This document shows, piece after piece, positions 1-64,000 of a stretch of DNA of 64,000 nucleotides. The notes under the pieces are model-generated. The model was not told where the DNA came from, searched no databases, and was given only the letters and a program-made list of their open reading frames with translations. The stretch lies in IMG/VR virus record IMGVR_UViG_3300005259_000074, positions 128,001-192,000 of that record. One strand, written 5' to 3'. A program made the translations under genes and the position numbers. Position 1 is the stretch's first letter. Every line of letters begins with the position of its first letter. Origin of the DNA: a virus (taxonomy: Duplodnaviria; Caudoviricetes).

Positions 1-10900: not shown

Positions 10901-12395
10901 TGTCGACGGAGCCGTCAACTACGACTATTCTTCGTGGTTCACTACTGCTGGAGCTAGCTCTATCTTATTCAACATCCCGTTCTCGGCGTTCTTAAACGAT
11001 TATGTGTACGAGTATGGTTTGAGTTCAATGTATCCTCTCGCTAGGAACAACGAGGGTAGGATGTACTGCAATGCGACCCCACTTCCTGGATTTGATTACT
11101 CTTATGGTTTTTCGACGGTCGCAGCAGCTGCGAACTACTACTCAGGAGACTACATCGACATCACTGTCACTGGTGGAGATGGTTTGTGGTTCTATTATGC
11201 TGACTCTTCTGGAAAACCCTGCAACAACATGGGACGCATCTCTTATAAGATAACACAGATAACAGATGATACGGAAGCATTAGTCGAGTCTTTCGATCTT
11301 CCGACAACTACTGGATTGGTGACTCCAACTTATGGGACAAAGCTCTATGATAAAGTGCAGTACTTCGACGCTGCTGGGTCTCCGGACAAAGACGTTGAAG
11401 AGTCTAACTCGATATCTCCGGGTACCGCGATAAAGGTGTACAAGTCAGGGACTGGAGTCATAACGGGAGGCGAGCTTAAAGTCGTGGTGTTCTACGACAA
11501 GAGCACTCCTTACGGGTACATCATGGGAACGGTCGACCGGCAGATCGATAAGTTCTACTTGGGGACAGACTTGGTGAGGAACTCGTCGAGAGACGTGTAC
11601 AACTACGGCCAGGTGTCGTTCTACGGCAGCGTCGGAAATGAGAGTCAAGGCACTGCTTATTTGGGTGGCGGAAAGAATTCTGTGTCGACCGTCAATGCAG
11701 TCATCCAACGAAGTGTCGCCTCCACGGACACCGTGACACCCATAGTGAGATCTCAGTTGACGTCTGCGCGGTCTAACTTACATTCTTTCAAATCTTCTTC
11801 TAGCGCATATTTCGTCGGAGGATTGACTACTTCATCTCCGACATATGCGATAGATAAACTCGGTTTTGCAAACGATACTTCTGCAGTCACGTCTGCTGCT
11901 AACTTATCTACCGCTCTTTACGGAGTGGCGTCGGCGAGCGACGGAAATGGTGGAATGGCGTACTTCTGCGGCGGGCGCAATGCTTCTTACACTACCGACG
12001 TTGTGTCAAAAATGCTCCCATCGAGCGACACTATCATGGGTCTTTCTTCCGTCTCTCTGACTCAAGCTCGGTATAATGCTGCTACGGGAAGCGACTCGAC
12101 CAGCGTGTACGTAGTCAACGGCAGAGACTCTTCTACTTCCAGTAGGTACTCGAACGTAGATAAGATAAACACGTTCGCTGACACCGGTGCGGCGTCTTGG
12201 GCTTCGCCGACTGCCCTAGACGGTCAGGGAGTCATCGGAACGTCTCAGGCGATGTACTTAGTCGGGGGAGCCGACAGTAGCCTCGAATACGGTTTCATAA
12301 CTAAGCTCAATTTCTCCGACAGCACGGTGTCGTTCGTCTCGCAGATAGCTGGGACGACATACGGTGGCGGTGGAGCTACAATAACAAGAAGGTGA
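7920..12395 (+). CDS. Large tail fibre/adhesin-like protein 2 (four PDG.YR.TY repeats, LamG/concanavalin-like domain, Kelch-like repeats)
   Basis: Likely start is the ATG at 7920 (TAATG overlap); WHHVAMTW..ILYIDG and RLYNRVL LamG motifs. Confidence 0.6.
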   Translation: MGKIVKFPVAVTTQTASETQYGLCPMLEATVRTEANAGADAVASDSAVRAAIDAFNPSVEAVSIGAGTAVLNTVIAGNPNTVTFNSIAGRGFITATAQDDTIVLGTMQAGYPESASPSAEISLFRTINGGVLQEASTVDNGTFSSSITTTENITAGIPVTVSARFNACTIIGSQFANTAPTPTNNNVLAEGAVYLAVPDGTYRITYLNGATKYNSSYAYNQPLTTNQGMMYCNNTALPGYTASSGYSTLTAAQAAYTSQYVTVTVSGGVGLYFWFNATTNTNCSGFVQYMISAVNLVSVSAMMNASNGYNNSNTWTSTTYVPAALSDTNIPGGTEGPVRVAVPDGTYRVTYVNGGVTYHSYSAGPVDVTDGLVAQWMLNGDTTDSQGVRNATNVGVTFTYESIFSRSAGVFGGSGWAYFSQSGVPLVNTARSICGWMKISSSYGGSGGYATVFSMGTYGSSGYTDHGFALSVDSGYLSAQFGNSYHNYTAYNKILTDSTWHHVAMTWSGSTVILYIDGVAYLSVARSAINTVNGYGYGSIGTMYDGANGPQYTLLGELADWRLYNRVLTASDVANIMTYDTTSSGSGTVADPYGMWNVPFSTYAGSNPVIAAFPNGGKVFCNQTELQGFSNVAGYSSVVAAQQVYAGQYTDVIATNGLGLNFWYGDVTNYGYDNRGRITYSIAKVIPSTEESYDAFYDVQGGDAIGKIMMKCTTPFTTTNGSAKLSVGIEGESSVNAWPTTVTINPVMDCCKADATVWTNGVPPIAVDDINNIATGAFKLDVPDGTYRITYAAGAVWGAGVVSTNPWNQTVYYAQGYAYGPTSGGTVYNRSTLAACWSGAAFVNGTRLPGFNGGLVGTSGVNQYTQGYATFAAAQAANVGSYIDFTVTGGTGLWFYFTDLGEGNYHNEGYVSYTVFPLSYTGSLDMQVSVSAAYNLCPTVSTSYKVQPSYSAIGPYNSTGWGPGSLDTPLTTDCPNIPGATHVPVSDGIYRITYVDGAVNYDYSSWFTTAGASSILFNIPFSAFLNDYVYEYGLSSMYPLARNNEGRMYCNATPLPGFDYSYGFSTVAAAANYYSGDYIDITVTGGDGLWFYYADSSGKPCNNMGRISYKITQITDDTEALVESFDLPTTTGLVTPTYGTKLYDKVQYFDAAGSPDKDVEESNSISPGTAIKVYKSGTGVITGGELKVVVFYDKSTPYGYIMGTVDRQIDKFYLGTDLVRNSSRDVYNYGQVSFYGSVGNESQGTAYLGGGKNSVSTVNAVIQRSVASTDTVTPIVRSQLTSARSNLHSFKSSSSAYFVGGLTTSSPTYAIDKLGFANDTSAVTSAANLSTALYGVASASDGNGGMAYFCGGRNASYTTDVVSKMLPSSDTIMGLSSVSLTQARYNAATGSDSTSVYVVNGRDSSTSSRYSNVDKINTFADTGAASWASPTALDGQGVIGTSQAMYLVGGADSSLEYGFITKLNFSDSTVSFVSQIAGTTYGGGGATITRR

Positions 12396-12402
12396 TGTTG
12401 CG

Positions 12403-14115
12403 ATGGCTGTAGGTCAACTGACAAAATTCCCGATAAAGACGATCCTCGAGTTCGCCACCGACACGAGGAAGGGTATAATGCCCGTCCTCAAGTCTGAAGT
12501 CAAGATGCTCGAGGAAGCCAGCCCGTCCGGAGTGCCGTCTGAGCTGGCCGTCAGGAAGGCGATCAACCAGATCAACAGCCACGCGCAGTTCGAGAGCGTG
12601 GGCATTGGGATGCCGATATTCTCGCAGATGGCCGGGACGCAAGCTCAGATCAACTCTCTCATCCCATCTGGAGCAGACGCTATATGGTTAGACACCACGA
12701 CTAACACGGTCATGCTGTCGGGGTGGGCAGTGTCCTCTTCGACGTCGGCGACTCTAGACTACATCGTGTTCAACGAAGGAGACATGTGCGTCAACGACAG
12801 CGTCATAGTCATCGATCCTCCGCTGAACGGTTCGTCTGTGATAACGACTTATGGTATGTCGGTCCAGGGTGGGAAGAACCAGTACTGCGCTGAGATCAAC
12901 TACGACGAGCTGGCTACGTCTGGAGTGGCGATCGCGACTGCTTACAGAGACGACGTGATCGGAAAGATCTTCATCAAGTGCGAAGTACCCCTAGAGCAGA
13001 ACGGCTCTGTGTACAGCGTAGGAGACTGGACAGACAAGATCAAGTACACTCAGAACTTCTCGGCTCCTGTCAACGCAGGTCTGGTCAACTTCGAGTACGG
13101 GGACGGGATGACCAGCGAGTTCTCTTGGATCTCCGCTGCGTCAGCTGACATAGTGCTATGGACGTATGGCACGCCTCCAGTCACTGGTAAACTTGGATTT
13201 AGCATCTTTTATGACCACGTGAATTGGGCGCCTGACTTCGGTTACTACTTGGGTACAGGTGCGACGGACGTCATCAGGTTCGATTTGACTCAAGAAGACA
13301 ATTCGTTTTCATATAGAGCAGCGTTAGCAGCAAACACGACCAGCTACGGTGTGTTCCAAAATGGGTACAACATGTACGCCGCTGGTGGGATATGGACGGC
13401 TGTCATGGCGACGATCCAGAAGTACAACTCGAAGAACGACACGCTCGCTGCAGTCGCGACTAGCGTGCTGACTGTAGCGAGGATGTCCACCAGGGGCGCA
13501 AACTCAACTCTGGCTGGGTACGTGTTCGGAGGGCAGACTGCCTCAGCGTCGTCGGCAGTCGTAGACAAACTGACATTCTCGACAGACACCACGAACGCAA
13601 CGTCTAACGCTACGATGAACGCGGCTAGAGTCGGCGGGGGAACGGTCAGCAATAGCACTACGGCGATAGTCGCGGGAGGCTTCTCATACGGAGTGGTCCC
13701 GCTGTCTTCGATAGAGACTATGACGTTCTCCAGCGACACTACGATGGCACTGTCGTCTTCGACGCTGAGTGAGAACACTTACTGCATGTTCTCGTTCGAC
13801 GCATCTTCCTATGGGTATTTGGTGGGTGGTCAGACTGGTTACTCGAGTTTTCATAAATATAACTACTCGAGCGGAGGAGTGACGACTGTCAGCTCGTCGC
13901 TAGTCATGCCGCAGTACGCCGGATGCGACGTGCAGACGGTCGCTTATGGGTACGCGATCGGCGGGTACAGCAACGGGACGCCTGCTACTTTCGCGCAGAA
14001 GATAGACATGGCAACTGACACGGTGTCCGTAGTCAATTTCGAGTGTCCACAGCTGAAAGACGCTTATGGACACTCGTTAGGTCCGGCAACTGGATGTCCA
14101 GGACTATCAGTCTAA
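12403..14115 (+). CDS. Large tail fibre/adhesin-like protein 3 (Kelch-like repeats)
   Basis: Paralogous N-terminus; YVFGG/IVAGG/YLVGG/YAIGG repeats. Confidence 0.55.
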   Translation: MAVGQLTKFPIKTILEFATDTRKGIMPVLKSEVKMLEEASPSGVPSELAVRKAINQINSHAQFESVGIGMPIFSQMAGTQAQINSLIPSGADAIWLDTTTNTVMLSGWAVSSSTSATLDYIVFNEGDMCVNDSVIVIDPPLNGSSVITTYGMSVQGGKNQYCAEINYDELATSGVAIATAYRDDVIGKIFIKCEVPLEQNGSVYSVGDWTDKIKYTQNFSAPVNAGLVNFEYGDGMTSEFSWISAASADIVLWTYGTPPVTGKLGFSIFYDHVNWAPDFGYYLGTGATDVIRFDLTQEDNSFSYRAALAANTTSYGVFQNGYNMYAAGGIWTAVMATIQKYNSKNDTLAAVATSVLTVARMSTRGANSTLAGYVFGGQTASASSAVVDKLTFSTDTTNATSNATMNAARVGGGTVSNSTTAIVAGGFSYGVVPLSSIETMTFSSDTTMALSSSTLSENTYCMFSFDASSYGYLVGGQTGYSSFHKYNYSSGGVTTVSSSLVMPQYAGCDVQTVAYGYAIGGYSNGTPATFAQKIDMATDTVSVVNFECPQLKDAYGHSLGPATGCPGLSV

Positions 14116-14144
14116 GATGTAGTGTAACACGTTGGGAGACGTAA

Positions 14145-17100
14145 ATGCTTAAGTACTTCCCCAAGAAGGGCGAAGATTTCTCTACTACGGCGAAAGCCAA
14201 AGAGTTCTCCATAAACCAAGTGTGGCAGAACTACGACGAACTGTGGAACTTCGTCTCGGGGTCTACTGAGGGCATAGGCTCTCTGGTGTTTGAACACGTG
14301 TCTAACTTCGTGCAGAACATAAGAGACATCGAGACGTGCGGCTTACACCAATTGTACTCAATGGCGTCCGAGCTAGACGTCTCTCAAGTGTTCTCCTATG
14401 ACTTGGAGTACCCATACCATCTCGAAAGACTCATGGACGAACTCTCCATCAGTAGATCTCATTTACTGTGTTCCGGAAGTGTCCTGCAGGACGGAGTCAT
14501 CAGTCAACTGTACACTGATGTAGGCTCACAGGTCAGCTCTATCGTCTGGTATTCTCCGTCTGGCTACGTGACTTCGGGATACATTCCGGGCGCTGTCAGC
14601 GCAGTTGTGTACAGCAATGTCATCGTAGACTCTACGTACTTGACCGACGTGATAGAGGGGTCAATCAGCGCTAACTTAGCGTACTACGCAAACCAATCGC
14701 TATATGCGTCAGGTGCGATGTCCGGCGTAGCAGCTGACTACTTAGGTTTCATGTCGGAGATATACAGCATCCCATCCGCGTTCACTTTCACTGCGTCTAA
14801 CAGCGCACAGGTGGTGATGGACTGCACTCACACACTGCGCAACATCGCAGTAAAAGCCTCGTATCAGCGAGAGACATTAAAACGACTGGCGCAGAAGTTC
14901 GCAATGATAGGAACTACCAATGCCATCGAGAAGATCATCGGCGAATACATACTCAGGGGGTTCACCCGCAAAGATGACTGGCGGCTGTACGTCACCCCAT
15001 CGGGCTCCGGACAGTCTAACTTAACTAACTTGTCGTACGCCCTGGAGTCTCACCTACCTCGTTTGACAGACATCAATTCTTATTTCAACGTAGACGTAGT
15101 CGAGTACTACGACACCACAGAATACTTGAACGTGTCTGCTGAGTCTGCGCCTAATTATATCGCGCAGTATTCCAGTGGATACCTCACGTCTTCATGGATC
15201 GACATCAGTGGTAATTTGTGTGAAGTGCAGTACATGTCCCCATCAGCAGTCGTCGCGTGGGTGCCGTCTGGTTACGTCGTCACTGGAGGCAACTCGAGGT
15301 TCTGGGAAGGAGATGTGTTTAGCGACTCAACTTATATGACTGATTGGACCGCTGACCAGATAAGTGGGTACTTCAGCTCTATGGGCCTCAGTGCGATGAC
15401 TCTTCCAGAAGCCACTGGATTCCATGCCTTCGTGTGGGACATCCTGGCTGCCAGCGGGTACAACCGCTACGCGGTGATCCCAGAGCTGACGGGTGTGCTG
15501 ACTCCGAAGTACGCAGCGACTCCTGTGAGCGGTTACGACAGCGTGCCGGCGAGTGGGTGGCTGACACCCAGGACTAGCCTGTCGGCAATGCACTTTAAGT
15601 ACATAGGAAATGCGTCTGGAGACACTCCGCCTGCCAATATCCAGAACTCGCTGTACCCGACTGTCGCTCCACAACCCTTCATATGGAACTTAGTCGAAAA
15701 GATATACCAAGACTATCCAGACCTCCTCTCGACGATACTAATGACGGAACAAGCTACAAGCGGGCAATGGTCTCAGATGGTAGACGCGTCTGGCAACTTA
15801 ATAGACTCTTGGAAATACTTCAACCATGAATACATGGGCTATCAAACCGCATACGAGCAGTCAGACAACCTGAACTGGGCGGAGACGATGGACCCCAACA
15901 TCGACAGAGATGGTCCGTTCAACCCCAATGCCTTGAGCGCTTTCATAACGTCTTACGATGGAACTTATGCGACTATACAGCAGACTCTGTCTGGCTACTT
16001 CGCGAGCATCTCCAAGGAGTACGCCACTTCCGGAGTGCCAACGTCGGTGTCGGCGCAGCTAGTCGACTACAGAGACGATATGTTAGCTCTATCAGGCATG
16101 ACCATAGCGCAGTACGGCTTCGACCAATACGACAACAACTACATTCTCTATAAGCAGTACGCAGGTTACGAGAACACTGGCACTATATGGATGAGGTACC
16201 GCAACCACCCTCTGCCGTTCCCGATGTGCGATGGACCTTACTCCAACTGGAGGGAGCAGCAGGTGTTCCTCTACGGAGGCCTCGGGATGGGCCTACAAGA
16301 CATCGTCAACGGCGGTTGCTACGACATGGGTCACATCGGAGATGTGATGTGGGTGTACGGGAGTCCGGCGTCTGGGGCTTCTGACAGGCTCTGCGTGTTC
16401 CACAATGACTATACGTGGTTTCCGTCGCCGTCAGCAGTCACACTGTTCTCGGTCGTCGTAGACAGCAACGGAGGAGACTTACCTCAGTACATTGACATCG
16501 ATAGAAAAAACTTCGTGGGGAGCTACTCGTTTCAAGACTGGCTGATATTCGTGCAGCTAATACCTACTTCTGGAGACATCACGGCCGGCGGAAACTTCGG
16601 AAATTTCAAGTTCAACCACTACAACACCATAACTCACGTGTTCGAAGACGCGCAGTTCACCAACTTGAACTTGCAGAACTTGCCTCCGCTGTACTACGCC
16701 GGCGACAACTCGCGTCCGTTCAGGCTGTCGGCTTCGCAGAGCATGGTGACCATAGCTTACGAGAGCGACAACTCCTCACACGCTGCTGAGTCGTACACCG
16801 GAGCGGGTTTTGCGAACGGCATAACGACGATAGACATCGACATCAACTCTCTCAGCGACGTTGCTGGCGCTTACACTGTGTTCGAATGGTACAGAGTGCT
16901 AGAGGACACGAGTGGGGAAGGGCCTTGCTATGGGCTGTGCAGCAGTTCTTCGTCTTCTGCTACGTCTAGTTCGTCTAGCTCTACGCACCCGACCCCACCT
17001 GGAATCTGGATATGGTGGGAAGCTGGAGGCTCTTCTTCATCCTCATCCTCATCTTCGTCATCGAGCAGCTCTAGCAGTCATTCATCGTCGAGCAGCTCTA

Positions 17101-17438
17101 ACTCGAGTTCATCGTCATCGAGTTCTAGCAGCGAGTCAGTGTCTAGCAGTTCATCTTCAAGTTCTTCGACTGACCCTGCGACCATCTGTTATTTCGGCGT
17201 ACTAACGTGGGGAACTAACTCAACAGATCCGTTGAACGGAGGATGTGCTAACGGTGGACAAGCTGGTTGTTGCAACGATGCGACAATGACGAGTAGTTGG
17301 CCAAAGGTCGTCCCGGGCGTTGTCACATACATCGAGAGCGGTTATTTCGCTGGTTGTCACGTCATGCTCTTACCATGCGGTTATAGCTGTGCAAGAGTTT
17401 ATGATCATCCTGAGTGGCCTTGCACCTGCTCGTGTTAA
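14145..17438 (+). CDS. Large baseplate-associated structural protein (possibly gp7-like) with poly-Ser tract and Cys-rich C-terminus
   Basis: 1097-aa ORF in the tail operon; IGTTNAIEKII segment; poly-Ser at about 16940-17170. Confidence 0.45.
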   Translation: MLKYFPKKGEDFSTTAKAKEFSINQVWQNYDELWNFVSGSTEGIGSLVFEHVSNFVQNIRDIETCGLHQLYSMASELDVSQVFSYDLEYPYHLERLMDELSISRSHLLCSGSVLQDGVISQLYTDVGSQVSSIVWYSPSGYVTSGYIPGAVSAVVYSNVIVDSTYLTDVIEGSISANLAYYANQSLYASGAMSGVAADYLGFMSEIYSIPSAFTFTASNSAQVVMDCTHTLRNIAVKASYQRETLKRLAQKFAMIGTTNAIEKIIGEYILRGFTRKDDWRLYVTPSGSGQSNLTNLSYALESHLPRLTDINSYFNVDVVEYYDTTEYLNVSAESAPNYIAQYSSGYLTSSWIDISGNLCEVQYMSPSAVVAWVPSGYVVTGGNSRFWEGDVFSDSTYMTDWTADQISGYFSSMGLSAMTLPEATGFHAFVWDILAASGYNRYAVIPELTGVLTPKYAATPVSGYDSVPASGWLTPRTSLSAMHFKYIGNASGDTPPANIQNSLYPTVAPQPFIWNLVEKIYQDYPDLLSTILMTEQATSGQWSQMVDASGNLIDSWKYFNHEYMGYQTAYEQSDNLNWAETMDPNIDRDGPFNPNALSAFITSYDGTYATIQQTLSGYFASISKEYATSGVPTSVSAQLVDYRDDMLALSGMTIAQYGFDQYDNNYILYKQYAGYENTGTIWMRYRNHPLPFPMCDGPYSNWREQQVFLYGGLGMGLQDIVNGGCYDMGHIGDVMWVYGSPASGASDRLCVFHNDYTWFPSPSAVTLFSVVVDSNGGDLPQYIDIDRKNFVGSYSFQDWLIFVQLIPTSGDITAGGNFGNFKFNHYNTITHVFEDAQFTNLNLQNLPPLYYAGDNSRPFRLSASQSMVTIAYESDNSSHAAESYTGAGFANGITTIDIDINSLSDVAGAYTVFEWYRVLEDTSGEGPCYGLCSSSSSSATSSSSSSTHPTPPGIWIWWEAGGSSSSSSSSSSSSSSSSHSSSSSSNSSSSSSSSSSESVSSSSSSSSSTDPATICYFGVLTWGTNSTDPLNGGCANGGQAGCCNDATMTSSWPKVVPGVVTYIESGYFAGCHVMLLPCGYSCARVYDHPEWPCTCSC

Positions 17439-17547
17439 ATAAACACAAATGGGAGACTATTTCACAATGAAAGAAAATTTAAGGATATGATCCGATATTG
17501 TCATTTTATGACTACGTGTGCATCAAACGTAATTAACTTTTCTGAGA

Positions 17548-17554
17548 ATAAATA
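17548..17554 (+). promoter_or_regulatory. Late promoter core ATAAATA
   Basis: Upstream of the 17585 gene; a similar core lies at 19688-19694. Confidence 0.45.
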
Positions 17555-17584
17555 CCCTTAGACAGAATCAACTGCGAGAACATA

Positions 17585-18163
17585 ATGAAATTTTTCGACA
17601 TTTTAACTGAGTTGACTCTCTCAGAGTCTTTCAGTGACAACGCATACGTCTTTGACTTCGACGACACGCTGTTTCACACTGACTGTAAGATAGAGGTTAG
17701 AGACAAGAAGACTGGCGGAGTGGTCAAGCGCTTGTCGTCGGCTCAGTTCAACCACTACAAGTTGGACTCAGGAGAGGAATTCGACTTCTCGGAATTCGAA
17801 GACGTCTCGCGGATAATGGCTGGGAAACCTGCTAAGATGCTCAGAGCTGCGCAGAACATATCTGATGCAGTGACTAGCGGCAAATCCAATAGCGTCATCT
17901 ACGTGGTCACTGCGAGAGCTGGAATGGGGACAGAAGACGCTATAACGTCTGTGTTGAACAAACACGGTGTCTTCGTCAAGCGAGAGAACGTGTACGCGGC
18001 CGGTAACACTGCCAAAGACACTGGGGACATCCCCACTGAGAAGTCTAAGATTGTGAAGAGCATCCGTGAGAGACACGGAGGTAAGATAATGTTCTACGAC
18101 GACAGCTCGGCCAACGTGGCCGCTGTCAAGGATGTCAAAGGCGTCAACGCCAGAAAAGTCTGA
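17585..18163 (+). CDS. HAD-superfamily phosphatase-like protein
   Basis: YVFDFDDTL motif I, VVTAR motif II and FYDDS motif IV. Confidence 0.75.
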   Translation: MKFFDILTELTLSESFSDNAYVFDFDDTLFHTDCKIEVRDKKTGGVVKRLSSAQFNHYKLDSGEEFDFSEFEDVSRIMAGKPAKMLRAAQNISDAVTSGKSNSVIYVVTARAGMGTEDAITSVLNKHGVFVKRENVYAAGNTAKDTGDIPTEKSKIVKSIRERHGGKIMFYDDSSANVAAVKDVKGVNARKV

Positions 18164-19622
18164 GATAGTGTCTACAAAGAGACTGAAACTGGAGAATTTC
18201 GCTTCCGGCCCAGGCGCTAAGCAGTTCGTCTTAACGACTACTTATATGCTCGGATCGGCTGCCATACCCCTGTCTTCCGACGTGTTCTTCGCCGGACAGG
18301 ACGGGTACGCGTTAGAAGCTACTCCGGCGAACGTGTACCAGGGGTATGGCTCAGACTCCACGATATACAGCCAGAACTTCTTCTTCAGAGACTACTCCGT
18401 GATGAATCCGGACGCAGCTCTCAGTGGAGTGGGGCTGACCGTCCGCCCGAACAGAGCCTCAGCTAAAGACTTAGTGCAATTCGGTGACTACTCATTCTTA
18501 TTGACTAACGACACAGTGTCAGGACTGTTCTTCGCTGCGCAAACTACGCCCGACTCGGCTGTCTCAGGATGCGTCAGAGAAGACAACTTAGTGGTGACAT
18601 ACGCCCCTTCAGCTACATCAGACGACCCAGAGATAGACATCATATACAGAGACGTCTCGTTCAACGCCAGCACAGAAGAACCTGACTTGATATTCGCGTC
18701 TCTAGACACATCTGGTTACACTATCTACGTCAAAGACGCAGTGCTGTCTGGAGACTCTGCGTACGCGATCCCGGGGGCGAGTGGCATTCCTTTCGCGTGG
18801 ATGTTAGAGTACGATCTCAAGAACGAAGCTATATTTCCCGAGCCAGCTCAAGTATTCGGAAAAGCTGACGGCACTACTTTCGTATGGAATACACTAGTTA
18901 AAGAAGCTGATGCAGAAGTATATTCACCTAACGCATCAGCAGACACCATATCGAAGATACTGGTGAATCCGTTCGCTCTGAAGAATATGTACAATTACGA
19001 CTGGAACGTTGAGGGAGACAGAGACACCGGAAAATTGACTGGTGTCAGAAACTACGTGAAGTGTGGAAAAGCTCAGAATCAGATGTGGATGAGTTATCGT
19101 TATTTCCGAGATGAAGAAGATGTAACGCAAAACTACGAATACATCGAGAGGACAGCAGGACTCTATAAGTTCCAACCAGCTAATGGTCATAAGAGCAACA
19201 TATACTCAGTGAGGATCAACAACTCGGGGTTAACCGACGATCAGAGAGAACCAACAGAAACGAGGACCGCTAAAGAACAGCTGCGCACTATCATTGAACA
19301 AGTCATCAAAAATGCTGTTAAAAAGATAGCTCCTGTCAACACTCACTTGTGGATGGTCGACTGGAAAGGACAAACGCTCGTTACTCAATCGAGCAGTTCG
19401 TCGAGTAGCAGTTCATCCAGTTCGTTATCTTCTAGCAGCTCTTCAAACAGCTTCAGCTCCAGTTCGTCAAGCAGTTTCAGCAGTAGTTCTAGCAGCTTTT
19501 CGTCGTCTAGCTCGTTCTCGAGCAGTTCTTCGAGCAGTTTCTCATCGTCTAGTTCTTCTGAGAGTTCGTCTAGTAGCTCATCATCCAGTTCTTCTGAGAG
19601 TTCTAGCAGCAGTTCTATTTGA
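18132..19622 (+). CDS. Structural protein with C-terminal poly-Ser tract (start uncertain)
   Basis: 496-aa ORF ending in about 77 near-continuous Ser-rich residues. Confidence 0.6.
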   Translation: MSKASTPEKSEIVSTKRLKLENFASGPGAKQFVLTTTYMLGSAAIPLSSDVFFAGQDGYALEATPANVYQGYGSDSTIYSQNFFFRDYSVMNPDAALSGVGLTVRPNRASAKDLVQFGDYSFLLTNDTVSGLFFAAQTTPDSAVSGCVREDNLVVTYAPSATSDDPEIDIIYRDVSFNASTEEPDLIFASLDTSGYTIYVKDAVLSGDSAYAIPGASGIPFAWMLEYDLKNEAIFPEPAQVFGKADGTTFVWNTLVKEADAEVYSPNASADTISKILVNPFALKNMYNYDWNVEGDRDTGKLTGVRNYVKCGKAQNQMWMSYRYFRDEEDVTQNYEYIERTAGLYKFQPANGHKSNIYSVRINNSGLTDDQREPTETRTAKEQLRTIIEQVIKNAVKKIAPVNTHLWMVDWKGQTLVTQSSSSSSSSSSSSLSSSSSSNSFSSSSSSSFSSSSSSFSSSSSFSSSSSSSFSSSSSSESSSSSSSSSSSESSSSSSI

Positions 19623-19727
19623 GAATTCAGTAGTGACATACTTCTATGATTTCTAAGACTGTTGCGTGAGTTAGTTTAACAAAAAAGATAAATAGAGGAT
19701 AACAACACCTCTGGAGGCACTTCTAAC

Positions 19728-20393
19728 ATGTCTATCATCGAAGTCGAACTTAAGACTGTCGCTCCGCGGAAGTGGACTGGAAATTTTGGCCAGTCTGCTC
19801 CGACTATCGACTCTTCTACTGGCGTTAACATAGGAGACATAGCGGTCGACAGCAGCGCCGTGGAGTACGTGTGGACTTGTTTAGATGCTACTACTGGAGC
19901 TCCAGTGTGGCAGAAGATTCTGACGACAACTTATATAACGCAGAATGCTGCTCCAGCTGGAACAGTGAGTTATTTTGCGATGTCTTCACTTCCAACTGGA
20001 TGGTTGGAATGTAACGGAGCTGCAGTCAGCAGGACGACTTACGCTACACTGTTCGCGAACATCAGCACGACTTATGGCGCAGGTGACGGCACTAGCACGT
20101 TTAACTTACCAGACCTCCGGGGTTATTTTCTCCGTGGTTGGGACCATGGCGCAGGTGTCGATACCGGGAGGAACATCGGTACTTCACAACTAGATGGACT
20201 TGCAAGTCACAAACACACTACTACTCATACAACTCACGGTGCCAACAGAGGTGATCCTTCGCCTTATTGGTACGCTGGAGATGGTGATAACTTAGATCCA
20301 TCAACTTTTACTGTCACTTTCTATGAAGCGTCTGGTGGTGGTACAGAGACTCGGCCGAAGAACGTCGCTATGATGACGTGTATAAAGTACTGA
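19728..20393 (+). CDS. Phage tail collar domain protein
   Basis: PTGWLECNGAAVSRTTYATLF...FNLPDLRGYFLRGWD. Confidence 0.9.
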   Translation: MSIIEVELKTVAPRKWTGNFGQSAPTIDSSTGVNIGDIAVDSSAVEYVWTCLDATTGAPVWQKILTTTYITQNAAPAGTVSYFAMSSLPTGWLECNGAAVSRTTYATLFANISTTYGAGDGTSTFNLPDLRGYFLRGWDHGAGVDTGRNIGTSQLDGLASHKHTTTHTTHGANRGDPSPYWYAGDGDNLDPSTFTVTFYEASGGGTETRPKNVAMMTCIKY

Positions 20394-20403
20394 GAGGAAG
20401 CAG

Positions 20404-21138
20404 ATGAGCAACTACAAACTAGCGTATAACTATGATTCACACGGTTTCTACTCCGGCCTCAGCCGGGCGTGGGAATCTCCTCTAGAACCAGGTGTGTATC
20501 ACATCCCCGGAGACTCGACTCTGACAGCCCCTCCTTCGGTTGCCGACGGCGCGATCGCGATGTGGACTGGATCAGCTTGGACTTCTGTAGAAGACAACAG
20601 AGGTAAGACTGCGTACAACGTCAAAGACGCGTCTCAGCAAGCTACAGTGCCAGAAACTAATGTCGTCCCCCTCGGTCTCACCGTCATCACTCCATCTTGT
20701 TCGAAAGAATTATTGAGTTCGTGCTCTTTCGACAGTTCGTCTGGGACGTGGACAGTGGATCCAGTCAAGGGAAGCGCAGCGAAGTACAAGAAGTTGTACT
20801 CGGACATCGACGTGAGGACAGCAGCTATACTGAAAACTGGGATGTCTTATGAGAACCAGATGTTCGCGTGCGACTCTCAGGGTCAGGCCGACGTAACAGC
20901 GCTATACTTGGAGTCTCAAGATACTTCTACGAGCTATCCAATCTCATTCTACAGTGGGACTGCGGTGTGGTCAGCTGCTTCAGCGAGCGATCTCATTGCA
21001 TTCTGCAGATCAGTGAAGGCATTCATCGGCGAAGTCAAAATGAAAGCGCTATCTCTCCGGAAAGAGATAGAACAACAGAGTGGAGAGTCGTACGCCGACT
21101 GGTTCGCTAGACTCCAAACGTGGACTGACCCAAGATAA
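20404..21138 (+). CDS. Tail fibre assembly chaperone (Tfa-like)
   Basis: ESPLEPGVYHIP..ST..APP...W..VEDNRG motif; follows the tail collar gene. Confidence 0.75.
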   Translation: MSNYKLAYNYDSHGFYSGLSRAWESPLEPGVYHIPGDSTLTAPPSVADGAIAMWTGSAWTSVEDNRGKTAYNVKDASQQATVPETNVVPLGLTVITPSCSKELLSSCSFDSSSGTWTVDPVKGSAAKYKKLYSDIDVRTAAILKTGMSYENQMFACDSQGQADVTALYLESQDTSTSYPISFYSGTAVWSAASASDLIAFCRSVKAFIGEVKMKALSLRKEIEQQSGESYADWFARLQTWTDPR

Positions 21139-21148
21139 GAAGATAAAC

Positions 21149-21700
21149 ATGACGTGGTACATCGGTGTCCCAGGTGGAGTGAAGTGGTTTAAGACCGACG
21201 TAGCTTCTACAGATCCAGCAGCCGCAGGCGGCACTCAGTGGACGAACGTAGACGTCGAAGCCGGCATAGAGCCGCTGGTGTACTACGATGCAGTAGCAGA
21301 CACGTTCGTTGTGCAGGGTGGAGGAGTCGCAGAAGCTGACGGGGTGTACACCATGGACACCGCTCTCAACTACCAGCTGACTGGCGCATTTAGCAGTTCT
21401 TCTAGCTCTTCTTTCAGCTCATCGTCCTCTAGCAGTTCTAGCAGCTTCTCGTCGTCGAGCAGCTCTGAGAGCTCATCGTCGTCGAGCAGCCAGTACAGCA
21501 ACTCGTCGACTTCTGGCAGTTCTCTCCAGCTAGTGATGTGGAGGAAGAGCGGAGCGGGAGTCTACTTAGGGTGCAACACGTATCTTTCTCTGCCGGCGTG
21601 GGCGTCTCTAGACAACTGGTTCTTGTACAGCGGATACTACTACTACTTCTCATACCAGTACATGCTGTATGATTGCTCTGCTTTACCTATCCCACCATAA
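21149..21700 (+). CDS. Small structural protein with internal poly-Ser tract
   Basis: Likely ATG at 21149; about 44-residue Ser tract; Tyr-rich C-terminus. Confidence 0.6.
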   Translation: MTWYIGVPGGVKWFKTDVASTDPAAAGGTQWTNVDVEAGIEPLVYYDAVADTFVVQGGGVAEADGVYTMDTALNYQLTGAFSSSSSSSFSSSSSSSSSSFSSSSSSESSSSSSSQYSNSSTSGSSLQLVMWRKSGAGVYLGCNTYLSLPAWASLDNWFLYSGYYYYFSYQYMLYDCSALPIPP

Positions 21701-21709
21701 CCACTCATG

Positions 21710-21717
21710 TATAAATA
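21710..21717 (+). promoter_or_regulatory. T4-type late promoter TATAAATA
   Basis: Exact consensus upstream of the 21748 gene and the glycosyltransferase cluster. Confidence 0.65.
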
Positions 21718-21747
21718 ACACTCGTTATCTAGTGTGGAGTAGCATGT

Positions 21748-22563
21748 ATGAGTGATCTCTTCAAGTTCGACCGATCAGTGTTTGTCGACGTAGACGACAA
21801 ACGAGTGCAGATGTTGTTAGACAGTTCTCTGTCCCAACTAGAATTCATAAAACTCATGAAAAACAGTGATCCTTGGGTAATCTCCAACGGAGAGCTGAAA
21901 CTATTGACTGAAAAAGACATCCAAGCTGGAAAAGACAGCTTCGCAAAATTCAGAAGGGGTGTCATCCAAAAGACAGGTGGAATCACACCTGATCTCATTA
22001 AGACTTATAAAGATCTGATAATCAGTGTATATCCCGAAATGACAATCCATTATGATAACACTGAGAAGGAGATATCAGAATCCGGGTGTCCAGAGTGCGC
22101 AATCAACGGAAAATATGCGAAACTTGTCGAGACTCTTGTGTCTCTAAAACCTGACGGCAGAGATTTGTCAAAGTTATCAATCTTAGGGGACACGCCTCTG
22201 AAGAAACTCAGAGGAGAAGAGATAGACCCATCTACGATAGTGATCGAATACCCAGAGGGAGTCGAGCGCAGCCTCCCGAAGATGAAGACCGGAAATTCGA
22301 AGAGCGCTCCAGCCGGCGTTGTCACAGGCATTTTTCAGAGGCCTTCGTGCAAGCTGTGTGTCGTCAAACACCTCGCGTACGCGTTCGAGTGCCTGAAAGA
22401 AGTAGCGGCGGGATACACACTCGAGCGCGGGCACGACCACTTCGCTCTCGCAGTAGCCAGCCTCGAGCACGCAGAGCAAGAAGCTCTGAAAGACGACGCC
22501 AACTTAGCTGAGAAGATAAGAGACTTCCGGAACAGGCTGGAGTCAAAGGTGTCGTGGAAATGA
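21748..22563 (+). CDS. Hypothetical protein with two CxxC motifs
   Basis: CPEC and CKLCxxKH motifs. Confidence 0.65.
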   Translation: MSDLFKFDRSVFVDVDDKRVQMLLDSSLSQLEFIKLMKNSDPWVISNGELKLLTEKDIQAGKDSFAKFRRGVIQKTGGITPDLIKTYKDLIISVYPEMTIHYDNTEKEISESGCPECAINGKYAKLVETLVSLKPDGRDLSKLSILGDTPLKKLRGEEIDPSTIVIEYPEGVERSLPKMKTGNSKSAPAGVVTGIFQRPSCKLCVVKHLAYAFECLKEVAAGYTLERGHDHFALAVASLEHAEQEALKDDANLAEKIRDFRNRLESKVSWK

Positions 22564-23690
22564 ACACCGCAGTCGCGTCCAGAGAGATGCTTGGTGAGCT
22601 GGAGAACCTCTTGACAGAGAGCCAGACCGGCATGGAGTTGGAGATCGGCGACAGAGCGGTGTCCGCTCTGGCTAGCGAAGTTGGAAAGCTGTTCAGAGAC
22701 TCTGCTCTACTTCCGTTCGGAGAGCCGAAGAAGGTGATCCTCGAGAACTACCAGTCTCCCGGAGACTTAGTGATGATGACTGCAGCCGTCAGAGATCTTC
22801 ACAGAGCTTATCCCAACAAGTTTATAACAGACGTTCGCACTTCTTGTGGAGACATCTGGCTCAACAACCCCCACATAACTCACATAGACGACAAAGACCC
22901 AAAGGCGATAAGAATCAAAGCTGAATACCCGCTGATACACCAGAGCAACGGTGGGGCGCTCCCCTTCATACACGGTTTCGCGCAAGACCTCGCTGATAAA
23001 CTAGGAATCCCGCGGTTCCCCATCACAAAGTTCGCAGGGGACATCCACATATCTCCTCAGGAGAACTCGTGGTACAGCGCTCCTTGGGAGATATTAGGGA
23101 AAGATGTCCCGTACTGGGTCATAGACGCTGGATACAAGACCGACTTTACCTGCAAGAACTGGGGAAAGAAGAACTGGCAGCAGCTCATCGAGATGTGCCC
23201 AGAGATACAGTTCGTCCAGATCGGCCACAAAGACCACATCCACCCGAAATTGACTGGTGACAACGTGATAGACTTAGTTGGGAAGACAGACACTCGCCAG
23301 CTGATCAGGCTGATCTACAACTCGTTCGGAGTCGTGACGCCGTGCAGCTTCCCGTTCGTGCTGGCGTACAGCGTGCCTCCGCACCCGCGGTTCAAGCGGA
23401 AGTCTAGGCCGTGCGTAGTCGTCGCCGGTGGTCGAGAACCCGTCGAATGGCAGCAAGCGCCGAACGTGATGTTCATGCACACCTGCGGAGCGCTCCCGTG
23501 CTGCGACTACGGTGGGTGCTGGGTCAGCCGCGTCAAACCCCTGGGAGACGGAGACCACAAAGACAAGAACACCTGCCTCCACCCAGTCGCTTGGGGCGAT
23601 GAGTTCATACCGCGGTGCATGCAGATGATCAGAGCTGACCACGTGGCTTACTGGATAGAGACTACGACAGAGGAGCTGGACTTCAAGTGA
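22560..23690 (+). CDS. Glycosyltransferase, GT9/heptosyltransferase-like
   Basis: SPGDLVMMTAAVRDLH, VQIG and DLVGKTDTRQLIRLI motifs. Confidence 0.75.
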   Translation: MNTAVASREMLGELENLLTESQTGMELEIGDRAVSALASEVGKLFRDSALLPFGEPKKVILENYQSPGDLVMMTAAVRDLHRAYPNKFITDVRTSCGDIWLNNPHITHIDDKDPKAIRIKAEYPLIHQSNGGALPFIHGFAQDLADKLGIPRFPITKFAGDIHISPQENSWYSAPWEILGKDVPYWVIDAGYKTDFTCKNWGKKNWQQLIEMCPEIQFVQIGHKDHIHPKLTGDNVIDLVGKTDTRQLIRLIYNSFGVVTPCSFPFVLAYSVPPHPRFKRKSRPCVVVAGGREPVEWQQAPNVMFMHTCGALPCCDYGGCWVSRVKPLGDGDHKDKNTCLHPVAWGDEFIPRCMQMIRADHVAYWIETTTEELDFK

Positions 23691-23977
23691 GGTACGAGTG
23701 CGCTATCTGCGGCTACGCGAGCGACGAACGGAGTCGCGTGCACGAGCACCACATCACTCCGCGCGCTTCCGGAGGCACTGAAGACAAGTGGAACAAAGTC
23801 GTGCTCTGCCCGAACTGCCACGCTAGAGTTCACGTCCCTGGAATGACGCACGGCATCCACTCGGTCGTCAGAGAAGACTCGATAGTGATAAACTGCTGGA
23901 GGAACGACCACACGCTGCTAGAGTGGAGACTGGCTGGCAGTGACGTCTTGGCGTACACTCCACACAAGACGCTCTAG
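23687..23977 (+). CDS. HNH endonuclease
   Basis: CAIC...HEHHITP..SGG......VVLCPNCHARVH. Confidence 0.85.
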   Translation: MRYECAICGYASDERSRVHEHHITPRASGGTEDKWNKVVLCPNCHARVHVPGMTHGIHSVVREDSIVINCWRNDHTLLEWRLAGSDVLAYTPHKTL

Positions 23978-24010
23978 AACGTGTTTGCGAGGGTTCTGAG
24001 AAGGAGGAAG

Positions 24011-24142
24011 ATGCGAGTCAGTGGTTACCGTTGTCGGAACGATGAAAGTGATCTGCGCCGCTGGAATGAACTTAACAAACTCAAAGATAGTTCACAGTAT
24101 CTGTTAAGTGCTCTGACCACCAGTTCAAAAATCTTCATCTGA
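24011..24142 (+). CDS. Possible 43-aa small protein
   Basis: AGGAGG four nt before the ATG; open frame to TGA; no recognisable motif. Confidence 0.3.
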   Translation: MRVSGYRCRNDESDLRRWNELNKLKDSSQYLLSALTTSSKIFI

Positions 24143-24225
24143 GCAGTATTTTCAAGAGTTAATCCAGAGGACGGTTAAGAATAAAGGAGTTGAAGGGAAG
24201 TAGTAAACAATGTACTGTTTATAAC

Positions 24226-24306
24226 AGTATACATTCAATTGATCAATTTCAGTATACATTATTGATTCAATAATTCAATATACATTCAATTTATTGATTC
24301 AATAAA
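24226..24306. repeat. AT-rich cluster of palindromes and direct repeats
   Basis: AATTGATCAATT, two TATTGATTCAATA and three TATACATT copies. Confidence 0.75.
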
Positions 24307-24340
24307 CATTAGTACGAGTGGAACGAAAGATCTTCGAAAA

Positions 24341-25168
24341 ATGACCACAGTGTTATCCGACTTCTCCCGTAAGAGAGCTCTAGAACAGTGTCGAGGAGCT
24401 AAGAAAGTCCTCGTAGACTTCGCGCACGGTCTCGGCGACACGGTGATGTTCCTCCCAGTTTTCGACGAGTTTCGTAAGAACGTCTCAGATGCACGCGTAG
24501 ACTTGTTGACTCACTTCGGCCAAGAAGAGGTGTTCGGCGTCAAGACTGTTCAGTACTCGGAATACGATGTAGTGCTGACGTTGCCTTACGCCATGGCCGA
24601 GAACAGCGGGTCTACGAAGTCGGAAGCGTGCTGCGTCAGAGAACTCGGGATATTGCCGAATGCGGTGAAAGACAACTTGAAGTCTGCGTGGTACAGAGAC
24701 AACTACTCCCGAGTGTTCAGCTCGGACGAATCGTTCCGGAAGTCTAGTCCTTTCGTGCTGTTCGCCTTCCAGAGCACCGCCCTCCCAGACCCGTGCAACT
24801 GTCCTCCGCAGTTAGCTGAGACTCTCTGGAGAGAAGCCGAGAGCGTCGGGAAGATACCGATTGAATGCCACTTCTCCCACTGCTTCGCCAACCCCCGCAA
24901 CGCACAGTACCCTTTCGTGGGGAACTCCACTACCAGGAAGCTACCACCCAGAGTGCAATTGCTCGCCGACACGGTGAAGACCAGCTTCGCGTTCGTCGGA
25001 GTCGCGACGGGCTCCACTGTCGTCGCCATGGCCGGGAGCTCTCTTAGGACGGCTTTCCTAGAGAGGGCGTACCACAGGAGAGACTACTTCACTGAGGTGG
25101 GTCCGACGTTCAGCATCGACGACTACCGCCCCGGCAGCCTGGCCGCGTGGCTGAGAGGACTGGAGTGA
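24341..25168 (+). CDS. Glycosyltransferase, GT9-like (GT-B fold)
   Basis: FAHGLGDTVMFLP and AFVGVATG motifs. Confidence 0.6.
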   Translation: MTTVLSDFSRKRALEQCRGAKKVLVDFAHGLGDTVMFLPVFDEFRKNVSDARVDLLTHFGQEEVFGVKTVQYSEYDVVLTLPYAMAENSGSTKSEACCVRELGILPNAVKDNLKSAWYRDNYSRVFSSDESFRKSSPFVLFAFQSTALPDPCNCPPQLAETLWREAESVGKIPIECHFSHCFANPRNAQYPFVGNSTTRKLPPRVQLLADTVKTSFAFVGVATGSTVVAMAGSSLRTAFLERAYHRRDYFTEVGPTFSIDDYRPGSLAAWLRGLE

Positions 25169-25172
25169 CACC

Positions 25173-26114
25173 GTGAGAGCGTTCGTGCTATCTTGTGACG
25201 AGAACTACGTCGAGTACCTCAGGGCCTTCATCGGTAGCGTGCAGCGCCGTGGGATAGACGCGCGCGTCGTAGTAGTCCACCCTCCGGGGTTGAGGCTTCC
25301 AGCGGGTTGCGTATCTTTCGTGAACTCCAGGCCTCGAGAGTACTTGAAGACCGGTGGTAAGATGAAGGGGAAGACCCACAGCAACATCGGTTTCTGCCGG
25401 TGGGCCAGCATCCCTAAGATAGCTGCCATGGGCTACAGTTCGCTCTGCCTGATGGACGCCGACATGATGGTGACTTCTAAGCGCGTGGAGAACTTGTTCG
25501 ACGCCGTAGAGGGGACGTCTGTCATAGTCGGCGGAGACGAGGAGTCTAAGTGGGGGTTGGGACCGCAGTACCGGTACGTGAGAAAAGACGGATCGGACGT
25601 CAAGTTCTGCCAAGACCGCGCTGACCTGACTAGGATGAACTCTTTCTTCTGCATGCCGGTGTTCTTAGATGGAAGAGACCCGAATATCGTAGCGCTGTGC
25701 GAGAAGATAGAAGAAGTCAAGTACACCTCTTATCAGGAGAGAGACGGCAACGTCGACTTCTTGTGCGACATGTTCACCCACAACCTGTGCGTGCACGAGA
25801 CGGGTTTAGACCGACGAGTCGTGCAAGTGCCGATGGCGCAGACTACTCAAGTGCACTTCGTGGGATACACTCCGTTCGACCTGATCAGGGAAGAAGCCGG
25901 AGACTGGTACACCAAAGATGGTCTGCCGGTCTACTCCATGCACGGTAAGTTCGCGTCTAAGACGTTCGTCAAAGACTACATGTGGGGTTGCAATCGCAAG
26001 CTAGAGCTGTGGGGGATACAGAAGCAGATGGAGCACTACTTGCCGGAAGCTCAGAAGGTGCTCGAGAGGGTCCAAGCAGAGTGGAGGCTGTGCCATGATT
26101 CAGTTCGCGCGTGA
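25173..26114 (+). CDS. Glycosyltransferase, GT-A fold (GT8-like)
   Basis: CDENYVEYL N-terminus and LCLMDADMMV DxD motif. Confidence 0.6.
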   Translation: MRAFVLSCDENYVEYLRAFIGSVQRRGIDARVVVVHPPGLRLPAGCVSFVNSRPREYLKTGGKMKGKTHSNIGFCRWASIPKIAAMGYSSLCLMDADMMVTSKRVENLFDAVEGTSVIVGGDEESKWGLGPQYRYVRKDGSDVKFCQDRADLTRMNSFFCMPVFLDGRDPNIVALCEKIEEVKYTSYQERDGNVDFLCDMFTHNLCVHETGLDRRVVQVPMAQTTQVHFVGYTPFDLIREEAGDWYTKDGLPVYSMHGKFASKTFVKDYMWGCNRKLELWGIQKQMEHYLPEAQKVLERVQAEWRLCHDSVRA

Positions 26115-26721
26115 CGAGTTCGGCTTCTGGAAGCAAGTTGACCCCTCCCCTTTCGTGTACACGGAGGAGTACAAGAGCCGCCAGTCGACGAACGAAGCGA
26201 TGTCTTTCCTCAGGCTGGGGTGGTTGGCGGCTCATTTGGGGCTCTCGGAGATGAAGAAGATGCGAGCAGTCGACGTCGGTTGCGGCAATGGGGAGTTCGT
26301 CAAACACGCTCAGAACTTCTTCTCGAGGGCTGTCGGCTACGACGTGGCTGGGAACAGCATATCTGAGCGAGAGCTAGCCGAGACGGAGTGGGACTTAGTA
26401 GTGCTGTCTGACGTGTTGGAGCACTACTCAGACATCGACGACCTGTTCGACCTGAAGTGGAAGTTCGCGTTCGTCTCGTTCCCGGAGACACCTCGTGTAG
26501 ACGACTGGAGAGAGCTCCAGTCGATGGGTTTTCGGCACTTCAAGCCGGACGAACACCTGTGGATGATGAACTCGCTGGGTTTTAGAGAGTGGTCCGCGCG
26601 GTTAGGAGCTGAGACAATAGCTGAAGACTGCTTCGAAGACGCGATCAGGACTAGGTGGGACCCACGCGTGAGGAACATCAGCAGTTTCTTGTTGAAGAGG
26701 CACCCATTCCCCTATAAATAG
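26095..26721 (+). CDS. SAM-dependent methyltransferase
   Basis: VDVGCGNG motif I; DLVVLSDVLEH. Confidence 0.85.
   Translation: MIQFARDEFGFWKQVDPSPFVYTEEYKSRQSTNEAMSFLRLGWLAAHLGLSEMKKMRAVDVGCGNGEFVKHAQNFFSRAVGYDVAGNSISERELAETEWDLVVLSDVLEHYSDIDDLFDLKWKFAFVSFPETPRVDDWRELQSMGFRHFKPDEHLWMMNSLGFREWSARLGAETIAEDCFEDAIRTRWDPRVRNISSFLLKRHPFPYK
26713..26720 (+). promoter_or_regulatory. T4-type late promoter TATAAATA
   Basis: Exact consensus overlapping the upstream stop, before the 26749 gene. Confidence 0.6.
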
Positions 26722-26748
26722 TTCCAAACTGAGGACGGGCCCGTTCTG

Positions 26749-27966
26749 ATGTCTCTTCTACCGAACAGCGATTACGACAAGATCCGAATCTACCCAAACG
26801 AGTACGTCACCAACGGTACTGTCAACAGGGGCGTCAGACGCCTCTTGGAGAACGACACTTGGCTAGAAGACCACATATCCGGAGCGGTGTCGGCTTCTTC
26901 TATAATGAACGCCCTCTCAGCGGAGATCACCGCTGTCGGGATCGAGACGGACGACGTGTACTCGACGGTCGCCGCCAACTCCGGAGTGTGGAGCACCGGT
27001 TCTCAGGGAGACGTAGCGGGACCCGCTACGAACCACAACTCTTACGTTCCCCAGTGGGACGGAGCTAACTCCAAACTGCTCAAAGACGGACTTCCAGTGG
27101 GAAACGGAGCTGGGTCGCTCGTCTCCAGGCCTAACGTCAACACGCTGGCGGCCGACGCTCTGGTCGCCATAACAACTAATGGATCGGTGACAGTCGGAGG
27201 CCTCGCCATTAAGAACGCAGCTCCTTACTTGGGGAGCGACGCCGTCGGTGACATATGGTTCCGAGGTGGATTGGGCATGTCCAGACTTCCTTTGGGGTCT
27301 AACGGGCAAGTCCTGACCGTCAGCACAGTCACGTCTCAGCCGGTATGGGCAGGGCTTCCGCTCCTCACGTCAGTGTACTCTACCGTGCAGTCTGGGTCTG
27401 CTTCGTGGACGACTGCTGGCAACTACGTGGGGACGAACTCCTCTAACATAACTCTGAAAGCTAACACGTTCAACGGAGCTAACCAGCTAGTCGAGCTGAC
27501 TGCTTCTGGGTACTTGCCCGCTCTGAACGGCAGCGCTCTGACGAATCTGAACGCTGGGAACATCAGCACGGGCGTCCTGTCGGCGAGCCGCGGAGGAGCG
27601 GGTGCTTCTAACGGCATCTTGTACGCCAACGGCTCGGGCGTCGTTAACTCTCTGGCTGTTAGTGGGGAACTGGTGTATTCCGCCGGTGTCTTGTCGGCGC
27701 CGCGGGTCTACGTCGAGAATAAGACGTCTGGATTCGTGATGTCGAGTTCGGACTTAGGTAAGTTAGTGCTGTTCGAGTCGTCGACTCCTTCCGGCCAAGT
27801 GATGAACCTCATAGCAGCTCCGGCTAACGGCAGTCTGACTGTCAGAGTCAAGAATGAATCTACGAACGTCGTGACTCTCAGTGGAGACATCAACGGGACT
27901 ACTACTTATGGACTCTCGGGGAGCATTACGCTGATATCAGACGGTTCTACTTGGCACACGTTCTGA
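26749..27966 (+). CDS. Tail fibre-like structural protein
   Basis: Ser/Gly/Asn-rich; GMSRLPLGSNGQVLTV and LPALNGSALTNLNA fibre-type segments; late promoter. Confidence 0.55.
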   Translation: MSLLPNSDYDKIRIYPNEYVTNGTVNRGVRRLLENDTWLEDHISGAVSASSIMNALSAEITAVGIETDDVYSTVAANSGVWSTGSQGDVAGPATNHNSYVPQWDGANSKLLKDGLPVGNGAGSLVSRPNVNTLAADALVAITTNGSVTVGGLAIKNAAPYLGSDAVGDIWFRGGLGMSRLPLGSNGQVLTVSTVTSQPVWAGLPLLTSVYSTVQSGSASWTTAGNYVGTNSSNITLKANTFNGANQLVELTASGYLPALNGSALTNLNAGNISTGVLSASRGGAGASNGILYANGSGVVNSLAVSGELVYSAGVLSAPRVYVENKTSGFVMSSSDLGKLVLFESSTPSGQVMNLIAAPANGSLTVRVKNESTNVVTLSGDINGTTTYGLSGSITLISDGSTWHTF

Positions 27967-27971
27967 GTCGA

Positions 27972-28268
27972 TCACTCGGGTGCCTCTTCCTTGGTCTTCT
28001 TTTTCTTAGCGATGTACTTGATATAGCCGTTGCGCTGCTTTGGGATCGCAGAGTAGGCCCACCTGTACACCTGTTCTGGCTCTAGAGTACCCTGGAACTT
28101 GTTCAACATCTGCGCATATGGCATGAGTTCTTCTCTCATCGAGAGGTACCGAGCGAGCATGAAGGTCGAGAAAGAAGATCTGAAGTTGACGTCTTCCCAC
28201 ATGTTACCTCCGCTCTTCTTCATCAGGATGTCTGACATTATCTCGTAGAAGTTGTTGTTCTTAGCCAT
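27972..28268 (-). CDS. Possible clamp-loader small subunit (T4 gp62-like)
   Basis: FMLARYLS...YAQMLN...Y.W.YSAIPK...YIKY.KK pattern. Confidence 0.5.
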   Translation of the reverse strand: MAKNNNFYEIMSDILMKKSGGNMWEDVNFRSSFSTFMLARYLSMREELMPYAQMLNKFQGTLEPEQVYRWAYSAIPKQRNGYIKYIAKKKKTKEEAPE

Positions 28269-29100
28269 CCAGTTTGTCCTCTCTGTGGAATTTCCTGATC
28301 CTCTTGTTTACCCATCTCACCAGTTCTTTGTCGCTGTTCAAGACATCTTTCTTCAAGAAACGGATGTCTCGCTTCTCGCTATCAAGATACCCTCCATCGC
28401 CGGGCGTCCCACCCGGTTTTTGGTCGACCGGCCTCATTAGTGCGTCCATAATGTCGTCTCTCTTGAAGAATTCGACGAGAGACAACACGAAGAGTATGTT
28501 CATCTCGATCTCTTCCATGTCTTTAGTCCCTTCGTGAGCTCTGAACTCAAACGTGCGTCGATCATTCCAATAAGTCAGAGACAGCATAGAGTGGTGGTCT
28601 CCGCTATTGTCTAGCGCGTCAGCTAAGATGTCGCAGACCCTCGGAGTTCTTTCTCCCTCTTCATCCGAGGTTTCTACTAGAGGTTTAGAATAACCTCCTC
28701 CAGTGAGGCGAGAACTAGGGTAGAGCATCTTTATGGGAGACTCGAGGCTCGTCCACGGCACTATCAGCTTCTCCAGCGGGAGGTCTGGGACGTGGACGTG
28801 GACGTGAAACCCGTCAGAGTCGGTGACTCTGACGCGGTTCTTGTTGAGCAGTGCGACTATCTTCTTCAGGCGCTTGTACTCGGGTGACTGCAGAGTCAAC
28901 TTTGGAGATGCTAACTCGCATCCAGTAGATATGTCTGTCTTGAGGTCCCACTGCTTGCCGGTAGAATCGCGGTGGCTGCACTCGGAGTTGAGCATCTTCG
29001 CACTATTGTGGAATGCGCTCTTGATGGCGTTCTTCACCTCGTCGAAATCGGAGGAGAACTCCAATTCTATGCCAAATTTCCTGGATTGCATGTTCATCAC
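28261..29100 (-). CDS. Putative amidoligase (COOH-NH2 ligase family)
   Basis: FGIELEF, ELASP, GFHVHV and TFEFRAHEGT motifs. Confidence 0.8.
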   Translation of the reverse strand: MMNMQSRKFGIELEFSSDFDEVKNAIKSAFHNSAKMLNSECSHRDSTGKQWDLKTDISTGCELASPKLTLQSPEYKRLKKIVALLNKNRVRVTDSDGFHVHVHVPDLPLEKLIVPWTSLESPIKMLYPSSRLTGGGYSKPLVETSDEEGERTPRVCDILADALDNSGDHHSMLSLTYWNDRRTFEFRAHEGTKDMEEIEMNILFVLSLVEFFKRDDIMDALMRPVDQKPGGTPGDGGYLDSEKRDIRFLKKDVLNSDKELVRWVNKRIRKFHREDKLDG

Positions 29101-29166
29101 AGCACCTCAGTAGATTGGTTCACACTCTATTTATGAACCTAATCTTACTGAGAATAGAATACTACT

Positions 29167-29451
29167 TCAAACATTTTCTAGAGCATTTTCTATGATGAAC
29201 TCAGAGACCTCTTCATCTTTGCAGGTACAGCCCTTTGCGCAGCTGTCATTCCTGTTGGCGCATTTCTCCGGTAAGTGGCACTCCAGACTTCCGTCTTCTC
29301 TCTTGAGAGCTACGTTGTCGTACCATATAGTGACTTTCATAGCATTATCTAGAGCCATACATTCTGCGTTGACGCGCATGACTCTGAAACTCTTCGTCTC
29401 GTGTGAAGTTAACATATTGATGTAGTCAATGAACATCACGTCGGGATTCAT
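29167..29451 (-). CDS. Small Cys-rich protein, C-terminal-motif group (ends ALENV)
   Basis: ORF overlaps its neighbour; shared C-terminus. Confidence 0.65.
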   Translation of the reverse strand: MNPDVMFIDYINMLTSHETKSFRVMRVNAECMALDNAMKVTIWYDNVALKREDGSLECHLPEKCANRNDSCAKGCTCKDEEVSEFIIENALENV

Positions 29452-29780
29452 AAATCCTCCAGAGCGAATATGAGGTCATCATGCATCGCCAATTCGATTG
29501 CTTCTGGGTGTTTGCACTCTCGAATGCGGTCTCCAGTAGCGAAGGGTTGCGACGCGTGCTTGCAGAACCTGTAAGAGTCTTCAGTCGTCTCTTCGTATCT
29601 GTCGCACGCGTGCTCATTCACGAAACGGAACTTAGGTATGCAAGTGTTGTCGCATATGACGACGTCGTCTGTCGCTCTGCACTTCCCAGCGATCTCGTAG
29701 AATCTTCCTTTTCCGTGCGAGTCGCCGTTGTTGGCAGCAAAGTATCCTCGAAGAGAGCCGCACAACACACCTTTGAACAT
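29448..29780 (-). CDS. Small Cys-rich protein, C-terminal-motif group (ends ALEDL)
   Basis: MFKG start shared with the 51458 and 51748 genes. Confidence 0.65.
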   Translation of the reverse strand: MFKGVLCGSLRGYFAANNGDSHGKGRFYEIAGKCRATDDVVICDNTCIPKFRFVNEHACDRYEETTEDSYRFCKHASQPFATGDRIRECKHPEAIELAMHDDLIFALEDL

Positions 29781-29809
29781 AGACGATCACCTCTGTCTAG
29801 AGTACTCGC

Positions 29810-30013
29810 TCATATGTCCTCGAGTTTGTCGACGATGTCTTCGTCCGCGAAACCTACTTCGCGCCACTCACCTCCTAAGAGTGGATCCCACACGAATAGT
29901 TCTTTGATGTCAGCGAACTCCAACCACCGATTTTCACCGTTGAGAGTGCGCTTTCGGAACAGGAATTTCCTCCTGATCCTCATTTCACCTTGTTTAGGCT
30001 CTTCCCATCTCAT
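29810..30013 (-). CDS. Small protein, C-terminal-motif group (ends KLEDI)
   Basis: Likely ATG at 30013 (ATGA overlap). Confidence 0.6.
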   Translation of the reverse strand: MRWEEPKQGEMRIRRKFLFRKRTLNGENRWLEFADIKELFVWDPLLGGEWREVGFADEDIVDKLEDI

Positions 30014-30186
30014 CGCTTCTCCGCACTGACGCTGTACATGGCGACTTGCAGCTCTATGTTCTTCAGCTCTACTTGCTTCTCCATGTAGTAGTGCACGAGG
30101 TTCCACGCGACTGCGGCGATGATGACCACTGCTATGATGGTCCCGCAGCCACTTCCTCTATTAACTACGACCGTGTTCTCCGCCAT
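30010..30186 (-). CDS. Small membrane protein (58 aa, not in the ORF track)
   Basis: MAENTVVVNRGSGCGTIIAVVIIAAVAWNL hydrophobic segment; GGAG SD upstream; ATGA overlap. Confidence 0.6.
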   Translation of the reverse strand: MAENTVVVNRGSGCGTIIAVVIIAAVAWNLVHYYMEKQVELKNIELQVAMYSVSAEKR

Positions 30187-30208
30187 TGTGATACGTCTCC
30201 TTTGGTGT

Positions 30209-30469
30209 TCATATGAAAATCTTATAAAGCATCTTTTTATAGATCAGCATGATCAGCAGACCTTTGCCGTCTATCTTGATGTTGAACTTAGAGTAAAAGA
30301 GATTGTGTTTCTCTTCCCATTCTATATCCAATTTTTTCTTAGACTTCTCATTCTCGAGGAATTTTCTCAATTTCCTCCTCGAAAAGAAATCGCTAGTCGC
30401 AGTTAAAGACGTGAAATACATCGTATCAGCATGTAATTCCCAGTCTCTCACTATCTCCTCGTTGGTCAT
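30209..30469 (-). CDS. Hypothetical protein
   Basis: 86-aa ORF with ATGA overlap. Confidence 0.5.
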   Translation of the reverse strand: MTNEEIVRDWELHADTMYFTSLTATSDFFSRRKLRKFLENEKSKKKLDIEWEEKHNLFYSKFNIKIDGKGLLIMLIYKKMLYKIFI

Positions 30470-30837
30470 TTCTTCTCTACTTCACCGGAGTTCTCCCTGA
30501 TGTCGAATGTCCTGCGGCAAAACGTCTTAGGATTCCAGATGTCTCGGCCGCCCATGTGATAATAGCCGAATATGTAGACTCTCCTTACTTTGAAATTAGG
30601 AGTAGACTCCGGGAGCACGGATACTACGGCGACATCTCCGTCATCGAAGGTCACGCTTTCGATTTTTCCTTCTACTGGGAAATCATTCTTCGGTTGGAGA
30701 CGATCTATGTCAGTGATGATCTGTTGTGTGTGTTCTATGTGCATTTTGTCAAAATGAGCGCACGAGTAGCTTATGGCAGCAACACATGCTGTCACTATTG
30801 CGACAATGATTCCAACTGTTATCAATACTTCTTTCAT
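30466..30837 (-). CDS. Hypothetical protein with N-terminal hydrophobic anchor
   Basis: LITVGIIVAIVTACVAAI segment. Confidence 0.55.
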   Translation of the reverse strand: MKEVLITVGIIVAIVTACVAAISYSCAHFDKMHIEHTQQIITDIDRLQPKNDFPVEGKIESVTFDDGDVAVVSVLPESTPNFKVRRVYIFGYYHMGGRDIWNPKTFCRRTFDIRENSGEVEKK

Positions 30838-30862
30838 ATCATTTTCCTTTTCAGATGTTGGG

Positions 30863-32497
30863 TTAGACTCCGACGCCGTCTATTTTCGCGTGGTTGTACA
30901 CTGGACTTATCTCGCTGTGGCTGCCAGCTGTGTAGACCACAGACACCTTTATCTTCGGCTTCCTCCATGGGGTATATCCGTCTGTCAAGAATATTGCCCT
31001 CACCTCTCTCAGCTTTTGTCCCTTGCTGTTCTTCTCGAGGTTGTTCTCGATGTAGTCGAGAGCTTTAGTCAGATCGGTACCTCCTCTTCCGTGCATCTTT
31101 ATGCCGACATCCTTCGGGAGGCGCTTGAACTTTCTGATGCTCTTCTCGTGGACTCCGTCGTCGCACTCAATGAGAGTCACTTGTGTTCCTGTGCTTCTCA
31201 TTCCCTTACGGACATATCCCATAAATTTGGTGAGTTCGTCGTCTCCGACGGAACCGGAGGTGTCTACTACTATGTACACCTTCCTCCCTTCGATGACATG
31301 CTTCTTGTAGTGAAAGCTGTCTTCGAACCGCCGCGACGGCCTTCCGAAGTAGTAGTTCACTTCAGCTTTGATGTCGTCTCCGAACGCATGGGTGATGAGC
31401 TTCTCCCAGATCTTAGAATGCACTTTCCCCTCGTAGTCTGGGAGGATTGAAGAGAGTCCATCTCCTTGTCCGATTCCCTTCTTACGCTCGTGATCTTCCT
31501 GACGCTTCTTCGCCTTCTTGAGGATCTCGCGGAACACAGAGTTGTCTTGCGCCGCATTGGAAATCTGCTTGTTGTGGCCGTAGAGATCGTTCATTATCTT
31601 TTCGAGACCACTACCGCACTTCCCGCACGCGGCCGGACAACTGACTTGTCCGTTTCCCTGCCCTTGCTGTTGGCCATTCTGTCCCTGACCTTGCCCTGGC
31701 TGCTGTCCACCCTGACCAGGCTGTCCCTGTTGGCTGGGTTGCTGGCCTTGCCCCGGTTGTTGGCCGGGCTGCTGGCCATTCTGTCCCTGCTGACTCGGCT
31801 GCGGTTGCTGTCCACCTGGTTTTTGCTGCTGCTGCTGCTGACCTTGCTGGTTGTGTTTGCACGAAGAACAGGGATTCTTTGCGGGGTGCTCGCGAAGGAT
31901 CTTGTAGTAGTATTCAGCCTGCATCTTCTCGTCAACTTTGACGTTGGGATATCCTCTGTCTTTGAGCATCTCTTTGAAGCTCTTGAAAGTTATCCAATCC
32001 CCTTCTTGGACATTGATGAGCTGGTTGATTGCGTTGTCGGCTCCGATGTTGAAGTCGCTGTGCTTCTGAGGGTCGACTTTGCCGTCTGCCTCTTGGAGGA
32101 TTGGCCGGAACCTTGAGAAGTGGTGGAGGCCCTCGTGCAAGACTTCGTGCTCGAGGACGAAGAGTTGCATCGGACGACTGAGTGTAGCCAGGAAGTAGTT
32201 GTTGATCTCAATCAACAGTTTTTGGCAGTTCACCGCAGCAGTTGGAACACTCGTGGATATCTTCCTATCGAGGCGGCTCAGTGTGTAGCCGTAAAACGGT
32301 TTGTTAAGGTAGAGTGATTTGATGAGTTCCGATATGTAGAATGAGTTTATCTCCGACGGTTGTTGGACGTATGGCCTCCCGTTGTAGTAGTCGGGGTTGT
32401 TCTGAGTCGCGAGGATGCGCTCGAGGATGGGCTTGGCGTTCCACCGGTCAGCTTCCGCTTGCGTTACGAGCTTGACAGTCTTTGGAAGTTCGTTCAT
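30863..32497 (-). CDS. Metallopeptidase-VWA-like protein (DUF2201-type) with Gln/Gly-rich linker
   Basis: HEVLHEGLHH (HExxH), VVDTSGSV MIDAS and GRGGTDL motifs. Confidence 0.85.
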   Translation of the reverse strand: MNELPKTVKLVTQAEADRWNAKPILERILATQNNPDYYNGRPYVQQPSEINSFYISELIKSLYLNKPFYGYTLSRLDRKISTSVPTAAVNCQKLLIEINNYFLATLSRPMQLFVLEHEVLHEGLHHFSRFRPILQEADGKVDPQKHSDFNIGADNAINQLINVQEGDWITFKSFKEMLKDRGYPNVKVDEKMQAEYYYKILREHPAKNPCSSCKHNQQGQQQQQQKPGGQQPQPSQQGQNGQQPGQQPGQGQQPSQQGQPGQGGQQPGQGQGQNGQQQGQGNGQVSCPAACGKCGSGLEKIMNDLYGHNKQISNAAQDNSVFREILKKAKKRQEDHERKKGIGQGDGLSSILPDYEGKVHSKIWEKLITHAFGDDIKAEVNYYFGRPSRRFEDSFHYKKHVIEGRKVYIVVDTSGSVGDDELTKFMGYVRKGMRSTGTQVTLIECDDGVHEKSIRKFKRLPKDVGIKMHGRGGTDLTKALDYIENNLEKNSKGQKLREVRAIFLTDGYTPWRKPKIKVSVVYTAGSHSEISPVYNHAKIDGVGV

Positions 32498-32561
32498 GTG
32501 AGACCTTTCGCTTTATGTATAATACAAGATAGGCATTCGTAAATTCTTCTTCTACAGGTCT

Positions 32562-32589
32562 AATATAACCTTCGAACCGAAGATGTAAA
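32562..32589 (-). promoter_or_regulatory. Early sigma70-like promoter TTTACA-N16-TATATT
   Basis: Shares GTTATATTAGAC with the copies at 32744 and 47787; points at the VWA gene. Confidence 0.65.
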
Positions 32590-32743
32590 ACAGTTCTAAG
32601 AAAAAAGTCTCAAAAAAGTAGGGCTCAAGTTTGTGTGAAAATTCTTTCGAATTCCCTTTACATTTACATTTGATGGATTATACGCGTACGCGCGTTTGTA
32701 TATGGAATGGAATTAAATGAGTGCATTTTTTCTGAAATTTCCC

Positions 32744-32776
32744 TTTACATCTTTACTTATGGCGTTATATTAGACT
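32744..32776 (+). promoter_or_regulatory. Early sigma70-like promoter TTTACA-N16-TATATT
   Basis: 21-nt exact repeat CTTATGGCGTTATATTAGACT shared with 47799-47819. Confidence 0.7.
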
Positions 32777-32793
32777 CCATTGAGGGAATCACG

Positions 32794-32961
32794 ATGCCTC
32801 CTTCACAAATAGATGAAATTGAGATGGCTAAGAAGTTGTCGCGGAAGCAAGCTATGTGGAACGACGTGCTGAAGTCGACGGAGGCTGCGGCAAAAGCTGA
32901 GAAGACACCAGAACAATATGCCGTTTTCAAAGCATACCAAGACAAGTGCGGTGCCTTCTGA
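32794..32961 (+). CDS. Small hypothetical protein
   Basis: ATG at 32794 just after the promoter and a GAGGG SD. Confidence 0.55.
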   Translation: MPPSQIDEIEMAKKLSRKQAMWNDVLKSTEAAAKAEKTPEQYAVFKAYQDKCGAF

Positions 32962-33012
32962 GAAGACTGATAACTTCGAGTCTAAGCACTTTAGAGACGG
33001 AGACCATGACTA

Positions 33013-33282
33013 ATGAAAACATCTGTACCACCGCTGCTAGAAAAGGATGAGGAAACTGACGTCACAATGCCGGATCTACTTCCAGTGATAAGGTCGATGA
33101 CGACCGCCCCGAGAGATGGAACAGTCATCATCCTCTTTACTGACGCGGCGTTCACCTCGACTGCTTATAAAGGTCGCTGGAAAGCAGGCATAGCATGGGA
33201 GATTCCTGGACACGTGACATGGTATAAGGACTGCGCTTTCATCGGCTGGTTGCCCGCAACAGTCGAGAAGATAACTCAGTGA
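33013..33282 (+). CDS. Small phage protein (DUF551-like)
   Basis: TAPRDGT.IIL ... W...GWLP pattern. Confidence 0.5.
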   Translation: MKTSVPPLLEKDEETDVTMPDLLPVIRSMTTAPRDGTVIILFTDAAFTSTAYKGRWKAGIAWEIPGHVTWYKDCAFIGWLPATVEKITQ

Positions 33283-33339
33283 ACTTAGATTAAGGAGAAC
33301 ACTACTCTGAAGAAACAATTAAAAAATCTGAAAGTTCCC

Positions 33340-33367
33340 TTTACATTCACTCGATGTGAATTACATT
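33340..33367 (+). promoter_or_regulatory. Early promoter TTTACA-N16-TACATT
   Basis: TTCCCTTTACAT motif upstream of the AAA gene. Confidence 0.55.
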
Positions 33368-33423
33368 AGGTATTATTAACAGCAATCAGAAGTAAAACCT
33401 TCCCAAATCCAAAAGGAGAAAAC

Positions 33424-34575
33424 ATGGCAAGGGTGAACATCTCGAAGTTCAAGGAAATCGTGGCCTTCATCGCGAGGGCAAAGAGAGAACACGGTATCAC
33501 GTGCCCCATCCTCGTGTGGGGGAAGCAAGCAACCGGCAAGACGTCTTCGGTCAGACAGACTGCGGTCGCAATCAACGACATCCTCAAAGCTGCGGGCGGA
33601 GAAGTGACGAGTGCCACGTCCGTGACGCTGAACCTGGCTAACCAGACCCCGGAGGAGCTGCTAGGCTTTCCTAGCAAAGACGAGAAGAGCCAGACTACGA
33701 TCTACTTCCGGCCTTCGTGGATGCTCGACGAACCCAACACCCAAGTCTTCTACTTCTTGGACGAGATCAACAGAGCGCCGAAGTACGTGCTGCAGAGCAT
33801 GTTCAACTTCATCAATGAGGGGCGTCTCCATGATCATTCCATAAAGCCAATCGACATCGTCATCGCGGCGGCGAACCCACCAACGGAAGAATTTGAAGTC
33901 ACCGACTTCGATGACGCAGCGTTCATATCCAGGTTCGCTCACTTCGAGTTGGAACCCGATCTCGAAGAAGTCTTGAAGTACTTTGCTGCCAACAAGGACA
34001 TAGATCCGATCGTTCAAGACGTGATGAAGGAAGCCCCCGCCATCGATTCCGACGTCCCAGCGATCAAGATCGTTCCCGACTTCAGGATGTATGAGAGGGC
34101 TGGTCTCCTCTTGAAGATCATGAAGGAAGCTGAACTGGAGTCTTTCGGAAGTCACCTCATGACAGCAATGCTCGGCCCTGATATCTCTACGCTGATCCTG
34201 CGGAAAGCAAAGGACAGGCTGAAGGACATCAAGGCCGAAGACCTCCTCACCGGCAAGGTGAAGTTGTCGAGCATCCCACTCGACCGCATAGACGTGATCA
34301 CTGTGCTCAACGCGAACATTGCGAGGTACTTCAAGTCGAAAGGGTGGGCATTCCCCGACAAGAATGGGAAGATCACCGCGGTAGCTCCGACGTCCGTCCT
34401 GAAGATCATCGCAAGCTATGTCGAATACATCCCCAGAGATTCGGCGATCGCGCTGATCAAGGACTTCAAGATCCAGGGAACTCCTACTAAGGTAGTGAGA
34501 GATTACGTTCTCACGGAACTTAGCAAGAATTTCCTCTATGAGCTCTTGGAGGTTCAAGGATCAGCAAAACGCTGA
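33424..34575 (+). CDS. MoxR/AAA_5-like AAA+ ATPase
   Basis: WGKQATGKT Walker A, FLDEINRA Walker B, AANP sensor, SRF Arg finger; divergent from the VWA gene. Confidence 0.85.
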   Translation: MARVNISKFKEIVAFIARAKREHGITCPILVWGKQATGKTSSVRQTAVAINDILKAAGGEVTSATSVTLNLANQTPEELLGFPSKDEKSQTTIYFRPSWMLDEPNTQVFYFLDEINRAPKYVLQSMFNFINEGRLHDHSIKPIDIVIAAANPPTEEFEVTDFDDAAFISRFAHFELEPDLEEVLKYFAANKDIDPIVQDVMKEAPAIDSDVPAIKIVPDFRMYERAGLLLKIMKEAELESFGSHLMTAMLGPDISTLILRKAKDRLKDIKAEDLLTGKVKLSSIPLDRIDVITVLNANIARYFKSKGWAFPDKNGKITAVAPTSVLKIIASYVEYIPRDSAIALIKDFKIQGTPTKVVRDYVLTELSKNFLYELLEVQGSAKR

Positions 34576-34583
34576 TCACATTA

Positions 34584-34601
34584 GGGTGTCTTCGGACACC
34601 C
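34584..34601 (+). other. GC-rich UUCG hairpin after the AAA gene
   Basis: GGGTGTC-TTCG-GACACCC, no U-tract. Confidence 0.6.
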
Positions 34602-34620
34602 ACATATTTCAGGAGACAAA

Positions 34621-35316
34621 GTGATGGGAAAGTGTTGGAGTGCACTGTCATCAGCTGCCGAAGCCATGCAAAATGTAGGCAGTGGTTTGACCGTGATAGT
34701 TCCACGCAGAACTCCAGATGCATGGTGGAAAGATGACAGTTATGCCGATGCGGTGTTAGAGCTCTCTGATCTGAAATACGGATTCCCAGTGATCAGAGCT
34801 GAATTTCACCCAGTGATCTCAGATACTCAGTATTCCGTGATCATAGGAGTACCGTTCAGTATCGATGAAACTAATGTCATGGCGGTCATTAAAAATCTTT
34901 ATTTCGAGCAGACTTATCTATGTGATGATGTTGTCAACACTCGGATAGTGAGTGCGGCTGTCATTGCAGTATTGGAGCGCGTCAGAGATTCTGGATTGCT
35001 CGGAAAGTTGAAAGCAAAGATATCTGAAGAATGTGAGAAGATCATCAATGTAGCGAAAGTCAGCGTAGAAGACGTGAGGTTTTTTCCCGTGTTCGATGGG
35101 TTATCCTTCACCAATAGAAGAGGAAACCCCATCGGAATTGTGATGAAACATAAGAAGTATAACATATCTGCGACTTTCATGACTAACGGAAAGATTCTAG
35201 TCGAATCTTCGGATGGAAAGTTGTGTCCAGATTCTCACATGCTTCCTGCAGTCTGGCAGTTGATGCTAGACATAGCTGCCAGTAAAAGTGCGAGTTCTAC
35301 AATAGAGAACTTATGA
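34621..35316 (+). CDS. Hypothetical protein
   Basis: 231-aa ORF with AGGAG SD; ends TIENL. Confidence 0.65.
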   Translation: MMGKCWSALSSAAEAMQNVGSGLTVIVPRRTPDAWWKDDSYADAVLELSDLKYGFPVIRAEFHPVISDTQYSVIIGVPFSIDETNVMAVIKNLYFEQTYLCDDVVNTRIVSAAVIAVLERVRDSGLLGKLKAKISEECEKIINVAKVSVEDVRFFPVFDGLSFTNRRGNPIGIVMKHKKYNISATFMTNGKILVESSDGKLCPDSHMLPAVWQLMLDIAASKSASSTIENL

Positions 35317-35621
35317 AGACGAAGAATAGCGATCCTCTTAGTTCCTGCATTGTGTCAGTGATCATCGATAAGACGTACATGCAGAGGGGAGTGTTTGTCA
35401 TGATGCTGTGTGTCATTTCTCTCTTGTTCTGCAATTCAATTATTTTCTTAACAGGATATTTGATAGCAGATGTAGTGTGCTATCACGATTGGATCGCAAT
35501 CTTTCCTACAATATTCGCTGTCGCATCCACATACGTGTACTTTTTGATGCTGTTTCAGTTGTGTCGAGCTGTCGAGAAGGAGCTAGCGGATCGTGTTGAA
35601 GACGCAGTAGAGAAGCTCTAA
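35313..35621 (+). CDS. Membrane protein (two hydrophobic segments)
   Basis: Hydrophobic stretches; ends AVEKL. Confidence 0.6.
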   Translation: MKTKNSDPLSSCIVSVIIDKTYMQRGVFVMMLCVISLLFCNSIIFLTGYLIADVVCYHDWIAIFPTIFAVASTYVYFLMLFQLCRAVEKELADRVEDAVEKL

Positions 35622-35634
35622 AACATCCTCCGCG

Positions 35635-35967
35635 GTGTATTTTAAAGAAACGAAAGGACATAATCATATGCAAATGGACTCTGAAGAAGTTCGTAAGACT
35701 ATCTCGGAAGTGTGCGAAGAGCTGAAGAGCATATTGTTGGAGAAGAACAAGGCGTATGGGAACTCAGCGCTCGAACCAGTCAGAGTGTTCTCCCGTGCCA
35801 ACCCGCTCGAGCAGATCAACGTCAGGATCGATGACAAGCTATCTCGTATATCTCGTGGTAGTGAATTCCAAGGAGATGATACAGAGTTCGACCTCATTGG
35901 GTATCTGATTCTCAAGAGAGTCTACAAGAGGATGACTACAAATGAAAATAGAGACGGAAAAGGCTAA
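35635..35967 (+). CDS. Nucleotide-modification-associated domain protein (DUF1599/Nmad1-like)
   Basis: LLEKNKAYGNSA...RIDDKLSRI...DLIGYLIL. Confidence 0.7.
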   Translation: MYFKETKGHNHMQMDSEEVRKTISEVCEELKSILLEKNKAYGNSALEPVRVFSRANPLEQINVRIDDKLSRISRGSEFQGDDTEFDLIGYLILKRVYKRMTTNENRDGKG

Positions 35968-36265
35968 TTTGCGTTATCGTCTCAATTCTTTTTGTCTCGC
36001 TCTAAAGAAGATCTCTGAAGATACAGAAGACTTCGATGATATATTTTGTCTTCCACTGATGAACACAAATGGAAAGTCAAAGACTCTGAAAGAGAGCCGA
36101 GAATTGCAGAAGAAGTGCACTCTCTATCAATCTCATGAATCTGGGTGGTGCAAGTTCTGCATGTCTGTCAGGGACTTCGACGGTGAGGAAGTGTGGTCAG
36201 ACATCTGTAAGAATGATTTCGCCAAAGATAAAGCCGCTATCATCAAAGCACTCGATGACATCTGA
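35942..36265 (+). CDS. Small Cys-rich protein, C-terminal-motif group (ends ALDDI)
   Basis: Six Cys; shared C-terminus. Confidence 0.65.
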   Translation: MKIETEKANLRYRLNSFCLALKKISEDTEDFDDIFCLPLMNTNGKSKTLKESRELQKKCTLYQSHESGWCKFCMSVRDFDGEEVWSDICKNDFAKDKAAIIKALDDI

Positions 36266-36274
36266 GGAATTCGT

Positions 36275-36505
36275 ATGACCGCTAAAGAGAATTTCTGCTC
36301 AGTCAGTACAGTCGACGTGGCTTTTGTATGCGGATGGCCTCACCAAGGAGATAAGGTTCCTTCTAAATGCAAATTTTTTATCAGAGCGAGACCGTGGAAC
36401 CTCAATGTTTGTAAGTGGTTCCAAGGTAGGACGCGCCCTAATTCTTGTTGCTGCGAAGAAGCTCAAGATGAAGCGATCATCGTCATGAAGATAGGTGACA
36501 TATGA
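36275..36505 (+). CDS. Small Cys-rich protein, C-terminal-motif group (ends KIGDI)
   Basis: Seven Cys in 76 aa. Confidence 0.65.
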   Translation: MTAKENFCSVSTVDVAFVCGWPHQGDKVPSKCKFFIRARPWNLNVCKWFQGRTRPNSCCCEEAQDEAIIVMKIGDI

Positions 36506-36804
36506 AGAAGACGTTCTGGGGAACTATGGATGGCGCTAAGAAGTTCAATCTGGCAGTGTACAGAGACCTTGATAAGTACGGCAGGCCAAACTCCAACTTA
36601 GTTCAGAGGGTCACCGAGAGAATTCTTCCCCGGTGTTCAGATGAATGTGAACGTGGAGATTGTTGCAGTTATCTTGAAGTAGAAGAGTTGGATGATTGTT
36701 ATTTTGCTTTTGAAGACAACACGATATCTTATTATTGCTCTAAGATTGGAGCGTATAAGCGCGCGGTAGATGCTGATCTTCTCAGGAAAATCGAGAACAT
36801 ATGA
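36502..36804 (+). CDS. Small Cys-rich protein, C-terminal-motif group (ends KIENI)
   Basis: ATGA overlaps at both ends. Confidence 0.65.
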   Translation: MKKTFWGTMDGAKKFNLAVYRDLDKYGRPNSNLVQRVTERILPRCSDECERGDCCSYLEVEELDDCYFAFEDNTISYYCSKIGAYKRAVDADLLRKIENI

Positions 36805-37064
36805 ATGATCGTTTGTTTGCGGGAACACTGAATAAGAGTATAAAAAGATTTGGAGAGGTTCTTCCTGCTTGTACAAATGGTGGGAATATATGGTGCTCTT
36901 ACTTTAAGTACGAGAAGAATGAACTATACTGCATACATGTACAGTTCTTGTCTCATAGTGAACAATTTGAAGAACACGCGTCATGTGGATATTTCTGCAG
37001 GCATGTGAATGCCTTTTGCCTCGCACAAGAGGCTGACTCTATAAGGAAATTGGAAGAGATTTGA
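36801..37064 (+). CDS. Small Cys-rich protein, C-terminal-motif group (ends KLEEI)
   Basis: Start/stop overlaps at both ends. Confidence 0.65.
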   Translation: MNDRLFAGTLNKSIKRFGEVLPACTNGGNIWCSYFKYEKNELYCIHVQFLSHSEQFEEHASCGYFCRHVNAFCLAQEADSIRKLEEI

Positions 37065-37591
37065 AAGTCATCAATTTTTTCGGGGCTTCTGGAGTAGGTA
37101 AGAGCACTCTCGCAGCGGGCCTCTTCCACATGATGAAGATGAATGGCCAGCGGGTCGAGTTGGTCACTGAGGTCGCTAAAGACTTAGTGTGGGCCGGTAG
37201 GAAGAAGTGTCTGTCGGACCAGATGTACGTCATAGCGATGCAGAATCATCGTCTAGAAGTCCTTAGAGATCAAGTGGACTACGTTGTCACTGACTCCCCT
37301 ATACCGCTGGGCATAGTCTACGCACCAACGAAGTACTTCAAGTCGTTTCCAGTGTTGATCATGGAGATCTTCAACAGCTACGAGAACCAAAATTTCTACG
37401 TCACTAGGAGGAATTTCGACTACGTCCGCGATGGACGTAAAGAGACGGAACAAGAATCCGATGCCAAAGGAAAGACCATCCTCCGCCTGCTAGAAGACCA
37501 ACACGTTCCTTATGAACACATAAGAGGGGACACTAAAGTGCTGTCCACTGTGTATATTGAGGTTGTCGGAGCAACACCAAAGGTAGTTTAA
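37061..37591 (+). CDS. P-loop kinase/ATPase (AAA_28/NadR-like)
   Basis: GASGVGKST, TEVAKD and VTDSP motifs. Confidence 0.75.
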   Translation: MKVINFFGASGVGKSTLAAGLFHMMKMNGQRVELVTEVAKDLVWAGRKKCLSDQMYVIAMQNHRLEVLRDQVDYVVTDSPIPLGIVYAPTKYFKSFPVLIMEIFNSYENQNFYVTRRNFDYVRDGRKETEQESDAKGKTILRLLEDQHVPYEHIRGDTKVLSTVYIEVVGATPKVV

Positions 37592-37783
37592 ATGTTCATG
37601 AAAAGAGACAAAGCTGAGAAGTTAGTAGATGAACTGATAGAAGAAGCTCGAAAACACAAGAGCTTTGGCGTCAGCAGACTCGACGTTCTCAGACGAGTTG
37701 TGATCGATGAGTTGGCTGAACCCAACTGGATCGACACTGCGAATCTATTTCCGGATGATAAAGAAGAGAATGAAGATCATTAA
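37592..37783 (+). CDS. Small hypothetical protein
   Basis: 63-aa ORF within the operon. Confidence 0.5.
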   Translation: MFMKRDKAEKLVDELIEEARKHKSFGVSRLDVLRRVVIDELAEPNWIDTANLFPDDKEENEDH

Positions 37784-38399
37784 CCAGTCTCACGAGATCC
37801 TTCCACCATTTCCAGAACAGGCTACTAGAGCTATAGAAGTAGCTGCGAGGACGTGTTACAAGTCAGAACGGCTCATCGATCACGATGAAGAGTCTGACGT
37901 AGAACTCTGCAATAAGTTGATCATCAGAGATCACACTGCTATGCTAGAGTTCGCTGATATCACCGTCAGATTCATCACCGACCGCGGTGTCACCCATGAG
38001 TTAGTCCGTCACAGAGTCTGTAGCTTCGCACAGGAGAGCACTCGGTACGTGAGGTACGACGGGAGCATGGAGTTCGTCAGGCCTGTGTGGTTCAAAGAGT
38101 GCCAAGTAGAAGGTGCAGTCAACCCGTCTACTATCTGGTTCGACGCCTGTCTAGCATCTGAGAACGCTTATCACTCGATGATCGAGTGTGGTTCGACACC
38201 TCAGGAAGCAAGGCAAGTCTTGAACAACAGCGTCAAGACGGAGATATGCATGAAGGCGAACGTCAGAGAGTGGAGACACATATTCAAACTCAGGACGTCT
38301 AAAGCAGCTCACCCGCAGATGAGGGCGTTGATGATGCCCCTGCTCGAAGAGTTGAAGTCCAGACTTCCGGTGTTGTTCTCAGACATCATTCCCAAGTAG
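37770..38399 (+). CDS. thyX: FAD-dependent thymidylate synthase
   Basis: THELVRHRVCSFAQESTRY signature; PQEARQVL, ANVREWRHI and AHPQMR motifs. Confidence 0.95.
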   Translation: MKIINQSHEILPPFPEQATRAIEVAARTCYKSERLIDHDEESDVELCNKLIIRDHTAMLEFADITVRFITDRGVTHELVRHRVCSFAQESTRYVRYDGSMEFVRPVWFKECQVEGAVNPSTIWFDACLASENAYHSMIECGSTPQEARQVLNNSVKTEICMKANVREWRHIFKLRTSKAAHPQMRALMMPLLEELKSRLPVLFSDIIPK

Positions 38400-38460
38400 A
38401 CCACCGCTACTGCTACCATATAGTCCTAGATGAAATGCCTAGGTCGGTGGACGTATTTCT

Positions 38461-38493
38461 ACCGTCGGGAGGTCATTTTTCCGACGGTTTTTT
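38461..38493 (+). terminator. Intrinsic terminator after thyX
   Basis: ACCGTCGG/CCGACGGT stem followed by TTTTTT. Confidence 0.75.
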
Positions 38494-38494
38494 C

Positions 38495-38502
38495 TATAAA
38501 TA
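38495..38502 (+). promoter_or_regulatory. T4-type late promoter TATAAATA
   Basis: Directly after the terminator and before the KamA-like gene. Confidence 0.6.
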
Positions 38503-38541
38503 ACGATCGTATTAAAACTCGAAAGGACTACGTTTTAAATC

Positions 38542-39642
38542 ATGTCGAACTCTGACGCTGGGTCTGTGGAAGCAGATCAACCTCCCTTGCCTAAGAATGA
38601 AAACTGCTGGAGATGGCAGTTAGCTAACAGGATAACCACAGCAGCTCAGCTGTCTGATATCATAGAACTAACCGAAGACGAACGATCTGCAATAGACCAC
38701 ACTGGTCTTCCCTTCGCGATAACTCCTTATTACGCGAAGCTGATATCAAACCCTCATATAAGAAAGTGCGTAGTGCCGAGCACTCATGAGATGACACACA
38801 GCGTCGGAGAAGACGCGGACCCACTCGGAGAAGAGTCTCACTCGAACGGCACGTGCGTAGTCCACCGGTACCCTGATCGCTGTCTGTTCATGGTGACTAA
38901 ATTCTGCTCGACGTTCTGCCGGTACTGCACTCGTTCTAGACTGGTTAGTGAAGGTGAGTGCATCTCAGATACTGACATAGAGGCAGGCATAGCTTATATC
39001 AGAGACCACGCGAAGATCAGAGATGTGATAGTGTCGGGTGGAGACCCTCTGACACTGTCTACAGATAAGTTAGACCGCATACTGACTGCGATAAGAAGCA
39101 TTTCACACGTGGAAGTCATCAGAATAGGTACTAAGGTTCCTGTGGTCCTTCCTCAGCGGATCGATCAAGAATTATGCCACATGTTAATGAAACACCACCC
39201 ACTGTTCGTTAATATACACTTCACTCACCTTGCGGAGCTGACACCTGAATGTGTTTCAGCGTGTTCTAAGCTTGCCAATTCTGGGATACCATTGGGATCT
39301 CAAACAGTGCTACTGAAAGGCGTCAACGATGATGCAACAACTATGAGACAGCTGTTTCAGGGACTGTTGAAGGCTCGGGTGATACCGCGATACTTGTACC
39401 AGTGCGACCCGGTGTTCGGTTCGTCTCACTTCCGGACTGACACGTCAGTGGGGTTAGACATCATCAGGTCTCTCAGAGGGTGGACTAGTGGGATGGCATG
39501 TCCCAGGTACGTCATTGACGCGCCTGGTGGTGGAGGAAAGATATGTCTAGAGCCGAACAGCGTGGTTGAAGACAATAGTGAAAAAATCACCATGAAGAAC
39601 TTCAGAGGAGAACTATACTCCTATCCGAAATTAGCGTCGTGA
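38542..39642 (+). CDS. kamA: Lysine 2,3-aminomutase-family radical SAM enzyme
   Basis: HRYPDR, CSTFCRYC (CxxxCxxC), VIVSGGDPL, IRIGT, SQTVLLKGVND and PGGGGK motifs. Confidence 0.9.
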   Translation: MSNSDAGSVEADQPPLPKNENCWRWQLANRITTAAQLSDIIELTEDERSAIDHTGLPFAITPYYAKLISNPHIRKCVVPSTHEMTHSVGEDADPLGEESHSNGTCVVHRYPDRCLFMVTKFCSTFCRYCTRSRLVSEGECISDTDIEAGIAYIRDHAKIRDVIVSGGDPLTLSTDKLDRILTAIRSISHVEVIRIGTKVPVVLPQRIDQELCHMLMKHHPLFVNIHFTHLAELTPECVSACSKLANSGIPLGSQTVLLKGVNDDATTMRQLFQGLLKARVIPRYLYQCDPVFGSSHFRTDTSVGLDIIRSLRGWTSGMACPRYVIDAPGGGGKICLEPNSVVEDNSEKITMKNFRGELYSYPKLAS

Positions 39643-40050
39643 TCACATATTTTCTATAATTTTCTCTGATACTGACTTAAGTCTCTCCTCAGCCACATTC
39701 GTAGACATGAGAGGTTCTTCTGTTCTCCACGAGGTGCGAGTGCTCATCCAACCTTTCCACGATTCTTCTGAATCAAAATAAGTCGCACTCTTGATCATCT
39801 CCGCGACGACGTCTTCGTAGCTAGCTTCTTCAGCTTCCCAACTATCACAACCAGAGCAAGAACCATATGAATACTCGTAGCTGAACACTCTTCCATCAGA
39901 GAGGAGCGCTGAGATGTCGACATTTCCTTGATAGTCAGATACATAATTTAAAAAGAGGAGCCTAACGGCGTGAACTTGTCTGAGTGCTTCACCGAGCTGG
40001 TGACAGTACCTGCAGTCTTCGACTATTTCTTCTATGTGGTCGTAGAACAC
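39643..40050 (-). CDS. Hypothetical protein (ends IIENM)
   Basis: YSYGSCSGCDSWE motif. Confidence 0.65.
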   Translation of the reverse strand: MFYDHIEEIVEDCRYCHQLGEALRQVHAVRLLFLNYVSDYQGNVDISALLSDGRVFSYEYSYGSCSGCDSWEAEEASYEDVVAEMIKSATYFDSEESWKGWMSTRTSWRTEEPLMSTNVAEERLKSVSEKIIENM

Positions 40051-40241
40051 ATTTTGTCCTTCCTTTTAGACCTTAACAATCGACATATCTCGCAGTCACA
40101 TTCTTCGACTGACACGTCAGATATGTCGATGTGATCATAGAGCGTGTTACCGATCCTCTCCCAACAAAGAGGACAATACACATCGCCTTCAAATCCTCGA
40201 CATACTTCTTCGAGTTTGTTGAGACAAGATGGACACATCAT
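40032..40241 (-). CDS. Small Zn-ribbon-like protein
   Basis: CPSC, CPLC and CEIC motifs. Confidence 0.55.
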   Translation of the reverse strand: MMCPSCLNKLEEVCRGFEGDVYCPLCWERIGNTLYDHIDISDVSVEECDCEICRLLRSKRKDKMCSTTT

Positions 40242-40633
40242 CGGAAATCATCGTCATCGATCTTCGCGTTTGTGACACCTATGGCTTTAAAGAACGCCCC
40301 CATGTCGAAGTTGTCGACTACGGTGAATCCTCTGATCTTTCCTAGGTCTTCGTCAAAAGATATACTCCACGGATCGTACCATCCAAATTCTTCGCTGATC
40401 TGACCGTCTGATTCTCCGCTGAAAAACTGTTCTTTGATCTCTCCGCAGTCCGCCATGTTAGCGATTATGATCAGTTCTTCAAGAGGTTTGTCATGGGTGT
40501 CGGAGGCCGTCATCAGAGCGGCGATGTCGCAGTGCTTGTCTATAGCAGCAACCTGTGTGTCCGTGAGATCGCGGATGTTCACCACGAACGACGAACAAGA
40601 ACTGTTGCTGACGAACCCTACTCGAAGTTTCAT
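40238..40633 (-). CDS. GFVSNSS-motif protein 1
   Basis: Starts MKLRVGFVSNSSCSSF. Confidence 0.75.
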   Translation of the reverse strand: MKLRVGFVSNSSCSSFVVNIRDLTDTQVAAIDKHCDIAALMTASDTHDKPLEELIIIANMADCGEIKEQFFSGESDGQISEEFGWYDPWSISFDEDLGKIRGFTVVDNFDMGAFFKAIGVTNAKIDDDDFR

Positions 40634-40640
40634 TGCTGCG

Positions 40641-41042
40641 TCAGCACGTAGTGAATGGGATCACTAACGGCTCTTCTTTGAAGTTCTTTCGGAATGTTTT
40701 GACGCACTCCTTGAAGTTGTCTTCGAAATCTGAGATAGATTCTTCTCCGCCGTTCTCTACGTCTGCGACAGTCAGACCGAGTATGAATCGCTCGAAACAT
40801 TCATCACTGTTGATCTCGACGTCTTTGATCTTCATCTTGTCGAACGCCTCTAGGATGATCTCTTGGATCTCTCCTGGATCTTCTTCATCTATGTCCTCAG
40901 CTACTGCGGCGTACGTCTCTTTGAATTTATCGAGGTTTTTGTTGAGGAATTTCACGAGGTCTCCAATTTCTTCAAAAGACTTTCCAACGATGAGAAAGCT
41001 CGAAGAACTGCTGTTAGACACGAATCCCGCTCTGATCTTCAT
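40641..41042 (-). CDS. GFVSNSS-motif protein 2
   Basis: Starts MKIRAGFVSNSSSSSF. Confidence 0.75.
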   Translation of the reverse strand: MKIRAGFVSNSSSSSFLIVGKSFEEIGDLVKFLNKNLDKFKETYAAVAEDIDEEDPGEIQEIILEAFDKMKIKDVEINSDECFERFILGLTVADVENGGEESISDFEDNFKECVKTFRKNFKEEPLVIPFTTC

Positions 41043-41054
41043 CTTCTACCCCTT

Positions 41055-41354
41055 TCAGTATGTTTCTTGCAATATGTCGATCTTCATCTCTCTCAACATG
41101 AAACCCAAAAGAATGCTCACGTGTTGGTCAGTTGTGAGATGGTATGCTGAGAGTCCCTTGCACTTCCCATCGGAGATCTTCTTCTTACTCTCTTCATTGA
41201 GGTCCCAATCAGTCTCGTCTAGATCGTGTACTGAAGAATCGAACTCCGTTTCAGCTTTGCACATCCTCTTCATGAAACCCAGCTGATCTTTGTCAGCTAG
41301 TACTATGAAGCTAGATGAACTGCTGTTAGACACAAAACCATCTCTGCACTTCAC
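41055..41354 (-). CDS. GFVSNSS-motif protein 3
   Basis: Starts MKCRDGFVSNSSSSSF. Confidence 0.75.
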   Translation of the reverse strand: MKCRDGFVSNSSSSSFIVLADKDQLGFMKRMCKAETEFDSSVHDLDETDWDLNEESKKKISDGKCKGLSAYHLTTDQHVSILLGFMLREMKIDILQETY

Positions 41355-41584
41355 TTTGACCTCTTACTGTTTTACCATGAATGAACCGAAGATTATGATC
41401 GACCATATCCCGACTATCGTGAAGAAGATGTAGTCCATCAATGACATTCACTTGCTGTCGAAATAGACAGCTACGCTGACGACGAGCAACACTGCTAGAA
41501 AAATGAGGATTATGACTGACACTTGACACCTCTTTGACAATTCACGTTTGAACCTAGACTAGTATACTTGCTACTGATTAACTG

Positions 41585-41890
41585 TCATAGGTTCGATAAT
41601 TCATTATCTGTTTCATTTGCTATTTCAGCGAGGATTTCTGCGTGGCAATATTTTGGAGAGCACCAACATCCCAAGATCTTGTCTTTCAATTCACATCTTA
41701 CTTTTTCTCTCAGTTCTATGTTCTCATTCAGCCATTTTTTGAACTTGAGGATCACTTCATTCCGATTTCCATCTTTTCCAATCTCGAACGGATTTCCGAA
41801 TGGACTTGGCCGTCCCACATAAACATCATATGTCGTCTTTTTGCAGTGCACGACATACTTAGCGTATTTTCTCTTGGAAGATTTTGACAT
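41585..41890 (-). CDS. DUF4326-like protein
   Basis: VVHCKK..YDVYVGRPSPFGNPF...LGCWCSPKYCHA. Confidence 0.85.
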   Translation of the reverse strand: MSKSSKRKYAKYVVHCKKTTYDVYVGRPSPFGNPFEIGKDGNRNEVILKFKKWLNENIELREKVRCELKDKILGCWCSPKYCHAEILAEIANETDNELSNL

Positions 41891-41897
41891 ATGAAGT

Positions 41898-41969
41898 AGC
41901 CCAAAATCGGTGCCGACCCGATGACCTCGTCCTTACCAAGGACGTGCTCTACCGCTGAGCTACTTGGGC
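41898..41969 (-). tRNA. tRNA-Thr(GGT)
   Basis: Cloverleaf by hand; loop TT-GGT-AA; T-loop GTCGGCA; no CCA. Confidence 0.9.
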
Positions 41970-41975
41970 ATATGT

Positions 41976-42049
41976 TGGTGCGGTTAGGGAATTACGATAT
42001 CCCGATTGCTGTCTGGCAGGCAGCCGTCTTTCCTCTAGACTATAACCGC
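41976..42049 (-). tRNA. tRNA-Gly(GCC)
   Basis: GCGGTTA/TAACCGC acceptor stem, CCA, non-canonical T-arm. Confidence 0.85.
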
Positions 42050-42060
42050 AATGTAATTAT

Positions 42061-42453
42061 TTACCCTCTCAGGCAGCTTCCACAAGCTCCAGAAGGTTTG
42101 CAGTCTTCTGGACACCTTGTCATATCTTCTTCGTCTCTGTACTTCTCGATCATTGTCTTAGCTGTGAAGATCAACGCGCGATTTCTAGCGCCTTTCATCG
42201 TCTTGGAGTATGGAGTGACCTCTAAAAATCCTTTCCACGTGACGAATCCCCTATAAGTCTTACCCACGCTGAACACGTGGACTCTGACATCTTTCGCTGG
42301 GTCACAGTGATATCTGTTATCTCGCTCTTTCACCCACTTAGCTTTCTTGAAGACCTGCAATCGTTCTTTCACGTCGAACAGAGTTGGATGATACTTGACA
42401 TCGTCTTCTGAGAACGATATGTCTATCTTCTGCATGATCGTGAAATTGTCCAT
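42061..42453 (-). CDS. Hypothetical protein within the tRNA array
   Basis: 130-aa ORF ending just before tRNA-Gly. Confidence 0.55.
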   Translation of the reverse strand: MDNFTIMQKIDISFSEDDVKYHPTLFDVKERLQVFKKAKWVKERDNRYHCDPAKDVRVHVFSVGKTYRGFVTWKGFLEVTPYSKTMKGARNRALIFTAKTMIEKYRDEEDMTRCPEDCKPSGACGSCLRG

Positions 42454-42454
42454 G

Positions 42455-42649
42455 TCATCTTCTCACTTCTGGTATTGGAAGTCCTTCTTCTCTCAGCATT
42501 TCTATCCCATCATCGATAGCTTCTTCTAGAATCTCTAGAGCTTTCACTTGGTCTCTATCAATACCCGACAGATGAGGAAAATCTTTGCACACGGCGATGA
42601 ACTCACCGTGTTCTTCGTCGTACACAATGATCTTGTTGTAGTGTGACAT
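42455..42649 (-). CDS. HicB-like antitoxin N-terminal domain only
   Basis: DEEHGEFIAVCKDFPHLSG...EALEILEEAIDDGIEMLREEGLPIP; 64 aa; no DNA-binding domain. Confidence 0.8.
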   Translation of the reverse strand: MSHYNKIIVYDEEHGEFIAVCKDFPHLSGIDRDQVKALEILEEAIDDGIEMLREEGLPIPEVRR

Positions 42650-42724
42650 TGGTATCCTCTGTAGGTAACGAGCCTACGACCTTCGCGATGTGAACGCGAT
42701 GCTCTACAACTGAGCTAAGAGGAC
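42650..42724 (-). tRNA. tRNA-Val(CAC)
   Basis: TCGCG-TT-CAC-AT-CGCGA anticodon arm; CCA. Confidence 0.9.
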
Positions 42725-42735
42725 AAGAAACTTCA

Positions 42736-43077
42736 TCATTTCCACAATTTGTACCAAGAGAACGGCTTCGGCCACTGATCGTTAGGCCTTGGACAGAACA
42801 CCAACGCAGTCTCAGCACCACCAAGTCCCGACTCGGTCATCAACACGTATTTGTCGAACTTCTTGGCGTTCTCAAATTCTCTGTCGTTGAGCTTACAGAT
42901 GCACTTCCTGAAAGACTTGTCTAGCCATAGGTCGTAGTCTGCGTCTTTCCCAGAGAACTGCCTGTCGGCCGCTAACACTCCGTGCCCGACGGCCAGCATA
43001 GCGTGTCCTATGTCGATAGACTCTCTGACCAAGATGTACATCCTGGTGCTGCACTCAGTCGAAGTCGTCGTACTCAC
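42736..43077 (-). CDS. Peptidyl-tRNA hydrolase type 2 (PTH2)-like protein
   Basis: MYILVR...G..M.AVGHG...W....F.KCIC...TAL..CPR; start may be 43041. Confidence 0.7.
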   Translation of the reverse strand: MSTTTSTECSTRMYILVRESIDIGHAMLAVGHGVLAADRQFSGKDADYDLWLDKSFRKCICKLNDREFENAKKFDKYVLMTESGLGGAETALVFCPRPNDQWPKPFSWYKLWK

Positions 43078-43240
43078 TGTACTTGTCCATTTCTACGTCA
43101 TCTAGGAGTTCTTCGATGAGCTTCTTCTCAGACACTCGTTTTTCGTTGCGGTTCTTCATCGTCTTCTCTTGTGGGTTGACTTCCCACATTTTGCGTGTCA
43201 ATTTGTAGGACGGCGTCTTCTGGTGCTTCTTAGAGCTCAT
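43055..43240 (-). CDS. Small hypothetical protein
   Basis: 61-aa ORF with ATGA overlap. Confidence 0.55.
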   Translation of the reverse strand: MSSKKHQKTPSYKLTRKMWEVNPQEKTMKNRNEKRVSEKKLIEELLDDVEMDKYSEYDDFD

Positions 43241-43398
43241 TTCATCTTTCTCTTCTTGATAACTGTACTGCGTCTAGCTCTCTTCCAGAATTCCTCAGTG
43301 AGTTCTGGAATGTCTGAATAGTCTATTTCAGAATCTTTCATCGCCCTGAGTCTGTCGATGTCATCTTGTTTTATCTTTCGTGTAGAGCGATCTACCAT
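43237..43398 (-). CDS. BrnA-antitoxin-like N-terminal fragment (53 aa, not in the ORF track)
   Basis: MVDRSTRKIKQDDIDRLRAMKDSEIDYSDIPELTEEFWKRARRSTVIKKRKMK; overlaps both neighbours. Confidence 0.7.
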   Translation of the reverse strand: MVDRSTRKIKQDDIDRLRAMKDSEIDYSDIPELTEEFWKRARRSTVIKKRKMK

Positions 43399-43553
43399 TC
43401 TGTGATAGTCTTTCTGAAATCTTCTTTCGGAAGATTCTTATACCTGCGAACTTTCTTCTTGCAGTAAGGACAGCGTTCTCCTTCGCTCACGAGTGCGTGA
43501 TCGCAACATGGACACCAAGAATGCCTGTATCTGTGTAAAGGGCCGCGCTTCAT
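43392..43553 (-). CDS. Small Zn-ribbon protein
   Basis: CPCC and CPYC motifs; ATG three nt after the CCA of tRNA-Val(TAC). Confidence 0.6.
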   Translation of the reverse strand: MKRGPLHRYRHSWCPCCDHALVSEGERCPYCKKKVRRYKNLPKEDFRKTITEW

Positions 43554-43556
43554 AAT

Positions 43557-43631
43557 TGGTAGGAGTAGAGGAAATCGAATCCCCATAGCCGACGTGTAGA
43601 GTCGGTGCACTTACCGTTGTGCTATACTCCC
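43557..43631 (-). tRNA. tRNA-Val(TAC), C33 variant
   Basis: CCGAC-TC-TAC-AC-GTCGG; CCA. Confidence 0.85.
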
Positions 43632-43912
43632 ATAACAAAGTCTAGATCGAGCAAGTTTGGAGCGGTCCGGACATTTTACTGCAGCAATCTGTCCAAACAT
43701 CCTAAAGCATCTAATTATATATTTCTTGCTCGACCTAGACCCATAAATCATCTGGTGCCTATAACCGGTCTCACGACCAGTAACCCTCCCGACTCCTCGA
43801 CTGTTGGTCTAGCAGATTTACCATGGCACTCTGCTATACTCTGTCGCACCCTCGTTCGCGTGAAAGCAATCGATTGCTTTCCTAGGCTGGCGCTTGACGT
43901 ATCAAGCGTAAA
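43632..43912 (-). ncRNA. Structured non-coding RNA candidate
   Basis: 16-bp stem GTCTAGGTCGAGCAAG/CTTGCTCGATCTAGAC plus several hairpins, between two tRNAs. Confidence 0.55.
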
Positions 43913-43986
43913 TGGTCCCTCCAGCAGATCTCGAAACTGCGTCTCGGGCTTATGAAACCCGCGTTCTTCCTGTGAACTATAGAGGG
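43913..43986 (-). tRNA. tRNA-CAT (elongator Met or Ile2)
   Basis: CGGGT-TT-CAT-AA-GCCCG; CCA. Confidence 0.85.
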
Positions 43987-43996
43987 ATAATGCACG

Positions 43997-44070
43997 TGGT
44001 ACTCCTTGAGGGTTCGAAACCTCGACCTCTTCCATGTCACGGAAGTGCTCTACAACTGAGCTAAAGGAGC
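43997..44070 (-). tRNA. tRNA-Val(GAC)
   Basis: CTTCC-GT-GAC-AT-GGAAG; CCA; T-arm one nt short. Confidence 0.85.
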
Positions 44071-44501
44071 ATGAGATCGTTCTTGACTGTCCTTCTGATG
44101 TTCTTCCTTATCAGCATGATCATCTTACCTAGTACGTTCTTCCCAGTGCCTTTGCACTGGCTGCAATAACATACTCCCCAGCAGCGGTCGTGCCACGTGT
44201 TGCCTTCTTCGAGGTACTGATCGCCTGTGTCTAGCAACTTCTGCCTCAACACTGGGTCTCTGAACTTGTAGACCAGAAGTCGGTACATCACTCGGTACTT
44301 CTTGACTTCCCAGTCTGGAACCATTGAACAGACTTGACCTGCTCTCTTGGCTTGCCCTGGAGATGGGAGGTGAGCGATGTACTTCCTAGTCGAGGGACTA
44401 GATGCTTTCGCAGCTTGGTAGTAGTGCTCGATAGTCTTTCCGTTCGGGAACTTCGAAAAATTGGAGAGCCAACGAGTGTCGCCGCGAAATTCCTTGATCA
44501 T
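44061..44501 (-). CDS. NADAR (YbiA-like) family protein
   Basis: WLSNF, EHYYQAAK, KFRDP.LRQKLL.TG and EGNTWHDRCWG motifs; ATG at 44501 with GAGGA SD; stop lies inside tRNA-Val(GAC). Confidence 0.85.
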   Translation of the reverse strand: MIKEFRGDTRWLSNFSKFPNGKTIEHYYQAAKASSPSTRKYIAHLPSPGQAKRAGQVCSMVPDWEVKKYRVMYRLLVYKFRDPVLRQKLLDTGDQYLEEGNTWHDRCWGVCYCSQCKGTGKNVLGKMIMLIRKNIRRTVKNDLMLL

Positions 44502-44608
44502 CTCATCCTCTTCGTTTGAATTTTCCCGAGCTCCTTCGCGTCTATCCGGTCCTGGCAGGCGGCGACGTGTAGTGCCGCTCTTCGAGTCGAAGAAGGGACC
44601 CTCGAGAA

Positions 44609-44682
44609 TGGAGCACTGTGGGAATTCTGACATCCCAACTGCAACTTGGGAAGTTGCGGTCTTTCCTTTAGACTAACAGTGC
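44609..44682 (-). tRNA. tRNA-Gly(CCC)
   Basis: GCAAC-TT-CCC-AA-GTTGC; CCA; T-loop GTCAGAA. Confidence 0.85.
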
Positions 44683-44685
44683 AGA

Positions 44686-44759
44686 TGGTGCGAGTAGAGA
44701 ATTCCGACATCTCGTCGCTAGTTTGGAAAACTAGGGTCCTTCCTCTGAACGATACTCGC
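44686..44759 (-). tRNA. tRNA-Gly(TCC)
   Basis: CTAGT-TT-TCC-AA-ACTAG; CCA; T-loop GTCGGAA. Confidence 0.85.
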
Positions 44760-44891
44760 ATTAACACTCGGACTACTGATCCCTCTCCGGTCTCGACTAT
44801 ACGGTGACCTCGAGTGGATCCTTCATCCGAATCTGGCTCGGATAGATGTGGAGAGCGTCTATACGGTTCTTCACGTCTATTCGAAAACTTC

Positions 44892-44967
44892 TGGCGCATC
44901 CAAGGAGTGCTGACCTCCTGACCTGCGGATCGACAATCCGCTGCACTAACCGTTGTGCTATGGATGC
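44892..44967 (-). tRNA. tRNA-Asp(GTC)
   Basis: GCGGA-TT-GTC-GA-TCCGC; G73; CCA. Confidence 0.9.
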
Positions 44968-44982
44968 ATGATCTAATATACT

Positions 44983-45056
44983 TGGTACTCCATAGCGGTG
45001 TTGATCCGCTTCCTCATGGCTGAGAACCATGTGGTCTACCGTTAACCTAATGGAGC
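44983..45056 (-). tRNA. tRNA-Glu(CTC)
   Basis: CATGG-TT-CTC-AG-CCATG; CCA. Confidence 0.9.
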
Positions 45057-45064
45057 ATGAATTC

Positions 45065-45140
45065 TGGTGGACGCAGTGGTAATCGAAACCACATTCTCCG
45101 GGTGCAAACCGAAAGTAATAAACCGTTATACTATGCGCCC
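45065..45140 (-). tRNA. tRNA-Ala(TGC)
   Basis: G3:U70 pair; TT-TGC-AC loop; CCA. Confidence 0.9.
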
Positions 45141-45296
45141 TGTTGAATCTCTAAAGATTCATAAAGATAAATCAAACTGCCGCTCCTGTCAATGAAGACC
45201 AATTGAATCTTCACGAGAGCGATCTTCTCTCATTGCAACGCACTGAGATCTATCCGGACTACAACCGGAGTTCGATAGGCGGACGTCTCCGCTTTC

Positions 45297-45372
45297 TGGT
45301 GGATACGGGAGGTGATCGAAACCTCTCTTGCAAGATGCGAACCTGCCGTGCAGCCATCTACACTACCGACCC
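45297..45372 (-). tRNA. tRNA-Ala(CGC)
   Basis: G3:U70 pair; TT-CGC-AT loop; one-nt bulge in the acceptor stem; CCA. Confidence 0.8.
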
Positions 45373-45393
45373 ATAATAATGATGCATCTGACT

Positions 45394-45469
45394 TGGAGCC
45401 TACGGGCAAGGATTTGAACCGCCATCCATCGGGTACAGACCGATGATTCTACCTTTGAACTACGCAGGC
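45394..45469 (-). tRNA. tRNA-Thr(TGT), C33 variant
   Basis: ATCGG-TC-TGT-AC-CCGAT; two-nt bulge in the T-stem; CCA. Confidence 0.8.
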
Positions 45470-45480
45470 ATGAAAAACTG

Positions 45481-45562
45481 TAACAGAGGTGGAGAGTTGA
45501 ACCCACAATGCGTTTCCGCCTGGGTTATGAGCCCAGTTAGCCTACCGAGGCTCGTCTCTGTA
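45481..45562 (-). tRNA. Initiator-like tRNA-Met(CAT) with long variable arm
   Basis: CTGGG-CT-CAT-AA-CCCAG (three G-C pairs), U1:U72 mismatch, V-arm GCG-GAAA-CGC; no CCA. Confidence 0.7.
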
Positions 45563-45565
45563 ATC

Positions 45566-45654
45566 TGGTGGAGAGGGAACGATTCGAACGTCCGACACAG
45601 AGCCCTAATTCAAACATCAGTTGGCTCCTGCTCTACCGCTGAGCTACCTACTCC
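45566..45654 (-). tRNA. tRNA-like RNA with extended anticodon arm (20-nt loop region); identity unknown
   Basis: Canonical D-arm, T-arm and CCA; anticodon stem GGAGC/GCTCT encloses CAACTGATGTTTGAATTAGG. Confidence 0.7.
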
Positions 45655-45671
45655 ATTATTTCTATGAAGAG

Positions 45672-45745
45672 CTCCTGTGGCATGGCTCGAACATGCGACT
45701 TGGAGATTAACAATCTCCCGTTCATACCGACTGAACTACACAGGA
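45672..45745 (-). tRNA. tRNA-Asn(GTT) copy 1, inside a 21-bp perfect inverted repeat
   Basis: GGAGA-TT-GTT-AA-TCTCC; G73; no CCA. Confidence 0.9.
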
Positions 45746-45761
45746 GCTCTTCATAGAAAGT

Positions 45762-45837
45762 TGGCTCACTTGGCTTGATTCGAACAAGCATGTTCAGAGT
45801 TAACAGCTCTGCCTACTGCCAATTGTAGTACAAGTGA
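45762..45837 (-). tRNA. tRNA-Asn(GTT) copy 2
   Basis: CAGAG-CT-GTT-AA-CTCTG; G73; CCA. Confidence 0.9.
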
Positions 45838-45845
45838 ATAAGAAA

Positions 45846-45976
45846 TTAGACTGGTCGCTCTTCCGCTGAGCTATCGTGTACATTCTACTTCGTTAGCTGG
45901 ACTCAGTAGAAGTAGGTCCTCCGCGTGCACTCATCAGACCACTCACGAGTCGGATTTGAACCGACGTCTTCCAGTT
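45846..45976 (-). ncRNA. Circularly permuted tRNA-like module P3
   Basis: 3' half 45976-45941 precedes 5' half 45880-45846; ACCAG/CTGGA and TACACGA/TCGTGAG pairings; 60-nt insert closing the acceptor stem. Confidence 0.75.
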
Positions 45977-46000
45977 GATGGTGTCTCTAGGGCACCTTAA

Positions 46001-46080
46001 TGAGTGCGAGTGTTCTACCATTAAACTACCAGCAAGGTATTTCACTCGCCAGCTTGGAATCGAACCAAGACCTCTCGCTT
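46001..46080 (-). ncRNA. Circularly permuted tRNA-like module P2
   Basis: 3' half 46080-46045, 9-nt linker TGAAATACC, 5' half 46035-46001; CTCGC/GCGAG and TTGCTGG/CTGGCGA pairings. Confidence 0.8.
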
Positions 46081-46114
46081 TGGTGGAACGCCGCTCTTTT
46101 CATAACCGCGCCCC
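46081..46114 (-). ncRNA. Ala-type acceptor microhelix (34 nt)
   Basis: GGGGCGC...GCGTTCC-A-CCA with a G3:U70 pair. Confidence 0.6.
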
Positions 46115-46305
46115 ATAAATGCCTCGACACATTAGCCGCTATGCTACTAGTGCCAACAAATCCACTGAAAAGCATGGTTGTGTTGCAACACAGTTCTCTC
46201 CTAGAAGAGAACGCTCGTCAGTTTCATTGAGGTGTCGAAACGCGGTTGCAATCCGCTTTACGACCTATTGCACAAGTTGGGATTTGAACCCAACTCTTCG
46301 AGGGT
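46115..46305 (-). ncRNA. Circularly permuted tRNA-like module P1
   Basis: 3' half 46305-46269, 115-nt structured insert, 5' half from 46153; TCGAG/CTCGA and GCACTAG/CTTGTGC pairings. Confidence 0.75.
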
Positions 46306-46381
46306 TGGTGGTGTCGGCGGGCAATGATCCCACAACTTTCCGGGTAAGAGCCGGATACTCTGCCAATTGAGTTACGACACC
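46306..46381 (-). tRNA. tRNA-Lys(CTT)
   Basis: TCCGG-CT-CTT-AC-CCGGA; CCA; T-loop ATCATTG. Confidence 0.9.
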
Positions 46382-46388
46382 TTGAATC

Positions 46389-46512
46389 TGGTAACGGACC
46401 TACATTTAGTAGTGCCTCATGGGCTATGTTGCCCAGCGTGCTGCCCCGCCAAATGTTTCTATCCGGGGCGAGGTGACGCAGTGATGGTTCTGCGCCTTTA
46501 CACCATTCCGTA
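46389..46512 (-). ncRNA. 124-nt CCA-ended multi-hairpin RNA (tRNA-like)
   Basis: TACGGA/TCCGTT-A-CCA closing stem enclosing four hairpins. Confidence 0.5.
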
Positions 46513-46520
46513 ATAAACTG

Positions 46521-46588
46521 TAGCGGAGCTGGATTCGATACCAGATCACCAGGTTATGAGCCTAGTATGCTACTTACACCACCCCGCA
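46521..46588 (-). tRNA. Initiator-like tRNA-Met(CAT) with minimal D-loop
   Basis: TGCGGGG/CTCCGCT acceptor with U1:U72 mismatch; CT-CAT-AA loop; no CCA. Confidence 0.75.
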
Positions 46589-46942
46589 TGTTGGTGTCTC
46601 TAGGACACCATAAAGAGTCATCAGTTGACGCTCTCCGAGCGATCATCAGAGGTGGAGAAGTTTCTTAGACAGAGATGAATCTTGACGGGACCATTTGAGT
46701 TGGGTAAAAACCCACGTGAGGTCCTTCGTGGCACATGTCTGTCAGACGCCGGCTGCTCAGCAACCGACATCGCTCCTCCACCTCGGATGACCACTGGAAA
46801 GCGATCACCTGAGAATAATCCTCATTTTCAAAGAACGGTGCATGAGCTTTAGTAGCACGCATATCTCTCAGTCTGTTCAGCTAGCGACTTGCGCCTCTAG
46901 CATCTGAAAGCTCTCGCGACTCATGCTGAGTCCATTTTGTCT
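46589..46942 (-). ncRNA. About 350-nt structured non-coding RNA candidate
   Basis: GAGGTGGAGGAG/CTTCTCCACCTC long-range helix with flanking helices; 12-bp G-U-rich hairpin. Confidence 0.6.
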
Positions 46943-47017
46943 TGGTGCGCTCGGAGAATTTTGAAATCTCGACTCTCTGGTTAAAAGCCAGATACTCTGC
47001 CTCTGAGTTACGAGCGC
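46943..47017 (-). tRNA. tRNA-Lys(TTT)
   Basis: TCTGG-CT-TTT-AA-CCAGA; CCA. Confidence 0.9.
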
Positions 47018-47055
47018 ATATTTCTAATCAGCACCTGAGACTTTCACATCTCATT

Positions 47056-47132
47056 TGGTGGGAGAACCGGGTTTCGATTCCGGATATCCTGCTCTTCAGG
47101 CAGGAGCTCTTGACCGTTTGAGCTATTCTCCC
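47056..47132 (-). tRNA. tRNA-Phe(GAA)
   Basis: CCTGC-CT-GAA-GA-GCAGG; CCA. Confidence 0.9.
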
Positions 47133-47141
47133 ATAAACTTC

Positions 47142-47216
47142 TGGTATCCCGTGTCGGTATCGATCCGACTTCCCCTGGATGAAGGCCAGGCATCCTAGCC
47201 AGTAGACGAACGGGAC
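47142..47216 (-). tRNA. tRNA-Glu(TTC)
   Basis: CCTGG-CC-TTC-AT-CCAGG; CCA. Confidence 0.9.
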
Positions 47217-47221
47217 AAATG

Positions 47222-47276
47222 TGAATGAGATGTCTCGCGACATACCAGTTGCAAGCAACTGTCTCACTCATATTCA
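47222..47276 (-). ncRNA. Small three-way-junction RNA candidate
   Basis: TGAGA/TCTCA closing stem, CAGTTGC/GCAACTG hairpin and TGTC-GCGA-GACA GNRA hairpin. Confidence 0.4.
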
Positions 47277-47379
47277 ATGATCACCGGCTTCCGATCTCTC
47301 GTCCGCCTAATCCAATTATACACCACGTGGTGAAAATTGTAATAGGACTTTCGAAAAATCTTCGACCTTTCTTTCGAAC

Positions 47380-47454
47380 TGGAGCTGGTTCCCGGTGACG
47401 ATCCGAGGTCTGTGGGATACGAATCCACTGCTCTACCATTTGAGCTAAACCAGC
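47380..47454 (-). tRNA. tRNA-Thr(CGT)
   Basis: GTGGA-TT-CGT-AT-CCCAC; CCA. Confidence 0.9.
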
Positions 47455-47625
47455 ATCATCTTCTAAAACTAAGAAGCCCTGCTTTTCTGCAGGGCCCGTT
47501 CTAATCTTCATCTTTGATTTCGAACAGACCCTATGACGTGACTCCTTCAGCCGCATCAAACATTGCGGTTTCATTTTTCTTATCTGTCATCACGTTCATC
47601 ATACGAATCATTCCTCTTCACAGTC

Positions 47626-47633
47626 TATTTATA
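47626..47633 (-). promoter_or_regulatory. T4-type late promoter TATAAATA heading the tRNA array
   Basis: Exact consensus on the minus strand, about 170 nt upstream of the first tRNA. Confidence 0.6.
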
Positions 47634-47786
47634 CTGTGTGCTATGAAGTTTTTGAACTGTCTGCCGAGAAAATGTGAAAATTCTTTTACCCCTATATAAG
47701 GTATAAATGAAGAAATGAAGTTATCGCAGGATGTTGTTCATTACCAACGAGTTATAAGAAAAATGAAAGAAAATGATGAATTCTGC

Positions 47787-47819
47787 TGTACATCCTCCCT
47801 TATGGCGTTATATTAGACT
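47787..47819 (+). promoter_or_regulatory. Early promoter TGTACA-N16-TATATT
   Basis: 21-nt exact repeat with 32756-32776. Confidence 0.7.
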
Positions 47820-47863
47820 ACATAGGGAAACCAACAACGGCAACCCACAAATGGAGAACAGCG

Positions 47864-48022
47864 ATGAAAAAGAATCCGATTGCAAAGAAGCCTGTTAAAC
47901 AGAAGACACCTTCTCTTTCAAAGTTACAGAAGATCAATGACAAGCGCATACACGATGCGTGCGAGATGGATCCCGCTCTATGTGATGATGCATTCTGGGA
48001 TAATCTCTGCAAGACATTATAA
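47864..48022 (+). CDS. 52-aa protein, weakly BrnA-N-terminus-like (not in the ORF track)
   Basis: GGAG SD; KLQKINDKRIHDACEMDPALCDDAFW; first gene after the promoter. Confidence 0.55.
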   Translation: MKKNPIAKKPVKQKTPSLSKLQKINDKRIHDACEMDPALCDDAFWDNLCKTL

Positions 48023-48038
48023 TAAGTGAGGAAACTCC

Positions 48039-48461
48039 ATGAAGACGACGGTCGTCAAATACGGCCTCCAAGACATAGAGACCGGCAAGATAGTGGGAGT
48101 CACTGAACGTACCGCGTCGACTCCCGAGGAGGGGAACAGCATCGAGTACCAGCTTGACACTCACGGAGGAGAGCGAGAGTGGCTAGTCGACTCAGCGGAG
48201 CACGCTGAGTGGGTGCGTCTCAACGACACCGCGTATTACAATTCAGGTTACGACACTCCTCAGCACATGGGATTGCGCCCCGAGCAGTTGAGAGTCATCA
48301 GAGTCAAGAAGGTTGTCGAGGTCACACCCGTCGAGGTGAAGATACCGACGAAGCTCGAACTCTACCGTAAGGTGTACGAAGAGGGCGTGACGATAAGGCC
48401 GGGCGGCTTCCTCATAGCGCCGACGGGCTGGGTCACCTCGCTATGTTGGAAGCTAACATAG
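48039..48461 (+). CDS. Hypothetical protein
   Basis: 140-aa ORF with GAGGA SD. Confidence 0.6.
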   Translation: MKTTVVKYGLQDIETGKIVGVTERTASTPEEGNSIEYQLDTHGGEREWLVDSAEHAEWVRLNDTAYYNSGYDTPQHMGLRPEQLRVIRVKKVVEVTPVEVKIPTKLELYRKVYEEGVTIRPGGFLIAPTGWVTSLCWKLT

Positions 48462-48531
48462 ACGATTACGAGCCGTTGTACTGGGACTATGTGCAGTACT
48501 ATAGAGACGTCGAAAAGAAGAGGATCTGAAC

Positions 48532-48852
48532 ATGCTGAAGAAACTCAGTAGAAAGAAGATTACATCTGGTTCGATCAGCGAAGTTGCAGATATCTTGACT
48601 GAATTCGCTGGAAAATATCCGAAATTCCAGAAAGAGTTAGACGATTTCATCTGGTCAAGGGGATCTTACCAGACACCTGATGTCGCAGATGACGATCCTG
48701 CTCTGATAGATGAGACCAAGAAGACCAACAGAGAAACTATAGTCAGGCGCATTTCAGAACTGACGTCGGCAGAAGACAGCGAGAGATTCCGCACTGCGCT
48801 AGCGAAATACATCGCGAATAAGAAATCACACGAAGGACTAGAGGAAAGTTGA
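48532..48852 (+). CDS. Hypothetical protein, tandem paralogue A
   Basis: KYPKFQKELDDF...SEL TSAEDSERFR matches the next gene. Confidence 0.65.
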   Translation: MLKKLSRKKITSGSISEVADILTEFAGKYPKFQKELDDFIWSRGSYQTPDVADDDPALIDETKKTNRETIVRRISELTSAEDSERFRTALAKYIANKKSHEGLEES

Positions 48853-48853
48853 T

Positions 48854-49219
48854 ATGTTGGAAGAAAAGTGGGTTGAATTCCTTTACAAGTTGTACGAGAA
48901 ATATCCACAACTATCAAAAGATCTCCACGAGTTTGTTGTGCCGAAGGGACATTTTGATGATCGGATAGCGGCTGCTGGTCAAGATCTCGATAAAATGACA
49001 GCCGCAAAGAAAGCGAACCAAGAGGATTTCGTCAATTTTCTCGCATCAAAGACGTCACAGGATGAAGCGGAAGAATTCAGGAGGATCTTAGAAGAATGCC
49101 GCGCAGCTAAGAAAGTCCAGAAGGAACTCTTTGAGAAAAAGTGGGAAGATGAAAAGGAAAAGAGAAGCCACTGCTACAAGGCTGATGACTACATGAAAAC
49201 GATAGGACGAGATGAATAA
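48854..49219 (+). CDS. Hypothetical protein, tandem paralogue B
   Basis: KYPQLSKDLHEF...ASKTSQDEAEEFR. Confidence 0.65.
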   Translation: MLEEKWVEFLYKLYEKYPQLSKDLHEFVVPKGHFDDRIAAAGQDLDKMTAAKKANQEDFVNFLASKTSQDEAEEFRRILEECRAAKKVQKELFEKKWEDEKEKRSHCYKADDYMKTIGRDE

Positions 49220-49430
49220 CCGATGAGCAATCACCCAAGACGACGAGAACGGTGTCGCGTCATTATGCGACAACTGGCCTATATTGGGAGAAAGATCAGA
49301 TAAAAAGTGCTACTATTTTGAAGAGTCCGGTGATTTAATTCACTGTGAATACGAAGGGAAAGGATGCTCTTGCCTCCATGAGAAAGCGCTGAAAGAAGCG
49401 CTTGCGATGCACAGAATGAACGTGATATGA
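49212..49430 (+). pseudogene. Cys-rich C-terminal-motif-group ORF interrupted by in-frame TGA at codon 5
   Basis: MNNR*AITQDDENGVASLCDNW...CSCLHEKALKEALAMHRMNVI. Confidence 0.5.
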
Positions 49431-49448
49431 ACTGCGAAAGAACTTCAA

Positions 49449-49649
49449 ATGATCATCACGACTGAAGAAGAGTACGAAGCTGCATTGAAGAGAGTCGAGA
49501 GCCTGTGGGTTGCCGAAGATGGCTCCTCTGAGGCCGACGAACTACACTCTCTCGTCCTCGCGATAGAGGAGTGGGATGACGAACACTATCCCATAGATCC
49601 ACCTACAGCCGAAGCGGCGATTGAGTTCAGGAGAGAACAAGAGAAGTGA
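49449..49649 (+). CDS. HigA-like antitoxin N-terminal domain only (no HTH)
   Basis: ITTEEEYEAALKRVESLW...EADEL..LVLAIEEWDDEHYPIDPP..EAAIEFRREQ. Confidence 0.8.
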   Translation: MIITTEEEYEAALKRVESLWVAEDGSSEADELHSLVLAIEEWDDEHYPIDPPTAEAAIEFRREQEK

Positions 49650-49945
49650 ACTTGGAAGTGGTTTCTTCTCCAGTTGAATATTCGAAGCCGTCGTGGAATG
49701 ACACGGTTATCCGGGATTCTAACGGTATGTACTGGATCATCGATAGTACAGCCCCGGGGAATTCTTTTTGTAAGCAGCGCCAATGTAAGGATGATGGGAC
49801 GGAATTTGATAAGTCGACTATCGCTCGGACGGGGTTTGCGCGCCCGACGCACGAACTTTTAGCTGATCTGGGAAGAGGAAGAATTATGATTTGTGAGAAG
49901 TTGACGGCGGAACTCAGATTGCTGAAGAAGATAGATGGAGTCTGA
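49646..49945 (+). CDS. Small protein, C-terminal-motif group (ends KIDGV)
   Basis: GTGA overlap; shared C-terminus. Confidence 0.6.
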   Translation: MNLEVVSSPVEYSKPSWNDTVIRDSNGMYWIIDSTAPGNSFCKQRQCKDDGTEFDKSTIARTGFARPTHELLADLGRGRIMICEKLTAELRLLKKIDGV

Positions 49946-49948
49946 TAG

Positions 49949-50380
49949 ATGCGTATGAAATTGAGATTCTTACGCGAGTGGCAGAGCATCAATGACGCAA
50001 AAAGAAGTCTCTTAAATCAGTTACGACATAACTGGGAACCCTCTAAATGGCCAGAAGGAGTCGAGGAAGCCGTCCTCGAGAAGCTCAAGAAGTTTCCAAA
50101 CTGCGACGGTTGGATCACCATGTATTTCCTCTCGACGGCGTTCTTCGTTGTATGCGCTCTGATATTCTCAGTGCCTTTTCTCATTGGCGTCCCAGTGCGG
50201 TCAGGAGCGGATCGCATGACAGTTGTCTTCTTCATTGTAACGTTGACGACTATATCAATCTTCATCGTCAGCTCTATATTCATGATCGTGAAGAACACCC
50301 GGGCTGGCCAACAGATGTTGAATCAAGCACGCGAAAATCTACAAGACGGATTGTTAGATCATAAATTAGAGGAACTATGA
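49949..50380 (+). CDS. Membrane protein, C-terminal-motif group (ends KLEEL)
   Basis: Two hydrophobic segments. Confidence 0.65.
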   Translation: MRMKLRFLREWQSINDAKRSLLNQLRHNWEPSKWPEGVEEAVLEKLKKFPNCDGWITMYFLSTAFFVVCALIFSVPFLIGVPVRSGADRMTVVFFIVTLTTISIFIVSSIFMIVKNTRAGQQMLNQARENLQDGLLDHKLEEL

Positions 50381-50670
50381 ACAACAAAGTCTTCAGAGGC
50401 GTTAAGACCGAGATGCTAGAAAAGAAATTTCATGCCGAACTGAAGAAGATGAATATAGAAGAAGAATGCATATGTGAGATAGTATTCACAGATATGAAAG
50501 ACCCTCGCTACATATTCATGACAGAATGTTGTGGTTATAGAAACAACAATTTCAGTGGACAGTGTATGTATGTCATCGATGATAGGCTTTCGATGAGGAT
50601 ATGCAATCATCCCAAGCGTGAAAAATTCATGCAAGAGACTTGTCTCTTAGTTGCGATGGAGAGGATATGA
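50377..50670 (+). CDS. Small Cys-rich protein, C-terminal-motif group (ends AMERI)
   Basis: Seven Cys. Confidence 0.65.
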   Translation: MNNKVFRGVKTEMLEKKFHAELKKMNIEEECICEIVFTDMKDPRYIFMTECCGYRNNNFSGQCMYVIDDRLSMRICNHPKREKFMQETCLLVAMERI

Positions 50671-50960
50671 ATCATTTTAAATATCCCTGCGGTGTAACAT
50701 TCATAGAAAAAGCGGCGATGAATTCGCGGTGTTCTTTTTCATGTCCTCATGTTGCGTGTGAGAAATATCCTCGTCATAATGAATGTAATTCAAAGGCGTG
50801 GTTAAATTGGATCATGACATCAAGGTTAGAAGAAGAACTTCCAGGAGCCGACTATTTCATCGGCGTAGATAAGTGCGGACATCCGTTAAACGAGAAAGTG
50901 AAAAGACATTCTCTACTTCTGTATGAGAATCTGGTGAAGAATACTGCGAGACAGAAATGA
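50667..50960 (+). CDS. Small Cys-rich hypothetical protein
   Basis: ATG at 50667 (ATGA overlap); lacks the C-terminal motif. Confidence 0.55.
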   Translation: MNHFKYPCGVTFIEKAAMNSRCSFSCPHVACEKYPRHNECNSKAWLNWIMTSRLEEELPGADYFIGVDKCGHPLNEKVKRHSLLLYENLVKNTARQK

Positions 50961-51205
50961 AGAATGCTGTAAGACATTATGAGACACACTCAGTATCATG
51001 CAAGTCTAGTGTTGACTGTTTCGTGTGCAATTATAATGTCATTGGAGAGTGTCTCTATAGAAAAGAAGATAGTAAACACAGATGTCAGTATGTTGGAAAG
51101 TGGTTCTTCAACAGAGGAGAGTGTTACAACAAGAGTGCAATAAATGAGGCTTTTAAAGAGAAAGCCACTGAGGTAAAAGTGTTGAGACAGATGGAGAAAA
51201 TCTGA
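50957..51205 (+). CDS. Small Cys-rich protein, C-terminal-motif group (ends QMEKI)
   Basis: Six Cys. Confidence 0.65.
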   Translation: MKNAVRHYETHSVSCKSSVDCFVCNYNVIGECLYRKEDSKHRCQYVGKWFFNRGECYNKSAINEAFKEKATEVKVLRQMEKI

Positions 51206-51206
51206 T

Positions 51207-51458
51207 ATGTTTAGAGGTGTGATAAGTGAAGACATCAACGGCGGGAGGGAAGTCCTCTGCGACGGAGAAGCTTTCACCGAAGATGATCCTCGCTACTTCA
51301 TGTCTCAAGAACAGTGCGGCTACTTTGAGGAGAACCGTGAAGGTGATTGTTTCCACAGGTACAGGAAGGACCCAGGTGATTGGTGGACGTGCATCCACCC
51401 TCTCCACCGCTCGCTCGCTGAGGATACTCTGATCGAGATACGACTGGAGGGGATATAG
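51207..51458 (+). CDS. Small Cys-rich protein, C-terminal-motif group (ends RLEGI)
   Basis: Clear paralogue of the next gene (V.CD..AF..DDPR). Confidence 0.7.
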   Translation: MFRGVISEDINGGREVLCDGEAFTEDDPRYFMSQEQCGYFEENREGDCFHRYRKDPGDWWTCIHPLHRSLAEDTLIEIRLEGI

Positions 51459-51748
51459 TGTTTAAAGGCGTCATAGATCTGAGCATCAATAGTGAGAGGA
51501 AAGTATTCTGTGATAGCAATGCATTCTCTGGAGATGACCCTCGTTCTAAGTATCCCGAATCTTCGACTCTGTGCAGCCACTATAACGCGGGACCCGGGTT
51601 TGGCATTTCTTCTAAAGGATCTTGGACATGCATTCATCGAATCCAACGCTGCGATAAAGGGTGGGGCATGTGCGATCACCCGGATGCTAAAGATCTTGCA
51701 CTGACTACAGAAGAAGCTATACTAGAAGATAAACTGGAGAAGATATAG
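51458..51748 (+). CDS. Small Cys-rich protein, C-terminal-motif group (ends KLEKI)
   Basis: Paralogue of the previous gene. Confidence 0.7.
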   Translation: MFKGVIDLSINSERKVFCDSNAFSGDDPRSKYPESSTLCSHYNAGPGFGISSKGSWTCIHRIQRCDKGWGMCDHPDAKDLALTTEEAILEDKLEKI

Positions 51749-52068
51749 TGTTCAAAGGGACTCTCGATCTCGACTACACTCACCTCAGCAGTAAAGAAAT
51801 AGATGAAATAACTTCGTTGGCGTCGCCAGTCTTGTGCGACAGGTATTTGTTTGTTGGGGTTGACCTTAGGTCACAACTGATGGACCATGAGTGCGAGTGT
51901 TATGAATCAATGATGTCTCCTCAAGGATCAGTAAGTTGTCGTCATTTAAAGAAAATTGAATCTAAAATAACAGGCCCGTGGCGAACGTGCACTCGACACG
52001 ATGCACGACAGCTAGCTAAACATCAAGACGACGAGTGGAAAATCTTACTGAAATTGGAGAACATATGA
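51748..52068 (+). CDS. Small Cys-rich protein, C-terminal-motif group (ends KLENI)
   Basis: MFKG start; W.TC.RH..A..LA segment shared with neighbours. Confidence 0.7.
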   Translation: MFKGTLDLDYTHLSSKEIDEITSLASPVLCDRYLFVGVDLRSQLMDHECECYESMMSPQGSVSCRHLKKIESKITGPWRTCTRHDARQLAKHQDDEWKILLKLENI

Positions 52069-52343
52069 AACCTCCTTATGTTCCGATGTTAGAAGTTGAC
52101 ACTATCGTCGATGTCGGTTATTCACTCAGAAGATCGGGAGGATATTTCATGGTGACGAGTATAATAGGAAGTCACTATGAATTCAGGCGGTGCACTAAGT
52201 CCGGCAACAGATTTTTCAAGTATCTGATGGAACACGAATGTGAAGTAGTCGACCGCTTGATCGTCGACGGAGACAATCTATTGCACGTGATGGAAGAAGA
52301 GACGAACGAGTACAGACTCAACAAGAGGCTCCAATCGCTGTGA
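52065..52343 (+). CDS. Small protein, C-terminal-motif group (ends RLQSL)
   Basis: ATG at 52065. Confidence 0.6.
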   Translation: MKPPYVPMLEVDTIVDVGYSLRRSGGYFMVTSIIGSHYEFRRCTKSGNRFFKYLMEHECEVVDRLIVDGDNLLHVMEEETNEYRLNKRLQSL

Positions 52344-52630
52344 AGATAGAACACAACATGGTGGTGAAGTGCGTCAGAGGAGGGGGCGGCCAGAGCGAAT
52401 GGAAGAACTGGGGCACTGCACTGTATGTAGTGAAATTGACGAAAGAGAAAGGACACTGCTTTCTCGAGAAATGTGAGAGTAAGTTTAAGAAAAATTTCAA
52501 GATAAAAAGTTGTCGAAGTTATAATCTCAAGGTGAAAACTGTAGAGAAGTTCATAACCGAAGGTTCTTTCATTGTAGAAGAGAAGCTGTCAGCTGACTAC
52601 AAAATCTTCTTAGAACTGGAGAAGTTGTGA
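52340..52630 (+). CDS. Small protein, C-terminal-motif group (ends ELEKL)
   Basis: GTGA overlaps. Confidence 0.6.
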   Translation: MKIEHNMVVKCVRGGGGQSEWKNWGTALYVVKLTKEKGHCFLEKCESKFKKNFKIKSCRSYNLKVKTVEKFITEGSFIVEEKLSADYKIFLELEKL

Positions 52631-53073
52631 CTGTATTTGAACACAACAAAGAAGCAAAGAGGGTTAGAGATAGAGCTATCACACTCATGAAAGAATGTGA
52701 AGAAGCTTGGGAGGATAATCTCTTGTCAGCGCAAATAGCCATGTACATCTTAAACTATCTGTTAAAATACCTCAAACAAGAATCGGCTCTTGTCGCTGAA
52801 GTCAAAGACTGCATTATCATGAGCGCGATATTCACCGTGCAGATACTCAACTTATTGACGATCATCTATCCTAGTTCATATGATAGTGTTTCCTTTTACA
52901 TTTTTAACACGTTGCAAGTAGTATTGTTGATAATCTTGATGAAGTATTCTACAAAATACAGTCAAACACTGCTCGTGTTGAAGACTGTGACATCTGAGAA
53001 TGATGACAAACTGAACGAAATCACAAGCAGTATGAGAGACATAATAGCAGAAAATAAAATAGAGAGAATATGA
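52627..53073 (+). CDS. Membrane protein, C-terminal-motif group (ends KIERI)
   Basis: Hydrophobic segments. Confidence 0.6.
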   Translation: MTVFEHNKEAKRVRDRAITLMKECEEAWEDNLLSAQIAMYILNYLLKYLKQESALVAEVKDCIIMSAIFTVQILNLLTIIYPSSYDSVSFYIFNTLQVVLLIILMKYSTKYSQTLLVLKTVTSENDDKLNEITSSMRDIIAENKIERI

Positions 53074-53165
53074 ACTCAATGAATGAAAACATATTACAAA
53101 TACAGGAGACGTATGATATAATATAATACTTGTGAATTGAACTATGAAATAAAAAATCAGGAGAG

Positions 53166-54017
53166 ATGATGCCAAAGAAATTGAAGTACGATAGGAACAA
53201 ACAATCGGACATAGTTCAGTCTCAACACGCGTACAATCCTATCGACATATATGTCGAACAGATTGATAGACTCACTAGTTCTGAAGACTTGATCGAGAAG
53301 AATTTAAGATTCGCGCTGAAAGAAGCTCACAAATACAAGAACAACGGCATGGATCTCGAAGATCTTATTCAAGAAGCGAACAAGGGTCTCGTCGTCGCAG
53401 CCGAAAAGTACGATGCGTCGAAAGGTCCTTTCCTGCACTACGCGAAGTTCTACATCCGTAAGTTCATCTTAGCCACATTGACCACGACGAATGGTTCTGT
53501 GTCTGAAGCATCGGGCCACAAGTACGCGGTGCGGATGATAAAGCGGACTAGGCAGAACTTGGTAGAAGCGGGGAATCTAAATCCGTCGATCAGCGATATC
53601 GCAGCTGCCTGTGGAAAGTCAGAACGCCAAGTGAAGTTCGCACTATCGGGCCAAGTGCAGGGTATAGTTAGGCTTGACATGCCGGTCGATCATCACAGCG
53701 GTGACTGTAATAGAGACACCCACGAAGTCATATCTCTAGACAATCTCGATGCCAATGCCGACGGATATGGCTACAGCAGCTCTCCGGAGATGACCGCGAT
53801 GGCAGCCGACCGAAGGGCAATCCTTACTAAGATGTTCTCAGAGTTGCCGGACCAGGAACGAGACGCCGTCATCAAACGCCTCATCGAGGGAAAGACTCTT
53901 CAAGAGATAGCGGAAGAACACGGTATGACAACGACTGGAGTCAAGGGTATCGTGGAACGAGCGGTATGTATGCTCATGGATGCGGCTGAGAAGTACAAAC
54001 AAGAGATGATAGCGTAG
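53166..54017 (+). CDS. Sigma70-family RNA polymerase sigma factor (RpoD/RpoH-like)
   Basis: LIEKNLRF...DLEDLIQEANKGLVVAAEKYD region 2; region 4 HTH KTLQEIAEE. Confidence 0.9.
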   Translation: MMPKKLKYDRNKQSDIVQSQHAYNPIDIYVEQIDRLTSSEDLIEKNLRFALKEAHKYKNNGMDLEDLIQEANKGLVVAAEKYDASKGPFLHYAKFYIRKFILATLTTTNGSVSEASGHKYAVRMIKRTRQNLVEAGNLNPSISDIAAACGKSERQVKFALSGQVQGIVRLDMPVDHHSGDCNRDTHEVISLDNLDANADGYGYSSSPEMTAMAADRRAILTKMFSELPDQERDAVIKRLIEGKTLQEIAEEHGMTTTGVKGIVERAVCMLMDAAEKYKQEMIA

Positions 54018-54045
54018 AACCTAAATAATAGGAAGGACATCTAAG

Positions 54046-54582
54046 ATGGGTAAGACTTACGAGAAGGCTCAGGAGAGGGACATCAAGATTATCGACGACG
54101 TCATGACGAGGAAGTATCCAGACCTCGCGTCTCACAAACTCAAGGTTGGATTCCTCTTCGTATACGGCATCGAAGGAGAAGAAGGGGTCAAGCCCCCTCT
54201 AACCAAGGATGGCGTAGCTCTTGCTGCGACTATCAGGAACTTGACTCTCAAAGACCGCCTCGCTAAAGGTTACGACGTTGAGATCGTCGCTGACGGCGAT
54301 CACTGGGTTGAGATCAACGACAAGAGAAAAGAAGCGCTGATCTACCATGAACTCGGCCACCTGAAGATCAAGAGGAAAGCCGTCAAGAACAAGAAAACTA
54401 AGGAGATCACTGAGGAAGTCGTGTACGATGACCTCGGGAGGCCGTGCTTGAAGATGCTCCGCCACGACCTCAATTTCGGCGGCTTCCGCCACGTCATGGA
54501 GGAGTACGGTGAGGACTGCGAGGAGTACCAGCTCTTCCAGCAGACCGCACAGCGAGTCAAAGACATAGTCAAGAAGACTTGA
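54046..54582 (+). CDS. Putative phage metallopeptidase
   Basis: ALIYHELGHL (HExxH) and RHD..FGGF..V..YG motifs. Confidence 0.75.
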   Translation: MGKTYEKAQERDIKIIDDVMTRKYPDLASHKLKVGFLFVYGIEGEEGVKPPLTKDGVALAATIRNLTLKDRLAKGYDVEIVADGDHWVEINDKRKEALIYHELGHLKIKRKAVKNKKTKEITEEVVYDDLGRPCLKMLRHDLNFGGFRHVMEEYGEDCEEYQLFQQTAQRVKDIVKKT

Positions 54583-54594
54583 TCGATTTAATTC

Positions 54595-54634
54595 GCCGCT
54601 CGCTGGAGAACAACCCTCGTCTCCAGCGAGCGGC
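54595..54634. repeat. 15-bp perfect inverted repeat
   Basis: GCCGCTCGCTGGAGA / TCTCCAGCGAGCGGC. Confidence 0.85.
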
Positions 54635-54643
54635 TGATCCCAT

Positions 54644-55462
54644 TTGGAATCTCACATGAGAATGATGCACTTGTCAGATTTGCACATCGGAGCTGCTCCT
54701 CGGCCTAACGCGCTGAACAGCTGTTCTCCTGTTGTTCCGAGAGTGAAGAAACACGTAGCCGAGGAGAAGCCCGATGTCGTAGTGATATCCGGAGACATCT
54801 TCGAGTATGATGTTCCCATGGAGTCTCGAATCTTCACACTCAAACACATGTTCGGTGACATTCCGACAGTATTCTGCTTGGGCAACCACGAGTTCTTCTA
54901 TAGGAACGTCCCAGATGCGCTAGACATGCAGTACGCGTATGATAAAGTCCCAGGATTGTACTGTCTAGACACCTGCGGACACGTTGATATCAGTGGAGTC
55001 AGATTCGTCGGTAACGTACTCTGGTACGATGGAAAGCACAAGCTTCCAGGTCAGGTGATGGAAGAATGGGCTGATGGATGCTGGGCTGACCGTCTGATCG
55101 AGGATCACGCTTCTTCTTGGTGGTTGTTCAATGCAGCATGCATAAAGCAGATAACAGACAACATTGGTAATTCTGACAAAAAGAAAGTGTTGGTGACTCA
55201 CTGTGTCCCACACAGTGATCTCAATGCTTTCAACAAGCAGAAGCCGTCGTCTGACTTCAACGCATACAGCAGCACTGACATCATCGGCAAAGATGATGCG
55301 CTGTACGACGTCTTCGACTACGCTTTGTGCGGTCACACTCACAACCCAGTCAGAATGCAGATAGGAAAGACGCAGTGCTATTGCTCACGTCAAGACTACT
55401 TTAGGTACACGGGAGTCGTAGAGTATGATATCATCGAACTTCTTGATGCAAGTCGAGAATGA
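54644..55462 (+). CDS. Calcineurin-like metallophosphoesterase
   Basis: SDLH, ISGDIF, GNHE, VTHCVP and CGHTH motifs. Confidence 0.9.
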   Translation: MESHMRMMHLSDLHIGAAPRPNALNSCSPVVPRVKKHVAEEKPDVVVISGDIFEYDVPMESRIFTLKHMFGDIPTVFCLGNHEFFYRNVPDALDMQYAYDKVPGLYCLDTCGHVDISGVRFVGNVLWYDGKHKLPGQVMEEWADGCWADRLIEDHASSWWLFNAACIKQITDNIGNSDKKKVLVTHCVPHSDLNAFNKQKPSSDFNAYSSTDIIGKDDALYDVFDYALCGHTHNPVRMQIGKTQCYCSRQDYFRYTGVVEYDIIELLDASRE

Positions 55463-55631
55463 ATCACTGAGCAACACACTGACTAAATTTTTAAACGGTG
55501 AACTGTCAGTGGAAGACTCCCGAGCAATCATCAGCACATCCGGCCTTTCTGAAGAAGCAAAGATGAATTACAACTTACTGCTAGATGTCGCTCTATCGAA
55601 GAAATGCGATAAGAAAATGGAAGAAATATGA
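55425..55631 (+). CDS. Small protein, C-terminal-motif group (ends KMEEI); start uncertain
   Basis: Overlaps the phosphoesterase end. Confidence 0.5.
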   Translation: MISSNFLMQVENESLSNTLTKFLNGELSVEDSRAIISTSGLSEEAKMNYNLLLDVALSKKCDKKMEEI

Positions 55632-55641
55632 AAGAGTTTCC

Positions 55642-55669
55642 TTTACATTCTTCATTTAGAGATTAATGT
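55642..55669 (+). promoter_or_regulatory. Early promoter TTTACA-N16-TAATGT
   Basis: TTTCCTTTACAT motif upstream of the 55692 gene. Confidence 0.55.
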
Positions 55670-55691
55670 ATCTTACAAGAGAGGGAACCTC

Positions 55692-55967
55692 ATGAGCGAG
55701 AGTAGAGTCAAACACAAAGGAAAGTACTACAAGATAGATGTTGATTGTGTGTTCGAGAAGACGCGAGAAGGCATGATAGGAAATTGGGAAGTGGCAAAAG
55801 AGATGTGTGAATTCTATCAGCCGCTGTTTAGTACGAGAATCGTGTGTAAGCACGCGTATTTCACTCGCTTGAGGAAGACGTGGAAACCTATCAAGTGTCA
55901 CGATCGCAGACGAAAAAAAGCGCAAATACGCGACTATGAGATAGCTGTTGCACTAGAAGAGGTGTGA
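55692..55967 (+). CDS. Small protein, C-terminal-motif group (ends ALEEV)
   Basis: GAGGG SD. Confidence 0.65.
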   Translation: MSESRVKHKGKYYKIDVDCVFEKTREGMIGNWEVAKEMCEFYQPLFSTRIVCKHAYFTRLRKTWKPIKCHDRRRKKAQIRDYEIAVALEEV

Positions 55968-55968
55968 A

Positions 55969-56538
55969 GTGTCAAATTCGTTCATGTCTGAAGAAACTGA
56001 CGCAGTGATAGAAAAGACCGTTGAACTTGGAAGAGATATGTTGAAGACTAATGATATCTCCAAATTCTGTGAAGCTGAAGGCGGTCCTGACAAAGTCATC
56101 GAATTTTTGTCTGCAGCTGAGTCTATTTCCACCATATCATCAGTGGTGTCAACTTCTCAGAAAATCCTCAGATTCATCAATTCTTTTTTTAGAATCGTTC
56201 GGTTAGTGTTAATCACTGTTCTTACTGCTTGTTTTTTCTGGGTGTCTCCTCCGGTGACTTCGCTGTGGTGCGCAGTGGTTATGACGATCATTTTATTGGC
56301 AGCTTTTGTTGCGTTCGTAATAGCGCCGATTGTGATCTACTATTGCGAAGACAAGTTAGAAATCATAAATCCAAAAGTAGAGTTCTACGACACATTGTCT
56401 GCTGAGTGCAAGACAGTGTTAAACAATTTTGGGGGTAAAGAAGTTATCATAGCTTATATTGTGAGGACATATCCCATCACTACTGACAGAGTAGATGTCA
56501 TTATAGAAGAACTATATAAGAAATGGGGCGTCAAATGA
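55969..56538 (+). CDS. Membrane protein
   Basis: Two long hydrophobic segments. Confidence 0.65.
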   Translation: MSNSFMSEETDAVIEKTVELGRDMLKTNDISKFCEAEGGPDKVIEFLSAAESISTISSVVSTSQKILRFINSFFRIVRLVLITVLTACFFWVSPPVTSLWCAVVMTIILLAAFVAFVIAPIVIYYCEDKLEIINPKVEFYDTLSAECKTVLNNFGGKEVIIAYIVRTYPITTDRVDVIIEELYKKWGVK

Positions 56539-56671
56539 TTAACATTCTTTTGGGAACGTTAGGAGCTTTCTCTATCGTCTTTACAATCACAATGATCTTT
56601 GGGTGGATGTTAAATGGTCTGTCTTTGAACAGACCACGGCATCGTACGAAGATCAGATACGTGAGTGCTAG

Positions 56672-56914
56672 ATGAACGAAGAACAGCCACTTAAAATTAT
56701 AACGGCATCCAATCCACAAGCTAAGAAGTTGTTTTGGACTGGCAAAGGTTGGTCATCACTATTCAAAGAAGCAAAAGCTTTTTCTGCAGATGACAACGTG
56801 ACAGCTGAATCATTCCTTGAAGTCATAAAGTTACATCCTCTTCTCCAACCACACTTCATAGTATCCCTTAAGTTGGCAGTCGAAGCCGCGGATCTCGGAG
56901 ACTCTAGACAATGA
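56672..56914 (+). CDS. Small hypothetical protein
   Basis: 80-aa ORF with ATGA overlap. Confidence 0.5.
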   Translation: MNEEQPLKIITASNPQAKKLFWTGKGWSSLFKEAKAFSADDNVTAESFLEVIKLHPLLQPHFIVSLKLAVEAADLGDSRQ

Positions 56915-57717
56915 AACCGATTATCTTAGTGACGGCTCATGTGTCTGAGGAACACCTCGGAGAATTCTCGCTGTTGCAGAGATTAGGAGATGCACTGTTT
57001 AAGCAGCTGCCGAAGATCAGAAGTAGTGTCACACGTCTAGGCGTCAGAGTGGAGTACATCAGCGCAATAGAAGAAGCTGGCGGCATACCACTGATCGTGT
57101 CTCCATCTAATTCGACTGTCCGAGACGCTAGAGAACTGATGAAATCAGTAGACGGATTGCTGCTGACAGGAGGTCCACACTGGCCACCACAGACTTACAC
57201 TGACGATTTAGAAGTGATTTCTTCAGTCAGAGCAGAAGATTGTGTGTCGATGGATAAGTATAATGCCGATATCGCTCTTTTGAGGGAGGCTGAAGCCCTC
57301 AAAATTCCAATCCTCGGTATCTGCGCTGGTCAACAACTGATGGCTGTCAACAGAGGTGGAAAGCTTGAGAATGAATTCCACAACTTTGAAGTGCACAATG
57401 GGAATCTTCATGTTGTGTCGGTAATTCCCGGTTCTAATCTAAACCAGATGCTAGACGAGGAAATGTTGATCGTGAATTCGAACCACGTGCAGCGAGTCGA
57501 CCTAGATTCGCTGACAACGTGTGAATCTCTTAATCCAGTTGCATACAGCATAAATGACAAGACAGTAGAAGCGGTAGAAGATCCAACGAGAGATTTTTAT
57601 ATCGGTGTTCAGTGGCATCCCGAGAGGGATAGGAGCGAAGCTAACAGGAAGTTGTTCGCATCGTTTACCAGAGCTTGCATCAGGCGGCGGACAAGCCGCT
57701 CACTCGTTGAGCAGTGA
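56911..57717 (+). CDS. Gamma-glutamyl hydrolase / class I glutamine amidotransferase (peptidase C26, PuuD-like)
   Basis: DGLLLTGG, PILGICAGQQL, VNSNH and GVQWHPE motifs. Confidence 0.9.
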   Translation: MKPIILVTAHVSEEHLGEFSLLQRLGDALFKQLPKIRSSVTRLGVRVEYISAIEEAGGIPLIVSPSNSTVRDARELMKSVDGLLLTGGPHWPPQTYTDDLEVISSVRAEDCVSMDKYNADIALLREAEALKIPILGICAGQQLMAVNRGGKLENEFHNFEVHNGNLHVVSVIPGSNLNQMLDEEMLIVNSNHVQRVDLDSLTTCESLNPVAYSINDKTVEAVEDPTRDFYIGVQWHPERDRSEANRKLFASFTRACIRRRTSRSLVEQ

Positions 57718-57921
57718 CGCCGTCCATTGACCGCAATAGTCGACGTGTGGCATGCCTATCACTGGGAACTTAGAACCGATCTTCTGAACTTTATGACCCA
57801 TGTCATCTAAGACTAGAGACACAACAGGGATTGGTGGATTCAACCTGCAGAAAGAATTGCGCTGATCGAAGTGCGCACAATTCTCGCAGTGACGGTCTAT
57901 TTGGTCATCGTAGTTGGTCAC
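57700..57921 (-). CDS. Small Cys-containing phage protein
   Basis: CENC...CRLNPP...FP...YCGQW. Confidence 0.65.
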   Translation of the reverse strand: MTNYDDQIDRHCENCAHFDQRNSFCRLNPPIPVVSLVLDDMGHKVQKIGSKFPVIGMPHVDYCGQWTASLLNE

Positions 57922-57927
57922 AGATTA

Positions 57928-58347
57928 TCAGTCTTCTAGTTCATCTTCTTCATCGTCGAGATGAGGACCCTCACCTGGAGTCGAGACTGGCTTCAAGGGC
58001 TCATCGACGCCTGCTTTGCTGTTGGCGTTGAACGCCGCTGCTGGGACTATCGGATCAGTGACTCTGTTTCCGTCGACCGTCGCATCTAAGACGGCTTCTG
58101 GCTCAGACTTTGTTGGATTCGGTTTGGACGCGTCGATGTCATCGGCTGGGACATCGACTAACTTGCCGCCGTCCATCTTCTTATTGAACTCTTCGCCGCA
58201 GTTAGGGCAAGCTGACGGATAACTTCCTGGGTACTTCGGAAGGACGAATCCGCACTCGCACTTAGACCTGATTCTTCCTTGAGTTGCCAGGGCTCTCATG
58301 AGACCCTTGGTGAGGATGGCCTCGCAGATATTCTCAAAATTCTTCAT
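57928..58347 (-). CDS. Zn-ribbon protein with acidic tail
   Basis: CECG and CPNCG motifs; late-promoter variant at 58376-58383. Confidence 0.65.
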   Translation of the reverse strand: MKNFENICEAILTKGLMRALATQGRIRSKCECGFVLPKYPGSYPSACPNCGEEFNKKMDGGKLVDVPADDIDASKPNPTKSEPEAVLDATVDGNRVTDPIVPAAAFNANSKAGVDEPLKPVSTPGEGPHLDDEEDELED

Positions 58348-58388
58348 GATGTTCCTAGCTCCAGTTGACTGGAACTATTTACACCCGC

Positions 58389-58580
58389 TCAGGACAAAAG
58401 TATGTCACCGGACGTTTTTTCGCCATTGCCGTTCAACAATCTGGCTTCTTGAGCGAGTTTTTTCAGGCGAGTCGCCTCCCAAGCTGGGAGTTCTGACTCT
58501 CGGACGACTTTGCCGTCTATCATGAAGTCCTTCGTCTCTGGAATGTAAACGATGTTCTGATCTCTCATTCTGCTCTCCAC
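58389..58580 (-). CDS. Small hypothetical protein
   Basis: 63-aa ORF. Confidence 0.5.
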   Translation of the reverse strand: MESRMRDQNIVYIPETKDFMIDGKVVRESELPAWEATRLKKLAQEARLLNGNGEKTSGDILLS

Positions 58581-58792
58581 ACCATGGGTTCTGTGCTCTC
58601 GACTATCCTGATCATGACGACATCCCAGTCTTCCATCTGTTTGACAGTGCAGTAGTCGACATCGTCCTCTCCGTCATCGCTGTCTATCATGTAGTCGTAC
58701 GTCTGACCGTCGACGTCGAACGGTCCTCTCCTGAAAATTACGCCGGTCTCGTCTTTGAAGGCGGTGATCTTGTCGTTGTTCCAGAACTTCAT
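58565..58792 (-). CDS. Small acidic hypothetical protein
   Basis: 75-aa ORF with GAGGA SD. Confidence 0.55.
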   Translation of the reverse strand: MKFWNNDKITAFKDETGVIFRRGPFDVDGQTYDYMIDSDDGEDDVDYCTVKQMEDWDVVMIRIVESTEPMVWRAE

Positions 58793-58961
58793 CGTTCGGT
58801 CCTCTTTGCCGTTGAGTTCATTGGTACTTCAGCACCAATGTCAAGATTCCTAATATGATGATCATCACGATCACCGGTCCTACAAAATCTTTAGATTGGT
58901 GTTTCATAATGGTATTTATCTTCCACTGAAGTCAAAAAATCATCTTTAAGAGATAAAATAG

Positions 58962-59006
58962 AACCCATCGTCAGGTGAAAAGGAGAAAATCACCTGACGA
59001 TGGGTT
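58962..59006. repeat. 17-bp perfect inverted repeat downstream of the histone-like gene
   Basis: AACCCATCGTCAGGTGA / TCACCTGACGATGGGTT; possible terminator. Confidence 0.85.
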
Positions 59007-59014
59007 ATCCGAAA

Positions 59015-59212
59015 CTACTTCGCCTTTGCTTCAGCTACACTGAGTTTCCTGTACTCGGTGACGAGCTTCTTGAGCGAGTTTATGGCTTTCCTAGCACGAG
59101 CAGAAGCGGCTCTGTTGCCAGCAGCACCCTTCTCGTGGTCGACAGCGAACTCGGCCCATAGTGCATTCATCTCAGCAAAAACGACCCCAGTTGTTCTCTC
59201 CATGACCCTCAC
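59015..59212 (-). CDS. Histone H1-like (Hc1-type) small nucleoid protein
   Basis: GNRAASARARKAINSLKKLVTEYRKLS motif. Confidence 0.75.
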   Translation of the reverse strand: MRVMERTTGVVFAEMNALWAEFAVDHEKGAAGNRAASARARKAINSLKKLVTEYRKLSVAEAKAK

Positions 59213-59243
59213 ACTTACCTTTCACTTTGTTTGTCGCAGTCTC

Positions 59244-59672
59244 TCACCTGCGCATCTTCTTTATGTTTGCCAGGATAGCATCCTGATTTGAGAGCGATTC
59301 CCTGAATGTTAATATACCCGTCGGTGTGTTGAATTCTTTCTTATCAGAAGGAGCAACCGTTGAATTAGGAGTATCTTCTGAAATTATTGCATCAGATTTA
59401 GCAACGATAGGGATTCCTCCGTTCATCATCTGTCGATAAGCGTCGCAGAGACCTTTTGCTTCTTTCTTCTGTGCGATTACGGCTGCTTTCTGCTTTTCAA
59501 CATTCTCTTTCATGTTACCGGTGAGTTTAGACGTGTCGACTGATTTATCGAGGATAGAACCTCCTGAATTCTTAGTAGTCGCACCTGTCAACGGATCTAT
59601 CTTGACATCTTTAACACCCGCCATTGCTGCTATTATAGACAGCGCAGCATTCTTTCCATCGACTTTATTCAC
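59244..59672 (-). CDS. Hypothetical protein
   Basis: 142-aa ORF; ATAAATA upstream. Confidence 0.6.
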   Translation of the reverse strand: MNKVDGKNAALSIIAAMAGVKDVKIDPLTGATTKNSGGSILDKSVDTSKLTGNMKENVEKQKAAVIAQKKEAKGLCDAYRQMMNGGIPIVAKSDAIISEDTPNSTVAPSDKKEFNTPTGILTFRESLSNQDAILANIKKMRR

Positions 59673-59689
59673 AAATCACCTCTTTAATT

Positions 59690-60436
59690 CTATTTATTGT
59701 GATTAGTGAACCAGTGCATTTCTCTCTCGTAGTGGGTCATCATCAGGTCATTATAGAACGAATCGGAAAGGACGACCCCACTCTCTACGTTATGCGCTGT
59801 CGAAAAAGCTCCACCACAGTGTGTGGCTTTTCGGGGGACAGCGTAAGCCAGTTCTTTTCCAGAAGCGAGGAATTTCTTTGACATACAAGAATCTAGTGCA
59901 CCTCCCCATTCTTTTTCGACGAAGTATCCTCCAGCATTCTCCAAAAAATCTCGTCGTAGAACCCATATCCCACCGTTTATGATGTCTGTGGACACGTATT
60001 TCTGTCCTCTGAATTCTTTTTCTTCGCCTTTCAGACCAGAATTTAAGATGTCTTTCAGCTCTCCTCTTTGGCACAAGAAATAGCTGGCTACTCCGATGTT
60101 TTTACTGTCCAACAAACTTAATAGTGGACAGAGCCAGTCTTCCCACACGAAGATGTCTCCGTCTAACTTGACTATCACATCTCCTCTAGCTACTTCTATG
60201 CCTCGTCTGAAGTACTCAGGCGTACGAGTGATATCGTGCACACCTCGTTCATTAGTGAGCGATATCAGAGAAGAAATGGGTTTGTGAGCTAAAGACTCAT
60301 CTAACCCATCTTCCGAACCGGCATCTACGCCTATTATCTCGCAATCAGTCAAGTCTGTGTGAGCCAACACTGACTCCAGACATATCTCAGACAGTCGTTT
60401 TCTGTTCTTGAACAGCACTACGATAGAGCACTTCAT
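59690..60436 (-). CDS. Glycosyltransferase family 2
   Basis: SIVVL, GVDAGSEDG and IVKLDGDI motifs. Confidence 0.8.
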   Translation of the reverse strand: MKCSIVVLFKNRKRLSEICLESVLAHTDLTDCEIIGVDAGSEDGLDESLAHKPISSLISLTNERGVHDITRTPEYFRRGIEVARGDVIVKLDGDIFVWEDWLCPLLSLLDSKNIGVASYFLCQRGELKDILNSGLKGEEKEFRGQKYVSTDIINGGIWVLRRDFLENAGGYFVEKEWGGALDSCMSKKFLASGKELAYAVPRKATHCGGAFSTAHNVESGVVLSDSFYNDLMMTHYEREMHWFTNHNK

Positions 60437-60463
60437 CTTAGAAATTTCCTAATTTTACAAGAT

Positions 60464-61156
60464 TCAACTTATCGGCTTTCTTGGCAACTTGAACGCAGAG
60501 TTGACATCTGTGTTCTTTCTCAAACCAAATGCTGAAGAATATCCAGTCAATTTCACTCTGTACATCAAAAGATCATCGATGTCACCCCAGGGGTAGGCGA
60601 ACGAATCACACGTGACGCCGAGCTGACGTTCTATCATTTGTTTAGGCACTATCAATTCGCAAAAGACTCGTTGGCTGAACTCAGCGTCAGTCTCCACTCG
60701 TCCCCTGAGGGCGTCGTACTCTCTATTCACTAATCCATTTTTGAAACATCCACCTATGTTTTTCCGTCCTAGCAGAGCTCGTGGATCTTTTTCGAGCTCA
60801 TTCACATGACTAGTCGCTACTTTAGAGTGTGTCAGAGAGTGCGCGCCGACGTCGAATACGTCTAGGTTTCTTCTCCAGAAATTCCAGTCGACTATTAGAG
60901 AGGACATGTTGGGATTCATTGTTATCAAGAACGTTAGAGCTCTGATCTTCTTCTTTCGCAAGAACGCTGGAATGTCTGGATACCGTTGCTCAAAACCGTC
61001 ATCAAAAGTCATCAGCGCGCATGCTGAGTTAAGAGAGGAGGCAATGTACGTCTTGTAGTCTACGAACGTCAGAGAGTTCTCAGCAGCATCAGCTAACGCG
61101 CACTCTATCTTAGAGTTCCAATCATCTTTGACGTGAATGCAGTATGCGCATTTCAT
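60464..61156 (-). CDS. Polysaccharide deacetylase (NodB-like)
   Basis: LMTFDDG, GAHSLTH and FAYPWG motifs. Confidence 0.85.
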   Translation of the reverse strand: MKCAYCIHVKDDWNSKIECALADAAENSLTFVDYKTYIASSLNSACALMTFDDGFEQRYPDIPAFLRKKKIRALTFLITMNPNMSSLIVDWNFWRRNLDVFDVGAHSLTHSKVATSHVNELEKDPRALLGRKNIGGCFKNGLVNREYDALRGRVETDAEFSQRVFCELIVPKQMIERQLGVTCDSFAYPWGDIDDLLMYRVKLTGYSSAFGLRKNTDVNSAFKLPRKPIS

Positions 61157-61761
61157 TTTTCGACGACGAAAAGGTCGCTCCTGAAGTTGTCAATGCTCAC
61201 TGGAATGTGTTCAACTGTCGAGAATACACTTGCAAGTTCTCTGAGCATTTGTTCTCTGCTAAATTTCCAGACGTTCCCAAAAGAGTCAGCGTTCTTCTTC
61301 AAGTGCGTTGCGTTGTCAGTTACTGGTATCTCCATGAACGCAAGACCTCGTTCTCTCAGCACTGATTCGACGTTCGTCAGCGCTAATTCGTAGTCTTCGA
61401 TCTCTTCGAGCACGTGTTGGAACAGCACTACGTCAAAGCGATTAGGCCCAAAGTGTTCTTTCAAATTTTCCATGCCGACACATTCGTCTACGAAAGCCAC
61501 ATACCTGTGGTCAACTGGATTTCCAGTCTTCCACTTGTCGACACACTTGTACTCGCTTCGGAAGTTGTCTTTGAGCCATTTTCCGAACACCCATTCGTTC
61601 AACGGAGCTATTTCGAGGATAGACCCACCAGTGTTCAAGCGGACAGCTAACACTTCACTCAGGAATCTCTGTCTCTCCATAGCGCCACAGACGCAGCAGA
61701 CTCTCTTAGGTCTGTCTAGAGTCCCGTCGAATTTGTCAGAACCACAGATGAAGCAGCTCAT
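61153..61761 (-). CDS. SAM-dependent methyltransferase
   Basis: N-terminal CxxC pairs; ILEIAP; FDVVLFQHVLEEI. Confidence 0.75.
   Translation of the reverse strand: MSCFICGSDKFDGTLDRPKRVCCVCGAMERQRFLSEVLAVRLNTGGSILEIAPLNEWVFGKWLKDNFRSEYKCVDKWKTGNPVDHRYVAFVDECVGMENLKEHFGPNRFDVVLFQHVLEEIEDYELALTNVESVLRERGLAFMEIPVTDNATHLKKNADSFGNVWKFSREQMLRELASVFSTVEHIPVSIDNFRSDLFVVEK

Positions 61762-64000: not shown

What the first reader, a model, noticed from the sequence alone, without database searches (positions are those of the whole stretch)
46081..46114. Genomically encoded alanine microhelix
GGGGCGC-GGTTATGAAAAGAGCG-GCGTTCC-A-CCA is a 34-nt hairpin with G3:U70, A73 and CCA. These are the established minimal AlaRS determinants, shown in vitro with microhelices. 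It sits exactly between P1 and P2. It could be a natural aminoacylated mini-RNA (aminoacyl donor, EF-Tu or toxin decoy) or a CCA-type processing punctuation mark.
Basis: partly seen in the sequence, partly recalled or inferred. Interest (0 to 1): 0.7.

Follow-up and report, generated by a model that had tools for sequence, protein, structure and literature searches.

The report
Acceptor-stem minihelix punctuating phage tRNA array
A 34-base hairpin that copies the top of an alanine tRNA sits between two 'inside-out' tRNA-like genes in a giant phage's tRNA cluster; it most likely marks where tRNA-processing enzymes cut, and is probably not a natural carrier of alanine.

Summary
The hairpin is real. 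It lies on the minus strand (46114->46081): a 7-bp stem (G1-C72, G2-C71, G3.U70, G4.U69), a 16-nt loop, then A73 and CCA. It sits in a minus-strand array of more than 20 tRNAs in a 262-kb phage.

It lies between the 5' half of one circularly permuted tRNA-like unit (B) and the 3' half of the next (E). I confirmed those units independently. Cognate halves pair best. ARAGORN calls a tRNA only for cognate joins. RNAalifold on this phage plus its only known relative (L048) recovers the permuted cloverleaves with 6 and 5 compensatory pairs.

L048 has a 65%-identical hairpin, also ending in ACCA, in the same slot. Two of its stem pairs changed on both sides, but pair 3 is A-U, not G.U. Alanine identity is therefore not conserved; the helix plus ACCA is. 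Slots beside permuted units hold either a full tRNA or such a minihelix, each behind the array's usual ..TTAT leader.

Best reading (about 0.5): a tRNA surrogate that lets RNase P and 3'-end enzymes cut out and define neighbouring RNAs. Rivals are an inert deletion relic of a tRNA-Ala gene, or real alanylation. No RNA data exist. First-stage notes on this genome say the same, and the scan found permuted tRNA mimics in other phages.

The parts
46081..46114 (-). The minihelix of the finding. The 5' strand is 46114-46108, the loop 46107-46092, the 3' strand 46091-46085, A73 is 46084 and CCA is 46083-46081.
   Evidence: It is the only alanine-type hairpin+ACCA in the genome.
46115..46121 (-). The leader CATTTAT, with U at -1. 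It is the same ..TTAT/..TCAT motif that precedes most tRNA 5' ends of the array, and it is also the 3' tail of the unit B 5' half.
   Evidence: Inter-tRNA gaps listed. U-1 is predicted to pair with A73.
46122..46153 (-). Unit B 5' half: acceptor 5' strand GCACTAG, D arm GCAT/ATGT, anticodon-stem 5' strand TCGAGG.
46154..46268 (-). Unit B linker, a 115-nt structured spacer that closes the acceptor stem. Its hairpins are kept through compensatory changes in L048.
46269..46305 (-). Unit B 3' half: AC, anticodon-stem 3' strand CCTCGA, variable loop, T arm TTGGG-TTCAAAT-CCCAA, acceptor 3' strand CTTGTGC, discriminator A. No CCA is encoded.
46306..46381 (-). An ordinary tRNA-Lys(CUU) with encoded ACCA. 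It occupies the slot upstream of unit B.
46045..46080 (-). Unit E 3' half: AA, GCGAG, AGGT, T arm CTTGG-TTCGATT-CCAAG, acceptor 3' strand CTGGCGA, discriminator G. No CCA is encoded.
45997..46044 (-). Unit E linker (TGAAATACC) and 5' half: TTGCTGG, D arm GTTT/GAAC, CTCGC, and the tail ACTCATTAA.
   Evidence: Absent in L048 and in the X2 contig.
45976..45996 (-). A second minihelix, GGTGCC-CTAGA-GACACC-A-TCA. Its stem is the acceptor stem of tRNA-Lys(CUU). It lies between unit E and unit F.
45838..45975 (-). Unit F: 3' half (45975-45941), 60-nt linker, 5' half (45880-45850) and tail (45849-45838). It is followed by tRNA-Asn.
   Evidence: A wastewater contig of an ordinary tRNA-Thr(CGU)-like gene matches both halves in 'go-back' order.
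46593..46609 (-). A paralogous copy of the Lys-type minihelix, GGTGTC-CTAGA-GACACC, followed by AACAT and a CCA-less tRNA-Met-like gene (46521-46588).
   Evidence: Identical in L048.

Best explanation
The hairpin is a tRNA surrogate: an acceptor-stem minihelix, probably descended from a phage tRNA-Ala gene that lost its anticodon and T arms. It is kept in the polycistronic tRNA transcript as a processing punctuation mark.

The proposed mechanism is inferred, not observed. RNase P would recognise the helix with G+1, U-1 and the 3' ACCA, and cut at 46115|46114. That cut would create the 3'-OH end of the upstream permuted tRNA-like unit B. The 3'-end machinery that matures CCA-encoding tRNAs would cut or trim to the CCA at 46081, freeing the 5' end of the downstream unit E two bases before its anticodon-type stem. 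The 34-nt minihelix would itself be a by-product.

Its alanine identity set (G3.U70, A73) would then be a legacy of ancestry, or chance, and not the selected feature.
For: 1. Grammar of the array. The slots flanking the permuted units hold either a full CCA-ending tRNA or a minihelix: tRNA-Lys | B | minihelix | E | minihelix | F | tRNA-Asn. Each slot element starts right after the array's usual ..TTAT leader and ends 0-2 nt before the next unit's stem.

2. All sequence features that matter for bacterial RNase P on minimal hairpin substrates are present: a helix, U at -1, G+1 and 3' RCCA. pMini3bp cleavage relies on the N-1/A248 and RCCA-RPR contacts, and U-1/A73 is cleaved well (PMC3874170; PMC12710915 abstract).

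3. Conservation of form and not of identity. L048 carries GGAGTC-19 nt-GACTCC-A-CCA at the same slot (L048:3002-3036). It is about 65% identical to our hairpin, has a similar free energy (-15.1 against -15.3 kcal/mol with leader; z = -3.4), and its stem pairs 5 and 6 changed on both sides. Pair 3 is A-U.

4. The neighbours are real structured RNAs that need defined ends.
- The cognate 5' half ranks first among 32 (ours) or 21 (L048) acceptor strands. In one of the five tests (our 3' half B) it ties with tRNA-Thr(GGU) at 6 Watson-Crick pairs.
- ARAGORN calls a tRNA only for cognate joins.
- RNAalifold recovers the permuted cloverleaves de novo, with 6 (B) and 5 (F) pairs changed on both sides.

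5. No terminator-like site lies on the minus strand between 47474 and 45114, so the region is probably one transcript.

6. Ancestry. The ends GGGGC...GTTCCACCA are identical to those of L048's tRNA-Ala(CGC) (L048:3654-3726), and AGAGC matches its D-stem 3' strand. Our own tRNA-Ala(UGC) has GGGCGCA/TGCGTCC-ACCA.
Against: - No RNA ends, cleavage or transcript data could be obtained.
- Only one relative exists, so the covariation in the minihelix rests on two sequences and on an alignment of 34-35 nt.
- The Lys-type minihelices have ACA or TCA tails instead of CCA, so RCCA is not universal in the class.
- The copy at 46593-46609 is followed 5 nt later by a tRNA whose own RNase P site could do the job, so that minihelix looks dispensable.
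- A 7-bp helix with a floppy 16-nt loop is a much poorer RNase P substrate than a full tRNA.
- Unit E plus one minihelix is an indel between the two phages, so this part of the array is not essential.
- A hairpin left by internal deletion of a tRNA gene would pair without any selection.
Confidence: 0.5

Rival explanations
1. Inert relic. A tRNA-Ala gene suffered an internal deletion of roughly positions 27-65. The two acceptor strands and CCA that remain still pair simply because they always did, and the element has no function of its own.
For: - The hairpin resembles phage tRNA-Ala ends and the D-stem 3' strand.
- The region is an indel hot spot: unit E and a minihelix are missing in L048 and in the X2 contig.
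- The array holds many odd or degenerate tRNAs.
- The pattern is not significant genome-wide.
Against: - L048's slot partner differs at about a third of its positions yet keeps a perfect 6-bp stem, ACCA and the leader, with two pairs changed on both sides.
- At least three different minihelices all keep exactly the acceptor stem and lose everything else.
- All of them sit in register with the leader motif.
Confidence: 0.27
2. A genuinely alanylated mini-RNA. Once released with a CCA end, the hairpin is charged by the host AlaRS and acts as Ala-minihelix, for example as an aminoacyl donor, a sink for EF-Tu, or a decoy for toxins that attack acceptor ends.
For: - G3.U70, A73, G2-C71 and an encoded CCA are all present.
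- E. coli microhelix-Ala is charged by AlaRS, and charging depends on G3:U70 (PMC10036535).
- L048's tRNA-Ala(CGC) also carries the G4.U69 pair, so this stem is a native alanine stem in this phage group.
Against: - The homologue in L048 has A3-U70.
- The sister minihelices have a Lys-type stem and no CCA.
- The phage has no AlaRS of its own.
- By my estimate, given a G1-C72/G2-C71 hairpin with RCCA, a G.U at pair 3 together with A73 arises by chance in roughly 1 case in 12.
- No RNA evidence exists.
Confidence: 0.07
3. End-setter for re-joining. The minihelix exists so that RNase P and the CCA-end cut leave a 3'-OH and a 5'-phosphate in the open 'anticodon loop' of the permuted units. The phage RNA ligase then seals these ends to give circular intermediates and finally real tRNAs, as with the permuted tRNA genes of Cyanidioschyzon.
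For: - The units have 7-bp acceptor stems, canonical D and T loops, and lack an encoded CCA.
- The phage encodes RtcB with an adjacent ATP-dependent RNA ligase, a second ligase, and a CCA-adding enzyme.
- Joining the unit B halves at exactly those ends gives a 76-nt cloverleaf.
Against: - The joined loops are not anticodon loops. For B they are 9 nt here and 8 nt in L048. For E the loop is 11 nt, and for F about 12 nt. Their 5' parts are just the generic ..TTAT pre-tRNA leader.
- There is no splicing endonuclease.
- Ligases of this kind are common in large phages.
Confidence: 0.1
4. The signal belongs to the plus strand and is a weak intrinsic terminator (TGGTGGAACGCCG followed by CTCTTTTCAT).
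For: The consensus scan lists two overlapping terminator-like sites at 46081-46095 on the plus strand.
Against: - The stem has 5 bp, 3 of them G-C, and a 3-4-nt loop.
- No plus-strand ORF of at least 100 aa lies between 43955 and 48039.
- The whole region is a minus-strand tRNA array.
- The scan finds such sites at 2.3 +/- 1.4 per shuffle.
Confidence: 0.02

Closest known systems
Model hairpin substrates of bacterial RNase P (pMini3bp and pATSer type), and natural hairpin substrates such as precursor 4.5S RNA
   Same: A short helix with a 5' leader, U at -1, G at +1 and a 3' RCCA. Cleavage depends on the -1/A248 and RCCA-P15 contacts (PMC3874170; PMC12710915).
   Different: Those are laboratory constructs or unrelated cellular RNAs. 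This one is genomically encoded inside a phage tRNA array, between two permuted tRNA-like units. Cleavage here is untested.
Microhelix-Ala and minihelix-Ala (the Schimmel-type AlaRS substrates)
   Same: A 7-bp acceptor stem with G3.U70, A73 and CCA, which is the minimal alanine identity set (PMC10036535; PMC8583063 abstract).
   Different: It has a natural 16-nt loop with remnants of a D arm, and an extra G4.U69 pair. The identity pair is not conserved in the relative, so alanylation is unlikely to be the selected role.
tRNA punctuation and tRNA-like processing signals (mitochondrial punctuation model; the MALAT1 mascRNA-type tRNA-like 3'-end signal). This comparison is from my own knowledge.
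   Same: A tRNA-shaped element is used only so that RNase P and RNase Z cut a long transcript at defined places.
   Different: Here the element is reduced to the acceptor helix alone. The RNAs it would delimit are themselves permuted tRNA look-alikes.
YrlA-type Y RNAs (Rfam RF02553), the bacterial and phage tRNA mimics. This comparison is for the neighbouring units, not the hairpin.
   Same: The arm order is T arm, acceptor-like stem closed by a loop, then D arm, with the RNA ends on the anticodon side. M. smegmatis YrlA has a 7-bp acceptor stem, is cut by RNase P and receives CCA (PMC4201824).
   Different: The units do not score with the YrlA model; the best hits, at 20 bits or less, lie elsewhere. 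There is no Ro60/TROVE gene and no long Ro-binding stem. Three different units lie in tandem, separated by minihelices.
Circularly permuted tRNA genes of Cyanidioschyzon merolae and some archaea. This comparison is from my own knowledge; only passing mentions were found in the library.
   Same: The 3' half is encoded upstream of the 5' half, the break falls in the anticodon-loop region, and a linker joins the acceptor ends.
   Different: There is no BHB/EndA system. The joined loops are non-canonical. The setting is bacterial-viral. The full-text search returned no paper on permuted tRNA genes in bacteriophages.

Membership tests
tRNA gene (Rfam RF00005 / ARAGORN cloverleaf) | A cloverleaf with D, anticodon and T arms. 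| tested here: not met
   There is no hit at 46081-46114, even at E<=10 or at lowered ARAGORN thresholds. The element is 34 nt and has only the acceptor stem.
AlaRS microhelix substrate | A G3.U70 wobble pair in a 7-bp acceptor helix. | tested here: met
   The sequence and fold show it. The homologous hairpin in L048 has A3-U70.
AlaRS microhelix substrate | A73 discriminator, a G2-C71 pair and a single-stranded 3' CCA. | tested here: met
   The CCA is encoded, as in 23 of the 29 ARAGORN tRNAs of the genome.
AlaRS microhelix substrate | It is released as a discrete RNA and charged with alanine. | not testable with these tools
   No RNA run holds the stretch.
Minimal RNase P hairpin substrate | A helix with G+1, a pyrimidine at -1 and a 3' RCCA. 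| tested here: met
   The sequence is ..CATTTAU|GGGGCGC...GCGUUCC-ACCA. The criteria come from PMC3874170.
Minimal RNase P hairpin substrate | It is cleaved at -1/+1 by RNase P. | not testable with these tools
   This needs an in vitro assay or end mapping.
Rho-independent terminator | A G+C-rich hairpin followed by a U run on the transcribed strand. | tested here: not met
   On the minus strand the hairpin is followed by ACCAAAGCGAG. Only a marginal plus-strand match exists.
tmRNA tRNA-like domain | A G3.U70 acceptor stem joined to a T arm, with a tag reading frame. | tested here: not met
   ARAGORN -m finds no tmRNA in the genome. The T arm downstream belongs to unit E, whose acceptor strands pair with each other.
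YrlA (RF02553), for the flanking units | A score at or above the 69-bit gathering threshold, and an adjacent Ro60/TROVE gene. | tested here: not met
   The best hit is 20 bits and falls on a junction between two ordinary tRNAs. No TROVE domain was found.
Permuted tRNA gene, for the flanking units | The 3' half lies upstream of the 5' half, with the acceptor, D, T and anticodon stems all formed across the permutation. | tested here: met
   Compensatory changes at B 3:70, 6:67 and 7:66 and at F 4:69.
Permuted tRNA gene, for the flanking units | Joining the halves restores a canonical 7-nt anticodon loop; a BHB motif and splicing endonuclease are present. | tested here: not met
   The loops are 8-12 nt and vary between relatives. 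No EndA was found.

The most novel reading that the evidence does not exclude
The minihelices are the end-defining parts of a bacterial-virus pathway for permuted tRNAs. RNase P and the CCA-end cut at the minihelix would leave ligatable ends. The phage RNA ligase or RtcB would then close the permuted units into circles that are re-opened at the acceptor end. That would give functional, possibly unusual tRNAs or charged tRNA mimics. It would be the first such pathway outside eukaryotic algae and archaea.
Probability: 0.1. Interest if true: 0.85.

Novelty: new variant of a known kind. Interest (0 to 1): 0.5.

Why it matters
If the reading is right, this phage has pared a tRNA down to the least that the processing enzymes need. 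It uses that piece as a spacer to cut out a row of inside-out tRNA look-alikes. That would be a natural counterpart of the minimal RNase P and AlaRS substrates so far known only from test tubes.

It would also give a handle on how permuted tRNA-like RNAs get their ends in bacteria, which have no tRNA-splicing endonuclease. Finally, it warns against reading G3.U70 plus ACCA as proof of alanylation, because the one relative shows that the identity pair is free to change.

Tried and rejected
Searches for relatives
- The pattern GGGGCGC-N10-22-GCGTTCCACCA in viral contigs gave 44 hits. By my estimate that is about the chance number, and none came from a related array.
- Exact-pattern scans for unit B, the linker and unit F in viral, metagenome and genome collections found nothing, or three chance hits without BLAST similarity.
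- Protein-anchored searches gave only L048. I used the NADAR protein, the baseplate protein and a 130-aa array ORF. The locus of the next-closest NADAR homologue (L049) has no tRNAs.
- blastn against GenBank phages found no match. The baseplate protein has only matches of 28% identity or less to cyanophages, Vibrio phages and Streptomyces phages.

RNA evidence
- No listed run holds the stretch as RNA. The runs that were laid gave only contigs of a relative and of unrelated tRNA clusters. This says nothing about expression.

Other families and enzymes
- Rfam at E<=10 finds no ribozyme or other family in 45700-47000.
- A CUGAUGA (ours) or CUGAAGA (L048) hammerhead-like box in the unit F linker was considered and dropped. 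There is no conserved GAAA or matching stems, and no Rfam hit.
- The T4 Rnl1 family search returned nothing, but its control also returned nothing, so it is uninformative.
- Archease is absent.

Unit E
- Reading unit E's 5' half with unit F's 3' half as one intron-containing tRNA was rejected. ARAGORN finds it only at a lowered threshold and Rfam scores it at 26 bits, below its threshold. Its acceptor strands pair poorly, with 2 Watson-Crick and 3 G.U pairs, against 7 of 7 for the permuted partner.

Full report
WHAT IS THERE

The window is bases 128001-192000 of a 262,470-bp virus record. Its baseplate protein has only remote matches of 28% identity or less to cyanophages, Vibrio phages and Streptomyces phages.

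The finding lies on the minus strand. Read from 46114 down to 46081, the sequence is GGGGCGC-GGTTATGAAAAGAGCG-GCGTTCC-A-CCA. All 20 ARAGORN tRNAs and 19 Rfam tRNA hits of the window are on the same strand, between 41.9 and 47.5 kb. A second array lies at 253-255 kb of the genome.

The hairpin folds as described: MFE -14.8 kcal/mol, z = -2.8, and no shuffle of 200 folds as well. It also forms in 131 nt of context. No tRNA or RNA-family program calls it.

IS IT MORE THAN CHANCE?

A hairpin of 7 bp or more followed by NCCA is common. There are 133 in the genome, and shuffles give 99-149.

The alanine-type version (GGG..., 7 paired positions...TCC-ACCA) occurs once, at this site, against 0.25 per shuffled genome. 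The motif alone is therefore not significant. Its position is: it lies inside a 5.5-kb tRNA array, on the tRNA strand, directly behind the ..TTAT leader that precedes most tRNAs of the array.

Its ends, GGGGC...GTTCCACCA, are identical to the ends of the tRNA-Ala(CGC) of the relative L048 (L048:3654-3726). That tRNA also has G4.U69, and its AGAGC matches the D-stem 3' strand position. The phage's own tRNA-Ala(UGC) has GGGCGCA/TGCGTCC-ACCA. The simplest origin is a tRNA-Ala gene that lost roughly positions 27-65. I hold this at about 0.6.

THE SURROUNDINGS

The 468-nt gap between tRNA-Lys(CUU) and tRNA-Asn (45838-46305) contains three canonical T arms that belong to no called tRNA. Each T arm is part of a tRNA 3' half that lies upstream of a matching 5' half. 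On the minus strand the order is:

- tRNA-Lys-ACCA
- 3' half of B, a 115-nt linker, 5' half of B
- the hairpin of the finding
- 3' half of E, a 9-nt linker, 5' half of E
- a second minihelix, GGTGCC-CTAGA-GACACC-A-TCA
- 3' half of F, a 60-nt linker, 5' half of F
- tRNA-Asn

I tested this arrangement in four ways.

1. Acceptor-strand ranking. Among all acceptor 5' strands of the genome (32) and of L048 (21), the cognate downstream half is the best partner of each upstream 3' half in all five tests. In one of them (our 3' half B) it ties with tRNA-Thr(GGU) at 6 Watson-Crick pairs. Unrelated strands reach 6 pairs in 3-5% of cases and never reach 7.

2. In-silico joins. ARAGORN at default settings calls a tRNA only when cognate halves are joined (B+B, E+E and B+B of L048). 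It never does so for the 'normal order' combinations.

3. A close relative. Contig L048 (10.7 kb; its NADAR protein is 92% identical) has the same layout for B and F. Between the two phages:
- The B acceptor stem changes from GCACTAG/CTTGTGC to GCGCTGA/TCAGCGC. Pairs 3:70, 6:67 and 7:66 change on both sides, and a U.U becomes U-A.
- F changes at 4:69.
- Both D stems change at 13:22.

4. De novo folding. RNAalifold, given only the two sequences, predicts the permuted cloverleaves, with 6 (B) and 5 (F) pairs changed on both sides.

In addition, a wastewater contig carrying an ordinary tRNA-Thr(CGU)-like gene matches both F halves in 'go-back' order. This shows that the two halves descend from one tRNA type.

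The units lack an encoded CCA, whereas 23 of the 29 ARAGORN tRNAs of the genome carry it. Joined at the ends that the flanking elements would define, their 'anticodon loops' are 8-12 nt long. They differ in length between the two phages, and their 5' part is simply the generic ..TTAT leader. I therefore read them as permuted tRNA-like RNAs and not as decoding tRNAs.

Their arm order is that of YrlA Y RNAs (PMC4201824). However, the YrlA model does not score them, and the phage has no TROVE/Ro60 gene and no splicing endonuclease.

THE HAIRPIN IN THE RELATIVE

In L048, unit E and the Lys-type minihelix are absent. A 1950-nt contig of run X2 shows the same: it skips 45986-46124 and has 33 other bases in their place.

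The slot between B and F is filled there by GGAGTC-AACTTCTCGAAGAGAACGG-GACTCC-A-CCA (L048:3002-3036). It stands behind the same CATTAT leader and directly in front of F's stem. It is about 65% identical to our hairpin; the flanks are about 89% identical. With leader it folds at -15.1 kcal/mol (z = -3.4) against -15.3 for ours.

Taking the two as orthologues, the stem pairs compare as follows:
- Pairs 5 and 6 changed on both sides (C-G to U-A, G-C to C-G).
- Pair 4 went from G.U to G-C.
- Pair 3 is A-U instead of G.U.

What is kept is a helix of tRNA-top size, the leader with U-1, G+1 and the ACCA. What is not kept is the alanine identity pair.

The other two minihelices of our phage (45976-45996 and 46593-46609) are paralogues of each other. 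They carry the acceptor stem of tRNA-Lys(CUU) and have TCA or ACA in place of CCA. LysRS needs the anticodon (my own knowledge), so these cannot be charging substrates.

MECHANISM PROPOSED

Every step here is inferred. The array is probably one transcript, because no minus-strand terminator-like site lies between 47474 and 45114.

RNase P would cut 5' of every tRNA and, by the same rules, 5' of the minihelix. Short hairpins with U-1, G+1 and 3' RCCA are cleaved by bacterial RNase P through the -1/A248 and RCCA-P15 contacts (PMC3874170; PMC12710915). The enzymes that mature CCA-encoding tRNAs would then define the minihelix's 3' end.

The two cuts would free the 3' end of unit B and the 5' end of unit E, 7 and 2 nt from their closing stems. 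A slot holding a full tRNA (Lys, Asn) would do the same job. The minihelix is the cheapest element that still does it.

This accounts for four observations: only the acceptor helix survives; the stem co-varies; the loop and the identity pair drift; and the class tolerates different stems.

WHAT THE PHAGE COULD DO WITH SUCH ENDS

The genome encodes four relevant proteins:
- RtcB (373 bits).
- Directly beside it, an ATP-dependent RNA ligase with a PHA02142 OB domain.
- A second RNA ligase.
- A CCA-adding-type nucleotidyltransferase.

RNase P-type ends (3'-OH and 5'-P) suit the ATP-dependent ligase, by my own knowledge of the chemistry. Re-ligation of the permuted units is therefore possible. The non-canonical loops argue against it, and I give it 0.1.

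ALANYLATION

The determinants are all present, and microhelix-Ala is a proven in vitro substrate that depends on G3:U70 (PMC10036535). If the 34-mer accumulates with a free CCA, it may well be charged incidentally.

A selected role is unlikely for four reasons. L048 has A3-U70. The sister hairpins are not alanine-like. The phage has no AlaRS. And given a G1-C72/G2-C71 hairpin with RCCA, the remaining identity features (G.U at pair 3, A at 73) have a chance probability near 0.08 by my estimate.

LIMITS

- Only two lineages are known, despite eleven searches.
- No RNA data could be laid on the site.
- The orthology of the two hairpins rests on a short alignment. If L048's hairpin is instead orthologous to the Lys-type minihelix, there is still one pair changed on both sides (A-U against U-A at pair 3).

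EARLIER NOTES OF THE SCAN

After my own analysis I found that first-stage notes on this genome list the three permuted units and the 'CCA-tailed minihelices'. Follow-ups on other phages had found YrlA-like permuted tRNA mimics. I tested the YrlA reading here, and it is not met.

VERDICT

- Observation: confirmed.
- Alanine-carrier reading: not supported by conservation.
- Punctuation reading: best supported (0.5).
- Inert relic: second (0.27).

Noticed in passing
window 45838-46305 (minus strand): Three tandem circularly permuted tRNA-like units (B, E, F), each with its 3' half upstream of its 5' half. B and F are conserved in L048 with compensatory changes in the acceptor, D and linker helices. 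No CCA is encoded. Their T loops are canonical, whereas many ordinary tRNAs of the array have unusual T loops.
   Followed up: yes
window 45655-45761 (minus strand): The second tRNA-Asn (45671-45745) is flanked by the inverted repeat TTTCTATGAAGAGC / GCTCTTCATAGAAA. This extends its acceptor stem by 14 bp into a helix of about 21 bp. It has no CCA.
   Followed up: no
window 46617-46942 and 47217-47379 (minus strand): The inter-tRNA gaps hold non-tRNA sequence that is about 89% conserved in L048. Some hairpins are kept through compensatory changes, for example CAGTTGC/GCAACTG against CGGTTGC/GCAACCG. They are likely structured RNAs of unknown kind.
   Followed up: partly
genome 24879-27004 (outside the window; loci L050, L055): An RNA-repair-type cassette: RtcB (409 aa) directly followed by an RNA ligase with a PHA02142 OB domain (335 aa). 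A second RNA_ligase-domain ORF lies at 246934-247383, and a CCA-adding-type nucleotidyltransferase at about 1475-1834.
   Followed up: partly
genome 253249-254708 (second tRNA array, outside the window): Several tRNAs are missed by ARAGORN. By eye they include an Arg(CCU) and an Arg(CCG) with odd T loops, and two tRNAs with a reduced D arm and a long variable arm that carry UCU and UAU anticodons. All end in ACCA.
   Followed up: no
L048:3654-3726: The relative's tRNA-Ala(CGC), with G3.U70 and G4.U69, is not called by ARAGORN. L048 also has a TnpB/Cas12f-like IS gene (240-1424) just upstream of the array.
   Followed up: no
window 44061-44633 and 41585-41890 (minus strand): Protein genes are interspersed in the tRNA array: a NADAR-domain protein and a DUF4326 protein. 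Both are conserved in L048.
   Followed up: partly
(protein P0058): The longest contig on record that carries this phage's 130-aa array ORF is 313,637 nt, longer than the 262-kb virus record. The original assembly may therefore include host flanks, which would fit the 'provirus' label.
   Followed up: no
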